A stretch of 64,000 nucleotides of DNA from Lophium mytilinum (lineage: Eukaryota), in assembly GCA_010093605.1 (NCBI GenBank), contig MU004185.1:1509334-1573333 (forward strand), read 5' to 3'. Position 1 is the stretch's first letter. Every line of letters begins with the position of its first letter. The translations under genes and the position numbers were made by a program. Under the pieces are notes generated by a model. That model saw nothing but the letters and a program-made list of their open reading frames with translations. It had not been told where the DNA came from and did no database searches. Of this stretch, positions 1 through 64,000 are shown piece by piece.

Positions 1-483
1 TGATATTGAAGGCCCAACGCGAGCGAGGAAAGGCCTCATCCTGTCGTTCAGAACGCGCTCTTTTGTGATGGCCATGAAGGATGCTATTCAGCACTACGTT
101 AGCAGTAAGGCTGCACATAGTTCGTGATGGTGGTGTGCCAGGAGTAGGTAGGACTTCCTGGTCGTTGATTTTGGATGAAAGGTGGTCAAAGCTTGACCCA
201 CCTTTGCCGCAAGGGATTCTTCCTCCTGAGGTCTTCGTTGGGTCGATCAATCCTTTGCCCCTCTGCGCAATAGGCAACATATAAATGCTACTCTCAAAAG
301 TGGGAGGTTCAGTTATCCAACGCTGTGGGCTTAGCTTTATGTAAAGCAAATTTAAGATACTCTCTCTACTGCTTTCGCCTGCTCTATTCTAAGCTGACTA
401 TCTCACACCTGGAGGCGATACGTGCAGAGTCTGCTACTCTTACTGTCTACGTTGATTGTTTTTAGTCCTGCAGGAATGTCAAT

Positions 484-1408
484 ATGAACCCATACGAAAC
501 CAACCCAGACAAGATCCCACCATCAGATCGCTACATCAAGGAGCCGCTCTACGGCCGATACTTCCCCCGTCCCGACGACTTCAAACCGGAGCCGACTCAT
601 ATCAACTCAATCACGCCTGAGTCCCTGAAGTACTGGGCCTCGGTGCTTGGGCATTGTGATGAATCCGTCAGGATCTACGACAACGAGGATGGCGGCCGCG
701 ATGTGTTTGCACTCGGGAGTGTGATTGTCAAGTCAAGTCAACTCAAGGAAGCTCTCGAAAGAGACTATTCACACGCCGATGCAAATGAGGTCGCAGCGAC
801 TGATCTGGCTAGAAAAGTACTAGGTGACTGCCAGGTACCGAAGATATACTTTGCGAACAAGGTAATCTCCTGACCTGTAGTCGTTTTCAGTCTTTTCATA
901 ACTAATGGGTATTGCGAAGATCAAAGGACGCAACGTCTTGGTACAAGAGAGAATTCCTGGAGTTGGTCTGAATGTTGCGTGGCAGTACATTACGCAGGCC
1001 CAGAAAGCCTCATTCAAGCAACAAGCACGAGATGTCTTGCGTCTGCTGGCCTCGATACAGCCGCCTAGTCCGCATGCGAGTCGCTCGTACGTAGTGCCTG
1101 ACGCAGACCCTGTGGAGCACCGAGGCATTCAGGAGCTAGAGAGAGACATAATCTTCTCGGACCATAATAAGGACCTAGATCTCAGTCTTATGCACAACGA
1201 CTTCACAACATCAAACTGCATAGTCCACAATGATAAATTGGCTGGACTCGTCGACTGGGAGATGCCGGGTTTCCTTGGCCGGAAGACAGCTGGGGAGGTT
1301 CACCGAGAGATCCGAACGCCAAAGCGGGAGAACTTTGCGCAATTGAACTTGCCAAAGGAACGGCTAAGCGATATTCTGTTCTGGAATGATTTGTATGAAG
1401 ACAAGTGA
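484..1408 (+). CDS. Aminoglycoside phosphotransferase (APH)/choline kinase-like protein; exons 484-861 and 920-1408
   Basis: ORFs 484..873 and 905..1408 join through a GTAATC...ACTAAT...AAG intron (862-919). Kinase-like motifs HNDFTTSN (HxDxxxxN) and LVDWE are present, plus VPKIYF. Confidence 0.8.
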
Positions 1409-1732
1409 GTTTGGTTTATCACTGTCCAAATTTCATGCTTGTCGGTAGGACCTCAATTATATGCCATTCTGTTTGGGTTCTTTAGGACTGCGCAAGAGGG
1501 GGGAACCATAGTTAAGCACCAAAATCAAGACTGCTTTGCATGTGAAGGCTTCTCCGTACTTTATATGGGGCCTATCTTCTGACCTGAAGTATTTATTAGC
1601 ACGGACTTGCAGTTTGGGGGAGTTTTATAGAACATTCTCCACCATGACTATCAGGATATACATACTCGGAAACTGGATACTGCTAACAAAAAACCCCAAG
1701 GGTCGTCTTAAACAAACTCTTGGATGGAGGTT

Positions 1733-2491
1733 TTACTTCGCTGACATCTTGTGCTTGAGTCCAGGGAGGAGGCTAGACTTCTGCTTCTTCTTTGCACCTC
1801 GCATCGTCCAGTCAATCGTTCCCTCCAGCTTCTTCTCACACTCCTCTGTCTCCTCTCCCTTGCGCATCTTCGCAAAAGCTTGATGAGCAATCTCAATATC
1901 CTTAGCATCTTCTTCCTCTCGCTCCCGCTTCTCCCTAACCTCAGCATCTTCTCCAACCCCATCCTTCCCCACATGCTCCTGCCTCGCATTCCTACTCCGA
2001 ATCTCATCCAACGCATCTGCAACCGCCATACCCGTCTTCTCATCCTCCACCTTCCTATCAAGCTCCCTCATCACATCCCTCTCCCCCTCCTCCCTCTCCA
2101 ACCGATCCATCGTCCCCTCCTCCGTTTCCTCCGCCAGCTTCGCCGCGCGCCACGGCTCAAAATTCCTCTTCGCCCCGCTCTCGCACTCATAGTCTTTATT
2201 CTTTGGATCCGTACACAAGGTGATCACAGCAGAGCAGCCAGTGCAGCGGATGTAGAGCCGAACAATCTCGATACCCAGGTACTTCTTGTGCGGATTCTCC
2301 TTGCGCGCGTTAAACTTCCGTCCTTTGTAGATGTACTCGCCGCAAGAGTTGCATCTCATGGAGAAGGGTGCCATCATGCGCGAGGTAGGGAGCTTACTGG
2401 CGCCTACTGGCTTGGGGCCGCGACGGCGGGCGATCGCGGAGGGGTCGAAGTCGGGAGGGTAGTATTTATAGATGACCTTTCGCTCGGCCAT
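1733..2491 (-). CDS. YJU2: Splicing factor Yju2/Cwc16 (CCDC94 family)
   Basis: MAERKVIYKYYPPDFDPS N-terminus, zinc-binding CNSC...CTGC, YIYKGRKFNARKE and TDPKNKDY motifs. The ATG at 2491 is preferred over the upstream TTG start in the ORF track. Confidence 0.92.
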   Translation of the reverse strand: MAERKVIYKYYPPDFDPSAIARRRGPKPVGASKLPTSRMMAPFSMRCNSCGEYIYKGRKFNARKENPHKKYLGIEIVRLYIRCTGCSAVITLCTDPKNKDYECESGAKRNFEPWRAAKLAEETEEGTMDRLEREEGERDVMRELDRKVEDEKTGMAVADALDEIRSRNARQEHVGKDGVGEDAEVREKREREEEDAKDIEIAHQAFAKMRKGEETEECEKKLEGTIDWTMRGAKKKQKSSLLPGLKHKMSAK

Positions 2492-2700
2492 GTTGGCGGT
2501 GTTGAAGTGGTGGGCTTTTTGGTGGCTGAGTGCGTTCTGGGGAGAGGTTTTGGGAATGGTTTGAAAATGAAAATTTGAGGTGTGCGGGTGCTTGTCGTGG
2601 AATCTTGTTGTGTTCCAAGGTTGTTCCAAAGTTGAGGTTTTGGTAACGAGTTAGAGAACCCTGGTTGACATACTCACGAGAGACCGCAAAAACGTACAAA

Positions 2701-3141
2701 CTACACGAGGCAAAACCTAGAGCGCTGGTTTGAAAGAGGCGGGTTTACAAATTCGATGCGCTGGATATTCTGCAGCCATGGTGACGGAAGAACACGAAAG
2801 AAGGCTCGTGCAATGTCCTAAAAAGACCTCCATTTCTCACAAATGCGAAATCTTTGCACGCTGTAGAAACGTGTCACTGACTCTTCGCGGATTTGGCGGT
2901 TCACACTGAAGGAGGTTGATATATCTGCCGTAGGTGTTCTATCCCGGGGATCGAAGCACTGGGCACGACGACCTTCAAAGTGATGATTCCAATTTACAAC
3001 AACATACAGTTGGCCTCTACCGAATGCGAAGCCGTAGATGAAGTTCCGAGATTCTGCTGGCAGTTTGAGAAAGTCGAAATGACCTATCATTTTGACATCC
3101 CCAGGAGCCGTATCTTCGGCTAGCTTCGCAAATCGATCCAT
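2701..3141 (-). pseudogene. F-box-like 'LPxExR' domain protein of unknown function, with an apparent premature stop at 2818-2820
   Basis: FLKLPAESRNFIYGFAF and VNRQIREES...FYS are typical of this fungal family. After the TAG the same frame continues DIARAFFRVLPSPWLQNIQRIEF to a stop at 2701. Confidence 0.45.
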
Positions 3142-3583
3142 GCTGATGCGTATTACGATGTGGGGATGGAGCTGGTTTTGCTGGCATTTGTAAGGCGCCC
3201 CACAAATAGGATGACAAGACGGTGCAATCGTCCATCAGGTCTCTTGAGGTGCAACCAATCTTACCCAATTAGTGTCACTTGACCATCCAACAGCACCACA
3301 TTAGCGAAACAATAGTAGGGAAGCAGACATATATATATTGGGTATACTTGTATCCTACCACCATAAACTGTTGGATCTTTCGATACAGGACAAGATATTT
3401 CGTGGCTTGACACGTCAAAGAAGCGTAGACGTCTTCACCCCTGCAGATTTCACGAAAGATCATGCGGAGGGTTCCTCAAATGCGCACGTTTGTCCACGTC
3501 TCTTCGGATTGCGAACCGCCCAAGCGTACGCGTTGACTCGTAACCGGATCCAATCAGTAGCCAAAGCTACTCTTGAAACTCGC

Positions 3584-5017
3584 TCAGCTAGCACCAAGAG
3601 CCCTCAGCGCTATCCTTAACTCCTTCACCGCGGTGTCTACGTCCTCGAAATTTAGGGCGGAGACCGCCCACTTAGCATGTTTCTGCGCGGCGAAAATCGC
3701 TTCTTCATCCGTATTGTAGGCTCCTCCATTTGGATATGCCTGTTGTTGCTGGTATGGTGCGCTCTGCGGAGCTGGTGCGGGTGCTTGCTGTTGGTGGAAG
3801 ACTTGCGGCTGCTGAGCTTGAAACTGGGGCTGCTGCGGAGGTTGGTGATGTTGAGGCGGTGGGTAATGCTGCTGCGGCTGGAACAGATTTTGTGGAGGTT
3901 GCTGCGGAGGGATCTGTGGCTGTGGTGCTGGGAAGGCAAGCTTATTCTGATCAACGTCTCTGCTCTGGTTCTGGTAGAATGCTTGTGGGACACCTGCCGG
4001 TGCGGGAGTCTCGTAGGGTGATGTCATAGTTTCGTCCTCATTTAATGGGGCTGTGGGTAAGCTAGGTGCAGCACTATCTGCAGTGAAAGTCGGTACGTCG
4101 TTGACGCGAGGGAAATATCCGCCTCCAATAGATGAGACGGAGCCTTGACGGGATGTAGCCGGAGCTGATATAGGAGACACATCCCGATGCGGCATGTACT
4201 GCCGCGGCGAGGGCGCTCGGTGCGAGTAGCCAGAGGGAGCAGAAGGTAGTGTAGGAGGAGGCGGTGATACTCTCGACGCTGATAACGCTGGGGATGGGTG
4301 GGCGGAGGTGTCTGGTGCTGATTCTACATATGGCTGGTGCAACCCATTTATTCGCTGAACTTCCGGGTCGTTGGGATCTAGAGCGGCTGGCGACACTGCC
4401 GGTGTAGATTCTTGCACCGGATTCGAAAGATTGGGATCTTCGCCTGCTTTGAGGGCTTTTGCAATACGTATAGCGTGGTATTTTGCGTATTTTGACTTGG
4501 ACATAATCTCTTGCGTCGGAGCACCCCAGTTGGACAGCATATCTAGGAATGTAGCAGCAGCACGAAATGTTTCGGCAGTCTGTCTGTTCAGGAGTAAGCT
4601 CTTCGTGCCCTCCATATTGAATAAGATGTCCAGCATACACTGATGCCTTATTCGCTCGCACAGCATTGTCCGCCCGTTGGAAAGTGTCTAGCGCGAACTG
4701 CTCGCAGTATGCTTGCGCCGCCATCTCGTCCATTATGGCATCTTCGGAGGCGTGTTCGGTCTTGGTCTGCTCAAGCTTGTCCATCAGGGTAGTGGTGTAT
4801 TGCAGGCATTCTTGGTCCGCTTGGTGGAGGCCTTTGCTGAGGATTTGCTGGACAATATAGTATTCGCCTGTAAGCTATTAGTGGAGTTCGAAGACCTTAA
4901 TCATGGGCACATACACCAATATGCGACTACTGGCTTGATTTTCTCCAGCTGAGCTGCCCGCACCGCAAAACGGGTGATATCGGCGGTCTTCAGCTTCGCG
5001 GGGACATTGGACGTCAT
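3584..5017 (-). CDS. VTA1: Vta1 (Vps4 activator, ESCRT/MVB pathway); exons 5017-4915, 4867-4639 and 4583-3584
   Basis: N-terminal MIT region (KPVVAYWCEY, ALDTFQRADNAVRA, KYAKYHAIRI), a Pro/Gln-rich linker and the C-terminal VSL motif AQKHAKWAVSALNFEDVDTAV. Canonical splice sites found by eye. Confidence 0.93.
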
Positions 5018-5328
5018 GTTGAACGCACCAGAATCTGGAGTGTTGAGTGAGGAGAGGTTGTCGAGGGGCCTGTATCTGCGCAAAAGTGGTGATAGGACGA
5101 TGGTGGTGAGTCCGTAAGGCTGTTTCTATATGGCCATAACCGCCTGGTCGGTGGTCCAAGCTTGAGATCCAGCCCCGCGTTATTGAGGAAGCTCTCCCCG
5201 GCCCTGGATGAGGCTACCTGTCATTTACATAAAGACACCTAATATATCACGCCGCCTCCCGCTTCCTTCTTCTCTCCCTCTTCTTCTCCAATTCTCCTCT
5301 TCTCTTTGCCTTTCTCTACTACAGCACG

Positions 5329-6946
5329 ATGGTACACACTTCAGCTCTCGTCGCTGCTGCGGCTTCACTGTTGCTAGCTGCTCCAGTTGCAGCCAATGGC
5401 ATGTACAGTAAGAGCTCTCCAGTTCTCGCAATCAACGGCATGGAGTACGATCGACTGATCAAGAACTCGAATTACACATCTGTAAGCCTTGTTCCATCAC
5501 ACAGTAAACACTTTGCTCACAATACCCACAGATAGTCGAGTAAGCATTCACTGTTCTCCACCACTTCCACCTACTCGCCCTAACAAAGACCTCCCCAGGT
5601 TTTATGCCCCATGGTGCGGCCACTGCAAGAGCCTCAAGCCTGCCTACGAATCTGCAGCCAAGTCCCTCGCCGGTCTCGCCAAAGTCGCCGCCATCAATTG
5701 CGATGATGAATTCAACAAGCCGTTCTGCGGCACCATGGGCGTGAAGGGCTTCCCGACACTAAAGATCGTTCGACCAGGCAAGAAGCCCGGTAAACCGAGT
5801 GTTGAAGACTACAATGGCCAGCGCGAAGCTAAGGCGATCGTGAATGCGGTCAAGGAGCGCATTCCGAATACCGTGAAGCGGGTCGTGGACAAGGGATTAG
5901 AAGACTGGCTGAAAGAGGGTAATGACACGGCCAAGGCGGTCTTATTCAGTGACAAGGGAGTTACGAGCTCCACGATACGGGCGCTTGCGATTGACTTCGC
6001 GGGCGTCGTGAACATAGCGCAAATCCGGAATAAGGAAAAGGAGGCCATGTCCACGTTCGGGATTGAGAAGGTCCCTGCGTTTGTCCTTCTCCCAGGCGGT
6101 GACAAAGAGGCCATCGTCTACGATGGCAAGATGGAGAAAGCGCCCATGAGCGAGTTCCTCTCCCAGATTGCCCCTCCAAACCCGGACTGTCCACCCGAGA
6201 AAGAAAAGGCCTCCAAGAAGAAGTCATCAAGCAAGAAAGACAGCAAGAAAGAAGCCAAAAAGTCCGCTTCTTTCTCCTCTGCCTCTTCGTCTCAGCACTC
6301 TGCTGACTCGGAGTCCGCGAAAGCATCAGCTACAAACATTGTCCTCGAGGAGCCGGAACTCCCTGTTGAGTCACCTGACCCGGACGTTGAAACCGCGCCG
6401 CCTGTCGTAGTCGAAGACGCTTCCGCATCCATCCCTCGTATATCCAGCGGCCCAGATCTCCAGGCTCAATGTTTCAGCTCCAAGAGCAAACAGTGCATTC
6501 TCGCAATTCTCCCAGAGGGTGATACTCTCCCAGAGGCCGCTACCACCGCTCTCGCCTCTTTAGCTTCCATCCACAAGAAGCACGAGGAACTGAACACGCA
6601 CCTCTTCCCCTTCTTTGCTGTCCCAGCGTCGAACCCTTTTGCCGCTACAATACGTGAAGAGCTTAAGCTTAGTGCCGAGGACACGCAGCTCATTACCACG
6701 CTAGCGAAACGGGGCTGGTGGAAGCAGTACTCCGGTTCTGGATTTGGGGCGACGACTGTAGAGGACTGGGTGGATGCACTCAGAATGGGCGAGGGTAAGA
6801 AGGAGAAATTACCCGAGAGTCTAATTAGAGAGGCGACCGTGGCAGAGGAGAAGAAGGCAGAGGAAGAGCAGCAACCCATCAAGATCGAGGTTGAAGAGAT
6901 CTTGGACGAGCCTGAAGTGCCGGGCCCAGAGCACAACGAGCTGTGA
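5329..6946 (+). CDS. Protein disulfide isomerase-related thioredoxin protein (Mpd1-like); exons 5329-5481, 5532-5539 and 5599-6946
   Basis: Signal peptide MVHTSALVAAAASLLLAAPVAA, active site (IVE)FYAPWCGHC, GFPTLK, and a C-terminal ER-retention-like HNEL. Confidence 0.9.
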
Positions 6947-8500
6947 AGCAGGCGTGTAGTTAGGGCATTAGGAAAATGGGCGTTTGGCTGGAAAAGCGGA
7001 AATGGAATTGATCAAGCTGATTTATGAGCGGAGCGTGGCGTGTACTGTATGTAGCTGACCCTCTTTCAACTTTTTGAAACAAGTTCTCCTTGCAAAGTCG
7101 CCCCTGGGTCGTCCACTCCCCATATCTCATTCAACATATTCTCTGCACCCCTACCGCTTCCGCGCAGCCAGCCAGTGGCCCGGAGCAGAGGTTTGACTTA
7201 CAGTGTACTAAACCAGGGACCAACGAACAGCAGGTTTGCAAGCGCTCTGATCTCTCGATCAGCTTAAAAGTTTTTCCACGTCTATAAACCTATGTCTCTT
7301 GTCCGCTTCGAGCATTTTGTGAGGCGATTGAAACTAGACTGAGAAGATAGAGATTAATCAGTCGACATCCAAGGAATGGGCCCACCAATCTTTTTAGTCC
7401 TGGACTGGCGACCTCGCAGTGGTTTGGAGTTTGACACTTCGATTTGAGTATTGTCACGTGTATTCGCGACCAAACTAGACTAGCTTAGTCCCCGTCTTAG
7501 CGCCACTCTCCGACTACGCGTTTCCGACGCGGTCAACTCGACCTCACCTTCCAGCTCTACACTTTCCCAGACCGAGAACTATTTCTGTACCAATAGACTT
7601 GCCCCGAAAAGGACGACCACCTCTAACGTATCCTGCTGCAAGTTTGTCGGAGCTGTTCTGAACGGCGACTCCTGATTCGACATGCATCATTGCGGCACAG
7701 CAGCGCTTCCTGATGTTCCTCGTTCCAGCTGTGCCGTTGATGTGCAAGGGAGAAAAGTATTTTGCCTGGGTGAAACACCTTTGGCTATCTTTCATCATAC
7801 CATCCTTCCTCAGCCATATTAAGGAGTGCATCTGAGTGTGTCAACCCCGGCATTGACGTACCGGTTCAGGAAGTCGCAGGTTCGATCCTGCAGCCATGAT
7901 CTATTTACAGATTAAATCTGAAGCAACTCCATGGTCTAAAGCTCTTTGCTCATTGGATTCTTGACAGCTCTTGCATCGTTTTGCGAATAGGGTCTAGTCT
8001 CTCCTCTTACATTCTACGCAGAGATTCAGGTAATGCCGCCGTCTCGGTGGCTAAGCACGTATTGAAGAAGCTCTCGAAGAGTCGCTAGAGCGTTATAAGC
8101 TACACAAAAGAGTGTGCACAGATACACATCGGATCAACGATACTTTATAACATCCTATACTCACCCGATTTACACCAATAACACCCTCATGAGAAATCCG
8201 GGTTCTTTTTGCACGCGTTAGCTTTCCCAAACTTCCGTCGAAATGTCCATGCCTTAGGTTTCGTAAGTTCCAGCTATGTTCAGGACATCAATACTTGGTC
8301 AGTGTCAGAATATGTGCCACGTTTGGGGCGCAGCTTTGACCAATACGCTGATATAGAAGGCGCTTAACCAACCTCCTCCAGGTATAAGACGGTCGACTTG
8401 TCCCATACCTTTAGCGCATTGCTCTCGCATTCTTCTTAAAAGCAGCTTTCAAGTCGCTTTCTCGTTGCTTAGTCACCCGATCGTCTGTCATCATACAACC

Positions 8501-11257
8501 ATGTCGCCAACAGAATTTGAGACACCTGTACTCGACCAAATCTACTCTCCTGACCAAGTCGAGCTTTTCGATACCATCGACAGGCTCAGGCATCATGAGG
8601 CATGCAGAGAAGCTGGGCTTCCGCAACTCATAGTGACTGGAGATCAAAGTTCTGGGTACGTAATTTCCTGGTACTCATATTATATTCCTTTGATATCAAG
8701 TCTCCTCGAGTGTCACATTGGCCGGGGTTGGAACACGGCTCCTGACGTCCCCTTTGCATAACCCGTACGATGTGAACTAACACCTTGAAGGAAATCCTCG
8801 ATTCTGGCCGGTTTGACCGGGCTACCATTTCCGACCAAGGACGGTCTTTGCACAACATTTGCTACCGAACTAGTGATACGAAGGGGAAGCTTTACACGCC
8901 TATCGAGTTCAATCAAACCTGGACCGAATCGAAGCCCTGCAGAAACGCAACGTTTGCTCAAGTTTCAGTCGACCTTTTCTTCACCTGATAAGATCTCAGA
9001 GTTGATAGAGGACGCAAAGGCATTCATGAGGGGAGGCTCCCACACAACTGCAAATGCCTTCTCGGAGGATATCCTCCAGATCGAAATAGTTGGGCCAAAG
9101 CGCGTACCTTTGACGATTGTCGACCTGCCTGGCTTGATCCAGAGTGTGAATGATGGTCAGAAAGCACGAGACGTGGAATTTGTGCATTCGCTTGTCAAAA
9201 GTTACATGGAAAAACCGCGAAGTATCATACTCGCCGTCGTCTCTGCGAAGAGCGAACGTGCGGCCCAGAGAATTCTTCGCTACACAAAGGAAATAGATCC
9301 CCGGGGCACGAGAACCTTAGGTAAGCACATTTTCACTGCTCTGAGCAAGACTCACGGCGCTGTTACTGAGATCTTCGTACAGGTATTATCACGAAGCCTG
9401 ATACCCTAGATCCGGGGTCTGAGAACGAGACCAGCTACATTCAATTAGCTCGAAACGAGTCGATCCATCTTAAACTCGGATGGCATGTGGTAAAGAATCG
9501 CAGCTACCAGACCAGGCAGTGCTCGGACGAAGAAAGAGACGCCGCCGAAACGGAATTCTTCTCTACCGGAAAATGGGCATCAATTTCTCCGGGCCATCGT
9601 GGGATCGAATCTCTTCGAACGAGGCTAGGAGACATTTTGCAGAAGCACATATGCGACGAGCTGCCATTCCTCAGTGCGGATCTAAAGATAGCTCTCGACA
9701 AAAGCCGCCGAAGACGCGAAAAGCTGGGCAAACCTCGAATCTCCAAGGATGATTACCAACTGTTCCTCGTTAAGATCAGCGAACACTTCCAGACGATCTC
9801 TCGAGATGCTGTAAATGCCTCATACAACTCCCCGTTTTTCAACCTGTCATCGTCCCACGCAGAAGCAACGCGACTTCGAGGCCGGGTCCAAAATTTGAAC
9901 ATGGACTTCGCCCAACTCATGTATGCGAATGGTCATACTACTCATATTGTCAGAGATGGTGATCTATCAGCCAGACTATGGTCAACTCGGCCTGACCTTG
10001 AGTTAGAGGTTGGAGAAACGGGTGTTATGACAAGATCGAGTTTCTTGAAGGTGATCTCCCGCCTAGACAAGGACAGTAGGGGCACAGAACTTCCTTACTT
10101 ATCAAATCCCCATCTGATTGGAGATCTCTTCAAAGAACAATCAAAACACTGGGCTACGATAGGGGAATACCATCTCGAAAGGGTGCACAAGGCCGTTATG
10201 GAATTTTTGGGGCATCTTCTAGAGAACATAACAGATCCAAGGACAGCCAACGGCTTGATGATAGAATTGATTGACAGTCAGATGGAGGAAATGGGGAAGG
10301 ACCTAGATGCTAAGCTTCAGGAGCTCGTATCACCATACACATCTTGCCATCCTATTACGTACGACGCCAACTTCATCAATGAAGTCCAGCAGGCGCGAGC
10401 TCAGCGACAGGACCATGGTACCCTCGGCAAAAAGGCGCAAATATCGGGCAATGCTGAGCTGGTCGAAGATTCCAAGAAGTCATCGGAAGACTTCGCATAC
10501 TCCGAGATACTCGATGCAATGCAGGCATACTACAATGTGAGTAGCAGTGCACAATCAATCTCGTCCTCCTTTCTCCCTTGCTAAAACATCCTGTTAGGTA
10601 GCAATTCAAGTGTTCATAAGCAACATCACCGTCCTTGCCGTCGAAAAGTGCCTGATCGCTAAAATACCAGCAATCTTTGATTCTTCCACAGTTTTGGGTT
10701 TGACTGAGGATCAATTAGAAGCTATTGCTGGGGAGTCAGCAGAGGTTCGACGCGAGCGTTCCGGTCTAGACGATAAAATCGAAGATTTGGAATCTGGTTA
10801 CGAACTTCTGAAGACTTTTGCCCGTCACGGCGCTAGTCATAACAGCCGTCCAAGTATACTTGTTACGCCTGGTAACCATGAAGTACGTTCCGAGAACAAA
10901 CATCTCAAGGCGGAGCTGGAGAACAGGACGTCTAGGTCGCAGTCTCGTTCAAGCCACAGGTCAAGGGCGTCGACACCTTCCCCGTCAATTTCATCGTTTG
11001 ACGGATCTTCACCATCATCGTCTCCACCGAACAGTGGAACTCGAAGCACGTCATCTTTGTCGTCGTACGACGTGTTTGATACTGAAGAGAGAAAAGATGT
11101 ACGAAATCTGTCTCCCGCTGCGTCTACCCCGTCCCGCAAGAAGAAAGGAGAACGGAGAGTTCGCAGTCCAAGGTCGGGACAGTCGCTGTCTCAAACGCTT
11201 GGAGACTTGTTGTCGCCAAGAGAGGAAATCTCGGGCCTTAACGGTCCAGTGCAGTGA
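8501..11257 (+). CDS. Dynamin-like GTPase A (fungal Mx-like/dynamin family); exons 8501-8655, 8791-9320, 9383-10536 and 10598-11257
   Basis: Spliced G1 LPQLIVTGDQSSGKSS, G2 CTTFATE, G3 DLPG, G4 TKPD, GWHVVKNR, RGTELP, a GED-like C-terminal helix, and a Ser-rich tail. Confidence 0.9.
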
Positions 11258-13078
11258 TGTCTCAATGACCCAGCATGGACTGAGGACATTCCAAGGTCTA
11301 TTCCCAGTATGCCGACCTTTTCCTGTAGTTCGGAAGTGCGATTTCTTATGCGGTCTTCACTCTTTTGTCCCTCTCACTTTCTTCTCCTCGGTCTTATGTT
11401 TTGTCATGCTTACAGTCCTTATATGATCTATTGTACTTCTGGATATATTCATCTTATCTTCGCGACCTATCAATTCACATAGTTCCTAACTTGAATGTCA
11501 AAATCACCGTTTTGATGTGCGGACATCAACGGCGTGCATCGCAACCCTCCAGTCACACAGGAGCGCAAAGGAAGTACCTCTCGTGTGATCTCGGATACTA
11601 CATTCACAAGTCACGATACGGCACGCGACGGGTAAAGTTACAGGCCTACTTACGAGATGATTCGAGGGATTATCACGATTCGCGCAGCATGAGAATGACG
11701 TTGTTAGTACCAATCATCCTCGAATATCATGATTGGCCGCATACCGTCATCTTGCACCCTATCATCGACATTTCTTCGCCTCTAGTTTCCGAAGCGATCC
11801 AATCAACCCGTTGAGGCTTGAGGCGTCGAAACACCACTCCTCCCACGTCTGATACCATCGCGAAATATATTAGCTAACAGCATAGTGGGCCTTTCGGAGC
11901 CAAACGGTCCGAATCAAACTCGATACCTCGACTACTTGCGCACACCGCTTATAACGATGACCACACTGCATTCTACCGTCCTATTAGGGAGATCAAAGAC
12001 CTCTTCTAGACTCACGCCGATACCGGTCAATATGCGTATATCATACACCGGATGCAAGGCGACGACAGCAAAAAAAGTGGGCGTTCCTGAGCCACGTCTC
12101 GCTCATCACTTGAGCCGCGTAGGCCGCGCGTGGGATGATTTGCCTGAGACCGTGGACTTATCCAATGGCTTTGATTGGCTCTCTCTGGCCTGATATCACA
12201 GCAGGCAACGGGTGCCTTGGTCAGGTGTGCGAAAGAGATATATGTGAAGTACAAGTAAGCGAGGTTGGCCAATGAACGCCAGCCAGGCGCAGCTTACACA
12301 GGCCCATCCATGCCCCCGTCAGCCTTATGAAGAGCGAGTCACAGCCTTCCCGCTTTCGATCTCAGTCTGATATCTCCTGCGTGCGTTGGATGCATGGGTG
12401 TGGTCGTCCCGCGTGGGGAAGCAGGCGGACAGGGCGAAACCGGGACTGCAACTCACGTACCACCGCATGTACATCTATCAACTGACGTTTTGCATTAGAC
12501 GCCCTGCGACTGGCGATTACCGCTGTAGCGAGTCGTGATGAGGCACGAAGACTGATAATGGACACTGCAGTGCAGCTAGCAAAGTCGTCACATGAGGACT
12601 GCAAAGAAGCGGTGGACGAACACGGACACGCCACGCAGACTCGACGGCGAGGCCTGGTAAGCATACGACGAAAGAACACTGACGCGCTGGGAGGAGGAAG
12701 TCGGCCACTCTTACTACTCTGTGGTGTTTCGTAGGGCGATTGTGATATCTTCGTTGACGTCGACCTCTCCCCTGCACGACTCGTCTACGCCCCGTGACCG
12801 GACTGCGGTCCAGCCACAGCTCTCGCATCCCACCTGTCGCTTTGGGCATGCCGAAGCTTGCTGGGCACCGTGCTGGCCACGCCGCTATCCAGCTCCCACT
12901 CGGCCCCGCCGACCGTGCCGAGGACAGCAGACGGGAGACAGGGAGCATCGGAGCTGACCGCCTCGATTTGAAGGTCCAGTGACCCGCGTGAGCAAAGCGG
13001 CCGCACACCAATCGCAGACTGTAGACGCGACGTGCTGGGAACCTTGGAATTGAGCAGAGGGGCAGTGCAAGAGTGGGG

Positions 13079-13121
13079 AGCAAAGCAAAGCGAAGCAGCA
13101 AAGCACAGCACAGCACAGCAA
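13079..13121 (+). repeat. Imperfect (AGCAA/AGCAC)n microsatellite
   Basis: agcaaagcaaagcgaagcagcaaagcacagcacagcacagcaa. Confidence 0.6.
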
Positions 13122-14315
13122 GGCGCTGAGGCGCCACAGCGCGACGTGTGAGAGGCCTGGGCGGAGGGCAAGTCATCACGTCGAAAGAGCATGCAGTCGC
13201 CTGCAGAAACGTCACCGTGCAGCCCAATCGGCCGTGGGCCGTGGATCCCTGCTGCCCACGCCGCCAAGGGGAGAGCGTGCAAGTCGCGAGGAAAAAGCAA
13301 GGACAGCGCACTTTTCCACGACGTACGGGAGAGGGGGACGAAATTTCCCGATTCTCAATTGACTTTGGCTCGGGGGACAGAGCCCACAAGGGAAGCTGGA
13401 GGTTGCTGGGCCGGGGCGACGACTCGACATATGCGGCCAGGATTACATACGTCGCCAAGCTTCAGAAGACGGTGACGAATGCACTGCACCGCAATCAGAG
13501 GTATGCAACGGCTACAATGCCATGCGTGGCATGCAAACGGTTCGCAGCGCCGATCGGGCGAGTTATGCAAGGCAGGGCAATGCAATCGTCCTCGTTGGTG
13601 GACTGGCATCTAGACAATGAAATAAAAGGCGCAAGCGCAGATCGGGAAAATGCATGGCACGCCGTCATTGGAGGGATGGGAGACGAATTATGTTTGAATT
13701 GGGACAACCTGTCCTCATCGACTGCCGTACGGATACCCCAACACTTCTTCATGCGGAACCGACCAATAGCTACTTTCAAGCAATTATGCTTTCGTGTCAT
13801 TCTAACCCTGTTGAACCTGGACATGGGAAGGGAAAACAAGGAAATAGGGAAAAGGCTAATATTTACAGTTTTGATGTAGGAAAGGTGAAACGACGGGAGT
13901 CGACTTTTGGTGGACCAGAACGCCTGGGAAGACATTTGCTTTTTGAAATAAATCGGTTTTCCTCGACGCTGATAACGCCTTTCCTGACAGAAGAAGTCGA
14001 CATTGACACCAAGCACCAGAAGCTCCATAAGACTATTGAGAAATAACGCCACCAGATTATGCACGAGCGCTCAACGCGGGGGAGATGCTGAGGAGATGCA
14101 AGAAAGCGATCGCCGCCGCAGCGGGGAAGAGCGGAAGCCGTCTGGGATCGGAAGCGAGGTGGGACAAAAGTGGGAGAGAGGCTCCAGGCCTCTCCTCTCT
14201 CTGCCTCGGCCAGCTCCGACAGACCTGCAGCGAAACTGAGACGATGTGTGGGTATCTTGGACATGCAGGGCGTAAAAATGGAAGCAAGCGAAGAGTCCTT
14301 TAGCTCCTTTAGCCC

Positions 14316-15413
14316 TCATAGGGACTTCTCGAGCTTCACCAGCTCCTCGAATGCATCGCGCCACTTGCGGGTCTCCTCCTTGCTTGGCTTGGGGAGCGGC
14401 TTGCGGGCGTAACCTCCATAGCCAAAGTGGGCCATCAAGGCTGCCTTGGTGCCAATGATGCCGCCCTGGATGGCGGCCCAGTCTCCGCGAGCCACGATGG
14501 CTTGCAGCCTGCGTGCTTCCTTCAGCTCGCCGGCCTCGAAGAGGTTCATTAGCTTGACGCAGGCCTTTGGTGCAATGTTGGCCATTCCGCCAATGACACC
14601 AGAGCCGCCACCGATCAAGGTCTGTAGGGTGAAGTCGACAGAGCCGCCCATGCACATGAAGCCCGAGCCTGGCTCAGACATGGTCGCGGCTCGGGTCGCG
14701 GCTGCGACTCGGTTCAGCTTGCCCGTGTTGCCACATGTGAGCTTGCAGCCGACGATGTTGTGGTGCTGCGCGAGCTCGATGATGGCGTCCGAATTGAGGT
14801 CCAGGCCCGACACCGCTCCGGGATAGTTGTAGATCAGGATGGGAACCGGGGATGCACTAGCGACATCCTTGAAGAAGCTAACAATAGTGTCTTTCGAGAA
14901 GAGGCCCTGGTAGTATCCGGGGGGCAGCACTAACGCATAGTCACCGCCATCGGCTGCCGCTTCATTACAGAGCTCAATTGTCTCCTTGGTTGATTGGGCG
15001 CCACATCCAACGATGATGGGCATGTAGCCAAAGCCTGCGTCGTCAAGAGCCTTGCGAGTCGTCCTGGTAACAAGGCTACGCTCCTTGTGGGAGAGATGCA
15101 CCGCCTCGCCATTGGAGCCCTGGGTGGTGATACCGGCGACGCCCGCCTCGGCTAAACGAACAGCGTGCGTCGATGTGGTCTTGACGTCTACGTCTTCCGT
15201 GGCGGAATCGAAGAAAGCAACAGTGGGGACGTAGATGCCCGGCAGCAACGGACGGTGGATGTCCATGGATTCTACAGAACTGGTCTCGAAGTTGTCAAAG
15301 TGAGCCTGGTTGAAGATGTGCTGAACGGCCTGAGAGCGGACAGATAGGCCGTTGAAGCTGTTGCCGTTGGTGAAGCTGCCGTTCGGAGATGGCGCGTCGT
15401 TGTGAGGAGACAT
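14316..15413 (-). CDS. Dihydrodipicolinate synthase (DapA/NAL) family aldolase, related to fungal L-threo-3-deoxy-hexulosonate aldolases
   Basis: GIYVPTVAFF, QGSNGEAVHL, IIVGCGAQST, LIYNYPG and the Schiff-base Lys in IVGCKLT. Intronless, 365 aa. Confidence 0.9.
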   Translation of the reverse strand: MSPHNDAPSPNGSFTNGNSFNGLSVRSQAVQHIFNQAHFDNFETSSVESMDIHRPLLPGIYVPTVAFFDSATEDVDVKTTSTHAVRLAEAGVAGITTQGSNGEAVHLSHKERSLVTRTTRKALDDAGFGYMPIIVGCGAQSTKETIELCNEAAADGGDYALVLPPGYYQGLFSKDTIVSFFKDVASASPVPILIYNYPGAVSGLDLNSDAIIELAQHHNIVGCKLTCGNTGKLNRVAAATRAATMSEPGSGFMCMGGSVDFTLQTLIGGGSGVIGGMANIAPKACVKLMNLFEAGELKEARRLQAIVARGDWAAIQGGIIGTKAALMAHFGYGGYARKPLPKPSKEETRKWRDAFEELVKLEKSL

Positions 15414-18400
15414 GGCTGAGAAGAAGGGCTTTCTATAAAAGGAAGAGGAGGAGGTCTATGATGTATGGAACGAGTTTACTTTGAGCAAACGGCAAACGGC
15501 AATGACAATGGACACGGATAGAATACGTCAACAACGATGAAAGGTACCAACCGTGGAGGGGCGAAGGCCTTAAGTAGTCCCACAGCGGAGATGTCCATTG
15601 CACCTGGGCCATGTTGGGGGTGGGGGTCCAGCTGACGGAGGTCAGTGAAGCAAGGCGGGAAAAGCTCCCTCGTACGCACAGAGGTGGGCATGCATCAGAT
15701 GAGGCAACCGACGCAGCGTCGCAACCAAGGAGGCGGTGACTTCGGCGGCACTGGTTCTGACCGCTTCGCTGCCAGGCACGGCTGCCGCGTGCGTCTCAGC
15801 ATGACAAGAGACCAATGGCGGGGCCTCCAGGGCTGATTGTGCAGCAGGTTGCTTTTTTCTGCGCTTCCACAGCGTGAAGAGAGGGCGAGGACCCCAGGAC
15901 GGATCTTGGCCGGAGACGGGGGCGCTCGCCTTGTGACGATCTCTGCAAGCGCACCCAGCACTCTGATAGGCAGATCGCCCGCCCCCGTCACGCCCATGCG
16001 AAGGGACGGCGGGCTCCAAGAAACGGCGAAGGAGCGCGCGAAGGCGGTGCGTGTGGGGGTGGAGCAGACAGCGCCGGTGGCATCGCCAGAGCAGCTTGAG
16101 GTATCATCTGATATCACGACCGCGACGCTGGGCCTCGCTGCCATTCGTGGTGCCAGTGCCGGCGTCTAGCAGGCCTCGCAGGCCCCGCAGGCCCGAATGC
16201 AAAGGGTAAGAGAAACAGACGTGGCAGACGGAGGGGACGAGCAGCGTCTGAAGCGCAAGGCACTCAAACCCTAGGGTCGTCACAAGACCGCAAACACTCA
16301 GCATCCTCGACGCCTAGCATGCTCGCGCCTAGCATCCGTTGTTCCCGGTCCCGACCCAAAAAGGCCCCTTGTTTTGTGGCATCTGCTGCGTTTCTAGGGT
16401 TGCATGACGACGCCAAAGCCCGCGCAAAGCTTACCCCCACGCGCTCCCAGCTTCGACGCATCTTCTATTCTTGCGGTGGCGCACCTGGGCCATGATCTCG
16501 TCCTGTTCATTTCCCGACAACCACCACACGCAGAGCCTCGCAGGGAACTCGCTGCTGCTTTCGGCCTACCGGCTCTCGTCACAGTGATCCCATCGCCGGT
16601 CGGCTCACTATCTGCTGCCTCCTGCCCCCTCAGGTCCGGCGGATCCACTGGGCTGCTTCACGACAGCAAGGAAGTAGGGCGGAGGAGACGTGCTTGCGAC
16701 AGGGCCGCACACCGGCGCTGTCAGCAGGCACGCATGGGCATCCCCAAGGCAAACAGGCGACCCAAGGCAACGGAGAGATCCAGCCTCTCGTTGCTTTTGA
16801 CACCCAGAGGCCGGGCTCGCCGCCTTCGTGCCCTCGTTTACTGCCGGTTCCTGAGCGGCGGCACGAACCCCCACGCCATCCTGAGCAGACGCCGGCCACG
16901 GCAAGCAAGTGGCGACGTCCACCCCTCGCGTGGCCTGGCCGGTAGGAGCACCGAGAGGCACGTTGAACGAGGCAGCGACTTGCCACTGTGCTCAGCTGCG
17001 TGCTCGTGGAAATTAGAGTCGGTACGCCCTCACTGACGACCCCATATGCGACCAGGGCTTGGCGCACAGACTGCGACACCACCATGGCACGAGAGATGAA
17101 GAGATTTCCGCTGCTGCAGCATCGGGGCTGTACGCTGGTCGCGTAAGAAGAAGCCCAGGGTGCTGAATTGAGGGCCTGTAGTCTGGGGAGACGTTGTGCG
17201 CGCAGTGACGGCCGCGAATGGCGCGAGGCACAGTTGAGTTGGGCTCTCACGACCCCGGATGCCTGCATGCAGCAGATGCAGTCTATTTACCCCACAGTCT
17301 GTCGATCCAAGACATGGCGTCCCCGCTTCCAGCACTGTCGGGTCGCACAGCTAAGGATACACCTGCGCAAACTGGCGTGTCAGAGCCGCGAAACCGTCTG
17401 ACTCGCAGAGCTCGAGCAGCAGCCCAGCCTCGACTGCTGCACGCAATGCGGACACCAATGTGCCCGCGCCGCCCTCTGCGAATGCTGGCGGTCGAAACAT
17501 GTGTCTCGACAGAAGGGGACCGCCCTGCCCCTCCTCCGCAATCGGCATGTGACGCTAGCGAGAGCACTACCGGCGGGCAGCGCCTCCTTCCGTACAGGGT
17601 TGCTCATGCACTTTGAGGCGCAAGTAATTGAACCGACAGAATTTTTTAGCTCTCGTTCGTCCCAAAGCCCAGATAGCCATCAGAGGAAATTTTCGGCGCA
17701 GGGAATATTGAAGACTACAGACAGCCAGCAAGGAGTCGCGCCAGTCACTTCAATATCCCGCGGGATGAGTGACACAGAGTGGAGCCCAGGCGCAAATTTT
17801 TCTGTGCTCGAGGGCTAACAGAGATCGCTAGGAAACCAACGACAAAGAGAAAGCAACGGAGTAGTGTTTGATTGCTGGAAGAAATTGCCGACTCGTTCTC
17901 TCTGCAACCCTCCAACTGTCGATGCGCCTAACTCGGTATGCCGTATCGGCCTGGTGACTGCGCCTCCCCCGTCGTATAACGTACGCTACCGTTTGAATGA
18001 CAGGCGACAACTCGACCACATCTAGGACGCTGTTCCTGGCCGGGTCCGCCCCCCTCACTTCAGTAAGCTCAAGTCGTCAAATCATGGTTGGCCTGGTCGG
18101 ACTTTGACATCCGAAAACTCTTCGGATCGACGCATTTGCCGAACGGATTGCGTGTTCGAGGCGCGATTACCTGCATGAGGGCTCTAGATCATCCCGAGCA
18201 CAAGTCCGGGCTTCATTGGCTGTCTTGCTTGAGCTTCGCCACCTTACCTTCAACGTCAATTGCGGGGAGAGATCTGGCATCACGGCGTCTTTCAACATTC
18301 ATTCGGTCCTATCCGTGTCATGCGCGTGGGATGTCTCTCTGTTTCGTATCTATCATACGATCTCGCCACTTTCGGGACGATCTGATGCGAACTTGTGGAA

Positions 18401-19399
18401 GTCACCGCGGAAATAAGATATCTGGACGGTTCTCGGCCAAGGAACGACCCCGCCTATACAATTTCTATTGCTTCCAAACTCGTCATTGCATCCGAACTTT
18501 TAGTAATGCCCTAGGACTTTCCTACTATTCAGAACTGGACACCCCTCCTGACCGTATCCAGCGCGGAAGTCCGCCCTTGTGGCACGAATGCCGGATTTTG
18601 TGGCTGCATGTGGCATCGATGAGGGCGCTTAGTGGATGTAGGCGGACACTTCTCTCGTAATCCAAAGGAGCTGCCCGTCAATTCTTACGAGGTGGTAACG
18701 CCAGCCGGATGTAACAATCTCAGAAGCGGCAGCTTGGAGCCGTGGTTTCAAACTCCTTCGGCGAATCTTATGCCGCAAATTTTCCCGAAAACGCCGACTT
18801 GATCCAACTCCCCTCTTCGAAAATTGCTACTCCTGGTGCACGATTCTTGGACCGACCGCCGTTCTCCGCGACTATCTCCATGCTTTCCGCCTGTAGCCAT
18901 GGAGTTCGCCTGTCGCTTCTAGAAAGTCTCCTACTGACCTTAGTGATCTAGCATGGGGTACTGCCTCTAGGGATGCAACATGTACTCAGATACACCCAAT
19001 AGAGAGCCAATTGCTACTAACACTTCAAACAGCTTAAGCAGCTGCGCTCGCTCTCCACAACTACACGGTCGTCACATCCATGGTCAAAGTATGAGATGTC
19101 CTCTATTAAAGACAATCTTCATAACCATTAGCCATCGCACCCATATACGCGCGAAGATTCTAGAGTCGCAGTTGCACGGTATTTGTGCGCCATTGACTAC
19201 TAGCGATGAGAGACTAATTGCTTGTGTCATAGGCTCAATGAAATAGATGGCTGTATTGCGCGCCCTTGCTTTGCATCTCGATCGTTTAGGATCGAGCTAC
19301 CTGAAGCTGACCAGGACAGCCATATCGGAATTTAGTCGATCGCAAACGACAGCGAAGCTAGCCTCTAGCCTAATTGCTGTCCAGACGATGTTCCTGCAA

Positions 19400-21300
19400 A
19401 ACCGAACCCAATGATGATGAACCGCTGCATCGCAGACCAGCTTTCTGGTATCACTCAGCACAGCTTCTATGGCTTATCCTAGAGCTATCGACTCGAATCG
19501 CCCTGGTCCGGTCAAAACTCGATTCCCTCTTGACCTTCTGGGCTTCGGCATCTCGCTCTCCATATGGCGTAGTTTATCTTACAGGAATCCGAAGGCAATA
19601 CGAATTAGTCCTTATCGCCAATCAACCTTACTACTGGCAGTCCACTGAACTAAACTTACATCCCCTTTCGGGAGATCGGCAGCTACGGAATGCTACCCGT
19701 GGGCCGCAGATGAATCACGCGGATCTTCTCACCAATCTTACTTCCTCGCCGAAGCCGAGCCAGTGGCTTGTCCCACCCCTGCGCCCCAAACGTTTATCAA
19801 GAAGCTTCAAAAACTTTAGTAAACCGTGGGGTATGCGGGGCTACTTATCTAGCCGATTGTCGCTCCACAGGACTTCACACTTCAAAATTCAATGGAAGTC
19901 GACATGCGCAGGTTTCATCATCCCAACTAGGTCTCTCGTGGTCTGATCGCGGCAACTGCATCCCCAGTACCTCCGCCAGGCTACCAATGGGACGAAGTTC
20001 AGTGTCGAGGAAGATATGAGAAATCATTGTGTGTCATGGGAAAATCGCACGAATGTGGCTTGCGTTGTGGTTGAGTTAAGCGTTGCAACCACGGGACGCT
20101 TGTCGGCTCCAGACTTCTGGGCTCGTGGGGCAATGCCCCTATGAAAAATATTTTGAACAACGCATTAACGACAAGACCTCAGGTCTGCGCCGAGAGTGGA
20201 GGAAGGCGTTTACTATATCAACATCCGCAGGACAGAGATGCACTGTGTCGGCTGCCGATTCGACGCTGGGTATGTACCGAGACAGCACGCGATTCCGTCT
20301 CTTATTTTGCATCTGCATGTCTCTGCTTCTGGTGCTTAATGGTAGTTGACATACGGAGTCTAGTAGAGGCGACGCATGATCCTGAACAACTTGATGTTGC
20401 TGATTCGTGGCACGTAGTCGATCCTTTTTCGAAAAGATTCACGGCTCATCAAATTCGCCAACCTCGTTGGCCATTGCTGCATTAGCTTTGCTGCACCATT
20501 ATACGGCCAAGTCCCCTTTTCGCCCTACCCGCAGCGTTAGGTACGGTTTTGCGAAGTCGCAAAAAGCAAAACTTAGATCGACAATGGCTGCTTTTTCTGG
20601 CCTCGTGCGGAAGGCTTCGGTAGGCTGCCGCAACTCCAACGTGTCTTCCCAGGGGCCTCACCGCATGGCTACACATCTTCCACCTTGCAGCAAGCTTACT
20701 TCGTCGAAGACCGCATTAGCGTACGCTTTCACTTACCCCTCTGCTCTTCTGCATCCGCCGCTTTGCCGTTTGCGAGTCGGAAATTAAGGCACACCTGTCA
20801 GATCCTGGCCGCGTGATGTCGCCTGCCGACGGTCATCATGCAGAATCCCGTTTCACGATACAAGCTATTCCTATATAGTCTACTTCGGGGATTCTTCCGG
20901 GCCGTTTCTGCCTTTGCTGCCAACAGGTGCGTTCAACGTGTCCCGGTTTCTTGAACATCTGTTCTCGAAACGTGCAAAATAAACGGCTTGCATGGGATCG
21001 GGCCTCAACGTGCTCACGATGTGTTATTGCGATGATCATGCCCAATACTGCCTCCAGGTAACCTGTGAAATTGACTTCGCAACCATTCCGTTATTCTCCT
21101 GCATATGTCAGTTCTTGCAAAGTCAATCGATGCCAAGGGATCATATCTCAAACATTGCGCAAACGGCGCTTGAACAGGCTGCGGCATGTTCTGTCGAACG
21201 AGCTCTCGCTGCTCAGAGTTTCTTGTTTATCTTCTCAGTCCTCCAAGCTTCGATACGGTTTAGCGAATTACCCTTTCTTCCCGTTGCTGACGTTGCGTAG
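19400..21300 (+). pseudogene. Possible decayed fungal-specific transcription factor (Fungal_trans-like) remnant
   Basis: Motif fragments lie in collinear order across broken frames: LSLHRTSHFKIQW (~19860), MWLALWLS* (~20053), TLGMYRD (~20263) and FWCLMVVDIRS (~20327). They resemble LHRPTF / LGLHRD / WWxxxxLD. No intact ORF and no Zn2Cys6 knuckle were found. Confidence 0.3.
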
Positions 21301-22999
21301 ACCCTGCATGCACTCGGTTTCTCTTCATCCTCGCCACACCACGTCAACCCTTTTTTCAATTCTCAGCTCACTTCCAAACTTCTGGACCCGTCCCGGCGGC
21401 CTCCGATGCCTTATCCAACGCCATGGCGAGTCTGCAGAATGCACTAAAATACCAAGCCGTCGGGGAAGCGGGTGGGGTCAGCCGCTCCCGAAGACCTGGG
21501 CCTGACTATCGAATATTGGGCAGACCTGCGTTCTGTTTTTCAGGTTGTGTAGTTTCGTGAACCCTGAAAAGAGCGCCACGCGCCTTGTCTACTGAAGTGG
21601 CTGCACCAAGATGCTAGAAGGCGCCGGAAATGCTTCACCGCTTTCTCGTGCTTACGGCTTTGCTTTTTGCAGAAGCAGATAGGTTGGTAGGTCAAACAAC
21701 AGGCTTGAAGAAGGAGGAGAGCTGGGATTTGCTATGACGGAGGTAGGTGCGTATGGTAGGTCCACTTTGCTAGTCTCTCGATTATTCGAATGAAAATGTA
21801 CGCCATTACTGTTTCGTAATATTCAGACTGAATGTATTTCCATACTCGTGGAGCCTGTTAATCCGATGGCGGAATGATGGAGTGCGATACTTATGAGCGA
21901 CGCAAGCCACAACAGCGGTGATCTGGTTGAGCTTGACCGTCATCGTATTACTTCACCGTCGCTACATACCCCATGACGATCAAGTCCTAGGTGATTTTCG
22001 GATCGAACAAGGCATGCGTAACTTTGATCTACGTCTGTTTCCGCGACCTCCGGCCCCTTTGATCCTTCTCTTAGGTGTCAGCTCTATTCATCACCGCCGC
22101 TTGACCCTCAAGGTCCGATGTAGGTAAATCACGGTACCCCTTCTTGTCCACTTCCCTCTGCCCCACACCTAATTAAAACCCCTCCAAAACAGTGTCTCAG
22201 CGAAGTATCCCGAGTCGGCTGGTTCGAAAGTGATCATCTTGCTATCCGTCCGTCTGGGTCTCGACAGTGCCGTTAGGAGTCTGGGTCTTGCCCAAGCGTC
22301 GCGTGAGAGTGTTCCAAGCCTGAGAGCTGACGATCGGAAAGCCACCCTCGGACACGGTGCGCAACGGGATTTACATCCTGATACTGCCGCTGGCCATAAG
22401 AAAATAATGGGGTCGATGTAGTAGGGTGGTGCTCGGGCGAGGAGTACGGTAGGGAAGACCTCGGGAGGTGGAATGGGCGGGCTTTTCTAAGGCGCGCTCG
22501 CGGACCCCACCACTATTTCAACGGCGCATCAATCTTATTCTTCCAAAATTTCGTCGGTCATACCCTTGCGCTAGACGTATCCCGTCATGGCGTTGTATCG
22601 GTGCTAGGATGTGTGGTTGTTGAGTTATTTGAGAAAAGGTGGTGTCGGCCTCGAAATTCGAGGAAATCCTCTCGCTCTGTGCTCAATGGCTTGGCGGCGG
22701 CCAAGAGTTGCCGAATAAGTGTGGCCACCGGTGTTGTCGGCGGCCGAAGCCTGTGGTAAGTCGGTCGCGGAGGGCGCCGAATGTCTGTGAGAAGGGCTTC
22801 ACCGTTTTCAGGGTCTATGATGTTTCCTCGAGAGGCACGCCTATAGTTCATCTAATCGAAATGATAAAGCCACTCGAACGATCTCTCCGCTACAATGTAG
22901 TACTACGCCGCCTTCACCATCTACCCACCCTTAATACCAACCACCTTCGCCCCATCATGATAGCTAAGACCGCCGTGGCTACCGACACCCCCGACATCA

Positions 23000-23359
23000 C
23001 TACACCGGCGACACCGCATCCGTTGTGACCAACCCAACTATTCCTCCAAGCTTCGCCCCAAACCACCCGAGGATCCCACACAACGCGTTGCACACCACCA
23101 TAACTATGCAAGCCGCCAGCATGAATATACCACTTGCGAATTCCCACAGCCCCTTGACCACCGCAAAGAGCAGCACCAGAAACAACATTAATAGCGCGAT
23201 ACCGAGCATGGACATTACGAAGAGCCACAAGATGGCTGGCGCTCTGAGGAGGTAGCGATACCGGCGCTCGGAGGGGATTAGGTCGGCGTACGGCTTTAGA
23301 AATGCATCCGAGGAGGGCTCGAATGGGGAGGCTACGGGATCTGTGGAGCGAGTTAGCAT
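23000..23359 (-). CDS. Hypothetical small membrane protein
   Basis: 119-aa ATG ORF with two long hydrophobic stretches (ILWLFVMSMLGIALLMLFLVLLFAVV; IFMLAACIVMVVCNALCGILGWF). Confidence 0.4.
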   Translation of the reverse strand: MLTRSTDPVASPFEPSSDAFLKPYADLIPSERRYRYLLRAPAILWLFVMSMLGIALLMLFLVLLFAVVKGLWEFASGIFMLAACIVMVVCNALCGILGWFGAKLGGIVGLVTTDAVSPV

Positions 23360-23432
23360 GGTGTGAGCTAGAAATATTGCGCTATTGCCGTTTCGAAGTG
23401 TGGCCAGACGGCGTTCCCCTGAGGCAGCCTGC

Positions 23433-23888
23433 TCACTTCATTTTCACAAATCGTCCAAAATTATTCATGCCACTTTCGAATGTCTCGAAATGGGATAATT
23501 TAGGGGAAGACACACACTCGTACGTACCTGACGCAAGCACCTCCGCAGCCTCGACATCTGCTACTGTAGCCGGGCACGGCATGATGCCCATGCGCCGAGT
23601 GAGGCTCGCAGGGAAGACTTGAAAACTGATTTTGTCGAGGAAGGGCGGCTTGTCGTTCTCTGACCCCGTGGACTCGGCTTCGGCTTCGGTGACGGCATTG
23701 GGAAGATTCTGGCTTTGTTCGTCGTCGTCGTCAACATCGGAAACGGTGCCAGCCATAGAATCACTAGAATCCGTGTCCGTCCAATCGTTGCTGGACATAG
23801 ATGGTGTCGGAATCTCGCTGAGGCTCGAGGTGTCGCTGGAGGCCTCGCTGGCCCAGTGCTCGGGGTTGGTTCGGGTGTAGCTGCTCAT
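23433..23888 (-). CDS. Hypothetical acidic/Ser-rich protein
   Basis: 151-aa ATG ORF with biased D/S/E composition; no recognisable domain. Confidence 0.35.
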   Translation of the reverse strand: MSSYTRTNPEHWASEASSDTSSLSEIPTPSMSSNDWTDTDSSDSMAGTVSDVDDDDEQSQNLPNAVTEAEAESTGSENDKPPFLDKISFQVFPASLTRRMGIMPCPATVADVEAAEVLASGTYECVSSPKLSHFETFESGMNNFGRFVKMK

Positions 23889-24554
23889 TTTAGCTACTGC
23901 TTCAGGTGGTTTTCGGAGATGGAGCTGTCTTGATATGGGGAATGACGATGCAAAGAAGATGGGAGGTGGCAGGTTTTGTGTGCGAGTTTTTGTTGCTGAA
24001 CCATGGGTGGATAGGAAGGCTTATACCTATTGCCAAGATAAGATGGAATCAGTGATTCATGGTTCGATTTTCTCGGCAACAAGTTTCAAAGCTAGGCGGT
24101 TCCAGTATTCGGAAAAACGACACAATTGTGACCGCGGAACTCTGGCTTCGTTCGTTATAAATTAGCGTCGTGTGATCGGCTGCCTGAGGGCTCTTAGACG
24201 TCCTAAAGAGGTAGCAATTGGGATAGGTAGGCGAAAGCTTGGAACTCGAGAACATGTATAAACTAGTAACCCCGTACATAATAGACCACCAAGTCGATAA
24301 AATCGCGTTTACTCTACTCGCCAGACTTTTTGAAGTTTCGTCGATATCAACCACTGGCGTATTCCCTGGCCACCTCTAGGTCTTATGGGTAGCTTGAAAG
24401 AACGTACTGTCGCTCGCCCACTCTCCAAACTCTTGCCCCAATTAGATCACTGTTCGAACAGGCGGGATTTGACTGAGCGAATGGACTACGACAAGCGGTC
24501 ACATTGCTGGCATTAAGGAGACTCTTTGGTCGAAACAAACTCAAGGAAGGGCCA

Positions 24555-27500
24555 CTACTTTGCCGTTGCGTTGGGACCGAAACCAAATTCACCAGACTTT
24601 GACCTGGCACCAAAAAGCCCTCCGCCAGACTTTGGCTGGGCAGAATTGCTACCGCTAGCTGTCGTACTGCTGGCACCGAAGAAACCTCCACCAGGCTTTG
24701 ACTGAACAGAGGGGCTATCACTACCCTTCGTATTGCCGGCCCCGAAAAGACTTCCAACCAGCTTCGGTTGTGGGGAATGACCACCGCTAGTCGTCGTGTT
24801 GTTGGTACTGCCTGATGTACCGAAAAGGCTACCTGGTGCCGTCTGGCTGGTTTCAGTTGAACTGAAGAGACTACCGCTGAATCCGCTAGTCGTCGTGCTG
24901 TTGGTGCTGCCTGGTGTACCGAAAAGACTGCTTGGTGTCTGACCGGTTTTGGTTGAATCGAAAAGACTACCACCGAAACCGCTAGGCGTCGTGTTGTTAG
25001 TACTGCCTGATGCACCGAAGAGACTGCTTGGTGCCGTCTGGCTGGTTTTGGTAGAACCGAAAAGACTACCGCCGAAACCACTAGTTGTACTCTTGCTAGC
25101 GTTGCTAAAGCTGCTACCAAGCATACTCAAGGGAATCTTCATGTCGCCAAATCCGCTGGTGCTAGAAGTGGTCTTTTGGGCAGGCCCAGAAGTGTCAGGG
25201 AGGCTGAAACTGGAAGGGTTTGAACCGAAGAGACTATTTCCAGTCTTAATAGCGGTACTCGCACCGAAGCCACCTGTCGTACTAAGCCCGATCGATGGCT
25301 GCGGAGAGTGTTTGGTAGGGGTTCTCGAACTAGATGTCTGGTTCTGCTCGCTTCGGGTCTGAATTGTAGTCTCTTTACTGAACCCGAACAAGTCCACACT
25401 AGCCGTAGACGAGAAAGGAGACTGAGATCGGGATGGGGTACCCGCGCCCAAAGGAGGCTCAACGCTTTTATCCTGAGCCTTGGAACCGGCTGGTGAAGTG
25501 GAAAAAATCGTTGGTAGGAGCTCGCGTAGTTGAGACTTAGTTTGAGTAGAACGCGATGCCCCGTGATCATGCATGCCTGTGTTAGAAAAAATCGAAGTCA
25601 GCATACTGCTACACCGAAGGCTCGTTACATCCATGTTATAAGCATCACAAGAAAAGGAAAGTGGCTTACCGCGAGGCGTGAACTGTTTTATAGTTTCAAG
25701 GCCTGTTTCCAACAGCTCCAATCTTTTCCTTAACCGGGCTCTCTGCTCAATAGTCGCTCGAGACTCAGTAGCAATAGAGGCCAAGATCTCAACGTTCATA
25801 TTCCGTGCTACAGAGGAGGAGAAAACTTTCGGGAGCTCTGCAAGGAGACACTGTTCGATGCCTAATGACGCAACATTGTTCATAAATATCATCATAGCAG
25901 GCTGAAATAGAAGTTAGCTGGTGGTAAATTGAAGAGATCTTTGATTAATGAGGAGAGAGTGAGCTGGCAGAGCATTGAGAAGATGCTTACCTTATAGTAA
26001 GATTGCATCGCGTCTAAAAGCTTCTCATGACTATTGGATGAGTCACGGGTGGTACTGTTTGATGTACCGTCACCCGAATTTTCGCTTTCAACTCCCGGGA
26101 TACCAATAGAGAAGCTAGGGTCAAGGTTCATAGGTTCGTAGTCCTTATGAGGAAGAAGTAGTTCCTGGAGGTTCTTTTCAACCGCTCGACGTCGAACTTT
26201 CATGGCTGGATCGAAGACGTGGACTAGCAAATTGTTGGAGGTCGTCTCGTCGGTAATATGGTCAAGAAGCTCCTCAACAAAGCGGTTGATAGTCACCCAA
26301 ACTCTCTCAATATGGGCACTAGCAAGATCCTCCCAAGGCTCTATCTGTTGACGAAACAAGGATCCGATCAAGAGATGGTTGAAGGCTCCTGGCAACTCGT
26401 GACCCCGCTCACTTCGGACCAGGGGGACTACGATCTCCTGGATAAAATTGCTTCTACGATAAGCTTTACCTTGGAGGAGTTTTACGATAGGCGCTGGATC
26501 ATTTGTCAAATTGTCGGGTATAATGTACCATTTTTGGCCTTGCAGAAGCATCTCATTAGCAAATTCCTCGTTGAGGTTTTGAACCACAGCTCTCAGCTTC
26601 CTATGCTTTTCTTGAAAGAAGCTACTCCGACGATACGTTGCATCTAGTGCATCTCTCATATGCTCGGTGAAAGTTTCGCTGACATCGGAGAGAAAGTCAT
26701 GCTGCTCTTTTGGGGTTTCTCGCGACTTTCCGAGCCTCTTTAGAAGCCCTTCGCTCTCGTCACGGTCTTCATTGAGTTTGGCCAAGATAGACGGCATACT
26801 CTTGCGGATGTGGTCGAGAAGAATCTTGCTAAGCCGCTGTCGCAATGAGTCGATACCCAAACCAGTGTACTGAGTTGGTAAATTTGCCCAGCTACCATTC
26901 TCGAAGAAATCGTGTTCGGCCTGATCTCTTTGTTCAAACGTGCAGCTTTGCGTATCGGAGTCCCAATTTCGAACAACGTGCCAGCCATGCTCAAACTTGA
27001 TCTCAGTATTGCGGGCTAGACTCAGAAAATCCTGCTCTTTCTTCGACTCAGGATGCAGCGTATCCGGTTTAGTGATAATGCCGAGAACTCGGTCGCCTTG
27101 GGGGACGATAGCTTTCGTATATGTCAGGATGACTTGGTTGCTATAATCGTTGTTCGCGGCAACCACCGCGAGGATGATACTGTTACGTTGTTTCATATAT
27201 TTGCGGACGATGTTGGAGACTATTTGTACTTCTTGCTCGTTGTTGCGAAAATGTATGATGCCAGGGAGATCGACGATGGTCAAAGGCGCAAGATCGGGGC
27301 CATTAATCTCGACTTGGAGTATATCGTCGAAGAAAGTCTCCGACTTCTCGTGGTCGATGCCCTTCATGCAGGCCCTTGCCGTTTCGATTAGCTGAGGGAA
27401 ATGGTCTGGCGATTGGAAAGACTCCTTGAATTGGCTCAAGCGTTGTTTGTCCTCATCGGACCGGGACGGCCCAGGCTTGATTTTAGTACTGATGCGTGTA

Positions 27501-27881
27501 GTGGTGCTTCGCCGCAGCTTCAACTCGGTCGCGAAAGTGGTACATAGGTTACTCCGCGTAGGAAAGCGAACCCTAGTCAGAGCTTCCAGAACCTAGATGC
27601 TGTCAGCACTTTTCTTTCAATTGACACAGAACTTCTACGCCGTACTGAGGATTTGCCTGAGCTCTGATCTTCAGCGGTAGTTAGCATGATTTAGGTAACG
27701 AGTAGGTAATCAAATAATTACCTCCACAGACGATGAGTTGTGGTAAGCCGTCCTCTCCTAGCAGTCGACCAACTCCTTGAGAGCGGAGCTGATCAATAAC
27801 ATCGAGTAATTGGGACTCGTCGGGCGAATGCAGCTGGTTCAGCGTAGTCTCAGAAGACCACTTGCTTGAAGGAACGCTCAT
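24555..27881 (-). CDS. Dynamin-like GTPase B with a C-terminal FG-repeat tail; exons 27881-27722, 27668-27646, 27592-25991, 25901-25670 and 25576-24555
   Basis: Spliced G1 LPQLIVCGDQSSGKSSVLE, G2 CTTFATE, G3 DLPG, G4 TKPD, GWHVVRN, RGHELPG and a GED-like helix, followed by an S/T/G-rich tail with about 15 FG dipeptides. All four introns are GT-AG with branch-like motifs. Confidence 0.88.
24781..25091 (-). repeat. Intragenic tandem repeat, three units of 99/96/99 nt (33/32/33 aa) encoding TTSGFGGSLFxSTKTxQTxPSSLFGxxGSTN
   Basis: The CTAG anchor recurs at 25081, 24982, 24886 and 24787, and the translated units align by eye. Confidence 0.9.
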
Positions 27882-28777
27882 GTTGAGTGTGTATCGTTAG
27901 CCGACCGATACCTGAGGCCCTTGCAGTGATTGTTGTCGCGTTGAGACAGGACCGATTTCGATAGTCTTAGTGGACAAGAAAAGGAGCAACGTGGCGTCGA
28001 AGGGTGACAGGCAACGTTCGCCCTTTTGAGACTGAATAAATAGGGTAGCGACATAAGCGCCGTCATTCATGTACCATGGTTGAGGCTGAGCAACAACCTG
28101 GGAGTAGACATGAGACCCCGGTTGCTGCACTTCCAAACTGGCGTTCTGGCTTACAGGGGAGTGTCGCCATACTCAGCTCTGCAACTGCGGCTTGCCGGAG
28201 ATGTGATGGCCATGGAACCATACATCATAGCCGCCTTGACAAGCTTCCGCAACCCTTCAGTAGGTAGGTCACGAGCATTCTGACTGCTCATGCATGACCG
28301 GGAACTAATAGAACCAGCGAAGGATACGCGCCAGGGCGTCGAGAGGGCGATCTGATGCATGAAATAGGGACATCTAGAAGCGCTGCTGTGCCACAATAAT
28401 GCAGGTTGGAAAGAGAACTTGCAGATTTTGACTGTTGAGGTTCAAGCGACTATATCACGTCGGGAAGGATCTTCCCCTGAGTGTCAGCTATATATAATGC
28501 CGAATTTGACCGTGACAGTGGATGTATGGGACGAGGAGGTGAGGTTGAAGGCGGAATCCGAAGCTGACCCCCACGCCGCCCCTTGGAAGGTGTGCCCAAG
28601 CGTCACGCTAGTCCAGAAACTTAATGGCCAAGTTTACGACTTCATCCCATATCAATGAGCAACATATTTACCGCAAAAGTTGGCAGTACATCGAACTGAA
28701 TGATGTGAATGTAGACTAAAGCTCTCGTATCATACATTTTCTCAATTCAAAAAGCAGGCTCCAATTCAAGCCCTCTC

Positions 28778-31016
28778 ATGCCTCCTGATCGCGGCAGGGC
28801 CTCCGTGGCCTGCACCGCTTGCCGAAAGCAGAAGACACGATGCTACGAAACGATTAACGGGAAAGCCTGTCTAAGGTGTGACAGGCTTCAGCAGCCTTGC
28901 TCTCTGGATGCGTTGGCTGGTAAGGGACATGATGCACGGAGATACGACCATCGGGACATGAGCACCGTGGACGAGGACGATAGGTAAGAGATCAGCTTCG
29001 AGCTGAGACGCTCGTCAGTTTCTTTGCCTTTGCGATTATTCGGTGCTCTCGGAGGTTATGTTTTGAAAGGTCACGAAGTTCTACCACTTGCTTCAAAATC
29101 AGCACGTGTCGGTACATTCCATCCAGTGGAGATACTCGTATCCACCCATCGAACTGTATCCCATACAATGATATGCCATCACAGTCCGAGCTCATGATTG
29201 CTGGCTGCTCTGCTGTATGATGAATTCGACTCATGCTTCGATAAGTAGCCTCGTTGCTCACGTCTAGATGAGTACCGTCAAATTACATCGAATGGCAATA
29301 GCTCAATTTACGTCATGACTTCTGCTAACTTCTTTCTGCAGAATAGGCCGTCTTGAACGCACCGTCGACTTCTTAGTCAAGCGTATAGAAGAGATATCCG
29401 AGCCTAGACAAGCGTCACCATCCGCTACATCGTCAATAGGACCCGTATCAGTTGACCCGGGCCTAACAGTTCCGCTAGAGGAGCCCTCTTCGGCCCCTCT
29501 TTTCGTGTTACGCGATGTTGCGGCCGAAGCTGGTGTTCAGGCGCCGCAAGATGAAATAGCCACGAACACGCTGAAGTTGAGGCTTAAAAGTCGCGACATT
29601 ATAGCGAGTGGATTACTTACGGGCCAAGACGCCTCGACATTACTTTCACTGTAATAGCTAGACATGGTCCAGAAAGTAGCTGACGACGCTAACCCTTCAC
29701 AGGTTCAATGAGCATTACGGACGCTGGGTATCATTCAATCCGTCAACCACTCCTGAGAGACTTCTTGCTGAAGTACGAGGTTCGCCTCTCCTCTTATCTG
29801 CCTGTTGCTTAATAGCAATCCGTCACACTACACAAGACCTCGCGTCCAGAATAGCCCCTCAACTTTTTCGGGAAGCGAAGGAGCTCTTATCCGCAGCTAT
29901 GCTAGCCGTCCCACAGCCCTTGGACTTCTTCCAAGCCTCATTGATTATGAGCATGTGGTCAACGACAATCTCTCAGATGCCGCTCAGCGTAGATAGCTGG
30001 TTGCTTAGTGGATTCGCACTCCAACACGCTCTTGCTACGAACTTGTTTCGGCCAGTCACAAACACGAGCGACCCGTCCGCCGCTAGGAAACGCGCTCTGG
30101 ATCGGCTTTGTATCTGGAATCATCTGTGCTTAGTCCATCTACAGTAAGACTAGAATGCCGTCATGATTGCCGGTACTAACAAATTCAGTTACTCTGTAGG
30201 CACCCGGCGAAAGGCTATGCTAGATCGCCAGCAGATTGATCGATGTCGCGGCGTTCTGGACTCCGATCATGCAACGAATTTTGAATCACGAATGGTGGGT
30301 GAGGTCCACCTCTACTGGATAATTTATGAGAGCTGTTTGGCTATTCCTGTGGATCTTCCGAAGACTCAAGCTGCGTTATGGAAATGGAAAGAAGATTGGA
30401 AATTCCTATTCGGTAAGTTTATGGTCAGATTTTTCGAGTCCCACTAATGCAACCAGATCAACCAAGGTCACAATTCATTCAGATGGGGTTCCATTTCGCA
30501 CAACTCATAATCTATGACCAGTCTCTCAAGACCCGCTCTGCTGCGGTACGAGAGTCATTAATCTCCGAAATGGTACGCCTATCGACCGCGATCATCAATC
30601 TTGCCATGGAAACCACAGATGATCGTACACGACACTTGACCGACCACATCTACCACATGATCGCCTTTGCTGCCGTAACCCTCTCTAGAATCATGCATCT
30701 TTACGAAAGTCAACTGCCCGCATCTTACAATCTCGTTGAACTCGATAATCTAGTGCTTTCCTTGGTCTCCTGGCTCCACTCCATTGGACTTCCGTGCCAC
30801 GTTGCGTACACCCTCGGCGATGTTGTCGCATCATTCCACAAGAAGCTCCGGCCGAATACACAGCTCAGCCCGACAAACTCGTACGAAGATGCAGATCCTT
30901 TCAGCCAAGAGGACTTTGCGTCTCTTTTCCCAGAGCTATTCGGTACTGAATCTTTTGAAGGAAGCATTGGCAATCTGTTGCCGGACTGGGGTCCGATTAG
31001 CTATCCCTCCAATTGA
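28778..31016 (+). CDS. Zn(II)2Cys6 transcription factor (PriB-like); multi-exon, with introns at about 28984-29341, 29651-29702, 30144-30188 and 30413-30456
   Basis: ACTACRKQKTRC...CLRCDRLQQPC cluster, followed by middle-homology-region fragments (DSWLLSGFALQH, RLCIWNHLCLVHL, RTRHLTDHIYHMI). Confidence 0.88.
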
Positions 31017-31356
31017 TTTGTCAAGAGACATTCCAGCTCGTGGCATCAATGCTCCCGTCTTTCTTGCCGCTATCAACCGTATCTCACTGCCTCCTCGAAA
31101 CCCCCAACCAGGCGCAAAGGAGTCCCCTTCGAGTAATTTGTACTCCCGCTGGGCACCCTCGGACGGTGCCTCAACGACTCAAATTCGACATTGTCTGAAG
31201 GGGAAGAGAACACATTACAGCACCAAACACGACTGAATAGGACGTCATGGAGACATATACAAGGCAGTATATTTGTTCAAATACCAATCTGAAGTCCTAC
31301 AACATCTTAAACTCCGAGCCGCAGCACCAAACTCCTAGAAATCAAGATCGAGCCCA

Positions 31357-33037
31357 TCATTTCCCGGTATACCTCTTCTCCAACCACCTGAAGAGAGGAA
31401 ATGCCAGACCCGAGAAAGCAGCCGTCAACTCATGCCCAATATTGGCACCTTTCTTCCCAATTAGACCAGCAATAGGTGCCTTGTACCAAGCAACCTTCAT
31501 GCCCATAGCGGCACCCAAGAAACCAAAGCAGAACGCAGCTATCGCTCCCCAGCCAAATGGTAGCAGTGCAGGCTTGTCCCAAGCATCGAAGTCATAACGG
31601 CTCCATCGATTCGCCCGAAAGATTATATGCTCCTCGGCTACGACGACGATGTGGATGATTGTCCAGTATCCGATGATGCTAAGGAATGTTTGGAGGGTGT
31701 CGTGGAAGTACTTGGCCGCGAAGCAACCGACTATGATAGCAGCAATGAAGCCGAAGGTCACCAGGATTATCCGTGGGATCCGAACGGCCCAAGGACCAAA
31801 ATTCTGGGCGTGCATGGCGAATGAGTAGTTGTTGGGTATATTGTTCTACGTCTAATTAGTTGTCTTTCATATCAAGGATGATGACATTTACTTACAGGGA
31901 TAGCGCTCAAGGCTGCTAAAACCATGAGGAACTTGCCAAAGCCGCCTGCAGGTTCAAGTGCCTTTTGAAGGGGGCCACCGACTCCAGCATCAAGATAAGC
32001 CAGTTTCCAGGATTTGTTCAGTTCGGTCCCACTGTACAGGGCTGCGCCTAGAGTTTGCACCAAGACCGTCGGGATGAGGATACCAGCATAAGTAGCGAAG
32101 AATATCTTGCTTCTAGGAGTATTGACCGGCATTCTGACGTTGTAGTCGGCTGCACAATTAACCCATGACACAGCAAAGGAGAAGACAACGGCCATGAATG
32201 ACAATGCGGAGGCCGCGCCGTTAGCTCCTGTGGGCGACTTGATGGCTGCACCGTGGAAGTTCTTCGCACCCGTTCCAGCTGCTACGCACCACACAATAGT
32301 TGGTGGGATCCAAAGGAAAGCATCTAGCCTATGGATCCACGTGATGCCGAGGGCACATATGAGCCAGACCGTCGTGCAAATGATAATCACGCCGGCCCAC
32401 GTGGGTACTTTGCCATCTGAGAGAGCGTATAGGCAAGATGCGCCGGATATGGAGTTGATTGCGTTCCAGCCGGTGGTGCTGACCATGGAGAAGACAACGA
32501 CGAGAAGGTTACCCCAGTATCCGAACGAGTATCGTCTGCGGATGTTAGACGTGATGGAACTAACATAAGAGCATAAGACTTACGAGAAGGTCGTCATTCT
32601 TAGACCTGATAGGCCAAAAGAGGCTGTCCACGCTGGCAACAAGCAGCTGAGCAAGTTGACAACAACAATGATCGCAAAGCAATCCCAGAACGCTAGGCCC
32701 ATAGATCCACCGACCATTCCCGTGCTCAATGTGGCAACGGCCATATTTGCGCTCAGCCTAGTCCGAGTCAGCTTTTAACACGTACTCTATAAAGGGCTTG
32801 CTCAGATACACACCAAAAAGTACAGGCGTTCCAGACTTTCGACGTGTTTGTCCGGCGATCTTCATCAGTAACGCGCTCGATACCTCCCGTTTCGACTGAC
32901 AGCTTCTTCAACCATCCACGAACCCCAGAGACGGTCTCACCCTTCTCAGGATTACCAACATTGGTATCGTAGCCAGCATCCGAAGCCGGCTTCGAATCGA
33001 TCTCCGAGTCAACTTTGAAGCTCTTAGTGGTTTCCAT
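31357..33037 (-). CDS. NCS1-family purine-cytosine permease (Fcy2/Tpn1-like), spliced
   Basis: VETGGIERV N-terminal motif, GWNAINSISG, VSWVNCAADYNVRMP, NNYSFAM, IIGYW...EEHIIFR and LFRWLEKRYTGK; many transmembrane segments. Confidence 0.92.
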
Positions 33038-33199
33038 CTTGTTGAGTTTTGATGCTGCAGAATCTGATGCTTGAGAGCATCCTCAGGGGGATTCCAGCTA
33101 CATTTTATCTCTCCTTCAAGCCACAACCAAGCTATTGCGTGATTCTCGGTGGTTTGCGTGGAGATTGCTCAAGGTGCAGGATATGGGCTAGCTCCTTAT

Positions 33200-33410
33200 C
33201 GCAACCGACCGGGCCTGACCGGCATGCCGTAGGTATGCCGCGGGACGATAGTTCGTGGGGGATCAGCCACCGAATCATAACCACTTCAGATGCTAATTGA
33301 TTTAGAGAAAAACTTCAAACGTTAAACATTCGCCATAATTCGCAAGCATTCTCGTATCAAACGTGATCAACGCGTTCGGAGTAGGCCGCAGACCGCGGAG
33401 AAGACGGCAG
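33200..33410. promoter_or_regulatory. Divergent promoter with candidate Zn2Cys6 CGG sites
   Basis: Palindrome CGGCATGCCG (33219-33228) and TTCGG-N6-CCG (33375-33388) lie between the permease and the arylsulfotransferase-like gene; a TATA-like run occurs at about 33450. Confidence 0.35.
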
Positions 33411-33579
33411 ATTTAGGAACCTCGAAGAAGGTAGAGAAGCCGTATAAGAATATATATATTCAGCAACAACAAGACTTGATCACTTCACAATCAAGTCACT
33501 TTCTACCGAAGCATCATCATACTTCAAATACACACTCTTCCCTCTTTCAGCTCAAATCTTCTCTATATCCTCATCCACC

Positions 33580-34713
33580 ATGGAACAAAGCTCCCTCGCT
33601 CGCCGCGGTCTCGGACTCCGTGGCGTCAACAACTCCAAGGTCTCCCCAGGCTACACTCTCTTTGCGCACCTCACATCCCCAGGCATCGTAAAGCTCATCA
33701 ATAACGCTGGTCACGTCGTCCACACCTGGAACCTCCCCTACCGACCTGGTCGTCACGCCCGTATCCTCAAGAATGGGAACCTCGCCTTCAACGGCGTACA
33801 CCCCGACGCCCCCCGCCTCTTCCCACTATGGCAGAAATACCGTGGCGGTGTCATGATGCAGGTTGACCCTTATGGGAAAGTCGTATCAGAGCACCGCGAC
33901 CCCCTCGCCCACCACGACCAGCACCACCTCGACGACGGCTCCATCCTGTACACGACCCTCGCCCCCTGTACCGCCGACGAAGCAGCAACCATCCCAGGGG
34001 GTATCCCGAAAACCGAAGCACCAGACGGCACCGTCTACGCGGACTGCATCAAACACGTCTCACCCACCGGCGAAGTCCTCTGGTCCTGGCGCGCAATCGA
34101 GCACCTCCCGCCCACCCTCTTCCCACTCCAGCCGCACTACACCCGCGACCACTGGCCGCTGATCAACAGCGTCTACCCGCTCGCCGACGGCAACATCCTC
34201 GCCTCCCTCCGCTCCGTCTCCGCCGTCATCATCATCTCCCGCGAGACAGGGGAGGTGATTTGGCATCTAGACTCGACCGTCGTCGCCCAACAGCACTGCG
34301 CCTCCGAACTCGCAAACGGCGATATCTTGATCTTCGATAACGGCACTTTCAGGCACGGCGAGAGTGCGACATACTCCCGTGTGGTCCAGGTCTCGCGCGC
34401 TACGAAGGAGATAGTCTGGGAGTACAGGGATCCGCATCCGATGACGTTTTTCACGCCCTTCATGGGGGGTGCGCAGAGGCTTGCTACTGGGAATACGTTG
34501 GTGACGGAGGCGGCGTTTGGACGCATCTTTGAGGTGACGCGGGAGGGGGAAATGGTGTGGGAGTACGTGGTACCGGATTTCGCGAGCTATAAGGGGCTGG
34601 GGGCGGAGGAAATTGAGGGCTATTTCGGGTATCCGGCGAATGCGGTGTTTCGGGCGTATAAGTATGCGCCGGAGGAGGTGCCTTGGTTGAAGGTTGATGA
34701 AGCGAAGCTGTAG
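33580..34713 (+). CDS. Arylsulfotransferase (ASST)-like beta-propeller protein, intronless, no signal peptide
   Basis: PGYTLF, GHVVHTW, HHD, GEVLWSW, INSV...DGNILASLR, QQH, LIFDNG, SRVVQV...IVWEY, AQRLATGNTLVTE and GRIFEVT...VWEY motifs. Confidence 0.8.
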   Translation: MEQSSLARRGLGLRGVNNSKVSPGYTLFAHLTSPGIVKLINNAGHVVHTWNLPYRPGRHARILKNGNLAFNGVHPDAPRLFPLWQKYRGGVMMQVDPYGKVVSEHRDPLAHHDQHHLDDGSILYTTLAPCTADEAATIPGGIPKTEAPDGTVYADCIKHVSPTGEVLWSWRAIEHLPPTLFPLQPHYTRDHWPLINSVYPLADGNILASLRSVSAVIIISRETGEVIWHLDSTVVAQQHCASELANGDILIFDNGTFRHGESATYSRVVQVSRATKEIVWEYRDPHPMTFFTPFMGGAQRLATGNTLVTEAAFGRIFEVTREGEMVWEYVVPDFASYKGLGAEEIEGYFGYPANAVFRAYKYAPEEVPWLKVDEAKL

Positions 34714-35343
34714 GGCTAGAAGGGAGACCAGTAGTAGAGGGAAGAGGGGAGAATGGCGTTCAGTAGCATTTCATTCGCTGGGGTATGGGGCATCTTTGTG
34801 TGGGAAACTCCTTGTAGAGATCTGGATTGTCTCGGGTATTGGCGTACAATGCGACTTCGGCCTATATCTAATTAGCAAATAGTCACAGACTCCACGTGAT
34901 TTATCTAGTTAGTGCGAGTTAGCATATTCTCTCTAGACCGCAAAAATCCCCCCTTCATTGGTATCCCAAACTCAAAGGCTAACTTACTTCCTATGTATAG
35001 CACGATTCTACTCCTATTCGAAAAGTTCCACGGCGGCACTACTCACATTCTACCCCTTTCTTTCATTCAACGCAAAGCCCGATGCAAAGAAGCTGCTATA
35101 AAGGGACTTTCGAGCACCATTTACCATATACAGCTAATCTAACAAACCTGATATCCATATGACCTCCTCATCCGAGACATAGTCTCATCAAGCTTTGTCA
35201 GAGGCCCTGTACCAATTAACATCAACAAACGCCTCCCAATGGCCTCATATATATAACTATGATTAGCTCCTTCGCAAAACGCCAACGCCAGGACGTTTGA
35301 CAGCCACTCTAGCATCAGAAAAGACATACCCCCAACATACACT

Positions 35344-35962
35344 ATGGTGCGACTCTTCGTCCAACGCCTCCTCGCGTTACTCTGGCGCTCTTTCATTGGC
35401 CAGAGGGGGCGCCTCACTCCCATACCCACCCACCGCCAGCCTACCAACACTCCTAATCCTTTGCCCACCTCGACCTCATGGGTTGTCGCGAGGCCCTTGA
35501 CGCAGTATGAAAGAGAGGTCCGACGTAGAGGCTACCCTATCGTTGGCACTACGCGCCTCGATGCGTACGTAGACACCCCAATTCCCCTTTTCTTACTCCA
35601 TGCTTACCCTCCGTCTCAGCGGAAACGAGCTGCAGAGACACGGCCACAACAGCGACAACACGCACCTCATCGTCTTCGGCTCACTGGAGATCAGAAACGA
35701 AAGTGTTGCAACGACGTACCGGCCAGGTGAGTGGGCGGACGTGCGAGCGGGGTCGTGCTACACCGGGAAAGCGGGAAAGGACGGATGCGTGTTCGTTGAG
35801 GGGCATCGGGGGCTGAGCCCTACGACTGCGAGGAGGTTCGAGAGGAGGGGGGAGTTGCGGAGAGCTGAAGCGGAGGAGCGGGGTGGGGTGAGAGATAACG
35901 GGACAGAGCGGCATAATTGCGGACCCCCGAGGGGGCATGATGGGAGATATAGAGGATATTAG
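35344..35962 (+). CDS. Small cupin-fold protein; exons 35344-35564 and 35620-35962
   Basis: A GTACGT...CAG intron joins two ORFs. HGHNSDNTHLIVFGSLEI...PGEWADVRAG...GKDGCVFVEG matches the pattern of small fungal cupins. Confidence 0.6.
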
Positions 35963-36299
35963 TAGGTGCACCTTCGAGGAGAGCCTGAGTGCGAAATGGT
36001 TTGAGTGTTGTGAGAAGGTATGATTGTGCTATTCCTGCGCTTTGTATTGGTACCGACATTGCCTGTAAAACACGAAAGCTTCATCTCATCAAATTAAGAA
36101 CCTTATCGAAACCTACTTATCGTGTGCTTTCCGGGTGATAGTAGCGTACGGTTCCATCGGCTCTTCATCTTTCAGCTGCGCCATCACCTCCATATACTGA
36201 ACCCTTCTCCCCTTGGCTCTTTAATCCTCTGGAATCATCTTAGTCCCCATCGCATACCCCCCGAGCTAGAATTAAACCCCCTAGGCACTCTGATTTAAA

Positions 36300-37060
36300 C
36301 CGAATAGCACGTCGAGGGGTACGCGCTGGCCAAGCATAGCTCAGATAGGTTGCAAAGAGTTCCAGATGAACCGCATGAATCGGGTTCCCATCAGATGTTG
36401 AGTGGACGCCGAGGGGTACGTGTTCGAGACGTGTTGGTCGGATGAGCTGCAAGAGTTACATCTCAAACCGCGTGAATCCGATTTCCTCACACGCGGAGTC
36501 TTATGTTTAAGGGCACGCGCTGGGCTACACATTGCCTAGTGATGTTGCAAAGAGTCCCACATCGAACCGCATAACTCCAACTTCGTGAGCCTTAACGCCG
36601 AAGCTAAGTGGTGGGCCAGCCATCTGTCAGTTTAATAAGAGAAAGTTAGAGATTGGGCCGCATGAAAATCGTCTGTCGGCCTTGGCGCTGAAGCCGAAGG
36701 GAGGCCGTGATATAGTCGCATTAGCCAATATAAGAAGAAAGAGCTACATATCAAACCGCGAAATATCAATTCCGTCGACCTTGGTGTGGACACCGAGGGG
36801 GGCCGTGGTGCCAACACTTTCGTTAGATTAGTTGTAAAGAATTACATGTTGAACTGTATAACTGATTTTCGTCGACTTCAATATGGACGCCGAGGGGGAC
36901 CCTAGCGCGGTTGTATTAGTTGGTCTAAGACGAAAGAATTACATATCGAACTGCGTAAATCAATTTTTTATAAAACGCGGAGTCACACGTCGAGGGGGCC
37001 TTTGTGTCAACGTCTTAGTTGGTCCAAGAGCAAAGAGTTACATATCGACCCGCGTGTGTT
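36300..37060 (+). repeat. Degenerate tandem array, 8 units of ~98 bp (repeat family R)
   Basis: Core caaagagttacatatcgaaccgcgt anchored at 36371, 36468, 36567, 36658, 36756, 36854, 36951 and 37050; second motif gacgccgagggg. Confidence 0.85.
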
Positions 37061-37615
37061 GATGAAGGTAGCACGGCGAGAGTTTGGGGCGATTAAATCG
37101 TTTGAAAATCAAGGGTCAAAGCGGGGCCCACTTATTTTGGGAGCTATCTCCGCTGTGCCGAACTGAACATCATGAACTTCAGCATCATTCCAGGATATTG
37201 CATCTCGTGGGATAATACATCCATGGCTTGTGTTGTGAGATATAAAGAGGGGTTATCATCTGAGTCGAACGCTTTCACATGTGCCCGTCCATCATCATCA
37301 GCACTCATGTCTTCACACACGTTCCAGATCCGAGAGACCGTACGAGATCTCCAAATCTAAGCTCATCCTCCGCGATATGCTTGCTTTTATTCCGTTCGAA
37401 GATCCGGCCACAGCCTTGGCCTTGCAGAATGACGCCATGGTGGGCTCAGCTGAGGAGGGGGTCTTTAGGGGCCTGCTCAGCCACAAGGCATCAACCAACG
37501 ACGTAGTGGTCACCCCTCAGGTTCTCCTCCATAAGCGGACTCTCTCCCGACTCTATGCTGCAACTCACGGGATATCAGTTTGAGACCACCGCCAAATGCA
37601 GCCGGTTCGCCTTCA

Positions 37616-39068
37616 ATGGCTACCCAAGCAACCACAACAACCACCACGCACTCACCAACCGCAATCACGGCAGGCGGAAATGAAATCACACCCATAAGCT
37701 CACTTCAGTCGCAGTCGAGCTGGAAGAGTTTCAAGTCTAAAGTATCGATATCAGAGCGGACTTCGTCGCAGCTAGGATGGGCCATTGCACTCTTCAGTGT
37801 GATACTAACGGTTGTCGCATTGTCTCCTACGTTCAAGAGCCTGAATGCTTCCCAAAAAGCACTTGAACTGGCGGAGTGGACTGCCCTGAAAGATTACATT
37901 GAAGACTGTAAATCCGAATTGGTACGCACCTTCACACGGTATGACTACATAAAACTTACACCAAGCAAAGGCTGCTGGAATTGAATCACAAGCATGTCAA
38001 AGGGCAATAGCCGCACAGCTACCGCCTCCTCCATACGTCAACCTTGGAGTAGTCGAAAGGATCAGACGAAGGATTACCAACCATGAGCCCGTTGATTCAC
38101 GAGCCCCAATGGTCGACACCGTTACGACCATTCCTAAGACGCTTGAGTGGCTAGTGTTTCTTCTAGTGCTCTTAACTATTGCCGTTTTCCTCTTTTTGAG
38201 CTTCGAAAGTAACAGGTCGCGAGTACGTCAACGGGCGCAACTAGATTCCACAATCGATGAGGAGTACGAGTCAAGGCTGGACGATAGCCCGGTCACTCTC
38301 TACGTCTCCTACGGCGACCAATCCAGTAGTTCCCAGGCTCTCCATCAATCGAGCGTGTCAGCGCTACGGCAGCGCAAACTCCCCAGGACTAAAAGCCCCT
38401 CCTACAGACATGCCAGCCTCGAAGAAGCTCTCCGTGTCGAAGACGTTCTCGAGATACAGCTTCGTCTCTCGAATGGGGAAGACGCTACACCTCACTGGCC
38501 CTACCTTATCTACTCCCTCGCCATCTCCTCGCCAGCTACTCAACCGGACTCTCGTCGCCTTGACATTGCACGCCTGTGCTTGTCCCATGGTGCGGACGTC
38601 AATGCTCTGAAGGGTTGGAACGGCCAATCTGCCTTGATGATCGCCATCCACTTTGGCAACGTCGCTGTCGCAACTCTTCTCATAGAGCACGGCGCAGACG
38701 TATGCCATGCGCCCCCTGGTAGCGGCGGACCAGCACTTCACCGATGCGTTCGGCTTGCGATTACAGGGTCCGTACGAGAAGCATTGACACTGATGCAGCT
38801 GCTATTCGATTATGGTGCAGATGCGAATCAGACCAGTAGATTGGGCGAGACGGCCATGCATGAAGTCCTTATGGAGGCATGGTTCAATCGCGACAGCATA
38901 GATCAGATCGTGACATGTAACGCGATTGTGACGGTGCTTGTAAAGAATGGAGCTGTGATGCCTAGGACTATCAAAGAGAGATATGTGAAGGGGAACCCCT
39001 TGTATAAGGTTGCTGAAGCGGAGATTCAGAGGAGAGAGGCGAAGAAGCGGCCTTTACCGTGGCCGTGA
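37616..39068 (+). CDS. Membrane protein with two predicted TM segments and C-terminal ankyrin repeats; exons 37616-37921 and 37971-39068
   Basis: TM segment LGWAIALFSVILTVVAL, motif ALELAEWTALKDYIEDC...C...LPPPP, second TM WLVFLLVLLTIAVFLFL, and ankyrin motifs GADVN, GQSALMIA, LLIEHGADV, GETAMH. Start codon uncertain. Confidence 0.75.
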
Positions 39069-39497
39069 TGGATTGAGTATGAATGTTCTCCGCATCCCAC
39101 TTGTAATGTATTACTATCGGTGGTTCTATTGTTTCCGTTGTCATCACTTGTACATTATTGTATGATAAGATCAGACAGTTTTGGTATTTGAGTGAACAGT
39201 GTTGTAATCTGAAGAATTCAAGGACGGATAAACGTATGCTAGGCATTGAAAGCAATCTAGCCTGTAAAACTTCCGAAAGTGAGCCAAAGGTATCTCGGCA
39301 ATAGCAGTTGAAGTGTAAATTAGTGAAGGGCCTCCGACATGTGACTTCGTCTTACGCTAATCTCTTGGCGCGGTGAACTTCACGCGTACCCAGCCCATAG
39401 CTTTCCCATACCATTGCCAGTCCATTTGTTCACAGACCACCTACTACCCAACCCACACAGCCGCCCAAGCCGATGGATTGTATCAGCTTGCGTCCTT

Positions 39498-41328
39498 ATG
39501 TATCGCAACGAGAGGTCCCGTCAGTCATTACTGAGCCAATTCAAAACGCGACACCGGTCGTCTTCACCCACGGCGCGCCAATTAGCCTCACAATCCCCTC
39601 CTCCTCCACCTCAAGAAGTGCAGGCATCGGATGCCAAGAAGGATCCTATATATGCGGACCCCCTCAGCTCAGGCGATGAGCAGCCTCAATCTCCCCAACG
39701 CCCCCCGCCCTCGCTGCCAGCTGCGCAAAAACGAAACCCTGTATATCCTCAAAGACGAGAAAAATGGACCAAAATAGGGAACGAGAGTCAGGACAAAAGC
39801 GCTAAAGCAAGTGGGGCAGAGGTGACTGTTAAAAAAGCATCACGAGGGTCACCAAGGAAGAGATCCGCAGAAATCAATGCGAAGGACAATGATACCTTGG
39901 ACGAGTTCGGGATGCCAGAAGTTCGCAAAGGGCCTAAGAGGATTACGGGATCACAGGATTCGACGGGGAAGAAGTCTGGAGTGAGCAAACCAGAAGACAA
40001 TGGGGATCTGGACGACTTTGGCGAGATGGGCAGCCAGAGGGCCAAAAAGAAGGCTAGGTTAACTGCTTACGGGAAGCAGACAGGGTCGGTTGTCAATATC
40101 CATCACAAGCCTGGGACCAAGAGCAAGGATTCAGGCAAGTCTGGTTAGTTTTCGACCTTGAGCATTATTAACTTCGGAGAGCTAACTCGAAACACTAGAC
40201 TTCAAGAATACTTCCGCGCTATCTGCACCATCTCCAAAAACTAAGCAAGGTTTCAAGAATCCTAAATTTGAGCTGCCAAGCCTTCAAGGCGAACTGAAGA
40301 AGGGGGAATTCATAGTTCCTGAAATGCCTCAGCTCAGCAGTGTCAAAACCCGACGCCCGCAATCTAAGTACAAGGAAACTCCGAAGACCAGAGTTTCCGC
40401 CGTCCCCAAAATGGAGTTTCGTATGCCCGATTTGCTGGACGCTGGAATAATCAAGACCATACAAGCCGCTAACTCCTTACACACACCACTGCAACGGTCC
40501 AACTCGAGCTCTCCTCTCAGCTCGCCAAACTCGTCAATCATAGAAATGTCTTCGCAAGCCCAATCTGACCGCTTCAAAGCCAACAGTTCACCGCTAGAAT
40601 CTTCCCCAGAACCTACTGGCTCCATCTGCCCCATGTGCCGCAAATCTGTTGACGGTGCCCACCTCTACACCTTCGTTGCCGAACACGGCAAAAACTTCAA
40701 ACTCAACGTCCGCATGCAGGAGGTCTTCTGCCGGCAGCATAAGCAAAAGTCCGCCGAGGATGACTACGCCGCACGCGGGTATCCAAAAATTGTGTGGCAC
40801 AAGTTGGAACGGCGCATGGAGAAGCACGCGCCCCACCTAGAAGCCGTACTCGAGGGTAAAGAGAAGTCAGTGTATCGAGATAAACTAGAGCAAAGCGTCC
40901 GGACGGGCAGCAACCGCAATCTCCTCTCGGCGATCATGACGGAAGAGTTCAAGCAATCGACGACGGGGTACTATGGCGCGAGGGGCGCAAGGGCCATGAT
41001 GGAGTACATCACCAAAACTTTTGCGCCGCAAATCCGAAGGCTCGCGCCGACGGACAAGCTCATAGCATCCGGTGGCATGTCGAAGTTTGTGCAGTCGGTG
41101 CTTCTACCGGAGTTGGTAATTCGGCTTGTGATGGACGACATGAACGTCGACGAGGAGAGGGCGAAAGAGACCATAGGAGAGAGTGGAGAAGTTGGAGATC
41201 TAGTGCATGAAGAAGACGACGATGCTGTTCGGAGAGACGAACATGGAAACAAGTACATTGTTGTTCCCGAGAATTTGGACTCGGAGGCCGAGTCTGATGG
41301 GTACGGTGAAAACGGTAATTACGACTGA
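39498..41328 (+). CDS. RTC4-like domain protein; exons ~39498-40143 and 40199-41328
   Basis: CPMC...FCRQH, RGYPKIVW, TGYYGARGA and FVQSVLLPELVIRLVMDDM...A...IGESGEVG match the RTC4-like C-terminal domain. Start codon uncertain. Confidence 0.8.
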
Positions 41329-41569
41329 TTTAGTGGCTTGTGCATTGCATATTTGGGTATATCTAGCCGGTACGGTGTTTGGGGGTAGGGGATGGGTCAG
41401 GTGTGCTTCGGTCTTTTCTCCCTTTTGTCCGTTGGTGGCCTAACTGTCTGCCTGTATTTCTAGGGATTAGGGCATTGCAAGGGACGATTGCCCGTCGGGC
41501 GCAGAGGGGAGTGGCAGAGGAAGATATATCAGGTCGTGCAATATACCGGGTTGAGCTGGGGTTCGGACA

Positions 41570-42090
41570 GCGGACTGACTCCTGTTCACACGTCGTTCTA
41601 TCCTGATTTCATGGTCTGATATAAGGTGTCTTGCAATAATATGCCAAAAGAGAGCGCTAATCGCACGGACTGGCTCCCGTTAGTACATCTTAACAGTGTC
41701 GAAATTACCTTCATTCTGTAGTCTGATTCAAGGTGTCGTACAACGCTATGCTAATTCGAGTTCAAATCACATAAACTAGCTCTTGTTCTTGCACTACTTC
41801 TCACCAGTTAAACCGCTCTTTTAAGTTGAGCCCGATCCCAACTCTCTTCCGATAGTGTACCCAAATCAAGTGCAAATCGCACGGACTGGCTCCCGTGCAT
41901 GCTTCTCAACAGTGCCAAGATAACCCTTTTCTCTAGGTCTAATTTAGAGTGTGGTAACAATCGTCTCGATTTGCAATCCCAAATCAGAAGGTATATTGCA
42001 CACTTCTGACCTACGACATCGGACTAGCTCCCGTCCATACATCTCAAACAACCTCCATCACTCGCCCTGATCTGAAGTGACACAAGTGAG
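41570..42090 (+). repeat. Degenerate tandem array of ~5 units (95-140 bp spacing)
   Basis: cggact(g/a)gctcccgt-like motif at about 41571, 41666, 41773, 41882 and 42020. The stretch aatcgcacggactggctcccgt is identical in two copies; a second motif gtctgat...ggtgtc also recurs. Confidence 0.65.
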
Positions 42091-42181
42091 ACTTGTGCGA
42101 TTGATTGTGTTCAACTCTCCCTAGTCCATTCCCGAATACTCCGAACCCCATCTCCCACACGCTTGCGCCATAGGAACCCCT

Positions 42182-42617
42182 TCACCTAACCCGTCCTGAC
42201 CAAGCCTGGCCAAACGCGAACAGCCCAATAGTCGCCAACACGCTCAACCCCGCCGGCAGCGGCTTTCCAGACCTGATTGCGCGGGGGATGGAGCTACCAG
42301 CTAGAATGACAGATGCGAGGAGTGCGGCCTCGACGCCGTAGGTGGCGCGGGAGCGGATACGCGCGCCGCCAATGGTGTACTGGGTGTTTGGGTTAGCTGT
42401 GTGTGCATATATGTGTATGAGATGGAGGGGTGACTTACGAGGGCTCCAACAGTCACGCCGGCGATGATGGAGGGAAGTGAGCCCGTGCGAGCGTAGCCTG
42501 TGATTCCGCCGCCGGCGGTGAGAGCGCCGAGGACGAAGGCGAGGGCGTCGAGGGTGGCCTGGGTGTTGTTTGTTAGTGTTGGAGCTTTGGGTGGGGTTCT
42601 GGAGGGGGATGTACCAT
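42182..42617 (-). CDS. TMEM14 (UPF0136) family small membrane protein, 106 aa; exons 42617-42615, 42558-42439 and 42379-42182
   Basis: Not in the ORF track. The spliced product reads MATLDALAFVLGALTAGGGITGYARTGSLPSIIAGVTVGALY...SSIPRAIRSGKPLP. Confidence 0.88.
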
Positions 42618-42956
42618 TGTGGTTGATTTTTGGGGAATTGAAGTTGTGGAATGTGTTGTTGATTGAGGTCTACAGCTTCGACCGAGTTGTGAAGGCTTGC
42701 GAGAAGTGAGAGGATGTGGAAGACACAGAGAGAGGCAGTTGGTGTTTATGCGGGGGGAGGGAGCTTAATGATGGCATCTGCGGCCCGAATGCCGACGCCG
42801 AGAGACAAGCTTTCTGGCAATCGCGCTAGTGAGGCATACGTATTCTGGCCTCAATGCAACCTCCGTACAATATCGCCGACCGCATCCTCACCAGCTCACT
42901 CACGACGCCAATTCCAACGACCTTACTCAATCACATCCAGCTCCATACCCGCGATC

Positions 42957-43678
42957 ATGCCCCCCAAGAACCGCCATCCCACCTCCGCCTCCGTCCAGCC
43001 CTCAGCTCCTAAATCCACACCATCAGCACCCACGACAACGAGCTCGAAGCCGCTGAACGCGAACACGGCGCAGGATATTGTGCAGAATGTGTGGGACAAG
43101 TATGTGCAGCGGACGCCGCAGCGGGTGAAGCTGTTGGATACCTTCATGGCGTTTCTGGTAGCGGTGGGTGCGCTGCAGTTTGTGTATTGTGTCATCGTGG
43201 GGAATTTTGTAAGTATTGAGCATTCTATACCTTCAGTCTCAATTTGGATGTTCGAGAAAGAGAAGGGCTAGAAGATATGGAATCTGGTGGAGGAGATCGG
43301 GCTATGCCTTGGGTCAAGCAATGGGAGCTTGTGAGGAATATGGGGATGGATGTAGTTGGAACTATACCTCTGGGTTGACGGTGACGGGCATATTGAGGGA
43401 GCTCTGCTAAATTCTTATCTCAATCCAGCCCTTCAACGCCTTTCTCTCCGGCTTCAGCGCCACAGTAGGCCAATTCGTCCTCACAGCCAGTCTGCGAATC
43501 CAGACAAACCCTGAGAACAAGGCTGAATTCGAGAGTATATCGAACGAGAGGTACGCCTACCATCCCTATCTCTTCAGTAGCTCATACAGATCCACTGACA
43601 AACTGTCTCAGGGCCTTCGCCGACTTCATCTTCGGCAGTCTCCTCTTACACTTCTTCTGCGTAAACTTCATCAACTAG
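42957..43678 (+). CDS. OST2: Oligosaccharyltransferase subunit Ost2/DAD1; exons 42957-43208, 43429-43550 and 43612-43678
   Basis: TPQRVKLLDTF...LQFVYCVIVGNF|PFNAFLSGFSATVGQFVLTASLRIQ...ERAFADF...LHFFCVNFIN. Confidence 0.95.
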
Positions 43679-43921
43679 ATCCCCCCTTTCCCGCGGCCCA
43701 CAATACAACAACCACAGTCTCATTTTAGGGTTTCATGTTTAGGATCGGATGGCAAACCACAGAAGCGAGGTAGCCTTAAAATGTACGATTACGACCAACT
43801 TGGGTTGAAACATCAAACTCACAAGGACGACGTGATATACGTCCACGTGAAGCATAACCATCTACATCCTCGCCACAACAACACCCCCCGAACGCCTAAC
43901 CCCACCAACCCCTTCCCCAAA

Positions 43922-44614
43922 TCACCCCCTCTCCCCCCTCAACCTCCCCCTCGCCGCCATCAACGCCCTCCCCAACCTATTCTCCCCCCACTCCCCCTCC
44001 CGCCCCTCCGCCTCCTCACTATTAAACCCAACCCCCCACACCCGATCATTCGGACTCGCTTCCACCAACTCCCTCTTCCCCGTTCCCAGCAACACCTCCC
44101 CCAACCCCGTATTCTGGCTAAACTTCAAATACTGCCCCTCCCCCACCACCTCATCACACGCCTGATCCCACACCTCCTGCCTGAAATTCTTCACCTCCCG
44201 CCCCAACGCCTTTGCCGCCGCGGGCGTCGGTGCCGCGAGGATCCGCGCGGCGGTGGCGGTGTCGTGCATGAGGAGGGCTTTGTGGTACATCATGTACTGC
44301 TCGCTGGTGTGGAAGTGGTTCGAGACCCCCGGGGCGGAAAGGGAGGGCTCGGTGAAGGGGGTGGGGAACCATTGCTGCAGGCAGCATTCGGGCTCCGGGC
44401 CCTCGAAGCCAAAGAAGAAGACGTATTTGGGGGTTATCCTGGGTGGGAGGTCTTGGGCGTATTGGAGTGAGGGGGGAGGGGAGGGGAGGTTGTCGCCGAG
44501 CCAGCGGGGGCCTTTGTTGTCGGTGGGTTGAAGACATACTTGGTCGATTTGTGCAGAGAGGTTTGTTGGAGGAGGTGGAGATGAGATGGAGAGATGAGAT
44601 GAGAGGTATGTCAT
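43922..44614 (-). CDS. NADAR (YbiA/DUF1768) family protein
   Basis: CLQQWFPTPF, FHTSEQYMMYHKALL, KALGREVKNF, KFSQN, LVEASPNDRVWGVG and WGENRLGRALMAAR. 5' end uncertain. Confidence 0.9.
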   Translation of the reverse strand: MTYLSSHLSISSPPPPTNLSAQIDQVCLQPTDNKGPRWLGDNLPSPPPSLQYAQDLPPRITPKYVFFFGFEGPEPECCLQQWFPTPFTEPSLSAPGVSNHFHTSEQYMMYHKALLMHDTATAARILAAPTPAAAKALGREVKNFRQEVWDQACDEVVGEGQYLKFSQNTGLGEVLLGTGKRELVEASPNDRVWGVGFNSEEAEGREGEWGENRLGRALMAARGRLRGERG

Positions 44615-45101
44615 ACGGAAAGGATGAGAGTTATTTTATAGGGAAGGGATAAGAGTAGTTCTATAGGGAAGGGATGTAGTGGTTGGGTTTAGATAGTGGG
44701 CACTGAGGTCATGGACCCCTCCGGAGGTTTTGGGGGTTCCTTTGGGCCGGGGTCTAGAGCGGCGCGAACAGCGACGGGAGCCTAAGGTTAGTGGGCGTGT
44801 ACCTGAAAGCGGATGGCGAATCAGAAGAAATCTAGTATATATAGGTTGGCAACGGAAATGGAAGTGGCCGTCCGGTCCGGGGCATGGGGCTGTAGGAACA
44901 GTGAAAAACTTGGTGCGTGGCGAAGTAGGTGCGGTATTCATGTGATATGTTCGAGTGCTGACTATCAGAACGCCTGGAAATGCTGATGGTGCGTATGCGT
45001 ATGACCTCGTCTCCTCGACCTCTATACTTAGCCAATCATCAAGGAAGGATGCTTACGCGCCAGACCTGTCTCTTCTCCTGTCTTATACTTCTCCTAGTTT
45101 T

Positions 45102-47109
45102 TCAGTGCACCCCATTCCCGTTTCCGTTCTTCTCTACCACGGCTTCACCCTTCCCCTCAGCCAACCCGAAGCTGTCCCTGACCGCAACCCCCACGCGCCT
45201 AATCGCCTCGGTGATGTTCTCGCTCGACGCCGCGCAGAACGTAGCGCGTAGGAACAGGGCTTCGGGCGACACGCTCTTGTCTGGAATGAACCAGGAGCCC
45301 TTCATCATGAGGGCGTTGTGCTCGATGATGTTGAGGTAGAGCGTGTCTTCGATATCAGTGATGGATTGGGCGGGGTATGAGGGGTGAGCACGGTGGTCTA
45401 TTCGGAGCCAGTGCTGGGATTTGTTAGTTTGCCGGTAGGGTGAAAGGAAAAGGGGTGAGATGGGATATGGGAAAGGGGCAATTTCGAAGTGAATTGTGTA
45501 ACCCCTGAATCCTGACGGTGGCTCGAGTAGGGAGTGCTTCAGTGAATTGGCCGTTGGCGGTTTTCACATACTCAAACCTAGAGCCACTCCGCACCTGCAC
45601 GGGCTAAGATTCAGAGCACCATATACCGCGCTTGGGAAAAATTGCGAGTGGAAGAGACGAAGAACTTACGAACATCCCCGCCATCGGCGGCACCCAACTC
45701 ACAACCTCCTTCGGGAGATATCTCTCACACGCCTCTAATATTACGCCCCTCCTCTTCGTATACTCCAATCGAATATGGATCAACCAATCCAAATACCCCT
45801 CATGTCCGAAATGCTCATCCAGCAGCTTGAACAGCACGAGCTGCGAAATCCCAGAAGGCCCCTGCGTAGACACATCCGCGTGCTTCGAGTACCGTGCTAT
45901 TACCTGCTCGCTCGCTGTGACCCAGCCAACTCGCGACCCCGGCGCGAGAACTTTCGAGAAAGAGTCTAGTCGCATGACGCGGCCGTCCACGTCCATGGAA
46001 AGGAGGCTGGGAACGAGGGACTCGAGGAATTCGTCGTGGGACGCTGGAGGTGGGACGTCTGGGGCGTTCGGGCCTGTGTAGGGCTGCATTTGCAGGAAGT
46101 AATAGGGCTCGTCTTCGAGGATGTAGAGATCGTGTTTTTGAGCTACCGCGTAGATGCCGCGCCGACGGGCAGCTCCCTGCGTTGCTCCTGTCGGGTTCTG
46201 GCCTGTGGGGACCGTGTAGAGAAGGAAAGGCTTGCGGGCACCACGGGCCACGGGGTCCCAGGTGGAGAGGATGTTATCGAGGGCATCGGGGAGCAAGCCT
46301 TCCGCATCCATAGGGACACCAACGACATGGACGCCCATAGGAGCCGCGGTTTCGACAGCGGTGGCGAAGGTGTACTCTTCGGACAGGATGAGGTCGCCAC
46401 GCTCAGCGAACATGCGTAGTGCAATATCGAGCCCGGAGGTGCTACCAATGGACAAAGTGCAGCTCCAGTCGGAGTACCGGGGGCTGTGCACCATTTCAGT
46501 GTGCTCAGTGACCCATCGTAGCAGCTGGGCGGAGCCACGGCCCTGGCCATAGTTGAAAGCGGTTGCAATGTCGAAAATGGATTTGTCTTCTGCGAGGTCG
46601 TGTTTGCCAGCGTGCAGCACAATGCCGGATTCCTTGGTTTCCTGCTCGGAGAAGTGGCCAATCTGGGGGACTTTGATCTCGAGGGATTCAAAGGGGAAGT
46701 AGTCACTTGATGGGAGCCCACCGCCTAGACTGAGGATGCCTGGTTTTGCCAGGTACTTTGCGGCTTGCTTCAGTGAGCTGCCCTCCCGAGAAGCAGACTC
46801 TTTGCTCAATCGGTCTAGGTTTGGTCAGTGACTGTTATCATGCTTCAGACTCCCTTCCCCCACTCCTGGATTACTACTCCTGGATTACTACTCACGGTCC
46901 CACGACTTCGCACTCGGCTTGTGGTCATGCTTATGATGACGAAACGTCTTAGCATCTGCGGCAGCAGCAACTCCCCATTGATTCTTCGCGCCCTTCTTCC
47001 GTCGACCATAGATATCATTGCTCTTAATATTCGCCTGTAGCGGATCCGGGAGCGTTACGCCCTGAGTGTCCGTGACGGCCGTGACCTCAATGGCGGCAGG
47101 TGGCGTCAT
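45102..47109 (-). CDS. ARO8: Aromatic amino acid/aminoadipate aminotransferase (class I/II PLP); exons 47109-46896, 46814-45670 and 45413-45102
   Basis: LSLGGGLP, YTVPTGQNPTG, LEDEPYYFLQ, RLDSFSKVLAPGSRVGW (PLP lysine), PMAGMF|HW and FLRATF. Confidence 0.9.
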
Positions 47110-48262
47110 AGCAGGCTGTTCTTCCTCGTGGCTCAGAATCCAACTATAATTGCAGCTTTTGGTGAAATGTGTCACCACGCCTCACGGGGGGCACGGTGTC
47201 GTTTATGTACCAAAAAGAGGCCGGTGCGGTGTGCCACGCCCTGCACGCTACACACTGCACGCCCTTCGCGTCCTCTGGGAAGGGGGGCTAGCTGTTATCA
47301 GTGCCTGTTCCCCGCCTGCCTTATCAACCGATGTGGGGAAAGTGGTGGATCGGCGTTGCGTCCTCTGGGATATGCTGTCGGTTTTCTTTGTGGTGACTGG
47401 CGGTGCCTTGCAGCATTAGAGGGGAGCCACGGCGGGAACGTCTGCTTTTAGTATTCCGCTGGCCGGCTATTGGCGGGCCAGCCCATGACCAGCTAAATGC
47501 TCTTTAGTTTAGCATGTCATCCAACGTAGAAGGCGGAGGATGCGCACATGGGGACCTGGACTCTGATTGCGTCAAACCTGACCGCTTGCTCGCACTCGCC
47601 TCCAACGTCGTGGTTGTGGTGGGGTTCCGACGTCGGCGGATGAGAGTCCTGGAGTAGACGTCGAGTGTTACGCTATCAATCGCCTAGTGGGAGATCGTTT
47701 TGACGATAGGCTACAAACTGCCGCTTTGGGGTTGATTGCTTCTTGGGAGACCAGACTGTGTACATACAAGCAGGTACCGCGTGCTGTTTGGATTTGGTGT
47801 TCATGTTTGCGAGGCGGGGTAGAGTATTCTATACGTAATTGACCATACGATCAGAGGTATTCCTGCTAAGTGGAGGACTCGTAGGTCACGATACTTCGCA
47901 AATATCACGAATCACCAATAGGACCAAACCACCTAGTCATAGAAACGCAGCCAAGTGCCGCTCCGAAGCGTTGAGGTATTCGTCTCCCATCTGTCATTGC
48001 ACTAATTATGATTAACGTCTCTGTCCATACTCTTCGAGAAAACTCGCTACGCTGCCGTTCGCCTTTCGACAGCCCTTTTAGGACAAGGAAATGCCAACCC
48101 AAATGCAACATGCACGAAACACCGGCCCAATGCACCCATGATAATGCCATGATGCCCAGGTCTTAAAACAAAAAAAACGACATGTGAGTGGGAGAAGAGG
48201 AAGCGGAGCTAATATGCTGGAAATATGCAGACAGATTCCCCAGACCCGATGATGCAAACCCC

Positions 48263-50430
48263 CTACATGACAATGCAATCCTTATCCTTGTCGTTACCCG
48301 CCTTTTTGATTTTGCCTCCCTTTTCCGTGGTAGGAGGGAGACCCGATTGCCCTGATGCTGCCTGCCGGATGATGGCTAGGCGTTGTTTTGCTCGTTCGTC
48401 GCCGTGGTCGGCGGCTTTAACGTACCAGACGTTGGCCTCGAGGGCGTCGCGTCGACAGCCGATGCCCATTTCTGTAAAATAGCCGCATGCGTACTCTGCT
48501 TTTGGAAGTCCTGGGAGTTGTTAGCGTGTAATCTTTACCATTGCCATTGGTTGATGTTCTGCTTACCATGCTCAGCAGCCTTCTTCGCCCATTCGTACGC
48601 TTCGTTTTCGTCCTTTTCCAACACTGGCTCGGCACCCACCATGTACCACGCGCACAGGTTCATCATAGCCTCGGGTATATCAGCCTGGGCTGCACAATTG
48701 TAGTAGTGCACGCTGAGTGCTGGATCTTTCGGACAGCAAAGAAGACCATGCTCGTACGCCTCGCCAAGCTTCAAAGCTGCCTGAGGATGTCCAAGCTCGG
48801 CCGCCTGGGTAAAGAGCTGCACCGCATAGATCTCGTCTTTGAAGATGTCCTCGCCGAATCCCGTCTCGTGCAACAATCCCAGCTCGTAAGGCGCAGTGTT
48901 GTACTGGGTGTCCGCCGATTCCGCAGCACGCTTCAGCCACTTCAGCCCCTCTCGGTACCGATTCACGAGGCCCATATCTCCTGTCAAACAGGCCTTGCCC
49001 AGCCTCGTTGCTGCTCCTGGGTGGTTCTTCGATGCAGCTGCTCGGTAGAATTGCACGGCCTTGGCGTAGTCCTTGCGACAGCCCCACCCGAATTCGTAGC
49101 ACAGAGCAGCGCGATAGCCAGCTTCAGCGTGTCCGTGTTTGCTGGCAGCAATGAAGAGTGGAAATGCTCGGTCGTAGTCGGGCTTGTCTTTGTTAAAGAG
49201 GCCCGACCCGTACCCGTCCCCGAGATAGTACTGCGCAAACGGATAACTCCGGTCGGCTAGCCTCTGGAGAATCTGTCGTGCCTCCCGAAGCATTTCAGCG
49301 GGGCTGAGACCATGGTCGTCAACCCCAGGGGGCGCGGCCCGGACCTCTTGCGCTACTTGCACCATAAATAGGGCAAATTCGTATTGAATGGCCAGGTCTT
49401 GTGTTTTCTTGACATTCGCCCGGTACATGTCCAATGTTTTCTTAGTATCAAGCAGTGACGCATTCGAGCCGACTGACTGCTTCAGCATAGCATTGCCGAA
49501 GTTGCCTGTAGGCGCCGCTTGCTGTGCATAGGGCACATTCAGCAGATCAATGTAGGATGTTGGGCGGCTTTCCGGCGACCTTCGATTGGCCGACTGTCCC
49601 CGAGCATAACTGACAGGCGACCCGTTCGGGGAGCCACCTGCAGACAGATGCGGCGAGTGCCGACCCCGCGCGTTCAAGTCTGCACCAAGCGTGTAGGCTG
49701 AACTGGGTCTGGGGATCGTGGTCCGTGGTAGTAGCGCGTCTGGCCTCTGGCTGTTCCGGTGCCCGCTGTTGTCGCTCGACGACGCGTGAGAGGACGCGCT
49801 GGGGGATTTCACACGATCAACGGGCTGCCTCACCGAAACAACAGGCACAGGGTTGGGCTCGTGATGATATTGCAATGGTGCGTAATTTTCTTGCGGCTGT
49901 TGGCCCTTGGAGCCAGGCGTGTGGAACGAGTCTGGTTCCTCGTCGTTGAAACCGTCGTCCAGAGGTACACTGTATACTGAATCCAGGTCCGCAACATGTG
50001 AATGTCGTGAATTGTACGCCACGTTGTTCACGTTCAGCTGCCGAAACGGTATATTCTGGGTGGTTGGGAACGAGGCTCCCATGTCCGTGGGTCGTGATGG
50101 GTCCGCAGTGTAAGCTTCTCTTGACGCGTTCCGAGAGTGTGGTCCAGAGCTCGGAGATAACGACGATCCAGACTGTCTCGACGAGCGGCCATCACTCGCG
50201 TCTCTTGAATAATTGTCCCCTTTGTACGGTGACGCACCCTGCAAGACAATCGACGGTTGTTCCGGAGACGCTCCCACGGGCTTCCGCCGCAAACTCTGGG
50301 AGCGGCTTTCCGGACTTCCATCTTGTTGCTCCGCTGGACTCGTCGCTTGCGGTGTGTAGATGTCGGGTATTTGTGGTACTGCGGGCAGAGGCCTGCTGTG
50401 TACTACCGGCGAGCCATCTGAGTAGCCCAT
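48263..50430 (-). CDS. SKT5: Chitin synthase activator, Sel1-like repeat protein (Skt5/Chs4); intron 48566-48511
   Basis: Tandem Sel1 repeats (AQYYLGD, ALCYEFGWG, YELGLLHE, LGEAYEHG, LCAWYMVG) and the C-terminal CAAX box CIVM. Confidence 0.92.
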
Positions 50431-52947
50431 GGTAAAGATTTACAGGCTGCAAAGCTGGTGAATTCAGAATCCGTTTCACTAGGCTGCAGACTTCCTTCAC
50501 GCTCTAGTTTCGGCGGAACTCTTGGGATTGGGTGGGTGGCGGTGTGTAGGTTCGAAGGATGAAGAGTGGTGGTTAGGCTGCGTCTGGGACGACCAGATGT
50601 CGACAATTGTAGGTAAAATCCCCACCGTGGGGTACTGTAAGCTACGGATCGTCAGCGCACTGCATTCACTTGCTTGTCAGGCGGCAGTATAAGGAGCGCG
50701 AAGGACGGTTGGGGAGGGGGCCGGGGATGTATGCGGCAGGCTGGCAGTGCATCGCCCCGCAGTGAATAGCCGGGATGGGTCTGAACACACCTGGAAAGCT
50801 GGGTGACAGGATCTGGAGGGAGGCCTTAAAACAACGTGTTGTATAAGAAGAAGGGTCAAGGCTGGAGGGACCCTGGCGTCGACGGTCGGAATTGGCCTGG
50901 GAGGGCTTTGTGAGCAACCCCACAGAATGGCTTTTTCTTTCTCGTACTACTAGTACGTTTGCGCGGCGCTGACGGGCTCGATCTTCGACAGGCCTGGATA
51001 TGCAGGGCTCCTGCTTAGGCAACTAGGTCCTAGGGGTGTCGCACTCCGCTTGTAAAGGTGCGCCCCGTCCCCTATTTGTTCCTCTTTACGTGACTCGGGG
51101 TGGGCCTGCGGCGTTAAGCACGGCGTCACGGAAGTTGGACGAACGAGGCAATTCGGCGCAACAGAAGTTCAGCGCGGCGGCAGCGCATGGAAGACGAGCA
51201 ATTGGGGGCCAAGGGGGGGCCAGAGAAGTGATACATGGGTGCATAGTGGGCTTGGGGCAGTGTTTATACGGCCGTCGACGGCGCTTGAGACACCTCGCTG
51301 AGTGTCCGCATAAGGCAGTCGTGGCTTTCTGCGGCCGCTCTCGTCAGAAACCAGCCCTGGAGGCCGACTGCTTCCGCGGTTGGTCTTGGTCACGGCTTGC
51401 ACAGAGGGAAGAATAGGAGGGGTGGGGGGGGAGGCGGAATGCGGCAGCTCGATGTGTGCGTCGAGGAATGCTGTTGATTGGCATCTTCACCCGCCCCCAG
51501 TTTTCCCGCCCATCACCATCACCACGGCTGTTCTGACGGCACCTCAGCCGTGCCCGTGGAGGAGGCCCTCAGGGTTACAGCACGTCCTGCCTCTCGGAAC
51601 CGGCAGCGCTCGCTTCAGGGCTGGACTGGCGCAAGTTGCGGTCTGCTCTCGAAGGTTGGAGGTTAGCCGCGTTATGCAACTCCAAGCGTCGAAGTGCCAA
51701 TAGCGGCGATGGTAGACGTCAGGCGGACGGGCGTGAGGCACGAGTAGTCAGAGCGTGCTCCCAGCGATCTGGCTGGCACTCGATGCGAGAAATTGCCCGT
51801 CTGGCTCCACGATCCGGCAGAAAGTGAATCGCAAACGGCCCGGACGGAGCGCCCCAGCGAATGACAGCCAGCGCGCATAAATAGGCACAGGCACTACGCC
51901 ATGGCGAATCTGGCTGGGGAGGCGTCTCTGGCGGTGTCTGGATCACGGCCGCCTCGTGGCAGAAGACAGCTGTCTGCTGGGCGCTGTTGATGAGGTGTTG
52001 CATACGCAGGTACCTGTGACTGTATATAAATCGGATAGAGTATAGAGGCTGGCCACATATTCAGGGGCCAGGGGCGGATACGACGGGAGCATTTGACAAT
52101 TCGACGCCGCGTGACGTGATGTCTGTCGGTTGAAGCGGTGCCTGTGCTGCTCAGGGACCAAGGGACGCTCTCTCGCGACAGGGAGAGCCCGACTCCGGCG
52201 CCGTTTGAGCGCAGCTGTAGGCTTCTGCATGCGCGGCAGCCGGCAGGAAAGGTCCGCTGCTGCAGACCGCGATACCGTGACACGCTTCAAGCAGGCGGAT
52301 CGCGGTGGTGAAGTCAACACCAAGAAGTCGATGGTTCCCGCCAGCCTGTGACGGGCTAGAAGCACGCCGTCTTTGATCCATCGCTCGGACAACCGACGCG
52401 GTCCCTAAATAGCATTGGTGCGGGGATCTGGCTGCGCCGCGGCCGCCAATTCGCCTCCCAATTCGCTCGATTCGCTGCAGCTTTTCTCTGCCATCCAGGG
52501 GCTGTTTGGCCCTCCGCTGTCCCTCTCCTTCACCCCATCGCTGCCTGTGTTTGGGCGGCCTAAGTCCTCCAAGTTTGTTGTTTCGACGCTCGTTCTGTGC
52601 CACTGCGCCTGCCACCATCGTTCACCGTGCCTGCCTACACAGGTACTTTCTTCACCATTCGCTACTGCTGTGCACTCAGCCTGGTGCCGCCAACTTCTCC
52701 CAAAACATCACCTGCTACGCCGCTCGCCGTCGGAGGCCTCACGCCTCACACTTCGCCCGGCTCCCCATTTCTCACTTCTGACCCTCGTTTGCCCGTGGGG
52801 TCTGCCACGCCTCTGCTGAGGCTGTGAGCGCTGTTCGTGGTCAGGCCGACTTAGCCTGACGGGTGCTCGCTAGGTGGGCAGCCCTCACTTTTACTCGAAC
52901 AAGCTTTGTTTGCGGAATTTGACTGACCCTGCATTCCTTGCAGCATC

Positions 52948-55900
52948 ATGTCTCTACCACAGCGACCCAACGCTACGTCTCCGAAGCATGACCAGCGACA
53001 TGTCTACCGAGACTCTCCCTCGCGTCGCCGGCGGCCCTCCGACCTCGAAGGCCGACACCAGTCCACCTCCTCCTACCCCAAGCCTCCTCCATCACCGGGC
53101 ACACCAGGAACGCCCGGCCAGCGCGATAGAGATCCGATGATGTCTGCACAAAGAGGTGGAGGGAGCGGCGATCTGGGGAGGAAACGCAGTCTGATCAGGC
53201 CGGAGCGCAACCGTATCGATCCCGACCATCCTAATTATTACTACCGAAAACACGCCCAAAACATGGCTGTGCAGCCTTCAACGACCGGAAACGAGCCAGC
53301 TTTGGAGGATCACATTGAAGCTGAGACCATCAGCTCCGAAAGCACGTACATGAAGCCATCACAGCACGCCCACCACAACTCCTCGGCCCAATACACCGAC
53401 AAATCTGCTCCTTTAGACGATGACACTCTCTTCGAGAACCGCCCACAGCGGAAGCTCACAAGAAGCAAGACGATGGAGAACCTTGAAAAGCAGCGTCAAA
53501 AGGATAGAGACTCTGTGCGGCCACCTAGTCTCTGGAATGTCTATTGTGCCGTTATTACCTTCTGGGCCCCCGATGCCATTCTCCGCTGTTTTGGAAAGGT
53601 GCAGAAAGCACAGCAGCGCGCATGGAGGGAAAAGATGGGCCTCGTCAGTATCATCCTCTTGATATGTACCTTCGTCGGATATCTTACCTTCGGCTTCACC
53701 GCAACGGTATGTCCGAATGGAGGAGGGGAACGATTAAGGATCAATCACGTCGACTCGGGTTTCATGATTATCCACGGTCAAGCGTACGATCTTGCCGAGT
53801 CTCAACATCCATGGGTCAGGGGCATTCCCGAAAATGCCAATGTTCTCTTCGACTTGCCCGAGAAGCACGGCGGACAGGATGCAAGCTTCCTTTTCCAAAA
53901 TGTCAACGGTGCCTGCAAAGGCTTGATCACTCTGGCCGAAGGTTCCGACGTTCCGACAAACAACAACAAGGATCTGGCCTGGTATTTCCCATGCAATACA
54001 TTCAACCAAGATGGATCCACCAAGCCTAATATGTCATACCCATATTATCTTGGATACGCATGCCACACTTCATCCAAGTCTCGCGATGCTTTCTGGGACC
54101 TTAACTCCGCCGGTGATGTCTTTTTCACCTGGGACGATATTAGAAACTCAAGCCGGAATCTGATGGTATGGGGCTCAGACGTGCTGGACCTGGATCTTCT
54201 CGAGTGGTTCAACAAGACTCAGGTCAGCGTCCCAGCTAAATTCGATGAGATCCGGAACAATCCTGCGGTTCGCGGTATAGATGTAACGCGATCGTTCTCC
54301 TCGAGTTACGAAAAGCAGGTTGCCCGATGCTTCACCGAGATTATCAAGGTCGGATCCATCGACACGGCCACAATCGGATGCATTGCCTCTAAGGTTGTGC
54401 TCTATGTTTCGCTCGTATTCATTCTCGCTATCGTTGTTGCCAAATTCATATTAGCGCTCTCGTTTCAGTGGTTTCTAAGCAAGAAATTCGCAGCTGATAA
54501 AACCTCACTTGGGACGGATTCAAAGAAGAGGAACCAGCAGATTGAGGAATGGAGTGATGATATCTATCGCCCTCCGCCAAAGCTCAACGACCCTGCCGGC
54601 ACTCCTGATAGGTCCAGCAAACGCGGTAGCCAGTTTTTCCCAACTCAGTCCAGGTTTACCAGCCCCTATGCGGTTGAGAAGATGTCGGCAAAGAACCGCC
54701 CACCTCCGACTACCATGACCAGCCAAAGCTCCACTGCGCGTCTTCTTTCCGCGAATCCAATGTACAACAAAATCAACAACAGTCAAGGCACTTTACCGAC
54801 CTTTGATGGGAAAATGTCAATGGGGGAGAGCAGATCTAGTGTGATGCTTTCAGGGACCACCGAGCAAAGATACTCAAGCGCTGTCGGCGAAAGTGAAGGC
54901 CCTGGACCCGCCGGATTCATCCACGAAGCTGTTGTTCCCCAACCACCTCCGGAATGGCAACCTTTCGGCTACCCGCTCGCTCACGCAATTTGTCTCGTTA
55001 CCGCCTACTCTGAAGGTGCCGATGGTCTTCGAACAACCCTAGACTCGGTTGCCGTTACGGATTACCCAAATAGCCACAAGCTTCTCCTAGTCATCTGTGA
55101 TGGTATGATTAAAGGCAAAGGGGAGGAGCTGTCAACTCCAGAGATTGCCCTTGCTATGATGAAGGACCACGCCATTCTCCCGCATGAAGTGCAAGCGTTC
55201 TCGTACGTTGCGGTGGCTAGCGGCTCGAAGCGACACAACATGGCTAAGATCTACTCCGGTTTCTACGATTACGGCGACAACTCCTTGATCCCGCTCGACA
55301 AGCAGCACCGCGTCCCAATGATGGTTGTTGTTAAGACGGGAACGCCGGACGAGGCCAAGAAGAGCAAGCCTGGAAACCGTGGCAAGCGAGACAGCCAGAT
55401 CATCTTGATGTCATTCCTGCAGAAAGTCATGTTCGACGAGCGCATGACGGAGCTCGAGTTTGAAATGTTCAACGGTATCTGGAAGATTACTGGCATATCG
55501 CCCGACTTTTACGAGATTGTGCTCATGGTGGATGCCGATACGAAGGTGTTCAACGACAGCTTGACGCATATGGTGTCGGCAATGGTCAAGGACCCCGAAA
55601 TCATGGGACTCTGCGGCGAAACCAAGATTGCCAATAAGCGAGAGTCGTGGGTGACGATGATCCAGGTGTTTGAGTAAGTTGATTGGACATGGGTGCGAGG
55701 GTGTCACTAACAATGCTAGGTACTTTATCTCTCATCATTTGTCGAAGTCGTTCGAGTCAGTGTTCGGCGGTGTAACCTGTCTGCCCGGGTGCTTCTGCAT
55801 GTATCGCATCAAGGCTCCCAAGGGGGGGCAGAACTACTGGGTCCCGATCCTGGCCAACCCGGATGTGGTCGAGCATTACTCGGAGAACGTGGTGGACACG

Positions 55901-56755
55901 TTGCACAAGAAGAACCTGCTTCTTCTAGGCGAGGATCGATACTTGTCGACGTTAATGCTGAAGACGTTCCCGAAGCGGAAGCAGGTGTTTGTCCCGCAGG
56001 CTGTATGCAAGACGACGGTGCCTGAGAAGTTCAGCGTGCTCCTCTCGCAGCGCCGGCGATGGATCAACAGCACGGTCCACAACCTGATGGAGCTAGTGCT
56101 TGTGCGTGATCTCTGCGGCACTTTCTGCTTCAGCATGCAGTTTGTCGTGTTCATTGAGCTGGTGGGGACACTCGTCCTCCCGGCTGCCATTGCATTCACT
56201 CTCTATCTCAGTAAGATCGCCATTCACGTTTTCATATCACGTGCTAACAGTATCCAGTTGCGATCTCGATCAAGGCGGGCATCGAGCACACAGCGGCGCC
56301 CGTGATCCCCCTAGTCCTGCTCGCGCTCATTCTCGGTCTCCCGGCGGTGCTCATTGTCCTGACAGCACATCGGTGGTCGTACGTGGCGTGGATGCTGGTC
56401 TACCTCTGCTCGCTGCCGATCTGGAATTTTGTGCTGCCGACGTACTCGTACTGGAAGTTTGACGACTTCAGCTGGGGCGACACGCGCAAGACGGCGGGGG
56501 AGAAGACGAAGAAGGGGGGCCTGGAGTATGAGGGCGAGTTTGACAGCAGCAAGATCACGATGCGACGGTGGCATGACTTCGAGGCCGGTAAGCAAACCCT
56601 GATGCATGTCCGATGCTGCAGTTGCTGACAGTGGGAACACAGAACGCAGGCTCAAGGCGCCGAGCGGAGGCAACGGGTGGTCGCAGCAGTCGACGACGGC
56701 GGCGGGCACCTGGCCCCTGCAACAGCATGCAAGCGACTCGTACTTTGAGAACTGA
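52948..56755 (+). CDS. CHS3: Class IV chitin synthase (orthologue type of yeast Chs3); introns at about 55675-55719, 56211-56258 and 56588-56642
   Basis: AWREK, a cytochrome-b5-like region, [32 protein letters not shown] and DDFSWGDTR. Confidence 0.95.
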
Positions 56756-58182
56756 GGTCCCGCGGGCCTGGTGGCGTCGGGAGGCCAACGGGCAGCGCGG
56801 ACGGGAGAGGAGCCGCGGGGGGGGGAGCTGTTGCATTACTGTATTACCGTGGCCGTGGTTGTTCTGCATTGCTCGGGGTTAAATGTGCATTGATAGGCCT
56901 GGACGGCGTTTTTGGATCCCTGTAGATGGAGGTTCTGCGTCGGCGGTCCCTGTATAGCGGGCGCGTCGTTTGCAATGGTAATCTGTGCTAGAATGCGTGC
57001 TAGAGGGCTGCTGTGCCTGTGCGGTGATGCATCGTGGTGCTGGAGTGATGTGAGGCCGCCGTTCGACTAGGTTGTCCCTGAGGCCACGGCCTGCGAAACT
57101 GGCTGTCGTGGAGACTTCTGACGCCAACGGGCGCGTCGGGCGGCCACGGGCAGGGCGTCGGCTGGGTGTGTTTTAAGACGTGTCACACGCAAGGCACACG
57201 ATCAGAGCGAGCAGCTGCAGAGCCCGCTGGAAAGAGGCTGACAGTCGGCGCTGGCACTCGCTTCGACCAGTGCCATTCAGCGTGCCGGCCGCGTTGTCGC
57301 ACAGCGCGGCTTGAGCAGCGCCGGCCCTGTGACCGGCTGCTTTCGTCGAGCCCGCTGGAGAGAGCCATTTATCGCGCCCGGGGCAGCGCAGTCGAAGGGA
57401 AGCGTGTTGGAGCGTGGAGGGAGGCCCTGCTGTCCTACCTACCAACCGAGGCCTTGAGCTCCCCGCCTCTTTCTACTCCACCAACTCTCACTGTGATACA
57501 GACACCGTGGTGCGCCGTTGCCGACCACGTTGTCCACACTCCCTGACCGACTCGACTGGGCCATGAAACGAGCCCGCCATCAGACTCAGTGCCCACAAAC
57601 CCTCCACACCTGACGCCGCGAGCCCGCCGACTGGAGACACCGAGAGAGGCACCTCCGACCTCAATTACAGCTTCACTGCCCGCCCACGCCACTGCAAGTC
57701 CCCCCGTTGCTGCACGCAATACCCACCAGTCCCGCGCACAGGCTCTGACACGCTGCAGCCTCTCCGAGCCGCAATCTGGGGCATATATTGGGCGACACAG
57801 GCCTCGCATCCGGCATATGAAAGCTCGCCGCTGCTCCGTCAGTACGCGGGAGAACCGTGCAGCAACCTGAATTAAGCCTCACCATACGCCCCTCGCCGCT
57901 CTCTCCAAGTACGCCCTGGCGCTCTGCTGGATGCCCCAAGCCGTCGGCGCGAGCTGGGAGGTCTGCGCCCTACCGTCTGAACAGACCGCGCATTGCGTGC
58001 CCTTCCAGAAGCTTGCACATACACGGCATCACCACCCCCGCGTCACCCTCCGACGTGGATACCCTCGCCACGGCGCCACACCTGGGGCAGCATACACTGG
58101 CAGTCGGTGTCGTGATATAAGACAGCACTGCCGGTGACCTGCCTCACGTCCGACCCCTCCTTCCGCCTTGGACCCTGCACAC

Positions 58183-60450
58183 ATGACCGCCATGGCCAGC
58201 TCCCACGACATCTTCCACTTTGGATCCTCGCCCTCGCCCGGGGCTCATTCCTCCAGCGGCGTCAGCCTCTTCTCTCCTCCCACGGTGTCTTCTGTGAAGC
58301 ACGCCGCGGCCGATGACATGGACACCTCCCCGCCAACGTCACCCATATCTTCACCGATCATGCCGCCATCTGCCCATTCACCCGACATCGCCATGGACAA
58401 CCGGCCGACAGGCCTAGAAGAGGAGGAAGATGACTCAGACAGTGAGGACGACAACAACAACGGAGTTTCACTCGAAGCTGCCCCCCCGAGTGCCCCTTCG
58501 ATCACCGACCTCATCGATTCCATGGAGTGGCAACTACCTACGCAGATAGAGCAAACTGAGACGCTGCCGCCTCTACATAGTCACGAATCGAACGGCGCCG
58601 CAGACTATCCCGATCCTTTTGATAGCACGAACGCATTGATCCTGCAAGCCAACGAGGGCCTACTGCCGTACTTGACCACCTCAACCGCCTCGATGATGCC
58701 CACTATCATGGCAGCCGCTCTCGGCGACGCTGATTCACTGCAACAGTACTCTCAAAGCTCGGATTTTGAGGACGCCCTGGAAGATGCGCTCGGACTTCCC
58801 TCCGTCAGTGACCACCAAGCCGTTATAGATGTGTGCAAGTTCATCGACCACTGGGCTGTGGCGGGTGGATTGAAGGGGGATCTCGGAATTATTGGCCTAG
58901 AAGCTTCCCGAGTGCGCGACTGGAAACGGCCAGCGGAAATCACAAAGGACGAACTACAAGGCGATCGATATGATATTCAAGGTATCAACTGGGAGGAACT
59001 CGACACGACTAGAGACAACGCTAGAGCAGCAAGACTAAAGCTGTCGACCCGGAAGGCCACTCCACCACCACCGGTGAGCACTTCCCTTTTGCCCTGTACA
59101 TCGAAACCACACATACTTAGTTATTGCCCTGCCACCACTACCTTGCAATCACGTTTTATCATGTTTCGCATCCCAAGCCATTTTGCCCGTGATTGTCTAA
59201 TTCATCATCTACTCCCTCGCGCCTTTCAAACGTTCTAGGCATCTCTAACGTAATCATTGCAGGGGACGTTGGCCAACAAGCTGCCCAGCTCCGAAAACTA
59301 CTTCCGCTTTCGCAAAATGAATACAACTCATCGAATCTCGGTAGCACATTTCCAGCTCCGGAACCTAATTTCAGCAATTTCGAGGAGCGACATATTTTAT
59401 GCCAGCAAATCAAAAGTCATGCACACCGATGCGTCAGGCCAGATGACTAGGTGTGCAATGGACTTGACGAAGCCAATGGGGGATCCTATGCATCCGTCTA
59501 CATTCAGCATCACCACTCTGACGGCTTCGGACGAAGTCCTGATTGCTGGTGGCTTCTACGGCGAATACGCACTAACCAACCTCCGATCAGAAGTAGGAGA
59601 ACCACCTGTGCAAGGCTATGTGACACACGAGTACAACGGCATCACCAACCATGCCCACACCTTCGACTCTCGCAACAGCGGCCTACCCCAAGGCGTGTTC
59701 TGCTCCAACGACCGCTGCTTGCGTATCCTCGATTGCACCACCAACACCTTCACCCACGAATTCCACTACAAGCAAGCCATCAACTGCTCCGCCACATCCC
59801 CTAACGGCCGCATGCGTGTGATAGTTGGCGACTTCGACAAAGCCCTCATCACCGACGCCGAGACCGGCAAGCCGTTCGAGCACCTCCCCTCCCACACCGA
59901 CCACGTTTTCGCCTGCGCCTGGGCCGACGACGGCATCCACGTGGCCACGGGTTCCCAGGACCACAAAATCGTCGTCTGGGACGCCCGCAGATGGGACACT
60001 CCCCTCGCCACTTTCGCCTCCGTCATGTCCTGCCCGCGCTCACTCCGCTTCTCACCCGTCGGAGGCGGCCGTCGCGTGCTCTTCGCCGCCGAGGCCGAAG
60101 ACATCGTCTCGGTCTTCGACGGCTATGACTTCGACAAACGCCAGGTCCTCGACTTCTATGGCGCCACGGCCGGCATCAGCGTCACGCCGGACGGGCAGAG
60201 CCTGTTTGTCGCCAACGGCGACGGCAAGTTCGGCGGGCTCATGGAGTTTGAGCGGTGCCAGTTCGCGGAGCCGTGGGGGGTGGAGGAGCCGCGGCGGTCG
60301 TGGAAGGGGCATCGGATGCGGGAGGAGCGGCTTCCGCGGGGCGCTTGGGAGTGGGTGGCCGAGGAGGATCTTGATGAGGATCCGAGGGTTGTTGGCTGTA
60401 GGAAGGCGAGGGAGAGGAGGGGGATGGGGCTGGAGGAGCTGTATGTTTGA
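58183..60450 (+). CDS. WD40-repeat protein (DUF2415-type); exons 58183-59073 and 59263-60450
   Basis: DIQGINW, HFQLRNLI, LIAGGFYGE, SNDRCLR, NCSATSPNG, HTDHVFACAW...ATGSQD...VWDAR and AEAED motifs. Confidence 0.85.
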
Positions 60451-61299
60451 TTTTTGACCGTGACTGTGGCAGCGATACTTGAGTGTGGATGCAAGCGGAT
60501 GTCAGGGGAACTTCGGAGGGAGTATTTGAAAGCCTGGATGGCTGGATTTGATACATGTCTTAGCTCATACCCCTCCCCCTTGTTTCCTTCTGGTTTACAT
60601 CTCTAAATACTCTCATATCTCTTCTACAAGGGATTACTTTCTTCATTGCAGATGTCGACTTTTTCTTTGGTCTTGCAGATGTCTTCTTTTTTCCTTTCTG
60701 GGTCTGTGTCTAAGAGAAAAGTCTTTCTAGACCGTTGGGGGTTGCTCTGGGGGAGCGCCTACCAATTCCCCGAATTTTCTTCCGTTCTTCCTTTCTCTAC
60801 GAAAGCGTAACGCTCGAACATGAGCTGCTGGGGGAGGCGGGTGGTAGAGTGTGCGGAGCATGGTGGAGCATGGGAATAGGTGTTTTCGTTTTCGCATACG
60901 CATACAGCATTGGGCGCGGCGTTTTTGGGGGTCCCTGTAGATGCGTGAGCTAGCGGAAAAAGCCGGTGTTTTGGGAGTGGGTGGGAAGGTGGGAAAGGGA
61001 TGTTTGGGAGTGGCGAGGCTTGTATGCTAGGTAGGCCCTGGGGGCGTTTGTAGAGAATGTCGAGTAGTGTTGAGGTAGTGAGTTTTCGGATTTGATGAAT
61101 GTGTCGTGTGAATTTAGCGCAGGTGATGGGAGCTGAGGGATGAGATGGGTAGCGAGGTGAGTTCGTAGTGCATAGCTGGGAGTATAGGGAGTGGTGCTGA
61201 CGCGGATGTGTAGATGAGCTTGGAGGGGATGGGAGATGGTGCACGTCTTGTGGTATAGACCAAAAAGTATCGACATCGCGGATCTCACTGTTCGCCCTC

Positions 61300-62235
61300 T
61301 AAGTTCATGCGGAAATGTTCTCACGCGTTTGGAGGTGGGACTCTTCCATCTTGAACTAATCGATACGACCACATCACGCCCCCCTCGGTGTGTGAGTCTG
61401 CGTCTTTTGGAGATCTGATTCACGCGGTTCGATGTGTGATTCTTTTCACTTCATCTGACCGGTATGTTAACTCTAGAGTCTACGTCCCCCTTCAACGTAC
61501 GCCTCCATGTTTGAAGAGTATTTGAGTTACGCGGTTCGATGTGTGATTCTTCCTTCTTGAACTGGCCGATACGACCACGCTACGGCCCCCGTCGGGGCGT
61601 AACTTTACGTCAAATGAATGTTTGATTTATGCGGTGAGCTCTGTAAGTCTCTCTTCTTGGACTAACCGATAGTCGACGTAGATACCCGATCACCTCGACA
61701 CGGTCTTATAAACAATTGATCTACGCGGTTGGATCTAGAAGTCCTTCCTCTTAAACCAACTAATAGAACCGCACTAGGGCCCTTTTCGGCGTCCATTCTA
61801 AAGTTAAGGTAAAACTTCTACGCAGGCCAATATATAACACTTTGCGACTTATTCAACTAGAGCATTAACTCTACAGCCCCCCTTAGCATTATAGTAAGGT
61901 CGACAGATATCCTTTATACGGTTCAATTTGTAACTCTTTCTCCTTAAATTAACCGATACAACAACCTTGCGTGCCCCCTTGGCGTCATTATCAAGGCTAA
62001 TTAAACTGAAGTTATATAGTTGGATCTGCAAGTCTTTCTTCTTAAATTGACCAGTACGACTGCATTATACGCCCTCTCCGCGTTGACACCAAAGTTGATA
62101 GAAATTCCTTTCAGGCGGTTCAATATGTAGCTCTTTGCTTTTAACGAAGACGACACACCACGGCCCTACTCAGCGCCCACCCAACTAGAACTAATACTCA
62201 CGCGGTTCGATCTGTCACTCTTTCTTCTTAAACAA
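61300..62235 (-). repeat. Degenerate tandem array, 10 units of ~98 bp, family R in reverse orientation
   Basis: The reverse complement of the 36.3-kb core (acgcggttcgatgtgtgattcttt) is anchored at 61326, 61425, 61532, 61632, 61726, 61823, 61919, 62017, 62116 and 62203. Confidence 0.85.
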
Positions 62236-62259
62236 GACTAATGCCCGTCAGAATCGACT

Positions 62260-62470
62260 AGAACGTCGAGGGGCACGCGTTCGCGACGTATTGGTCAGAT
62301 AAGCTGCAAAGAGTACTAGATCTGACCACGTGAGCCAAGTTTTCCTCAGACACGGAGTGTTATGTTGAAAGACACGCATTGCCTAGTAATGTTGGAAAGA
62401 GTCCCATATCGAACCGCATAACTTCAGTTTCGTTGATCTCGATGGGGACGAGGAAGGGGCCGTAGTGTCA
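62260..62470 (+). repeat. Two family R units in forward orientation
   Basis: Aligns closely by eye with 36406-36590, for example cattgcctagt(a/g)atgttg(g/c)aaagagtccca(t/c)atcgaaccgcataact. Confidence 0.85.
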
Positions 62471-62559
62471 ATCCTCCATCGGACGCTACCTCGAAATACT
62501 GGCCGGCCAGAATGATCATGTTTCATATTGTCAAAAGTTCTCAAAGGACTCTCAAAGCG

Positions 62560-62754
62560 CTCCGGACCCGCGCGGAAGCAGAGACAGTGCGCCAGAGTAT
62601 CAGCGCGCACGCATATCTACAGTGTTCCGCGGTAACGAATGAAGGGCTTCGCGATGTGTTCGAGTGGGCGGCGAGGTATGCGTTTGTAGTTAACCCAGGG
62701 AAGGCGAAGCAGAAGATGAGAGGATTGAGGAAGCTGTTTGGGGCCTCTTCTTGA
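62560..62754 (+). pseudogene. 3' fragment of a Rho-family small GTPase
   Basis: AEAETVRQSISAHAYLQCSAVTNEGLRDVFEWAARYA resembles the Rho1 C-terminus ([29 protein letters not shown]). No G1-G4 motifs were seen upstream and there is no CAAX box. Confidence 0.6.
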
Positions 62755-63089
62755 GTTTGAGAGGCTGAGCCCGCTTGTCTTACCTGTGTCATATCTCCAT
62801 CTACAAACATCTTTCTTTGGAGGCACTTCCTAGTGCTACTACACATTTGAATTTACTCTGCGTATCTCTTTCTTCGCTTTCACAATGGCTCTGGTACTCA
62901 GGCTCTCCTCCGTCATTCGCCCCCACCCATTTCCAACCACGACACCTGCGCGATACCACACCAAAGCCCTTCTTCTACAGCAATGTCCCATTCGAAAACG
63001 TGCCCTTCCGCCATCGCCAGATAAAAACGATGGCCTCGAACGCAACTTCTAAGTACTGGTTCCTGCGATTCCCTCACTTTCTTTCCGAC

Positions 63090-63990
63090 CACAGGCCCTA
63101 GATCAGGTGCTTGTTAAGAGGATCAAAGAAGGCTGCTGGAGCACCTCTGCCCATTCGAAATAATGTCCAGTTGCAAGTTATTACGGAATCAACCACGCAA
63201 GAGGAAATTACTGGACGCGGAGGGGGTACGCCGCGTGCCCGCTTTTTAACTCGAAAGCAACGGGCCTTAAATTAGGCACTTGTTAAGAGAATCAAATAAG
63301 GCTGTTGGAGCACCTCTAACTTTTAGAATTGAAGTCTAGTTGCAAGTTGTTACGGAATCAACTGCGCAAGTGGAAAGTACTGGACGCGGATGGGTACGCC
63401 GCGTGCCTACTTTAGTAACCGGTTTTCAACCCGGAAGCAACAGGCCCTAAATCAGACTATCGGCAAAAGACTTAAAGATAGCTGCTGGAGCGCTTCTACT
63501 GATTAGATTTGGAGCCCCGGTTACAAGTTGTTACAGAATCAACCGCGTAAGAACCGTTTTAGTAGACGCGGAGGGGTACGCCTCGTGCCAATTTTAATAG
63601 TACTTTCTTTACCTAAAAGCAACGAGCCCTAAATCAGGCCATGGGAAAGAGGATTAAGAGTAGCCGCTAGAGCATCTCTGCCTATTAAATTTAGAGCCCG
63701 GTTACAAGTCGTTACAGAATCAACCGCACTAGAGCTTTTTTAGTAGACGCGGAGGGGTGCGCCTCGTGCCATTTTTAATAGCACTTTTCCAATCAAGAAG
63801 CAATAGGCCCTAAATCAGGCCGTCGCCAAAAGGCTTAGGAAAAGCTGCTGGAACACCTCCGCGTACCAGATCCGAAGACCGGTTGTAAATTCTCACGGAT
63901 CTAAGCATGTAAGAGTTTTTCTTTTGAACGCGCAGGGGTACGCAGTGTACCTCTACTATACCCCTTTATACCCTACGAGGGGTTAGTTAG
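63090..63990 (+). repeat. Tandem array of 5 units, 169/181/181/181-bp period, running to the window edge
   Basis: ggccctaaatcagg-like motif at about 63092, 63261, 63441, 63623 and 63804; gctgctggagc, gttacagaatcaaccgc and gacgcggaggggtacgc recur in each unit. Confidence 0.92.
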
Positions 63991-64000
63991 AGCTGCGATA

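Follow-up and report, generated by a model that had tools for sequence, protein, structure and literature searches.

A Mx-like dynamin with an FG-nucleoporin-like tail in Lophium mytilinum

The stretch of DNA analyzed here (the window) is 64,000 nt of contig MU004185.1 from the fungus Lophium mytilinum. On its minus strand lies a five-exon gene (27881..24555) with a 1012-aa product (Table 1). Translation of the joined exons is identical in every letter to P0156, an NCBI "hypothetical protein" of the same species. An in-frame TAA at 27899 lies upstream of the start ATG (27881), and the stop codon ends at 24555; the original prediction, made from the letters alone, had the coordinates and the content of the gene right. 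It had also named as a check whether the last exon, which encodes an FG-rich tail, is on the same mRNA as the exons of the GTPase, and the transcript evidence says that it is: a single 3964-nt contig omits exactly the four introns, with four GT..AG joints and 0 mismatches, and since this one spliced contig covers all exons, FG exon and GTPase exons share an mRNA. The contig derives from one run (X1), labelled "RNA?"; it is nonetheless spliced, and by this one contig the gene is expressed. A Pfam survey of the neighborhood (12 ORFs, 7 of them without a match) found no defense-type cluster within about 10 kb on either side. The neighbors over that distance include a DHDPS-family protein, a Zn2Cys6 factor, a purine-cytosine permease, an arylsulfotransferase, and an ankyrin protein.

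Table 1. Features of the dynamin-FG gene, in positions of the window
Feature	Positions	Strand	Description
5' UTR	27882..28100	-	from the transcript contig, which has 422 further letters upstream of 28100
Exon 1	27722..27881	-	codons 1-54; BSE helix at the N-terminus, then first part of the P-loop; contig joint 27722/27668
Intron 1	27669..27721	-	53 nt, GT..AG; absent from transcript contig
Exon 2	27646..27668	-	23-nt micro-exon; core of G1/P-loop (DQSSGKSS)
Intron 2	27593..27645	-	53 nt, GT..AG; absent from transcript contig
Exon 3	25991..27592	-	codons 62-595; G domain (G3 DLPG, G4 TKPD), middle/stalk, L4-like loop; Dynamin_N and Dynamin_M
Intron 3	25902..25990	-	89 nt, GT..AG; absent from transcript contig
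Exon 4	25670..25901	-	codons 596-673; GED / final helices of stalk and BSE (AF2, GED Pfam of relatives)
Intron 4	25577..25669	-	93 nt, GT..AG; absent from transcript contig
Exon 5	24555..25576	-	codons 673-1012 and stop; entire 339-aa tail, predicted disordered, with FG repeats
Tandem units	24795..25088	-	three units of 33, 32, and 33 aa (TRF and unit borders)
3' UTR	24300..24554	-	minimum extent; contig colinear with no further joint, about 29 nt more past 24300

A gene of this kind could in principle be an annotation artefact, with an adjacent dynamin gene and FG-protein gene misread as one. The single point in favor of this is the placement of intron 4, which divides fold from tail precisely. 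Against it, GED and tail would be read in a single open frame (24555..25913) even if no splicing took place, all exons are spanned by the transcript contig with its four joints, and gene models of many genomes show the same architecture, and we regard an artefact as hardly credible. That the gene is real, is transcribed, and encodes a 1012-aa Mx-like dynamin with an FG tail is close to certain, in identity as in architecture. As a separate observation, the length of intron 4 is a multiple of 3 and it contains no stop; if retained, it would insert 31 aa and leave the frame intact.

The folded body, residues 1-673, comprises the G domain, BSE, and stalk of a dynamin. The G1 (GDQSSGKS at 53), G3 (DLPG at 169), and G4 (TKPD at 235) motifs of a dynamin-type large G domain are present, and in Pfam the full protein matches Dynamin_N (1.7e-32) and Dynamin_M (4.5e-22). 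Over residues 12-675 the AF2 model has high confidence, with pLDDT mostly >85 in the part encoded by exon 3. Long helices of high pLDDT run through residues 308-667, as expected for the stalk and BSE of the dynamin superfamily, and an L4-like loop with lower values (about 545-577, pLDDT 55-75) lies between stalk helices. Pfam reports no GED for the window protein and does report one in relatives, at the aligned place; we assign the GED here because of those matches and the modelled helices at 578-667. The motifs, the two Pfam domains, and these helices together bear out the earlier reading of a complete dynamin GTPase.

Its place among dynamins was judged by sequence and by fold. When the full protein was compared with the PDB by phmmer, the closest solved relatives by sequence were human Mx2 (5e-32) and Mx1 (4.5e-30), ten orders ahead of Vps1 (1.5e-20), Drp1 (1.8e-19), Mgm1 (1.1e-17), and dynamin-1 (8e-17). 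This ranking, which concerns sequence only, is in line with the original prediction of a protein that is Mx-like and not Vps1-, Dnm1-, or Mgm1-like, and we know of no FG tails of this sort on Vps1, Dnm1, or Mgm1. By fold, the best Foldseek match of the AF2 model is full-length MxB (5uot), with full-length MxB, Drp1, and dynamin all between E 1e-22 and 1e-20, and Mx is not separated from Drp1 or dynamin. Some relatives carry the source name "Interferon-induced GTP-binding protein MxA". Human MX2/MxB, the best match in both searches, is built like the window protein from G domain, BSE, and stalk, with no PH domain. Classical dynamin differs more: it is further away by sequence, and at the place of its PH domain, for which Pfam gives no match in the window protein, the AF2 model has the short loop at about 545-577. 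Where classical dynamin has a proline-rich domain full of SH3 ligands, the window protein has none, its tail being 7% Pro and FG-rich. Classical dynamin does, like the window protein, extend into a disordered domain C-terminal to the GED, which in its case serves targeting.

The tail (residues 674-1012) is 339 aa long, close to the S/T/G-rich, low-complexity extension of roughly 340 aa that had been predicted to continue in frame from the GTPase. It contains 15 FG among its 24 F, the predicted number, mainly as SLFG, GLFG, or GFG and spaced by 2-40 residues. In 20,000 shuffles of the tail the mean was 3.55 FG (SD 1.67, maximum 12), which places the observed count at z 6.6; the whole dynamin body (residues 1-673) contains no FG. 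The tail is rich in S (22%), G (14.7%), and T (14%), with 5.0% K, 1.8% R, and 1.2% H; it lacks W, Y, and C, and charged residues make up 10.6%. It is predicted to be disordered because residues 676-1012 have pLDDT <50 and no secondary structure in the AF2 model. A disordered domain with repeated FG and hydrophilic spacers is what characterizes FG nucleoporins, and the analysis supports a tail resembling FG nucleoporins in its motif types, its composition, and its predicted disorder. The Pfam model Nucleoporin_FG (PF13634) scored 30.4 bits with the tail piece and 23.0 with the full protein, both below the gathering score of 32.2; no nucleoporin chain was matched when the full protein was compared with the PDB by phmmer. 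Searched against 5.8 billion proteins (lengths 556-1771 aa), the tail had no match but itself at E up to 1e-3, and a feature-based search of the ESM Atlas gave no usable match among named clusters. The closest known parallels are Nup98, Nup116, Nup100, and Nup145N, in which GLFG, SLFG, and GFG likewise fill a cohesive domain that is disordered and low in charge. An autoproteolytic or pore-anchoring domain is absent from the window protein, which has a dynamin body in its place. We do not class the window protein as a nucleoporin because this body is its sole folded part and no anchor to the pore scaffold, whether a structured domain or a linear motif, was found in it.

Part of the tail arose by internal duplication. 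TRF reports a period of 99 with 3.1 copies and 82% matches, corresponding to the three tandem units, each of which originally read GFG..SLFG..SLFG. The units had been described as near-identical and the expansion as recent. The three units are real, but pairs of them are only 75-85% identical in protein, and dS between them is 0.54-0.61, which speaks against a recent origin. One explanation for such a tail is neutral: low-complexity sequence spread by replication slippage, with the FG count simply reflecting the unit that was copied. This would fit with the fact that 6 of the 15 FG lie within the units, that three of the nine FG positions in the units have decayed to FD or FS, and that tails in this family evolve too fast to be aligned. 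However, dN/dS between the units is 0.11-0.24 (from only about 32 codons per pair), and at a dS of about 0.55 this implies constraint on the units after duplication, so the protein was conserved long after the copies arose. The remaining nine FG are found elsewhere in the tail, in contexts of other kinds; the mature mRNA includes the tail; and FG enrichment is seen again in five fungal classes. We therefore consider the neutral explanation improbable. The substitution pattern indicates that purifying selection has acted on the tail ever since the triplication within it.

Among relatives, a long tail is common and an FG-rich one less so. Tails of at least 80 aa, rich in S/T/P, follow in 71 of the 107 proteins with a detectable GED. 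If FG-rich is taken to mean a tail of at least 80 aa with at least 4 FG and z of at least 3.3, then 23 of the 71 are FG-rich and 48 are not FG-enriched; among the 24 relatives of at least 936 aa, 13 have tails with five or more FG. The original prediction had named FG enrichment in orthologues as a check; relatives do show such enrichment, though scattered on the tree (14 changes for 19 FG rows; 10 for 10 in a first tree). FG-rich tails span five classes of Pezizomycotina (Dothideo-, Sordario-, Leotio-, Eurotio-, and Xylonomycetes), and every named holder of the architecture belongs to Pezizomycotina. In 37 metagenome loci that reach the end of the GED (five of them with <600 nt of DNA downstream), a downstream ORF with at least 3 FG was found in 2 and one with at least 5 FG in none. 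Three relatives score above the gathering threshold of Nucleoporin_FG (P0005 41.1, P0173 37.6, and P0176, from Trichoderma virens, 43.1). Across 168 FG motifs from 19 FG-rich tails, the preceding residue is most often L (50), G (28), or A (24) and the one before it S (61) or G (50), with just 2 FxFG. The FG-rich tails are not mutually alignable (best E 0.004), so FG content either persists or recurs without conservation of sequence.

These distributions bear on a second alternative: that the tail is a generic, fast-evolving domain for recruitment or self-association placed after the GED, as the proline-rich domain is in dynamin, whose F motifs bind a partner outside the pore or cluster the GTPase and whose likeness to FG nucleoporins is convergent. 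The commonness of long S/T/P-rich tails, two thirds of them not FG-enriched, is what one would expect in that case, as are the LF[S/D/A] motifs that replace FG in many of them, the quite different C-terminal modules that Pfam finds in other members (DUF7104 repeats, HET, and an OTT_1508 deaminase), the scatter of the FG state on the tree, and the fact that the tail of the window protein has no sequence relative. On the other hand, more FG than composition predicts turns up repeatedly in tails that do not align with each other, and the flavor of the motifs is that of GLFG/SLFG nucleoporins. A further observation in relatives weighs against convergence by chance: a second, specific hallmark of Nup98, the GLEBS motif that binds Gle2/Rae1, lies behind the FG region at the end of several relatives (P0157, P0159, P0030, P0115, P0166-P0168, L031, L023, and L020). 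For this, chance convergence is a poor explanation, and a generic role of the tail appears doubtful to us.

The GLEBS assignment comes from several searches. Pfam Nup98_GLEBS scored 26.3 bits (E 7.8e-6; gathering score 27) in L031 and 18.1 bits in L023. A profile built from five C-terminal ends was compared with the PDB, and the top 8 of 10 matches were Nup98 GLEBS chains (3mmy_B, 4owr_B, and 7byf_B at E 2e-6), full-length Nup98 being aligned at residues 176-212. Further ends matched the profile (P0159 at 4e-6, L020 at 2e-3, and P0166-P0168 at about 0.03). The five-sequence profile was needed for this: when phmmer compared one GLEBS-like end by itself (P0030) with the PDB, only chance-level matches to RPC10 came back, and Pfam gave nothing on the last 80 aa of P0157, though the motif is visible there. 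In the window gene, GLEBS had 0 matches on its strand. P0157 and P0159 appear to belong to the window protein's own clade of seven rows (100* support), with a member list that we infer. Given GLEBS ends behind FG regions in these relatives, the family tail resembles the functional part of Nup98, at the N-terminus of that protein. The window protein, which has no GLEBS, scores below the Nucleoporin_FG threshold, and has a tail alignable only to itself, is an FG-only version of it. The motif comparisons support a link to nucleoporins that is stronger than was known when the original prediction was made.

A third alternative moves the pore elsewhere. In Pezizomycotina hyphae the disordered tail might, as in SPA/SPP proteins, bring the GTPase to the septal pore and so help to plug or gate the channels between cells. 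The restriction of all named holders of the architecture to Pezizomycotina would suit this, and in the available text of a report on septal proteins disordered regions are sufficient for some SPP proteins to accumulate at septal pores (PMC10023807). The same text describes septal disordered regions as biased toward Arg/His and poor in Lys/Gly relative to FG nucleoporins, which is unlike the composition of the window tail given above, and "dynamin" occurs in it 0 times. The GLEBS motifs of relatives point instead to the nuclear pore and the mRNA-export machinery, and septal targeting seems very improbable.

Fungal proteins that group with animal Mx have recently been named MxF: they are uncharacterized members of the dynamin superfamily, in the available text of the report (Langley et al., PNAS 2025, PMC11789081), with a highly variable copy number that reaches five in Aspergillus fumigatus. 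Proteins of A. fumigatus are among the relatives of the window gene, at 37-40% identity. The words "nucleoporin", "disordered", and "low complexity" each occur 0 times in PMC11789081, so FG and GLEBS tails are not described there; the part of its supplements available to us holds accessions without clade labels and no Lophium, Glonium, or Xylona. Literature searches found no paper on an Mx-like dynamin with an FG tail, in keeping with the suspicion that the architecture was undescribed, and nothing relevant on Mx-like genes in mycovirus work beyond PMC11789081.

How might the two halves work together? In human MxB, a disordered extension at the BSE corner sets targeting: it is N-terminal, about 90 aa long, and basic, and directs the protein to pores and capsids. 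The Mx-like body of the window protein would form GTP-dependent dimers and oligomers displaying many FG tails, which would leave the fold at that same BSE corner. Such a multivalent array may bind karyopherins and other FG domains and thereby either put the GTPase into the barrier of the nuclear pore or nucleate pore-like FG condensates in the cytoplasm. We see about an even chance that the tail acts through FG/karyopherin-type contacts. Human MX2 works with FG nucleoporins in pore-like condensates, according to the accessible part of a preprint (bioRxiv 10.1101/2023.06.22.545931). MxB recruits FG nucleoporins in trans, whereas the extension of the window protein is C-terminal, 339 aa long, and itself an FG domain. 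Fungi also have no interferon system.

By analogy with the MX2 condensates, the likely use of such an array would be to intercept genetic parasites that need passage through the pore, and a role in defense or as a decoy is offered tentatively, as something rather unlikely in our own estimate. Most known mycoviruses replicate in the cytoplasm, which weakens the case for a pore decoy directed against them. One specific form of the idea, which we also judge unlikely, is an integrated decoy, in which an imitation of the exposed part of Nup98 (cohesive FG and, in many members, GLEBS) is fused to an oligomerizing GTPase, such that parasites engaging the pore bind the bait and are trapped in GTPase-driven, pore-like condensates. 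Candidate targets would be capsids of retroelements or viruses and viral proteins that attack Nup98-Rae1. The protein would then be a one-polypeptide version of human MX2 recruiting FG nucleoporins, with the window protein as the FG-only variant, and an arms race would have left its mark in the scattered way in which FG, GLEBS, HET, deaminase, and repeat modules were won and lost.

Antiviral activity is what Mx GTPases are classically known for. The Mx-like genes of fungi were first recognized in 2025, and no function has yet been assigned to them. An FG domain of the protein's own, together with relatives that bear GLEBS, offers a concrete link, open to testing, from this fungal family to the nuclear pore, one that parallels the recent finding of FG-nucleoporin condensates with human MX2. 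If the link is true, imitating the pore would be an old strategy to which Mx-type immunity has turned repeatedly, and the tail would be a natural FG domain outside the pore, with named relatives in culturable Trichoderma, Aspergillus, and Xylaria.

The FG tail of the window protein (P0156 among the proteins compared) is encoded on the same assembled mRNA as its GTPase, as the original prediction required. X1, the sole public sequencing run with the window's DNA (labelled 'RNA?'), gave a single 3964-nt contig that covers 24300-28100 with 0 mismatches and leaves out exactly the four introns (53, 53, 89 and 93 nt, GT..AG ends in all four), thereby joining the FG exon to the GTPase exons; the evidence is an assembled contig, not a single molecule. 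The spliced product, 1012 aa, is identical to P0156, annotated as 'hypothetical protein BU16DRAFT_302086 [Lophium mytilinum]', and the contig continues unspliced beyond the stop. The link between GED and tail is also independent of splicing, because intron 4 (25577-25669, minus strand; 93 nt) is in frame and stop-free, and 24555..25913 reads as one uninterrupted open frame. That the architecture is a gene-fusion artefact is scarcely credible when GED and tail share one open frame and one contig spans all exons. Intron 4 lies precisely at the border of fold and tail; its retention would give a 1043-aa protein with 31 additional residues, and the spliced form alone was seen. The P-loop micro-exon sits between two 53-nt introns, and the contig confirms all three. 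Upstream, a divergent Zn(2)-Cys(6) transcription-factor ORF occupies 28715-28984 (plus strand); the contig extends 422 letters past 28100, so that its 5′ UTR would measure about 640 nt and come within some 200 nt of the ORF. Open frames at 24383-25126 (minus), 24943-25362 (plus) and 25139-25597 (minus) overlap the tail exon and are by-products of the low-complexity repeat, whereas the FG frame alone is backed by transcript and annotated protein.

Features of the FG-tailed dynamin gene and of GLEBS-ended relatives (P, proteins compared; L, metagenome loci of the family)
Feature	Position	Strand	Basis or remark
Start ATG	27881	-	in-frame TAA upstream at 27899
Exon 1	27881..27722	-	transcript contig
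Exon 2, 23-nt micro-exon, P-loop core DQSSGKSS	27668..27646	-	transcript contig
Exon 3	27592..25991	-	transcript contig
Exon 4	25901..25670	-	transcript contig
Exon 5, entire FG tail	25576..24555	-	transcript contig
Three tandem units (33, 32, 33 aa)	25088..24795	-	repeat analysis
Stop TAG	24557-24555	-	closes five-exon gene
GLEBS-ended P0157, P0159, P0030, P0115, P0166-P0168	C-terminus		motif/profile
GLEBS locus L031	6451-6702		motif/profile
GLEBS locus L023	6637-6840		motif/profile
GLEBS locus L020	~3272-3550		motif/profile

The body (residues 1-673) is a dynamin closest in sequence, among solved structures, to Mx. Pfam matches Dynamin_N (1.7e-32) and Dynamin_M (4.5e-22), and the G1, G3 and G4 motifs read GDQSSGKS, DLPG and TKPD. 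AlphaFold2, run on a 72-row alignment, confidently models residues 12-675 as a G domain with long stalk helices, and places a short low-confidence loop (about 545-577) at the position of the PH domain in classical dynamin. When all PDB sequences were searched, human Mx2 (5e-32) and Mx1 (4.5e-30) came first, followed by Vps1 (1.5e-20), Drp1 (about 2e-19), Mgm1 (1e-17) and dynamin-1 (8e-17); Foldseek ranks full-length MxB first, with no separation from Drp1 or dynamin. Uncharacterised fungal 'MxF' proteins group with animal Mx (excerpt of Langley et al., PMC11789081). Relatives from A. fumigatus share 37-40% identity with the window gene, and on sequence the window protein is likely a member of the MxF clade.

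In the AlphaFold2 model the tail (residues 674-1012) lacks secondary structure, and its pLDDT stays below 50. It is rich in S (22%), G (15%) and T (14%), 10.6% charged, and free of W, Y and C. Glycine follows 15 of its 24 phenylalanines (20,000 shuffles: mean 3.55, SD 1.67, maximum 12), which bears out the roughly 15 FG dipeptides predicted; residues 1-673 have none. The contexts are SLFG (six), other LFG (two), GFG (five), FFG (one) and EFG (one). Against a gathering score of 32.2, Pfam Nucleoporin_FG falls short on the tail piece (30.4 bits) as well as on the full protein (23.0 bits). A tail directed to the septal pore is highly improbable: septal IDRs are R/H-rich and G/K-poor (excerpt of PMC10023807), and this tail is the opposite. 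The three units that the original prediction called near-identical are real, but its 'recent' expansion does not hold. Pairs of units (about 32 codons each) differ by dS 0.54-0.61 and dN 0.07-0.135 (dN/dS 0.11-0.24); the many synonymous differences make the triplication old, and the low ratio implies that the protein sequence has been constrained since. Both points also count against neutral low complexity, which we consider quite improbable. Three of nine FG positions in the units are now FD or FS, and the tail can be aligned to no other protein. It carries two minimal CDK-type sites, TPSR (719-722) and TPTK (758-761), and eight other S/T-P sites; Aspergillus FG nucleoporins are dispersed by mitotic phosphorylation.

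FG enrichment, which was expected in orthologues, recurs in the family. Scanning all 1.84 billion representatives gave 5550 matches, the best 150 at 32-67% identity. A GED was detectable in 107 of the 174 proteins compared. Tails 80 aa or longer, most of them S/T/P-rich, are present in 71 of the 107, and 23 of these 71 have four or more FG at a z of 3.3 or higher, a count that includes the window protein as well as three near-copies of P0093, a relative. Named holders span five classes: Dothideomycetes (Lophium, Glonium, Amniculicola, Melanomma, Lasiodiplodia), Sordariomycetes (Trichoderma twice, Cylindrodendrum, Xylaria, Nemania, Lasiosphaeria), Leotiomycetes (Cudoniella), Eurotiomycetes (Aspergillus pseudoustus) and Xylonomycetes (Xylona). 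Among relatives of at least 936 aa, 13 of 24 have at least five FG in the tail, and three named FG-tail relatives reach the Pfam Nucleoporin_FG threshold. The consensus over 168 FG motifs in 19 such tails is [S/G][L/G/A/V]FG[S/G/A], with FxFG nearly absent; the tails of relatives do not align with one another (best E 0.004). FG-tailed rows are dispersed over a FastTree phylogeny of the G and middle regions, where 10 such rows among 139 require 10 changes. A larger tree, omitting rows with fewer than 440 query residues and P0153-P0155, P0158, P0161 and P0172, gives 14 changes for 19 FG rows among 156, with at least 11 forced; four of 500 shuffles were as low. The GED end is reached in 37 of 80 metagenome loci (five of the 37 with less than 600 nt of DNA downstream), and just L031 (4 FG) and L030 (3 FG) have an FG-bearing downstream ORF. 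The scattered state and the few metagenome ORFs argue against deep conservation: FG tails recur, but as a labile condition of a C-terminal module that varies. Some cases may be concealed by truncated gene models.

Several relatives terminate, past an F/FG-rich region, in S-x-E-E-[LI]-R-x-x-D-Y, which we take to be the GLEBS (Gle2/Rae1-binding) core of Nup98. A strict pattern matched 3 of the 174 proteins and 2 of the 80 loci, at the extreme C-terminus every time, and nothing in the six frames of the 64-kb window; by pattern and profile, the window gene has no GLEBS motif on its strand. Nup98_GLEBS is the sole Pfam family matched on these ends (L031 26.3 bits, E 7.8e-6, against a gathering score of 27; L023 18.1, P0030 12.6 and P0115 12.0 bits), with no such match at the end of P0157. 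A2, a profile of these five ends, found 10 matches among 177,635 distinct PDB sequences. The top eight are all Nup98: besides the GLEBS peptides of 7byf, 4owr and 3mmy (E 2e-6) and of 7vpg, they include the full-length protein, aligned at residues 176-212. A2 also recognises further family ends (P0159 4e-6; L020 2e-3; P0166, P0167 and P0168 about 0.03). P0157, an FG-rich protein of Melanomma, and P0159, from Periconia, appear, we infer, to sit within the window protein's seven-row clade (support 100*). In L031 and L023 the GLEBS ORF lies on the same strand a few hundred bases downstream, plausibly joined through in-frame GT..AG introns. A generic recruitment or self-association domain is a possible but doubtful reading of the tail, given that FG enrichment recurs and relatives bear GLEBS.

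At the C-terminus, other members bear different modules, and their layout recalls that of fungal non-self or immune proteins. Seven DUF7104 repeats, a HET domain and an OTT_1508-like deaminase are distributed among P0160/P0161 (Aspergillus fumigatus), P0169 (Neopestalotiopsis), P0174 (Aspergillus lentulus) and P0158 (Lachnellula); one of the proteins contains a tandem pair of dynamin units. Merging of gene models may account for some of these combinations, as in P0115, where an AMP-binding piece is also present.

The architecture was proposed as undescribed, and our literature searches turned up no account of a dynamin bearing FG repeats or GLEBS; the excerpted MxF paper (PMC11789081) mentions neither nucleoporins nor disorder. 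Databases hold the window protein as 'hypothetical', with automatic Nucleoporin_FG matches on a few relatives.

The tail of this family mimics the functional half at the N-terminus of Nup98-type nucleoporins, in which cohesive FG repeats stand alone or together with GLEBS; the window protein represents the version that has FG only. Dynamin-family structures bring the C-terminal helix back to the BSE beside the N-terminus, so the FG tail would exit the fold at the site where MxB bears its N-terminal targeting domain. Human MX2 and FG nucleoporins form cytoplasmic condensates that act as pore decoys (excerpt of bioRxiv 10.1101/2023.06.22.545931), and selection on yeast pore genes is linked to Ty elements (excerpt of PMC5918913). 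A role in defence or as a decoy is plausible but unproven; most likely, the oligomerising GTPase would display multivalent FG and thereby dock at the pore or form pore-like condensates.
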